From positions 1 through 20,655 of the forward strand of contig JBFMGO010000107.1 of NCBI GenBank assembly GCA_040752695.1: DNA of 20,655 bases, in the 5' to 3' direction. Numbering within the stretch: the first letter of the stretch is position 1; each line of letters begins with the position of its first letter. Of this stretch, positions 1 through 20,655 are shown in pieces. This DNA is from a bacterium. GTDB taxonomy: Bacteria > SZUA-182 > DTGQ01. The position numbers and the translations under genes were made by a program. A model generated the notes under the pieces. It worked only from the letters and a program-made list of their open reading frames with translations. It did not search any database and had not been told where the DNA came from.

Positions 1-2
1 CT

Positions 3-140
3 CAGCGCCGCGCTAACTCCCTGCACTATATGTTCATCCCCGAATACCGCGAAACAATCAGATACCTGGAAAATACACTCGAAGAAAAAGAACGCGAAGA
101 ATTCTTCCAACTCAAACGCGCTAAGGAATCCTCGTGGTAA
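3..140 (+). CDS. V/A-type ATP synthase subunit D, C-terminal fragment (5' end outside the window)
   Basis: Manual translation from nt 3: QRRANSLHYMFIPEYRETIRYLENTLEEKEREEFFQLKRAKESSW*. This matches the subunit D C-terminal pattern (T)QRRxNxL...IP...ETIxYI...LEExEREEFFxLKRxK. Not in the ORF track. Confidence 0.85.
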   Translation, partial: QRRANSLHYMFIPEYRETIRYLENTLEEKEREEFFQLKRAKESSW

Positions 141-234
141 ATACGCGACCGGATAGAAGCGGCAAGTAACATGCAGGGTGGAGCAAAGAGCACATCAGCA
201 CTCATTTTCTTCCACAGGATATTTACTTCTTCCC

Positions 235-1245
235 TCACAGGATATTTACTGATGAGGCTTTAAAGGTCAGGAAGACGCGGGCACCAATGTCAAGACCGAT
301 CTCTCGCAGGGAGTGCGCAGTGATAAGGACCCTGAATGTTTCCTGCGAGCGGATTTCAAGAAGAACCTTTCCTCCCTGCTCGATAATCTGGGTGATAACT
401 CCCTCGAATCTGTTTCTGGCGCTTGAGGCAAACGGCTCTTTCGAGACAATGATATTTTCAGGGTCGATAGTCACATGGGTCGAGTTCGCGGCCGGTGCAT
501 CAGAGGAAGCCCAGATGCGGATCGCTCCGGTGTCGAAACAGATGCCCTCGGTTGTCTGCTGAAACTGGCCTGAAAAGAGGTTGTGCATGGCCGAATTCAC
601 GAAAGCGCCATCGAAGAGGGAAAAAACCATATCAGCCAGCCGGTAAGCCTGGGAAAGATTGTGAGTGGTCATGACAACGGTGGTCCCCCGTTCCCTATTT
701 ATTCTGGTGATAACGCTCTCGAGTTGATGGATGTGGCGGGTGTCTACATTGGCGGTAGGTTCGTCGAGAAAAATGATGGCCGGATCCAGGGCCAGTGCCC
801 TGGCCAGGGCCACCAGCTTGGTCTCTCCACCGGAGAGTTCCCTGGCTCCCCTTTTTTCAAACCCCGGCAGTCCGACCCAATCAAGTGACTCCTTGACCTT
901 GGCATCTCGAACCTTGCGGGGAAGGCTGCGGGTACGCAGCCCATAGGTTATATTTTTAGCCACTGACATGCAAAAGAGATAGGGGTCTTGAAAGACCATG
1001 GTCATTGACCTTTGTACGGTCAAACGAAAGCCTTTATCGCTATCGACAGAGCGCCCCTCGAAGAAGATTTCTCCGGCAGTTGGCCTTAGAATGAGCCCCA
1101 TGATGGAAAGAAGCGTAGTCTTTCCGGAGCCATTGGGGCCGATCAGGCTGTAAATCCGGCCCTTGTCGATGGAAAGGGCAGCAATGTCCAGTACCTTTCT
1201 CCTCTGGTAGGTATGGGTGATGTCTTTCAGCTCCATAATCTTCAT
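235..1245 (-). CDS. tupC: Tungstate/molybdate ABC transporter ATP-binding subunit with C-terminal TOBE domain (TupC-like)
   Basis: Walker A GPNGSGKT, Q-loop VFQDP, signature LSGGE, Walker B FLDEPT, H-loop TTH, and TOBE-type tail SSARNRFEG...ITAHSLREIGLDIG...FKAS. Start moved to ATG 1245 (MKIMELK), which has GGGAG upstream; the longer ORF to 1458 overlaps tupB. Confidence 0.88.
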   Translation of the reverse strand: MKIMELKDITHTYQRRKVLDIAALSIDKGRIYSLIGPNGSGKTTLLSIMGLILRPTAGEIFFEGRSVDSDKGFRLTVQRSMTMVFQDPYLFCMSVAKNITYGLRTRSLPRKVRDAKVKESLDWVGLPGFEKRGARELSGGETKLVALARALALDPAIIFLDEPTANVDTRHIHQLESVITRINRERGTTVVMTTHNLSQAYRLADMVFSLFDGAFVNSAMHNLFSGQFQQTTEGICFDTGAIRIWASSDAPAANSTHVTIDPENIIVSKEPFASSARNRFEGVITQIIEQGGKVLLEIRSQETFRVLITAHSLREIGLDIGARVFLTFKASSVNIL

Positions 1246-1333
1246 TCGTGCGCTCCCATGTGCCTCATGGTGCATGATCATTGGCCGCTTGTGGATCTCT
1301 TGTGATATATGTGCAGTATGTGGTTTCGTTCTC

Positions 1334-2032
1334 TCAGCGGTGCATGCCTTTTTTTTGAAGGGTATGGAGGAGGATATTGATCGAAAACACCACCAGGAGG
1401 AGAAAAAAACCAAGAGCAAGCCCAAGCCCGAACTCCCCTTTGCTGGTCTCGAGGGCAATGGCTGTAGTCATGGTCCGCGTGTAATATCTGATATTTCCGC
1501 CCAGCATCACGGCCGACCCCACCTCCGAGACCGCCCGGCCATAGCCGGCGATAATGGCCGCCAAAAGGGCGAACCTCGCCTCCATCAGCACGGTCCATGC
1601 CGTGCGGATACTGCCCGCACCCAGAGTACGGGCAGTGAGCGCAACCCGCTGATCTACCGACTGAACCGCGGCTACAGTCAAATTGGTGATCACGGGCAGG
1701 GAAAGGATGAATTCTCCCACAATGACCGCCTTTGGCGAAAACATCAGATTCAAAAACCCTAAAGGAGCGCTCCGGGAAAGAAATGCATAGCAGATGAGAC
1801 CCACGATGACTGTAGGCAAGGCCATGGCCGTATTAAGCAGGGTTATGAGCAAAGATTTGCCCCTGAAAGATTTCGACCCTGCCAGAAAACCACAAGGCAC
1901 ACCAATCAGTACGGCCAGAAACGTAGCCCACAGGGAAAACTTGAGGGACCGCAGCACAATGCCGTAGATCTCCGGATCAAGAGAAAGAATTAAATGGAGC
2001 GAATCCCTGAAAGCCCCAAGCAAAAACCCCAT
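1334..2032 (-). CDS. tupB: Tungstate ABC transporter permease (TupB-like)
   Basis: Hydrophobic 232 aa protein with LPTVIVGL, an EAA-like loop TARTLGA, and GRAVSEVGSAVMLGGNIRYYTRTMTTAIALETSKGEF typical of TupB. GAGGT RBS upstream; adjacent to the ATPase gene. Confidence 0.88.
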   Translation of the reverse strand: MGFLLGAFRDSLHLILSLDPEIYGIVLRSLKFSLWATFLAVLIGVPCGFLAGSKSFRGKSLLITLLNTAMALPTVIVGLICYAFLSRSAPLGFLNLMFSPKAVIVGEFILSLPVITNLTVAAVQSVDQRVALTARTLGAGSIRTAWTVLMEARFALLAAIIAGYGRAVSEVGSAVMLGGNIRYYTRTMTTAIALETSKGEFGLGLALGFFLLLVVFSINILLHTLQKKGMHR

Positions 2033-2064
2033 ATTTACCTCAACGATGGAAGAATAAAAAAGTT

Positions 2065-2094
2065 ATCATAATTTATGGATATTCATAAAGTCAA
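2065..2094 (-). promoter_or_regulatory. Putative sigma70 promoter of tupBC with a palindromic candidate operator in the spacer
   Basis: Minus strand TTGACT (2094-2089), 18 nt spacer, TATGAT (2070-2065). The spacer holds the imperfect palindrome TTTATGGATATTCATAAA (2072-2089, 16/18 symmetric). Confidence 0.55.
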
Positions 2095-2108
2095 GGAATT
2101 AATGAAGG

Positions 2109-2144
2109 ATACTTGATATTTTACAGGAATACTTGATATTTTAC
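2109..2144. repeat. 16-bp direct repeat x2, 20-bp period
   Basis: ATACTTGATATTTTAC at 2109-2124 and 2129-2144, between the divergent tupB and lipA promoters. Confidence 0.85.
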
Positions 2145-2200
2145 CATGTGATGCCTATGCGTATATTTGCGATGATCCTTTTTAGGCAGTTTAAATCACC

Positions 2201-2229
2201 TTGACACCGAAGGTAATAGAATATATAAT
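2201..2229 (+). promoter_or_regulatory. Consensus sigma70 promoter upstream of lipA
   Basis: Perfect TTGACA (2201-2206), 17 nt spacer, TATAAT (2224-2229). Confidence 0.8.
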
Positions 2230-2365
2230 AACCTCACGCTTTCTTTCATTTTGAATCAAGTTTACTATGATTCCTGCATCCCTTTTAAAGCCCAATCAAC
2301 CGAGTAAGGCCTAAAGCAATTTACGGAAGAGTCCCCAAAAAGCGCGAAAGAGTAGAAGAAGTATA

Positions 2366-3217
2366 ATGCAGGGTAAATTCCCAGGGTGGTTACAGAAAAA
2401 ACCGATCAATGTTGAGCAGGTTCATACCATAAAATCGTTGCTGCGCAAGTTGAAGGTCCGCACGGTATGTGAACTGGCCCGCTGCCCGAACACTGGGGAG
2501 TGCTTTTCTAAACCTACAGCGACCTTTATGATTCTTGGAAGCCGCTGTACCCGCAGTTGTAAATTTTGCAATATCCAGAGCGAGGTTCCTGAAAGTCCTG
2601 ACTTCGAAGAACCGGTGAACATAGCCGAGGCTACGAAGGTGCTGGGATTAAAGCATGTGGTCGTTACCTCAGTAACCAGAGATGACTTGGCCGATGGCGG
2701 AGCATATCATTTTGCAGTCACGCTATACCAGATAAAAAAACAAAACAAGAATGTGACCACTGAGGTACTGATACCGGATTTCATGGGATCTGCCAAGGCT
2801 GTTCGAACTGTCGTGGATATGTGTCCGGATATTCTCAATCACAATGTGGAGACTGTTCCACGGCTCTATGAAAAGATCCGGCATAAGGCGAATTACGATC
2901 GATCCCTAAAACTGCTGCGCGCTGTCAAACGAATGAATGACAAGATCAGGACAAAATCCGGTTTAATGCTCGGGCTGGGCGAGAAAGAAGAAGAGGTTAT
3001 CAGTGTCATGAAGGACCTGCACGAAGCGAAGTGCGATATTTTAACGATTGGGCAGTACCTTCAGCCCAGCAAAGACCATATTTGTGTTCAAGAGTATATA
3101 AGACCGGAAGATTTTTTGCGGTATAAGGAAATTGCCACGGATATTGGCTTTTTGCATGTTGAATCCGCACCTTTTGTACGCAGCTCCTATAATGCAGAAA
3201 CCATATGCAGAAGGTAA
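2366..3217 (+). CDS. lipA: Lipoyl synthase (radical SAM)
   Basis: CX4CX5C (CELARCPNTGEC), ATFMILG, CX3CX2C (CTRSCKFC), TSVTRDDLADGGA, NHNVETV, GQYLQPS and C-terminal RSSY. Confidence 0.97.
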   Translation: MQGKFPGWLQKKPINVEQVHTIKSLLRKLKVRTVCELARCPNTGECFSKPTATFMILGSRCTRSCKFCNIQSEVPESPDFEEPVNIAEATKVLGLKHVVVTSVTRDDLADGGAYHFAVTLYQIKKQNKNVTTEVLIPDFMGSAKAVRTVVDMCPDILNHNVETVPRLYEKIRHKANYDRSLKLLRAVKRMNDKIRTKSGLMLGLGEKEEEVISVMKDLHEAKCDILTIGQYLQPSKDHICVQEYIRPEDFLRYKEIATDIGFLHVESAPFVRSSYNAETICRR

Positions 3218-3427
3218 TACAAAAATCAGCGGGATCAGGATCCTTACCACAATAAGCGGGATAATATGTAATTTTTTATACGGGATACGATAATAACTCA
3301 ACAAAAAACAGCAGCAGGAACAAACTGGATGCAGAGGGTAGCACAGGGTTTTTAAGGGCTTAAGGCTCACGTTTTTAAAGTGCCCTCTTCTTTTTCACAC
3401 GAAGTTATTAAAAGAGGCTCGGATAGC

Positions 3428-4756
3428 ATGGGTATCGATAGCATGGATATCAAGGTAGGTCTTATCGGACTAGGCACTATCGGTCAGGGAGTAGTCAAGA
3501 TATTGAGGGAGGAGGGAGAGGATTCGCACAATCTGATTGCTCATCTGGGCGTTCCCTTGCGGCTTAAAAAAATCGCGGATATTGATTTGAAAAAGGCTCA
3601 GGGGCTGAACTTGCCTTCTTCGATGCTGACAACCAGGGCAGAGGAGATCCTTCAGGATCCTGAGATCCAGATCGTCATTGAGCTGATTGGCGGTTATGAG
3701 CCTGCCAGGACTTTTCTCCTTCAGGCACTTGAAGGGGGAAAGCATGTCGTTACGGCAAACAAGGCCCTTTTGGCCAAACATGGAGAGGAAATTTTCCAGG
3801 CTGCTGCGGCCAGGCAGGTTGATATCGGCTTTGAGGCCAGTGTCGGTGGAGGTATCCCGATTATCAGGGCCATTAAAGAAGGGCTGGCAGCAGACCACAT
3901 CAGGTCTGTTTACGGAATCATGAATGGCACGGCCAATTATATCTTAAGCGAAATGGAGAAGGAGGGCACATCCTTCGATAGTGTTCTTAAGGATGCTCAA
4001 AGTCAGGGTTTCGCTGAGGCAGATCCCGCGTTCGATATCAAGGGGATTGATACGGCACATAAACTGGCCATTCTCGTCTCACTGGCCTTCGGCACCCGGA
4101 TTTCTCTGGAGCAGATTTTTACCGAGGGTATCGACCGCATTACGCCGCTGGATCTTCAGTTTGCCAGGGAGTTGGGCTATAAGATCAAGCTCCTGGCTCT
4201 GGCAAAAGATGTCGATGGTGAAATCGAGGCCCGCGTTCATCCGACACTGCTTTCCGCGGGTTATTTACTGGCTACGGTGGCCGGAGTTTACAACGCTATC
4301 TACGTGGTTGGCGATCGGGTGGGATCTACCATGTTTTACGGCATGGGTGCGGGCGAAAGACCCACGGCTTGTGCCGTAGTAAGCGATGTCATGGATATTG
4401 CCCGAAATATCCGAAAAAACATTACGCGGCGGATAACTCCAACTTCTTTCTGCGAAGATTACATCAAAGAGAAAAAAGTGAGAGATATCAATCAGATTGT
4501 CTCATCTTATTACCTCCGTTTCTTCGCCCTGGATAAACCTGGTGTATTATCAAAGATTTCCGGAATACTTGGCCAGCATAACATCAGTCTTGCTTCGGTT
4601 ATTCAAAAGGAACGCCGAATAGGAGAGGCAGTCCCGATCGTTATGATGACCCACGAGGCCCTGGAGCATAATATCCAAAATGCTCTCAATGAAATTAACA
4701 GCCTCCCTTTTGTAACCGAAAAAGCGAACCTGATCCGGGTAGCAAAACTCGACTAA
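3428..4756 (+). CDS. hom: Homoserine dehydrogenase with C-terminal ACT domain
   Basis: GLGTIG Rossmann motif, HVVTANKA, FEASVGGGIP, NGTANYIL, GFAEADP, DTAHKLAIL and ACT motif DKPGVLSKIS. Start is probably ATG 3428 or 3443 rather than GTG 3380. Confidence 0.96.
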   Translation: MGIDSMDIKVGLIGLGTIGQGVVKILREEGEDSHNLIAHLGVPLRLKKIADIDLKKAQGLNLPSSMLTTRAEEILQDPEIQIVIELIGGYEPARTFLLQALEGGKHVVTANKALLAKHGEEIFQAAAARQVDIGFEASVGGGIPIIRAIKEGLAADHIRSVYGIMNGTANYILSEMEKEGTSFDSVLKDAQSQGFAEADPAFDIKGIDTAHKLAILVSLAFGTRISLEQIFTEGIDRITPLDLQFARELGYKIKLLALAKDVDGEIEARVHPTLLSAGYLLATVAGVYNAIYVVGDRVGSTMFYGMGAGERPTACAVVSDVMDIARNIRKNITRRITPTSFCEDYIKEKKVRDINQIVSSYYLRFFALDKPGVLSKISGILGQHNISLASVIQKERRIGEAVPIVMMTHEALEHNIQNALNEINSLPFVTEKANLIRVAKLD

Positions 4757-4778
4757 AAAGCTAGATTAAGAGTAAGAG

Positions 4779-5756
4779 GTGGGAAAAACAAAAATGGAAC
4801 AAATCCAACAACTGGAACAACTGGAACAACCGGCCCCGTCAAAGGAAGATACCATATCCCTCATCAGACAGATCAACCGGCTGAAGCAAGAGAAAAAGGC
4901 CGTTATTCTGGCCCATAATTATCAGCGGCCTGAAATTTTGGATGTGGCCGATATTCAGGGAGATTCCCTCGAGCTGAGCCGGGCCGCAGCCAGAACCGAA
5001 GCCAGGGTTATCGTTTTTTGCGGTGTCCGGTTCATGGCGGAAACCGCCTCTATTCTCTGCCCGGACAAGGTGGTCCTTTTGCCGGAAGCCGATGCGGGAT
5101 GCCCTCTGGCCAATTATATAACGGTGCCTCAATTGCAGGCCATGCGGCAAAAATATCCTGAAGCTACCGTAGTCTGCTACGTAAATTCGTCGGCGGAAGT
5201 CAAGGCAGCCAGTGATATTTGCTGCACCTCGGCCAATGCTGTCCGTGTGGTGAACTCACTCGACGGGGTCAAACAGGTCCTGATGGTTCCTGATAAGCAC
5301 CTGGCTCTTTATGTGTCCCGGCACACTGATAAAGAGGTCATTGCCTGGGAGGGTGGATGTCCTGCCCACTGTCAACTTCAAGTGGATGAAGTGCTGGCTA
5401 TGAAAACCCTTTATCCGAAGGCGAAATTCATGGCCCATCCCGAATGCGATCCCCATGTTCTGGAGTTGGCCGATTGCGTGACCAGCACTTCAGGCATGCT
5501 CAGGTACGTGGACCAGTGCGGTGCCAAGGAGTTTATCGTGGGCACCGAGGAAGGGATGACTTACGTTCTGCGCATAGCCTTTCCTGATAAAACATTTTAT
5601 CACTTTCCACACGCTATGATTTGCCAGGACATGAAAAGGGTTACCCTGGCCTCGGTAGTGAAAGCCATGGAAGAGATGCACTATGTGGTGAGTGTTTCGG
5701 ACAAGATCCGAAAGCCGGCTTTAGCTTGTCTGTCCAGGATGATGAATCTCGGATAA
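4779..5756 (+). CDS. nadA: Quinolinate synthase A
   Basis: AHNYQ, GDSLEL, FCGVRFMAETA, YVNSSA, AHPEC, and three Fe-S cysteines (AGCPLA, GGCPAH, MICQDMK). Start may be ATG 4794. Confidence 0.96.
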   Translation: MGKTKMEQIQQLEQLEQPAPSKEDTISLIRQINRLKQEKKAVILAHNYQRPEILDVADIQGDSLELSRAAARTEARVIVFCGVRFMAETASILCPDKVVLLPEADAGCPLANYITVPQLQAMRQKYPEATVVCYVNSSAEVKAASDICCTSANAVRVVNSLDGVKQVLMVPDKHLALYVSRHTDKEVIAWEGGCPAHCQLQVDEVLAMKTLYPKAKFMAHPECDPHVLELADCVTSTSGMLRYVDQCGAKEFIVGTEEGMTYVLRIAFPDKTFYHFPHAMICQDMKRVTLASVVKAMEEMHYVVSVSDKIRKPALACLSRMMNLG

Positions 5757-5889
5757 TGAAGACCCGGATGAAGACCGCCTTATAAAGACTCGGACGAAAG
5801 AATAGCGAGTGGATAAAGACCCCTGATAAAGAGATGGTGATAAATACTTTAGTAGGTGACAAAGACCCTAAGTAGGTGACATATACTCT

Positions 5890-8568
5890 ATGGAATCAAA
5901 AGAGATAAGATCAGCATTTTTACGTTTTTTTGAAAAAAAGGATCACAAAATTTTACCCAGTTCCTCTTTGGTCCCCCAGGGCGATCCTACGTTGCTCTTT
6001 ACCAATGCCGGTATGGTCCAGTTTAAGGATATCTTTACCGGCAAGGCACAGAGGATCTATCCCAGGGCGACAACCTGTCAAAAATGTGTACGTGCCGGAG
6101 GAAAGCACAACGACCTTGAGAACGTCGGCTATACCGCCCGGCATCATACCTTTTTCGAGATGCTGGGAAATTTCTCCTTTGGAGATTATTTCAAACAAAA
6201 GGCCATCGAGGTGGCCTGGGAGTTTCTGGTCGGACAGATGAATCTGCCTGAAGAAAAACTCATAGTTACGGTATTTCGGGATGATGACGAGGCCTATCGG
6301 ATCTGGAACGAAGGCATCGGCCGGCCGGAAGAGAAAATCATCCGGATGGGTGAAAAAGACAATTTCTGGGCCATGGGAGATACCGGGCCATGCGGTCCCT
6401 GTTCCGAGATCCTGATCGATCAGGGGGCGGCCTTCGGCTGCGGCCGGCCCGGGTGTGCGCCAGGCTGTGACTGTGACCGCTACCTGGAATTGTGGAACCT
6501 GGTTTTCATGCAGTTCGAGCGCTCTAAAGAAGGGGTATTGTCTCCCCTGCCAAAGCCCAGCATCGATACAGGGATGGGCTTGGAGCGCGTTTCGGCTGTC
6601 TTGCAGGGCGCACAGTCGAATTACGAGACAGACCTGTTCTGGCCCGTTATCCGGTTCATAGAGGAAACTTCCGGCAGGGAGTATCAGGTCAGCTATTTCA
6701 TGGCCAAAGATAATATCTCCATCCGGGTCATTGCCGATCACGCCAGGGCCTGTACCTTTCTGATCTCGGACGGCGTCCTGCCCGCCAACGAGGGCAGGGG
6801 CTACGTGCTGCGCAGGATCATCCGCAGGGCCGCCAGACATGGCAAGATGCTGGGTATCGATCAGCCTTTTCTCTTTCGCACCACTGACCGGGTGGTGGAT
6901 ACCATGAAGGATATATACCCGGAAACCGAGGAGCGGCAGAATCTGGTTGCAACAGTAGTCAGACAGGAGGAAGAGCGATTTTTGCATACCCTGGAGCGGG
7001 GCATGGCTGTGCTCGATGAAATTATGGCCAAAGCCAAAAGTGATGCCAGGCAAGGCAGAGGGGCCCATCTCGTTCCGGGTGAGGAAATCTTCAAGCTTTA
7101 CGATACCTTCGGATTTCCTGTGGATATCGCTCAGGACATACTCAAAGAGAACGGCCTTGAATTTGACCAGGCAGGGTTCGATGCAGCCATGGATCAGCAG
7201 CGTCAGATGGCCCGAAAGGCATGGTTTCAGGGAATGGACAGCAAGGAGGTTTCTTCTGCCGTGCAGCAGGTGGCACTTAAGCTGCCGCCGACCGGATTCG
7301 TGGGGTATACCGATGAGGAATGTTCAGCCAGGGTTGTGGCCATCCTTCGGGATGGTGAGCGGGTGCAAAGAGCTGACCAGGGAGAAGAGGTGGATATCGT
7401 GCTTGACCAGACCCCCTTTTATGGTGAAAAGGGAGGACAGGTCGGCGATCAGGGTAACCTGGAAAGAGAGGGTGACCTGGAAAGAGAAGGAATGCGGGCC
7501 GAGGTCATCGACACAAAGTGTCCGACCCCTGCCCTTACCGTTCACCGAAGCAGGATCAGGAAAGGATCCGTTCAGGAAGGTGACGTGGTCAGGGCCAGAA
7601 TCGATCACGAGCGCAGGCAGAGCATTGCCAGAAATCACACAGCCACACATTTGCTGCAGGCTGCCCTGCGGCAGATCCTGGGCGACCATGTCAAGCAGTC
7701 AGGCTCTTTGGTAGAGCCGGGCCGCCTGAGGTTTGATTTTACTCATTTTACCGGGGTCCTGCCTGAGGAACTGGACAGAGTCGAATTGCTGGTCAATGAG
7801 AAGGTTTTTGCCAATCTGTCGGTCCTTACCCAGCTTATGAGCCGGGAAGAAGCGGTAAAGGTGGCCATTGCCCTGTTTGGTGAAAAATACGACCAGGAAG
7901 TGCGGGTGGTCCAGGTAGGAGATTTCAGCTCTGAACTGTGCGGAGGAACCCATACGAGAAGTACGGGAGAGATCGGACTATTTAAGATCGTGAATGAATC
8001 GAGCATCGCGGCAGGCGTGCGAAGGATCGAAGCTATAACCGGATCGGGCGCATATCAGTATGTGCGCCAGATCGAACGGGAAGTCAAGAGTGTGGCCAGA
8101 CTGCTGAAGTCGGATCTTTATGTCAGCCAGAAAGTCGAGCAACTGGTTGCGCAAAGCCGCCAGCAGGAGAAGGACATCCAGCGGCTGAAAGACAAGCTGT
8201 CGGTCAGCATCACTTCAGCCATCATGGAATACCGCAGGCAGGTGGATGAGGTCACGATTTTAGCCCACCATGTCAAAGAGATCGACCTGGATGCAGCAGG
8301 ATTGCGCGACATGGCCGATCTTCTCAAAGGCCGCCTCCGCTCCGGTATTATCGTACTGGGGAACACGCAAGACGGCAAAGTGAACCTGGTGGCTATGGTG
8401 ACCGACGATCTTTGCAACCGGTTTCACGCGGGAAAGATCATCAAGAAAGTCTCCGCCATTGTCGGCGGCAGCGGAGGAGGACGGCCCACGATGGCTCAGG
8501 CCGGGGGTAACAGGCCGGAGCTTTTGGATGAGGCACTTTTGAGCGTAGCCGAGATTATCAAGGAGTGA
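5890..8568 (+). CDS. alaS: Alanine--tRNA ligase
   Basis: DPTLLFTNAGMVQFK, HHTFFEMLGNFSFGDYFK, GPCGPCSE, DTGMGLER, editing motifs HTATHLL and ELCGGTH, and C-terminal GGSGGGR. Confidence 0.98.
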   Translation: MESKEIRSAFLRFFEKKDHKILPSSSLVPQGDPTLLFTNAGMVQFKDIFTGKAQRIYPRATTCQKCVRAGGKHNDLENVGYTARHHTFFEMLGNFSFGDYFKQKAIEVAWEFLVGQMNLPEEKLIVTVFRDDDEAYRIWNEGIGRPEEKIIRMGEKDNFWAMGDTGPCGPCSEILIDQGAAFGCGRPGCAPGCDCDRYLELWNLVFMQFERSKEGVLSPLPKPSIDTGMGLERVSAVLQGAQSNYETDLFWPVIRFIEETSGREYQVSYFMAKDNISIRVIADHARACTFLISDGVLPANEGRGYVLRRIIRRAARHGKMLGIDQPFLFRTTDRVVDTMKDIYPETEERQNLVATVVRQEEERFLHTLERGMAVLDEIMAKAKSDARQGRGAHLVPGEEIFKLYDTFGFPVDIAQDILKENGLEFDQAGFDAAMDQQRQMARKAWFQGMDSKEVSSAVQQVALKLPPTGFVGYTDEECSARVVAILRDGERVQRADQGEEVDIVLDQTPFYGEKGGQVGDQGNLEREGDLEREGMRAEVIDTKCPTPALTVHRSRIRKGSVQEGDVVRARIDHERRQSIARNHTATHLLQAALRQILGDHVKQSGSLVEPGRLRFDFTHFTGVLPEELDRVELLVNEKVFANLSVLTQLMSREEAVKVAIALFGEKYDQEVRVVQVGDFSSELCGGTHTRSTGEIGLFKIVNESSIAAGVRRIEAITGSGAYQYVRQIEREVKSVARLLKSDLYVSQKVEQLVAQSRQQEKDIQRLKDKLSVSITSAIMEYRRQVDEVTILAHHVKEIDLDAAGLRDMADLLKGRLRSGIIVLGNTQDGKVNLVAMVTDDLCNRFHAGKIIKKVSAIVGGSGGGRPTMAQAGGNRPELLDEALLSVAEIIKE

Positions 8569-8570
8569 CG

Positions 8571-8606
8571 TCCCCCCCTTTTCTTAATCAAGGAGATTAA
8601 GGGGGG
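8571..8606. repeat. C-tract/G-tract palindrome after alaS (REP-like hairpin or terminator)
   Basis: TCCCCCCCTTTT-CTTAATC-AAGGA-GATTAAG-GGGGG. A similar CTCCCCCCTTTTCTAAAAGGGG motif lies at about 12933-12954. Confidence 0.5.
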
Positions 8607-8695
8607 TGAGGCGGGATTTTCAATCTGTTTTCAAATAGAGTTTGGCTTAAAAAACAGCCATGAGTCAGACTTAAAAAAGAGTCAGGGGGAAAACG

Positions 8696-9079
8696 ATGAG
8701 TGAAGAGAGCAAGTTTGGTGATTTTTTTCAAAAGCTATTCTCTGCCGGATGGGGATTTATCACCTTTTCCGAAGAGAAGGCCAAAAATTTTATCGATGAA
8801 ATGATCCGCAGGGGAGAAATCAGCCAAAAAGAGGGCGAGGGTCTTTTGAAGAATATCAAGGAAAAAATTCAGACCGGCAGCAGGGATACCGAGCAAAAGG
8901 TGAAGGAAATGATTCGCAAGTACACTAAAGCCTCCCCTGCTCAAAAAGTCCAGATGGAGGAAGTAATTGCTGCCAAAGCCCAGATTGACGAACTGAGAGT
9001 TAAAATTTCAGAGCTGGAAACGAGGCTGACCGAGCTGGAAAAAAAATGCCAGGAGGAAGGACCTGAAGAGCAATCCTGA
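8696..9079 (+). CDS. Phasin-like / PHA granule-associated-type small coiled-coil protein
   Basis: AGWGFITFSEEKAKNFIDEMIRRGEISQKEGE and IDELRVKISELETRL match the pattern of phasin-family proteins commonly encoded upstream of ABC1 kinases. GGGGG RBS-like tract upstream. Confidence 0.7.
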   Translation: MSEESKFGDFFQKLFSAGWGFITFSEEKAKNFIDEMIRRGEISQKEGEGLLKNIKEKIQTGSRDTEQKVKEMIRKYTKASPAQKVQMEEVIAAKAQIDELRVKISELETRLTELEKKCQEEGPEEQS

Positions 9080-9093
9080 TTGCCTGGCCGGTC

Positions 9094-10785
9094 ATGAGCA
9101 TCTCCGGTCTCAACCAAACATATAAGAACCTTCGCAGGTTCCAGACCATTCTCAATGTCCTTTTCAAGAATGGTTTTGGACACCTCATCGAGCGAGTCAA
9201 TCTGCAGCATCTTATCACCGCAGGCCGCCGGGTATTCGGACTCAAAAAATACCCGGAGTTGGAAGCGGACCGGATATCTATGCCTATCCGGGTGCGGATG
9301 GTATTCGAAGAACTCGGCCCGACCTTTATAAAGCTCGGTCAACTGCTGAGCCTGCGCACCGATCTTATCCCCAGGGAATTTGCTGCTGAATTCCGGAAAC
9401 TCCAGGACCGGGTGCCTCCGGTTCCCTTCGATGAAATTAAAGAACAGATCGAATCCGAGTTGCGGGCTCCTCTTTCGGAAGTTTTCTCCTCTGTAAATCC
9501 GGTTCCCTACGGTGCAGCCTCTATCGCCCAGGTCCATGAAGCTGTCCTGCTCGATGGCCAGAAGGTCATGGTCAAGGTGCAGAGGCCGAAAATTGCCGAC
9601 ATCATCGATACCGATATCAGCATTCTTTTTCACCTGGCCTATCTGCTCGACCGCTACGTTCCGGAAAGCAAGGTGTACTCTCCTTCGGACATCATGGAAG
9701 AGTTTTCCAGGTCCATCAAACGGGAACTTGACTTTACCATCGAAGCCGGCAGTACCCAGCGCTTTCACAAAAACTTCGCCAAAGACCGGCATGTAGTGAT
9801 TCCCAGGGTTTACTGGGAGCTGACTACCAAAAAGGTGCTGGTGCTGCAACGCCTCGACGGTATCCGCATCGATCGAATCGATACCATGCGGGCGCGAGGA
9901 TGGGATACGGCCAAGGTTGCTTTGCTGGGCTCCAAGGTCTTCCTGAAGCAGATCCTGGAATACGGCTTTTTTCACGGAGACCCGCATCCGGGAAATATCC
10001 TGCTGCTGGATGAGGATGTTCTGGCTCTCATCGACTTTGGCATTGTCGGAAGGCTGGATAAAGAGATGAAGGAGAGTTGCTCAGCCATTTTCTTTTCTCT
10101 CCTGAACAAGGACTATGACCGGTTGGTTCAGGAATACATCAAAATAGGATTTACCTCGGCAGACACCAATATCAGGCATTTTCGCCGTGATCTTACCGAG
10201 TTTCTGGACAACTACCTCGATCGCCCCTTAAAATACCTCCATATCGGTGAAATTTTTGTCCATACCACGGAAATCTCCATGAAACATCATATCAGGATTC
10301 CCAAGGATCTCACGCTTCTGGGCAAGACTCTTCTTTTCATCGAAAGCATCGGAACAGAGCTCGATCCTGAAATCAGCCTCTTGGCTATATCCCGGCCCTA
10401 TGCACAAAGATTGCTCACCAGAAGACTTCACCCCCGCCGCCTGCTCAACGAGACAAGGGCCAGTCTGCTCGATATTTCAGACCTCATCAGACCGCTTCCG
10501 CGCCAGTTGCGCACCCTGATCCAAAAACTCATCGATGGAAAACTCGAGATCGAGTTCGTTCACCTCGGCCTCGAGAATTTGATTCACGAGATCGACCGCT
10601 CCAGCAACCGGATCTCTTTCGGATTGATCATCTCCGCTCTGATCATCGGATCTTCCATTGTCCTGCATACCCAAATCGGCCCGGTCTTTTTCGGATTTCC
10701 CGTAGTAGGAATTATCGGCTACCTGTTTGCCGGAGTCATGGGTATCTGGCTGGTGATCTCGATCCTGCGATCGGGAAAACTGTAG
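9094..10785 (+). CDS. ubiB: UbiB/AarF/ABC1 family atypical kinase with C-terminal transmembrane helices
   Basis: LGPTFIKLGQ (KxGQ), AASIAQVH, VKVQRP, ELDF, GFFHGDPHPGN, IDFGIVG, and two C-terminal hydrophobic segments. Confidence 0.92.
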   Translation: MSISGLNQTYKNLRRFQTILNVLFKNGFGHLIERVNLQHLITAGRRVFGLKKYPELEADRISMPIRVRMVFEELGPTFIKLGQLLSLRTDLIPREFAAEFRKLQDRVPPVPFDEIKEQIESELRAPLSEVFSSVNPVPYGAASIAQVHEAVLLDGQKVMVKVQRPKIADIIDTDISILFHLAYLLDRYVPESKVYSPSDIMEEFSRSIKRELDFTIEAGSTQRFHKNFAKDRHVVIPRVYWELTTKKVLVLQRLDGIRIDRIDTMRARGWDTAKVALLGSKVFLKQILEYGFFHGDPHPGNILLLDEDVLALIDFGIVGRLDKEMKESCSAIFFSLLNKDYDRLVQEYIKIGFTSADTNIRHFRRDLTEFLDNYLDRPLKYLHIGEIFVHTTEISMKHHIRIPKDLTLLGKTLLFIESIGTELDPEISLLAISRPYAQRLLTRRLHPRRLLNETRASLLDISDLIRPLPRQLRTLIQKLIDGKLEIEFVHLGLENLIHEIDRSSNRISFGLIISALIIGSSIVLHTQIGPVFFGFPVVGIIGYLFAGVMGIWLVISILRSGKL

Positions 10786-10877
10786 AAAAAGCCAGGGAGC
10801 GGGGGGCCGGAGCCTTTCCCAAGTACGCGTCGCAATTAATACGCGGCCATCTGCCATCAGTAATCTTTGGAGGGATA

Positions 10878-11099
10878 ATGATGCAATTAAGAGATAAGGT
10901 ATATGATAAGGTAAGTAAAATGAGTATCAGTGAGTTGTCTTTAGTCTATGAACAAATAGAACTCATGGAGAAAATGAAAACAGCTTCACGAAGGAAAAGG
11001 GGATGCCAATACTCTATAGAGGAAATTCTCGAAATGACGAAATCCTCAAAAAAATCCTGGGCTGATGAGGTGAAAGCGCTTCGGGAAGAAAGAATATGA
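10878..11099 (+). CDS. Putative type II antitoxin
   Basis: 73 aa, GGAGG RBS, ends WADEVKALREERI and overlaps the PIN gene start via ATGA. Assigned by position and size only. Confidence 0.65.
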   Translation: MMQLRDKVYDKVSKMSISELSLVYEQIELMEKMKTASRRKRGCQYSIEEILEMTKSSKKSWADEVKALREERI

Positions 11100-11344
11100 G
11101 CTATTTTTTGGACACCTCGGCTTTAGTAAAAATATACCATAGTGAATCTGGCACGAGCGAACTTTTAAAGATATATAAGGGAGGGCAATCTATCACCATT
11201 TCACAGCTCGCCAAAATAGAGTTTTTTTCAACGATGCATCGGAAGTTGAGAGATGGTGAGATTGATGAAAAAACACTCGGTGTTTTAATGGACAAATTTG
11301 AATATGACACTGAGGAAAGATATGAAAAGGATATAGCGCTTTGA
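11096..11344 (+). pseudogene. vapC: PIN-domain (VapC-like) toxin, C-terminally truncated
   Basis: YFLDTSALVKIYHSESGT and ISQLAKIEFFS are PIN N-terminal motifs. Only 82 aa, and the later acidic active-site motifs of a full PIN domain are missing. Confidence 0.75.
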
Positions 11345-12765
11345 TTCCTGTTGACAAACAGGGTGCGGAAACGGGGCAGGTTTGAAACCTGCCCCGTTTG
11401 GTAATGATTCAGATCGTTATTCTGGGTCAAGGTGCCCAGGGAACCATTCCCTGTATCTACGGTTATCAGTGGAGTAGCGTTTAAATCCTTATCCGAAAAA
11501 AATTCCATAGAAAGCGTGTTATCATTCATTGCGGATCGAACCGTGAAGGCAGGAGGCGAGGGTTCTCCGATGTTGATCTCGACACCGGTCTTATTCTCCT
11601 GGGCGGCAAGAGACATGTTTCCATCTGCCGCAGGGTAAACCGTTACCTTATAGTCCTCGGCACTGGTGACTAAAATATACTTTCCGGGGATCAGGTCCGC
11701 TATCGAGAAAGCACCACCTACCGTCTGATCGGTATGGCAGGTGTTATCATCGAGATTATAAGCCAAGACCGTGGCTGAATTAACGAACCCGCCGCTGCTG
11801 TTCTTGACTGTGCCGGAAATTGAGCCAATGGTTGCACTAAGACTGAAATCCTGAGTAGTAGTTTCACCAGAAGTAATGACGATCGTGGACTGCTTCGCCG
11901 CATAGCCAGTGGCATTCACCTTTACGGTATACGTTTTCTCACTGATACCCCTGATCTCATAATTTCCCGAACTGTCAGTAAATGCCTTTTTTCCGTTTTC
12001 CAAAATGGTAACCAGGGCACTTTCTATGGGAGCTTCGGCACTCTCCCCGGTAACTTTGCCCTTCAGGATCCCGCCTGCACTAAAGGTAATATTCCGGGTA
12101 GCCGTGTTTCCAGCCGTCACGGTAACGTCTTGATACATAACGCTCGCCAGGTTCCTGGCATAGGCCGTCAGTGTATAGGTGCCCGCTGGCAGATTTTTAA
12201 ATTTATAAGAGGTACCATAGCCAGGGAAAGCAACGGCATCTTTTAAGGGCGTGACAATGGGATTATCCTTTCTGGCTGCGTAAATGAGACACCAGTCCTG
12301 TGGAAACGAGTCGTAGCCGGAAGGCACTGTTATACCCCCTTCGAGGTTCCCCAGGTTTGTGGTTGTTGCGGTGAAATTAATGTTTTCCTCGACATCTCCC
12401 TTGGACAGGATCAGTCTTTTCCAGTCATGAAGAATAGCACATCCTCCTCCTGGGACTGTACTGCTATAAAAGGTATACATGCAAAGCCCAAGGTCTCCGG
12501 GGGGAAGAACCAGACTATATTTCCCAGGCGTCTCGGAAGGTGCAGGTTCAAAATAATCGCTATAGCCATCCTCAATATTTTCCAAGTCTGCCGACCCTAT
12601 GAAGAAGCTATCAATCATGAGATAATCCTCTTCAGTATAAGTTTGCTCCATGGAAAGAGCCAGGATTCCAAAAGAGGGGTAGCCAAAGTCCTCGTAAATT
12701 GCCGTTTCTCTGTCAAGATGTGGAATTGAGCGTTTGGGGGCTCTGTCACGGAATAACTCAGGCAA
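11101..12765 (-). CDS. Surface/secreted-type protein with carboxypeptidase-regulatory-like beta-sandwich repeats; probably truncated at both ends
   Basis: Repeated G.I.G.V...TD..G.Y...L..G.Y.V...A.GY units (NLPAGTYTLTA, TDSSGNYEIRGISEKTYTVKVNATGY, DLIPGKYILVT). No signal peptide. The credible coding part is about 11401-12710; the last ~100 codons are a palindrome followed by the antisense of the PIN gene. Confidence 0.7.
   Translation of the reverse strand: MPELFRDRAPKRSIPHLDRETAIYEDFGYPSFGILALSMEQTYTEEDYLMIDSFFIGSADLENIEDGYSDYFEPAPSETPGKYSLVLPPGDLGLCMYTFYSSTVPGGGCAILHDWKRLILSKGDVEENINFTATTTNLGNLEGGITVPSGYDSFPQDWCLIYAARKDNPIVTPLKDAVAFPGYGTSYKFKNLPAGTYTLTAYARNLASVMYQDVTVTAGNTATRNITFSAGGILKGKVTGESAEAPIESALVTILENGKKAFTDSSGNYEIRGISEKTYTVKVNATGYAAKQSTIVITSGETTTQDFSLSATIGSISGTVKNSSGGFVNSATVLAYNLDDNTCHTDQTVGGAFSIADLIPGKYILVTSAEDYKVTVYPAADGNMSLAAQENKTGVEINIGEPSPPAFTVRSAMNDNTLSMEFFSDKDLNATPLITVDTGNGSLGTLTQNNDLNHYQTGQVSNLPRFRTLFVNRNQSAISFSYLSSVSYSNLSIKTPSVFSSISPSLNFRCIVEKNSILASCEMVIDCPPLYIFKSSLVPDSLWYIFTKAEVSKK
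11369..11399. repeat. Perfect 15-bp inverted repeat (REP-like)
   Basis: AAACGGGGCAGGTTT-G-AAACCTGCCCCGTTT. Confidence 0.85.
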
Positions 12766-12872
12766 GGGTAGGCATTTATGATAAAGCCAAAGTGTGGAAA
12801 CCTCTTCTCATGGAGAATAGAATTACTTGGTGTCTCTGATCAAGGAGAGCGTGAAAGCGCATAAATACTGAT

Positions 12873-13009
12873 AAACCTATCCCAAAAGTGTAGATATCGA
12901 CATAGGCTCAGAACGTATCCCAAAACACCTCACTCCCCCCTTTTCTAAAAGGGGAATGGGCGGAACAAAAATGTCTTGCCCATCGCTTTAAGGATCTTGG
13001 GATAGACTC
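12873..13009. mobile_element. MITE-like element(s) with TATCCCAA/TTGGGATA ends
   Basis: AAACCTATCCCAAAA (12873) and GAACGTATCCCAAAA (12911) as left ends; ATAGGCTC (12902) and TTGGGATAGACTC (12997-13009) as right ends; internal C/G-tract hairpin; no transposase. Confidence 0.45.
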
Positions 13010-13048
13010 ATAAAGTGAGGCGGATAGCAGAAGCCTCACTTTATGAGT
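13006..13048 (-). terminator. Strong hairpin downstream of the GLYG-repeat gene
   Basis: Perfect 16-bp stem ACTCATAAAGTGAGGC / GCCTCACTTTATGAGT with an 11-nt loop, 38 nt after the stop codon. Confidence 0.65.
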
Positions 13049-13086
13049 TTGTTTCAATATAATGTAAGGAAAAATTTATACGACCA

Positions 13087-13653
13087 TCAGGTTACGAGGA
13101 TAGGACTGGCTGGTGAAGCTACCGGAGTTATGGCTGGTGTAGCTGCCGGAGGTGTCCCGATCGTAGTGGTAATACTGGTGGTTCCATACCCTCCCAATAG
13201 GCCGCTCAGTCCCATCAAACCGGACATGCCTAAAAGGCTGAATGGATCCATGCCATACAAGCCGCTATAAAGTCCCATGCCGTAGAGACCACCGTAGAGC
13301 CCCATGCCATAGAGACCGCCATAAAGGCCAAGACCACCATAGAGGCCACTATAAAGTCCCATGCCGTAGAGACCGCCGTAGAGCCCCCCGCCATAGAGAC
13401 CGCCATAAAGCCCTATACCATAAAGGCCGCCATAGAGACCGCCGTAAAGCCCCATGCCATAAAGGCCGCCGTAGAGACCACCGTAGAGCCCCATGCCATA
13501 GAGACCGCCGTAAAGGCCAAGACCACCATAGAGTCCCATGCCGTAGAAGCCACCTAATCCATAATAAGCTTGAGCGGTTTTAGGGGTTGCTGTAGAAAAA
13601 ACAAGGCAGGCTAGCAAGGCAATAAATACACTCAAAAATTTTTTTGAAATCAT
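13087..13653 (-). CDS. Exported Gly/Leu/Tyr-rich repeat protein (21 x GLY[G/S])
   Basis: GAGGAG RBS; signal peptide MISKKFLSVFIALLACLVFSTATPKTAQA (AxA site); repeats vary at synonymous positions; Thr/Pro/Ala-rich tail; downstream hairpin. Confidence 0.85.
   Translation of the reverse strand: MISKKFLSVFIALLACLVFSTATPKTAQAYYGLGGFYGMGLYGGLGLYGGLYGMGLYGGLYGGLYGMGLYGGLYGGLYGIGLYGGLYGGGLYGGLYGMGLYSGLYGGLGLYGGLYGMGLYGGLYGMGLYSGLYGMDPFSLLGMSGLMGLSGLLGGYGTTSITTTIGTPPAATPAITPVASPASPILVT
13252..13536 (-). repeat. Coding tandem repeat array, 12-nt GLYG unit with codon-sized spacers
   Basis: Units such as GGTCTCTACGGC, GGCCTTTATGGC and GGGCTCTACGGT; all insertions between units are in frame. Confidence 0.9.
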
Positions 13654-13895
13654 GATTTAACTCCTCTATAACCATCACTGAGAACCATGAATTAAGTAAA
13701 ATAACCAGTGAAAAGAATATACTTTCTTGCGAGACTATCACCTCCCTCCGGGCGAACCTCCCCCCCTCCCAATACTATTAATGCAAGGCGGTTTCTTCAC
13801 TTTGACCGGAAAGCCTCAAGGTGAGCGCAGAACATAAACTCGCTTCGGCGTCAGAAAGCAAAAAAGGACATTAATCAACTTCAAAGGAGTACTTT

Positions 13896-13932
13896 GTCTT
13901 CAGGAAAAGTCATTCGTCTTCAGGAAAAGTCA
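13896..13932. repeat. 17-bp direct repeat x2, 20-bp period
   Basis: GTCTTCAGGAAAAGTCA at 13896-13912 and 13916-13932. Confidence 0.85.
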
Positions 13933-14084
13933 ATAGAGTCAGGATGTAAAATGCGTCAATTTACATACCTGTTAAGTTACAACGATAGCATTAACTTACA
14001 CGATAACAACACATCACACGATAATAAAGTTATGTATGATATGTCGATTTGTACGAACTCTCCAATCTACCGTCATTCAGCAGG

Positions 14085-14897
14085 TTAATCAACAATATAT
14101 CTTCCGCATTTTGGGCAAACGAAGATATCATTACTATTATGTACGGTCGCTGCCAGCGAAGTGGACAACTTGATCATGCAGCCTTGGCAGACCCCATCTT
14201 TAATTTTAAAAACTCCGGCGCCGAATTTTTCAATTAAGCGGTCGAATCTGGCCACAAGCGCCTGGTCCAACTCCTCGCGGATAAATTTTATCTCCTTCTC
14301 AATCTGGGCTTTTTCCTGCGGGTTTATCTTGTCCTTTGTCTGATTTACCAGTTCCTGGAGTTTCCACAACAGATTCGCCCCCTGGATATTAGCGTGATCA
14401 GGAGAAATCTGCAATTCAATCTGAGAAAAAATTTGTGCTACCTGCTCAAAGGTTTGGGTTTCAAGCAAACTCTCTTTCACTCCGGGGTTGCTTAAAAGAA
14501 ATCTGGCCAATCCACCAAACAGATGATTGAAAAGACCTGGCACCTGAGGCTTCCAGATAATCAATAAAATAACGTGAACAGGTTTATCATCGATAGCATC
14601 GAAATCAATACCTTCTTTGGTCATTCCGAGACATATGATCGGCCCATCCTGAGTCTTTATCCTGGCATGAGGGAACGCAAAGCCGCTTCCCACTCCAGTC
14701 GAAGATAAGGACTCTCTATCCAGAATTCTTTCGAGAACATTTTCATTTTCTTCAAAGTATTGAAACTCAGAGACACGATCCACCATTTCTTTCAGGATGG
14801 ATACTTTGTCTTTACCTTGAAGATTAAAGATTACCATGTTTGGATCAATCAACTCAGAGAGCTTAGTGTGATTTAGAAACAATTGCCCGGCGTTCAA
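14085..14897 (-). CDS. PTS EIIA (fructose/mannitol/Ntr type) domain fused to a C-terminal C4-type zinc ribbon
   Basis: ILDRESLSSTGVGSGFAFPHAR (phospho-His motif) and GIDFDAIDDKPVH; C-terminal CQGC...CPKCGRYI preceded by a helical REELDQALVARFDRL segment. TTG start with AAGGTGAGG RBS. Confidence 0.85.
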   Translation of the reverse strand: MNAGQLFLNHTKLSELIDPNMVIFNLQGKDKVSILKEMVDRVSEFQYFEENENVLERILDRESLSSTGVGSGFAFPHARIKTQDGPIICLGMTKEGIDFDAIDDKPVHVILLIIWKPQVPGLFNHLFGGLARFLLSNPGVKESLLETQTFEQVAQIFSQIELQISPDHANIQGANLLWKLQELVNQTKDKINPQEKAQIEKEIKFIREELDQALVARFDRLIEKFGAGVFKIKDGVCQGCMIKLSTSLAATVHNSNDIFVCPKCGRYIVD

Positions 14898-14961
14898 ATT
14901 TAGGTTACCTCACCTTAAAATAAGTTACTTAAATAAAGGTTTTATATTTCAATCCTACACT

Positions 14962-14998
14962 TGGATTTTATCTTCTCATTGGTGGATTTTATCTTCTC
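14962..14998. repeat. 16-bp direct repeat x2, 21-bp period
   Basis: TGGATTTTATCTTCTC at 14962-14977 and 14983-14998. Confidence 0.85.
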
Positions 14999-15417
14999 GC
15001 TGGCTGATGCTTTGAGGAATAGAACAAGATCTTTATAAATAAAGAAAGTTACATTTTGATGGATAATTGTTTTTCGACCAAAGGATAGCTGTATGTCAGG
15101 TTCTCTGGATATTAACATACTCTACTAATGTGTATAAAACCTTGAGATGGGTTTAAAATTTCCTAAGCGCTTAAGCCATTAAAAATTATTTGCAATTTAA
15201 GCCCTTTGTTTCTAAATATATCATGAAACAGGCTGAAGGATCAAATTTTTTAATAAAAAAACACGAAATGAAGCTATTTTTACAGATAAAGTGTAATAAA
15301 ATCAATTAATAAGTCAAAACATCCACAATTTATTTGAAAAATAATGAATTAGATTTTAATAATCAATATCTTAACATATAAAACAGAACTAGCTCCAAAC
15401 TAGCCCCGGAGATAAAT

Positions 15418-15541
15418 ATGGCAACCAAAATTTATGGCAGTTCAGACGACCTGATCGAGTTTCGAAAGCGATGTACGTGGCGAAGTATGCGAGCATGGCA
15501 CTAATGGTCGAGAGCAAGGCGTCCTTGGGAACTTGCATTGA
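15418..15541 (+). pseudogene. Frameshifted remnant of a phage-like hypothetical gene
   Basis: GGAG RBS then ATG: MATKIYGSSDDLIEF. After a +1 shift it continues ESDVRGEVCEHGTNGREQGVL. Resembles YGxSDDLIEFEGD phage hypothetical proteins (from memory, not searched). Confidence 0.5.
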
Positions 15542-15567
15542 TGCTTGATTCCACTTGGCTATCTTAA

Positions 15568-15605
15568 TCAACCGTCATTCCCGCCTTCGCGGGAATGACG
15601 GTTGA
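15568..15605. repeat. REP-like palindrome, GTCATTCCCGC family
   Basis: Perfect 17-bp stem TCAACCGTCATTCCCGC-CTTC-GCGGGAATGACGGTTGA. Confidence 0.85.
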
Positions 15606-15756
15606 AAGCTTCGTTGTATTAGACCAATGATAAAAATTAACCAAAAGGACACTATATTTTAGCCGATAAGTATGATAAGAGGGGGAGAGTTACATTTTGG
15701 ATAGAATTTGGGTGGAGTTAATAAGGTATTTCTTGAAACCAGCCACAATTATAAAG

Positions 15757-15844
15757 GTGACTACTCAGGTTCAGGGTTCAAAGGTTCTATAATGGGTGCC
15801 GAGCGATCAACCGTGAACCTGACAACCTATTCCTAAGTAGTTAC
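15757..15844. mobile_element. Short MITE-like element with internal heptamer-like repeats
   Basis: Terminal inverted repeats GTGACTACTCAGG / CCTAAGTAGTTAC (11/13 match) enclosing GGTTCAG-GGTTCAA-AGGTTC and complementary AACCGTG-AACCTG units. Confidence 0.45.
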
Positions 15845-15944
15845 TCATAAAATAAGTAATTATTGTAATTGATTATAGTTCTTCTACCAACTCAATGAGT
15901 TTTTGATGTTTTGATCACCAGATTATGACCTTGGAGAAATGAAC

Positions 15945-16331
15945 ATGTTGAGAATACAGTTGATGTTCAATAATGCACTGCTTAAAGAGATTGACAGTGA
16001 CCATGAGGAAATTACTATTGGAAGGAATGCCGGCAACGATATTCAGATCGACAACTTGGCTGTTTCAGGAAAACATGCAAGGATTATCAAAGACCTGGAT
16101 CATTATTATATTGAGGACTTGAACAGTACCAATGGTACGTTTGTTAATAGAGAAAAGATCAGCAAGAAAATTCTTGAGACAAATGACCAGATAACTATCG
16201 GTAAACACACCTTAATAGTTGCCATTCAAAAACATAGAGATAAGGATTGCGGAAAAGGAAAAGAAGTAGAGATGACCTGGAGGCTTGAGACCAGACAACA
16301 TAAAGAAATGTTGAAAAGACAACCCGGATAA
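15945..16331 (+). CDS. FHA domain-containing protein
   Basis: ITIGR, VSGKHARI, DLNSTNGTFVN, DQITIGK. GGAG spacing favours ATG 15945 over 15939. Confidence 0.93.
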   Translation: MLRIQLMFNNALLKEIDSDHEEITIGRNAGNDIQIDNLAVSGKHARIIKDLDHYYIEDLNSTNGTFVNREKISKKILETNDQITIGKHTLIVAIQKHRDKDCGKGKEVEMTWRLETRQHKEMLKRQPG

Positions 16332-16408
16332 AGGTGGGTGGGAGGAGATTGCCCCATGCGAGGACATATACGAACCCTTCAACTCTCAAGCATTATGCTA
16401 TAATAAAT

Positions 16409-17905
16409 ATGAAAAAAGTGATCAAGGCCATCCTGACCCTGATGGCGAGAACGCGGGATGCTATTGCGCTTGCACCAAGACTTGTGAGAAAACCTTTCGT
16501 TCTTTGCCATTGGCTTCTGAGTGCCCGCTGGGCTCAACTTGTTTTGGTGCTTGTGGTCCTGACCATGCCGAGCTTGGTTCCTTCTGCCGTGGATGTCCAA
16601 CTTGAGAAACTTTATCCGCCGATCACTACCAAAAAGATATTAGGATTAATTAAGTATACCAAACCCGATCCACGCCTTAAGGACCGCCAAAAACTGGTTC
16701 GCATCGTTTTATGGACAGGCTCTGGGAGTCTCGTACTATACCTTTTATTGTTGCACATTCCAGATGCCATCAATCGGGCACATGCGCTGGCCCGGAAACA
16801 TGAAAGTGAGGCTGATGCACTGGCCGAGTCTCAGCCATCGGCGAGCGTGTTGCACTATAATTCGGCGATTTCCCTTGTTTCCGATCCAAGATATGAAGTC
16901 GACCTGAAAAGTAAACTCAGAGCACTGGACAAGCGGCTCATCGAGATAAGCGAGCACAGATACGGAGTAAGCGCAAAACCAGAGTACGCAACCGAGTCGG
17001 CCCGGACCGTAAAGATGGAGATCGATGCAGAACAGCCTTCCGGTGAGGAAAGAGGGAAAACAATACAGACAATCCTGATAGAGGGTCCTGATGGTGTCGG
17101 CCCTGGGGGGCGCTACTGTATAAGGCAGGAACTTGGCCGGGGTGCTATGGGTATCGTCTATCGTGCTCATGATTGTGTACTCGCGCGTGATGTGGCCATC
17201 AAGCAAATTCCGGTCTACCTGAGCCATGATCATCAACTCATCGCACGCTTTCGGCAGGAAGCCAGAGCGCTGGCACGGCTGTGCCATCCACATATTGTTC
17301 AGGTCTATGACTTTGTTCAGGACGGAGAACAAGCGTGGATAACTATGGAACTTGTGGAAGGCGAAGAGTTAGAGAAGAGCCTGAGGGAATCTGGTCCTGT
17401 GTCAATCGGCGAGGCAATGGAAATAGGCGGCCAATTGGCAGAGGCATTGGCCTATGCTCATGAGCGGGGCGTGATTCATCGCGATTTCAAACCTGCAAAT
17501 GTTCTCTTGACCCAACACAGATCAGTTAAAATAACAGATTTTGGTCTGGCCAAACTCGCTCATTCCAGCATCTATACCCAAGAAGGTTCCGTGTTGGGCT
17601 CCCCCGCCTATATGAGTCCGGAACAGGCTGCAGGCAGAGGTTTGGATGCTCGCTCAGACATTTATGCGTTGGGCGTTACCTTATTTAAGATGCTTACCGG
17701 TCGTTTACCCTTTGAGGGTGACGCGGAAAGTGTTATTGCCCAAAAGCTCACTAAGGGTCCACCTCCATTGTCAGCACTCAATGAGCAAATCCCTGAACAG
17801 CTTAGCTGCTTGGTGTTGCAGATGCTGGCAAAGGAACCGAACAAACGACCACTAAGTATGGATACAGTCGCTGAAGCCTTGAGAACTTCCTTCAAATGGG
17901 GCTAA
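16409..17905 (+). CDS. Hanks-type Ser/Thr protein kinase with N-terminal membrane segments and a C-terminal kinase domain
   Basis: LGRGAMGIVY, VAIK, HRDFKPAN, DFG, GSPAYMSPEQ, SDIYALG. Two hydrophobic stretches (WAQLVLVLVVLTMPSLVP; IVLWTGSGSLVLYLLLLHIP). Start uncertain (GTG 16334 or ATG 16409). Confidence 0.92.
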   Translation: MKKVIKAILTLMARTRDAIALAPRLVRKPFVLCHWLLSARWAQLVLVLVVLTMPSLVPSAVDVQLEKLYPPITTKKILGLIKYTKPDPRLKDRQKLVRIVLWTGSGSLVLYLLLLHIPDAINRAHALARKHESEADALAESQPSASVLHYNSAISLVSDPRYEVDLKSKLRALDKRLIEISEHRYGVSAKPEYATESARTVKMEIDAEQPSGEERGKTIQTILIEGPDGVGPGGRYCIRQELGRGAMGIVYRAHDCVLARDVAIKQIPVYLSHDHQLIARFRQEARALARLCHPHIVQVYDFVQDGEQAWITMELVEGEELEKSLRESGPVSIGEAMEIGGQLAEALAYAHERGVIHRDFKPANVLLTQHRSVKITDFGLAKLAHSSIYTQEGSVLGSPAYMSPEQAAGRGLDARSDIYALGVTLFKMLTGRLPFEGDAESVIAQKLTKGPPPLSALNEQIPEQLSCLVLQMLAKEPNKRPLSMDTVAEALRTSFKWG

Positions 17906-17968
17906 TATAAGCATATCCAACCCACTTGGTACACGGCGCATTAAATACGCATCCAGATAGTGTATAGT

Positions 17969-18108
17969 AATCCTTCGTCATTCCCGCAGAGGCGGGGAAA
18001 GACCGTCGCCGTCCGTATCGATGTATTCCAATCCTTCGTCATTCCCGCGGAGGCGGGAATCCAGAAAGCCATTGAAAAGCCTGGATTCCCGCTTTCACGG
18101 GAATGACG
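17969..18108. repeat. Cluster of three GTCATTCCCGC-family palindromic repeats
   Basis: AATCCTTCGTCATTCCCGC.GAGGCGGG at 17969 and 18030 (direct), and inverted CTGGATTCCCGCTTTCACGGGAATGACG at 18081-18108. Core is ATTCCC-N8-GGGAAT. Confidence 0.85.
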
Positions 18109-18554
18109 GTTGCTTAGACTGCTCCTTAAAAGTGTCCGTTCTATGGACGAGGTCAACCGGATACGTAATTCCCGTTGCCTGTACTTACCGTGAAACCCGA
18201 CCTTGGATCTTGCAGGAACACCTTCCCCCAGGTTTTCAATTCCTCCCAGGCCACGATCATGATATGAATACATAATATTCGCTCATTATACGTAACATAA
18301 TATATACCTGAAATCATTGTAAAGATCGCTGAATATGTATAGCTAATATACGTTAAGCCGCTACAAAAGAGATCGATTGTTAGATAAAATTCATACAACC
18401 AAGAATGAAAGGCGTCAAATAGAGCATAAATAAATCAAAAAAATAAACTTTTCTCACTAAAGATTAATTCTACCAATGTACGAAAAGATATTAAAATATA
18501 CCCTAATTTTGATATTATTAACTTACTACCAGTGCAGGAGGCAAGGAGGAAAGG

Positions 18555-19901
18555 ATGAAAAAAAGTTTCCTATCACTCATCGTAGCTATCTTATTAGTTC
18601 TCTCTCTGCATCAATACGCTGGTGCAGAATACTGGGAAAAGGTTGCTGACAAAGGATTTGGCGAACCGGGGAATGATTATGCCTGGAGTATGGCCACCTT
18701 CCAGGGGAAACTTTATGTTGGAACGCTCAACATATGGAAAGGGGCCGAAATCTGGAGCAGCAGCAGTGGAGAACAGGACAGCTGGAAACGGGTTTATAAT
18801 TCACACTCTGGCATTCTCTCTAATGCCGGGATACGCTATCTGTATCCTGATGGTGATGAAGCCCTGTATGCCTGCGCTGCTAATCTGAACGGAGCCGAGA
18901 TCTTACGGACGCAAGACGGAAAGCATTGGTCTGTGGTTGGAAAAAGAGGAGTAGGAAACCAGAAGAATACCAGCATCCGCTGTATGACCCGCTTTGGAAA
19001 ATACCTTTATGGTGGAGCAGGTAACAACGGTGCCCAACTGTGCAGAAGCAAGGATGGCCTTGATTGGGAATTGGTCAAAACCGAGCCGAAATTTGAATCC
19101 ACCAGGGTTTTTGATCCCAATACGAATAGCTGGGTTACCAACAATACCCTGATTGGGGAACTGGTAGTCTTTAAGGACAAGCTCTATGCCATTACCTGGA
19201 CAAAGGATCTGAAACCTTTAGTAGTGATCGATACCATGAAGGAAGAACCTACCAAGGATTTAAAGCTTCCTCAATCTCCCGGTGCTTTTGAAGTATGGAG
19301 GAGCAGCGATGGAGTAAAATGGGAGACTGTGGTGGGTCAAAATGACCGCTATGGGAACGGCATGGGTTTCAGCCGTCGTGATCCGGATGGCATGAACAAC
19401 GATATCGTTACTTCATCAACCGTTTTTAACGGCTGTCTCTACTTGGGAACACAAAACAGCGAGGGGAATACTTCTATCTGGCGGACATCCAATGGGACCG
19501 AATGGACCAAGGTCCTGGCCTTTTATGATCTGGGGGAGAGGTATAACTACTACATCTGGCGCATGATAGCCTTCAGGGATAAGTTGTTTATCGGCACCCT
19601 GAACGAGGGGGCGGTCGAAGATGCCGGCGTAACCGGAGCCCAAATCTGGATTTCCAACTCCGGTGATCCTGGATCATTCAGCAACCTTATCCATAACGGA
19701 TTTGATGGAGAAACCCTTACCCTCGCCGATATAACAATGCCAAAGAACTATGGTATCCGCTGCTTTGGCATTCTTAATGATACCCTGTTTGCAGGCACGG
19801 CAACCATTATCAGTATCCCGGTACCAAAATATAATCCGGATGATGAGGTAACTATCGCCGGCAAGGACGTCGGCTGTGAAATCTGGAAAATGATCCCCTG
19901 A
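18555..19901 (+). CDS. Exported protein, probable beta-propeller with Asp-box-like S/T-x-D-G-x-x-W repeats
   Basis: AAGGAGG RBS; signal peptide MKKSFLSLIVAILLVLSLHQYAGA; repeated F.gkLY.GT...EIWRS.DG..W units (RTQDGKHW, RSKDGLDW, RSSDGVKW, RTSNGTEW). Confidence 0.8.
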   Translation: MKKSFLSLIVAILLVLSLHQYAGAEYWEKVADKGFGEPGNDYAWSMATFQGKLYVGTLNIWKGAEIWSSSSGEQDSWKRVYNSHSGILSNAGIRYLYPDGDEALYACAANLNGAEILRTQDGKHWSVVGKRGVGNQKNTSIRCMTRFGKYLYGGAGNNGAQLCRSKDGLDWELVKTEPKFESTRVFDPNTNSWVTNNTLIGELVVFKDKLYAITWTKDLKPLVVIDTMKEEPTKDLKLPQSPGAFEVWRSSDGVKWETVVGQNDRYGNGMGFSRRDPDGMNNDIVTSSTVFNGCLYLGTQNSEGNTSIWRTSNGTEWTKVLAFYDLGERYNYYIWRMIAFRDKLFIGTLNEGAVEDAGVTGAQIWISNSGDPGSFSNLIHNGFDGETLTLADITMPKNYGIRCFGILNDTLFAGTATIISIPVPKYNPDDEVTIAGKDVGCEIWKMIP

Positions 19902-19942
19902 AAACCTCGCTCTATGAAGCGTGGCAATATCTTACGATGATA

Positions 19943-20040
19943 TACCGGCTTCCCGCTCGATCTTATGTTTCAGTTCATGCTGATCATATGATGGAGAAGG
20001 GAAGCCGGTAAACAGGTAAGAGCGTTTACCGGCATTCCCT
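19943..20040. terminator. Three-arm inverted repeat between convergent genes (probable bidirectional terminator)
   Basis: TACCGGCTTCCC (19943-19954) and GTTTACCGGCATTCCCT (20024-20040) are both complementary to AGGGAAGCCGGTAAAC (19998-20013). Confidence 0.55.
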
Positions 20041-20094
20041 TTCAGTTCACTTTTCGATCATTCCTGGCAGCATCTTCTCCTTTTGTTCCCCTGA

Positions 20095-20646
20095 TTACTC
20101 AACCTCTACGCTTACCTCAAAGGTACTGCTTACGCTTCCGGAAGAGCTTGTATACTCAAGTTTAATATTGGTGGTGCCAATATCGATGCCTTTAAAAATC
20201 CACTGCTCCATATAGCTATTTGTCTGGACCAGGTAAAATTGTCTGCTTTGCTTTTCAACAATATCTTCATCTATTTCATCCGTATCCAGGACCCATTGAT
20301 ACCCACCATAAGGGTTGGAAGCTAAGATGATACTGATGGTATCGCTCTCTTCAATGGTAACGTCATCGCCATTGTTGCTTACCGTAAGGGATTTATCAGC
20401 AGTCTGAAATTGCTGAGTAGGAGTCTGCGTGTAAGGATACTGCCCATAGGGGTTATACTGCCCGTAGGGATTCTGCGCGTATTGATATTGCCCATAGGGA
20501 TTATACTGCCCGTAGGGATTCTGCTGCCCATAGGGATTCTGCGCGTATTGATACTGCCCGTAGGGATTCTGCGCGTATTGATATTGCCCATAGGGATTAT
20601 ACTGCCCGAAGGGATTCTGCTCATATAGATACTGACCGTAGTGAAA
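20095..20646 (-). CDS. Partial gene: NPYGQ/QYQYAQ low-complexity repeats fused to a chagasin/inhibitor I42-like domain
   Basis: Manual translation, 183 sense codons with no N-terminal start: FHYGQYLYEQNPFGQYNPYGQYQYAQNPYGQ...SLTVSNNGDDVTIEESDTISIILASNPYGGYQWVLD...EQWIFKGIDIGTTNIKLEY...TFEVSVEVE*. The track ORFs here are the wrong frames. Confidence 0.78.
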   Translation of the reverse strand, partial: FHYGQYLYEQNPFGQYNPYGQYQYAQNPYGQYQYAQNPYGQQNPYGQYNPYGQYQYAQNPYGQYNPYGQYPYTQTPTQQFQTADKSLTVSNNGDDVTIEESDTISIILASNPYGGYQWVLDTDEIDEDIVEKQSRQFYLVQTNSYMEQWIFKGIDIGTTNIKLEYTSSSGSVSSTFEVSVEVE

Positions 20647-20655
20647 CTAATGAGC

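Follow-up and report, generated by a model that had tools for sequence, protein, structure and literature searches.

Curli, chaplins and the Methanospirillum sheath are structural proteins of the cell surface that are exported and assemble themselves, and curli combine Gln/Asn repeats with a linked csgG operon. Envelope proteins that are Sec-exported, very hydrophobic and keratin-like provide a further bacterial precedent, as described in passages of PMC10386293. In animals, the amorphous M2 module of the suckerins, from squid sucker-ring teeth, has GGLY as a unit, and the peptide GLYGGYGV forms beta-sheet hydrogels (passages of PMC11931252). Spliceases act on XYG targets, and splicing without a leader has been demonstrated (parts of PMC11414181 and PMC11626197), while type 11 cargo joins a variable, sometimes disordered N-terminus to a C-terminal eight-stranded barrel (part of bioRxiv 10.1101/2024.09.26.615229). 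The literature on GGLY/GLYG-type repeats, covered through titles and abstracts and including few subscription papers, yielded no bacterial family of the kind described here.

The window, the whole 20,655-nt stretch of DNA that we analyzed, is contig C107 of a 6.05-Mb bacterial genome (G000) that is 96.6% complete. On its minus strand (ORF 13653..13087) it encodes a protein of 188 aa, hereafter P0001. The gene and its flanks, in the direction of transcription, comprise the following features:

13738..13745, minus strand: GGAGGTGA, a Shine-Dalgarno-like element 92 nt ahead of the start, orphan in having no start codon after it
13661..13667, minus strand: ribosome-binding site AGAGGAG, 7 nt ahead of the ATG
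13567..13653, minus strand: signal peptide (residues 1-29), predicted by pattern, with a signal peptidase I site between AQA and YYG
13252..13566, minus strand: GLYG tract (residues 30-134), with 47 Gly, 24 Tyr, 24 Leu and 6 Met
13183..13251, minus strand: hydrophobic Leu/Gly/Met-rich segment (residues 135-157), which holds D136 and has a similar counterpart in the orthologues
13087..13182, minus strand: Thr/Pro/Ala tail (residues 158-188) plus stop codon, with the hydrophobic C-terminus PILVT
13006..13048, minus strand: 3' hairpin with a perfect 16-bp stem, without a U-tract and present as a single copy in the genome
12931..12958, minus strand: second, terminator-like hairpin, of a kind no commoner than in shuffles

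The initial annotation had described an exported protein made almost entirely of GLYG repeats, and its reading of the chain was borne out. A signal-like N-terminus of 29 residues precedes a 105-residue tract in which 21 GLY[G/S] units (19 GLYG and two GLYS) are separated by M, I, G or GL spacers; 10,000 shuffles of this repeat gave a mean of 1.2 such units and a maximum of eight. Tyr recurs every 4-6 residues along the tract, which has neither charge nor His, and D136 is the only charged residue of the 159 in the mature protein, from which Gln and Asn are absent. The mature protein contains 22 xYG motifs, and the motif counts are 10 GGLY (the suckerin-like element that the annotation had recognized), 12 GLYGG, one GYG and one GGY. 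YY[G/S] follows the signal-like start in most of the 35 GLYG-type ORFs of G000, and by pattern a Tyr-Tyr start after Ala, Gly or Cys is common to 25 paralogues (26 of the 32 called, one being a contig-edge artefact). The signal of P0001 also contains a lipobox-like LLAC (Cys16); since a lipobox occurs in just two of the 32 paralogues with a pattern-called cleavage site, cleavage by signal peptidase I is more likely, with the lipobox as a minor alternative. As the initial annotation had found, no family could be named: Pfam (0 matches at E 0.1), NCBIfam and PHROGs hold none that matches P0001. The Atlas structure model is poor (pTM 0.21, pLDDT 0.47), and the Atlas matches to P0001, all below 0.9, are leads only.

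Two genomes of the same genus (G001 and G002) carry orthologues with 79% identity. Across P0001 and these orthologues the number of repeat units varies (21, 15 and 17) and near-chargelessness is kept, with one and zero charged residues in the two mature orthologues, both of which have an intact reading frame. Their C-termini, SIIVT and VIVT, share the tail motif of P0001. The annotation had argued for selection on the protein from variable third codon positions, and the comparison agrees, in that most differences are synonymous: relative to P0001, we counted 11 synonymous and 8 replacement differences in the first 33 codons of the G001 orthologue, and synonymous to replacement ratios of 12:3 (G002) and 9:4 (G001) in the 20-codon tail. 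Within P0001, Tyr is encoded by 13 TAT and 8 TAC codons, and Gly by all four of its codons. Homologues are conserved, the close orthologues are free of frame breaks and no known family matches; what these sequences support is that P0001 is a real, selected, exported and non-globular Gly/Tyr repeat protein of a family without a name.

P0001 resembles suckerins in being of secreted type, rich in Gly, Tyr and Leu, built with GGLY units and part of a multigene family. It differs from them in its bacterial origin, in the barrel and PPYN domains of its partners and in lacking the Pro-flanked, His/Ala-rich M1 module described in passages of PMC11931252; it has no His at all, and therefore no pH trigger. 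Its best eukaryotic match is a GLYG-rich oyster protein (P0026). The likeness to suckerins is compositional, without evidence of homology, and probably reflects convergence. Unlike curli-type amyloids and sheaths, P0001 has no Gln or Asn, no adjacent CsgG/CsgEF-type genes and no family match, and it belongs to a far larger modular set; CsgG matches elsewhere in the genome, on other contigs, are partial and span only positions 9-98 of the 210. Because one defining feature of each fails, P0001 is assigned to none of the suckerins, sulfur globule proteins, curli, spliceotide precursors and type 11 cargo. By analogy, it may work like the suckerins or the sulfur globule proteins. The M2 module and its hydrogel peptide offer a precedent for the chemistry, and the sulfur globule proteins one for export followed by coating (passages of PMC11931252 and PMC10386293).

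The search for paralogues and relatives that the initial annotation had proposed proved productive. Regex rules applied to a six-frame scan of G000 (51,405 segments) called 35 GLYG-type ORFs, a few of them borderline or cut by contig ends; 18 end in a shared barrel domain, six carry a short 'QNMY' module, one has a CxxCH, and His makes up 0.2% of residues over all 35. P0001 found matches in 13 of 13 genomes of the order (6-34 each) and in none of seven other genomes of the class (phylum), the related genomes in this comparison not being independent observations, and in none of 11 distant genomes. Among 30 database matches at E 1e-5, 27 pass the family pattern, and the 30 include the oyster protein and one unrelated-looking bacterial protein. 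A (GLYG)3 DNA pattern run over 185,579 species genomes returned 68 stretches, 44 of which come from eight records that carry no title beyond 'bacterium isolate'; an AlaS tree places two of the eight with the window, and the others are assigned by architecture. The remaining 24 stretches consist of one that is family-like (L297) and 23 with five or fewer units. The former, at L297:462-1082, is complete as a member of the family and comes from a record with the title Pseudomonadota bacterium, for which label, binning or transfer are possible explanations. The pattern also occurs once each in three viral contigs (L315-L317).

On one contig (L096:1121-18928, G000:C94), GLYG-barrel genes form a tandem of five, accompanied by two further GLYG genes, an S8 subtilase beside the tandem, an M4/M36-like peptidase, an unassigned membrane protein and two ICMT/PEMT-like proteins, and the gene order is partly kept in G001 and G002. 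The proteases of this cluster could process the GLYG family. Two GLYG proteins have a helical C-terminal region that bears one CxxCH (L098:10129-10884 on G000:C1 and L141:5667-7242 on G007:C10); from their sequences, and with no Pfam match, they are candidate mono-haem cytochromes with a Gly/Tyr tract.

The initial annotation saw no globular domain, which is correct for P0001 and incorrect for the 18 paralogues that end in the barrel. This shared C-terminal domain of about 116 aa is predicted to form an eight-stranded antiparallel barrel (pLDDT 90.5), and in this it resembles avidin and streptavidin, P0001 itself having no barrel. The best structural likenesses are to de novo barrels (Z 14.0 and 13.4), the alpha domain of QH-AmDH (Z 12.9, rmsd 3.0, 104 aligned) and zebavidin, an avidin (Z 12.5, rmsd 2.2, 99 aligned), and OmpA-type barrels are also resembled within this Z 14-12 span. 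Identity to the structural matches is 4-21%, no Foldseek match reached E < 0.001, no Pfam family is common to more than one of 22 members, none matches an avidin Pfam family, and the barrel profile has no PDB sequence match below E 0.04. Weak GFP matches (E 0.04 or worse) were judged to be chance and rejected because the barrel is eight-stranded. In the alignment, one face of the barrel is hydrophobic or Gly and the other is Thr/Ser-rich, which suggests a soluble, filled barrel. Searched against 1.84 billion representatives, the barrel profile found 126 proteins, 99 of them low-charge; 27 of the 126 have at least four GLYG-type units. Eleven of the matches, all long proteins, have the look of noise driven by repeats. 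The profile also hits all 13 genomes of the order, and none of the seven others of the class (phylum). The modules are shuffled among proteins, in that barrels cap GLYG, PPYN and other low-complexity proteins, with up to five per chain.

To place these proteins within the predicted secretome, a census of G000 was made with a crude custom signal heuristic that has false positives; it counted 102 of 1147 secreted-like ORFs with fewer than 8% charged residues, and four of the 102 were removed by eye to leave 98. The 102 ORFs total 72,975 nt, about 1.2% of the genome. The largest sister group, PPYN, has about 29 proteins in G000 and a Pro/Trp-rich domain that is predicted to be folded (best pLDDT 91, with five models ranging from 91 to 49.5). 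Compared with 48,161 PDB representatives, the PPYN model has no fold match (best Z 2.4), which is not proof of a new fold. The PPYN profile finds 765 proteins in the database and repeats the distribution of the barrel across genomes (13 of 13 in the order, none of the seven others). One related contig (L139:1691-19309, G007:C12) carries eight tandem exported low-charge genes, seven with PPYN; the proteins of this array have one to five barrels each, joined by Pro/Thr/Val linkers, and the longest has 1026 aa. The 98 proteins share a hydrophobic C-terminal bias toward Ile, Val and Leu: the last residue is Ile in 41, versus 4.1 expected from their own composition and 21 of 815 controls. Two octahaem proteins with 6-10% charged residues (G000:C33:32379-33953 and C2:105954-107636) contain long Ser/Leu/Pro low-complexity tracts like those of the family.

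The expression signals reported in the initial annotation, a ribosome-binding site of its own and a strong downstream hairpin, were both recovered. The 16-bp hairpin is more stable than all 200 shuffles (z -5.4), and a strong 3' hairpin follows 44 of the 98 low-charge family genes versus 42 of 200 controls. An orphan Shine-Dalgarno-like element lies 40-260 nt upstream of 29 of the 98 family genes versus 48 of 862 other secreted-like genes; among GLYG genes, 12 of 28 have one, and none of these then has a start. A similar element precedes both orthologues of P0001, where a possible start codon comes next. The element is a possible mRNA stabilizer and recalls the STAB-SD stabilizers described in part of PMC4113751. 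RNase J was not found in G000 (the control was positive in 13 of 14), and the classical STAB-SD reading of the upstream element is therefore weakened. Rfam has no match anywhere in the window.

The reading that we favor, with somewhat better than even confidence, is that P0001, having no barrel, would serve as a filler subunit in a hydrophobic extracytoplasmic coat, sheath or matrix made of several proteins and held together non-covalently through Tyr/Leu stickers, and that this extracytoplasmic material would be characteristic of the bacterial order; the argument draws on comparative genomics and on analogy. P0001 would have its own transcript, probably stabilized, as the ribosome-binding site, orphan element and hairpins suggest. 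The product would be exported by Sec and then cut to the Tyr-Tyr-Gly N-terminus apparent in the pattern. By analogy to suckerin M2, the chargeless tract, with a Tyr/Leu sticker every 4-6 residues and Gly as spacer, would condense and harden non-covalently together with its paralogues. These would supply folded nodes in the form of the eight-stranded barrel, the PPYN domain and the occasional haem-binding motif, roles that are suggested by the observed architectures, and the common hydrophobic C-terminus might serve as a docking or sorting tag. Against this reading, P0001 has no dedicated neighbors, being flanked by a PTS-EIIA/Zn-ribbon gene on one side and by a carboxypeptidase-regulatory-domain ORF on the other, and no dedicated chaperone or secretion channel was identified. 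The cell is diderm, judging by Omp85, and G000 has seven secretin matches; either the periplasm or the space beyond the outer membrane is therefore a possible location.

Tyr cross-linking, which the initial annotation had raised by comparison with animal proteins, fared less well. DyP, CcP/MauG and multicopper oxidase (laccase) were not found in the 96.6%-complete genome with controls that worked, and tyrosinase gave 0 matches in a search whose control was silent too. The genome does contain motifs that we take to be those of CO dehydrogenase and acetyl-CoA synthase. Because the three oxidases were not found and these motifs are present, oxidative dityrosine cross-linking as the main route is unlikely.

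A broader form of the preferred reading is tentative: one uncultured order may possess a previously unknown kind of envelope or sheath, with about 100 chargeless proteins of block-copolymer type, exported by Sec, as its building material. Such an envelope would combine suckerin-like GLYG elastomer tracts, PPYN, tandem barrel nodes and a hydrophobic C-terminal tag and, if real, would be a bacterial counterpart of animal cuticle and sucker-ring materials that hardens without oxygen or cross-linking enzymes. An animal GGLY grammar that appears, apparently independently, as an order-defining bacterial trait would point to a new class of prokaryotic structural polymer, and the unusual envelope predicted here could aid in recognizing and isolating these organisms. 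The family also offers hundreds of natural Sec-exportable variants for work on Tyr-driven condensation and protein materials, and two uncatalogued domains, the barrel and PPYN, one of them without a PDB match.

Instead of the cell surface, the proteins might coat a periplasmic inclusion, such as sulfur, another mineral or a storage body. This would suit a diderm cell, in which Sec by itself reaches the periplasm only, and one member in G000 carries a CxxCH, which implies passage through periplasmic haem attachment. The family also shares with SgpA, SgpB and SgpC a bacterial origin, a Sec-type signal (by pattern), very hydrophobic repeats and multiple copies, as portrayed in passages of PMC10386293. 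However, P0001 has no match to PF17228 (a search across G000 gave 0 matches with a silent control), its GLYG tract lacks regular Pro spacing, and DsrA, of the reverse Dsr route for oxidizing stored sulfur, stays below cut-off in G000 (best TIGR02064 score 27 bits, cut-off 393). Gene number differs as well, with 35 to about 100 genes versus one to six sgp genes per genome in passages of PMC10386293, and the seven secretin matches represent routes out of the cell. We therefore regard an inclusion coat as unlikely.

It is also quite unlikely that the proteins are individual surface adhesins or ligand binders in which the barrel serves for outer-membrane targeting, as in type 11 cargo, and the GLYG tract forms an adhesive arm. 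The barrel does align to fHbp (Z 10.1) and NHBA (Z 9.7), and the cargo architecture fits the barrel-bearing paralogues. It does not fit P0001, which, like 16 others of the 35, lacks the barrel, and the Z scores are higher for de novo barrels, the QH-AmDH domain and avidins. A search of G000 for Slam/DUF560 (PF04575) gave 0 matches, with a control that was likewise silent.

Nor do we give much weight to a matrix with a redox or conductive function, which would connect the many multihaem cytochromes of the cell to outside acceptors through dense Tyr tracts and the occasional haem. G000 does have 49 ORFs with at least three CxxCH, and both the GLYG proteins with a C-terminal CxxCH and the two low-charge octahaem proteins would suit such a role. 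Against this, the family is not enriched near multihaem genes (7 of 98 versus 54 of 815 at 3 kb) and only one of the 35 GLYG ORFs has a CxxCH, which leaves the idea improbable.

The order also encodes a splicease-like radical SAM enzyme, and the LYG/MYG repeats could in principle be its substrates, as precursors of ketoamide peptides or as a backbone-edited polymer. Its cassette in G000 (L100:8698-13681, on C15, with a second copy at G000:C18:31107-35320) comprises an M50 protease, an SPFH-radical SAM fusion, the splicease-like radical SAM enzyme and leader-bearing YG precursors. The best families of the enzyme are TIGR04103, TIGR03913 and TIGR04133, all below cut-off; an orthologue with 71-100% identity is present in 10 of 13 genomes of the order and in none of the seven others, and one GLYG paralogue lies 1.7 kb away from the cassette. 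Like the spliceotide precursors PlpA and RhaA, as described in parts of PMC11414181, P0001 is rich in XYG motifs and shares its genome with a splicease-like enzyme. It differs from them in that a Sec signal takes the place of the leader, no radical SAM gene is adjacent and another residue comes after YG: Ile or Val follows YG at 45 of 58 precursor sites versus nine of 753 family sites. The enzyme has its own leader-bearing precursors, whose leader occurs in none of the 35 GLYG ORFs, and it is cytoplasmic whereas P0001 is exported. Furthermore, G001 (96% complete) retains the orthologue of P0001, along with 23 matches, without a close orthologue of the splicease; the precursor was not found there either, by a query that also missed a known one in G007. 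Modification by this enzyme is accordingly hard to credit for the family.

The weakest alternative, a slippage-expanded repeat without function or an unexpressed gene, finds some support in the frameshifts or internal stops of a few homologues (P0008 and several others) and is very improbable in view of the synonymous divergence, of a signal and tail that are conserved, of the expression signals and of retention throughout the order.

Several other features of the window were recorded. Upstream of P0001, 14085-14897 (minus strand) encodes a fusion of a PTS EIIA domain with a C4 zinc ribbon; this neighbor is retained, in synteny, upstream of the orthologue in G002, and the neighbors differ in G001. 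About 250 nt upstream of P0001 there is an exact 17-nt direct repeat (13896-13912 and 13916-13932) with a 20-nt period, which is possibly a regulator binding site. On the other side, 10878-11344 (plus strand) contains a small gene and a short ORF of 82 aa that matches 70 of 120 positions of the PIN-domain profile and overlaps the end of the carboxypeptidase-regulatory-domain ORF at 11101-12765 (minus strand), which has no obvious signal peptide; both look truncated. Finally, an ORF at 20095-20646 (minus strand) that runs off the contig end has a Chagasin/I42 inhibitor domain (E 1.8e-9) after a Gln/Tyr/Asn/Pro/Gly repeat, another case of a Tyr-rich tract fused to a folded domain, and a similar gene is found on C64.
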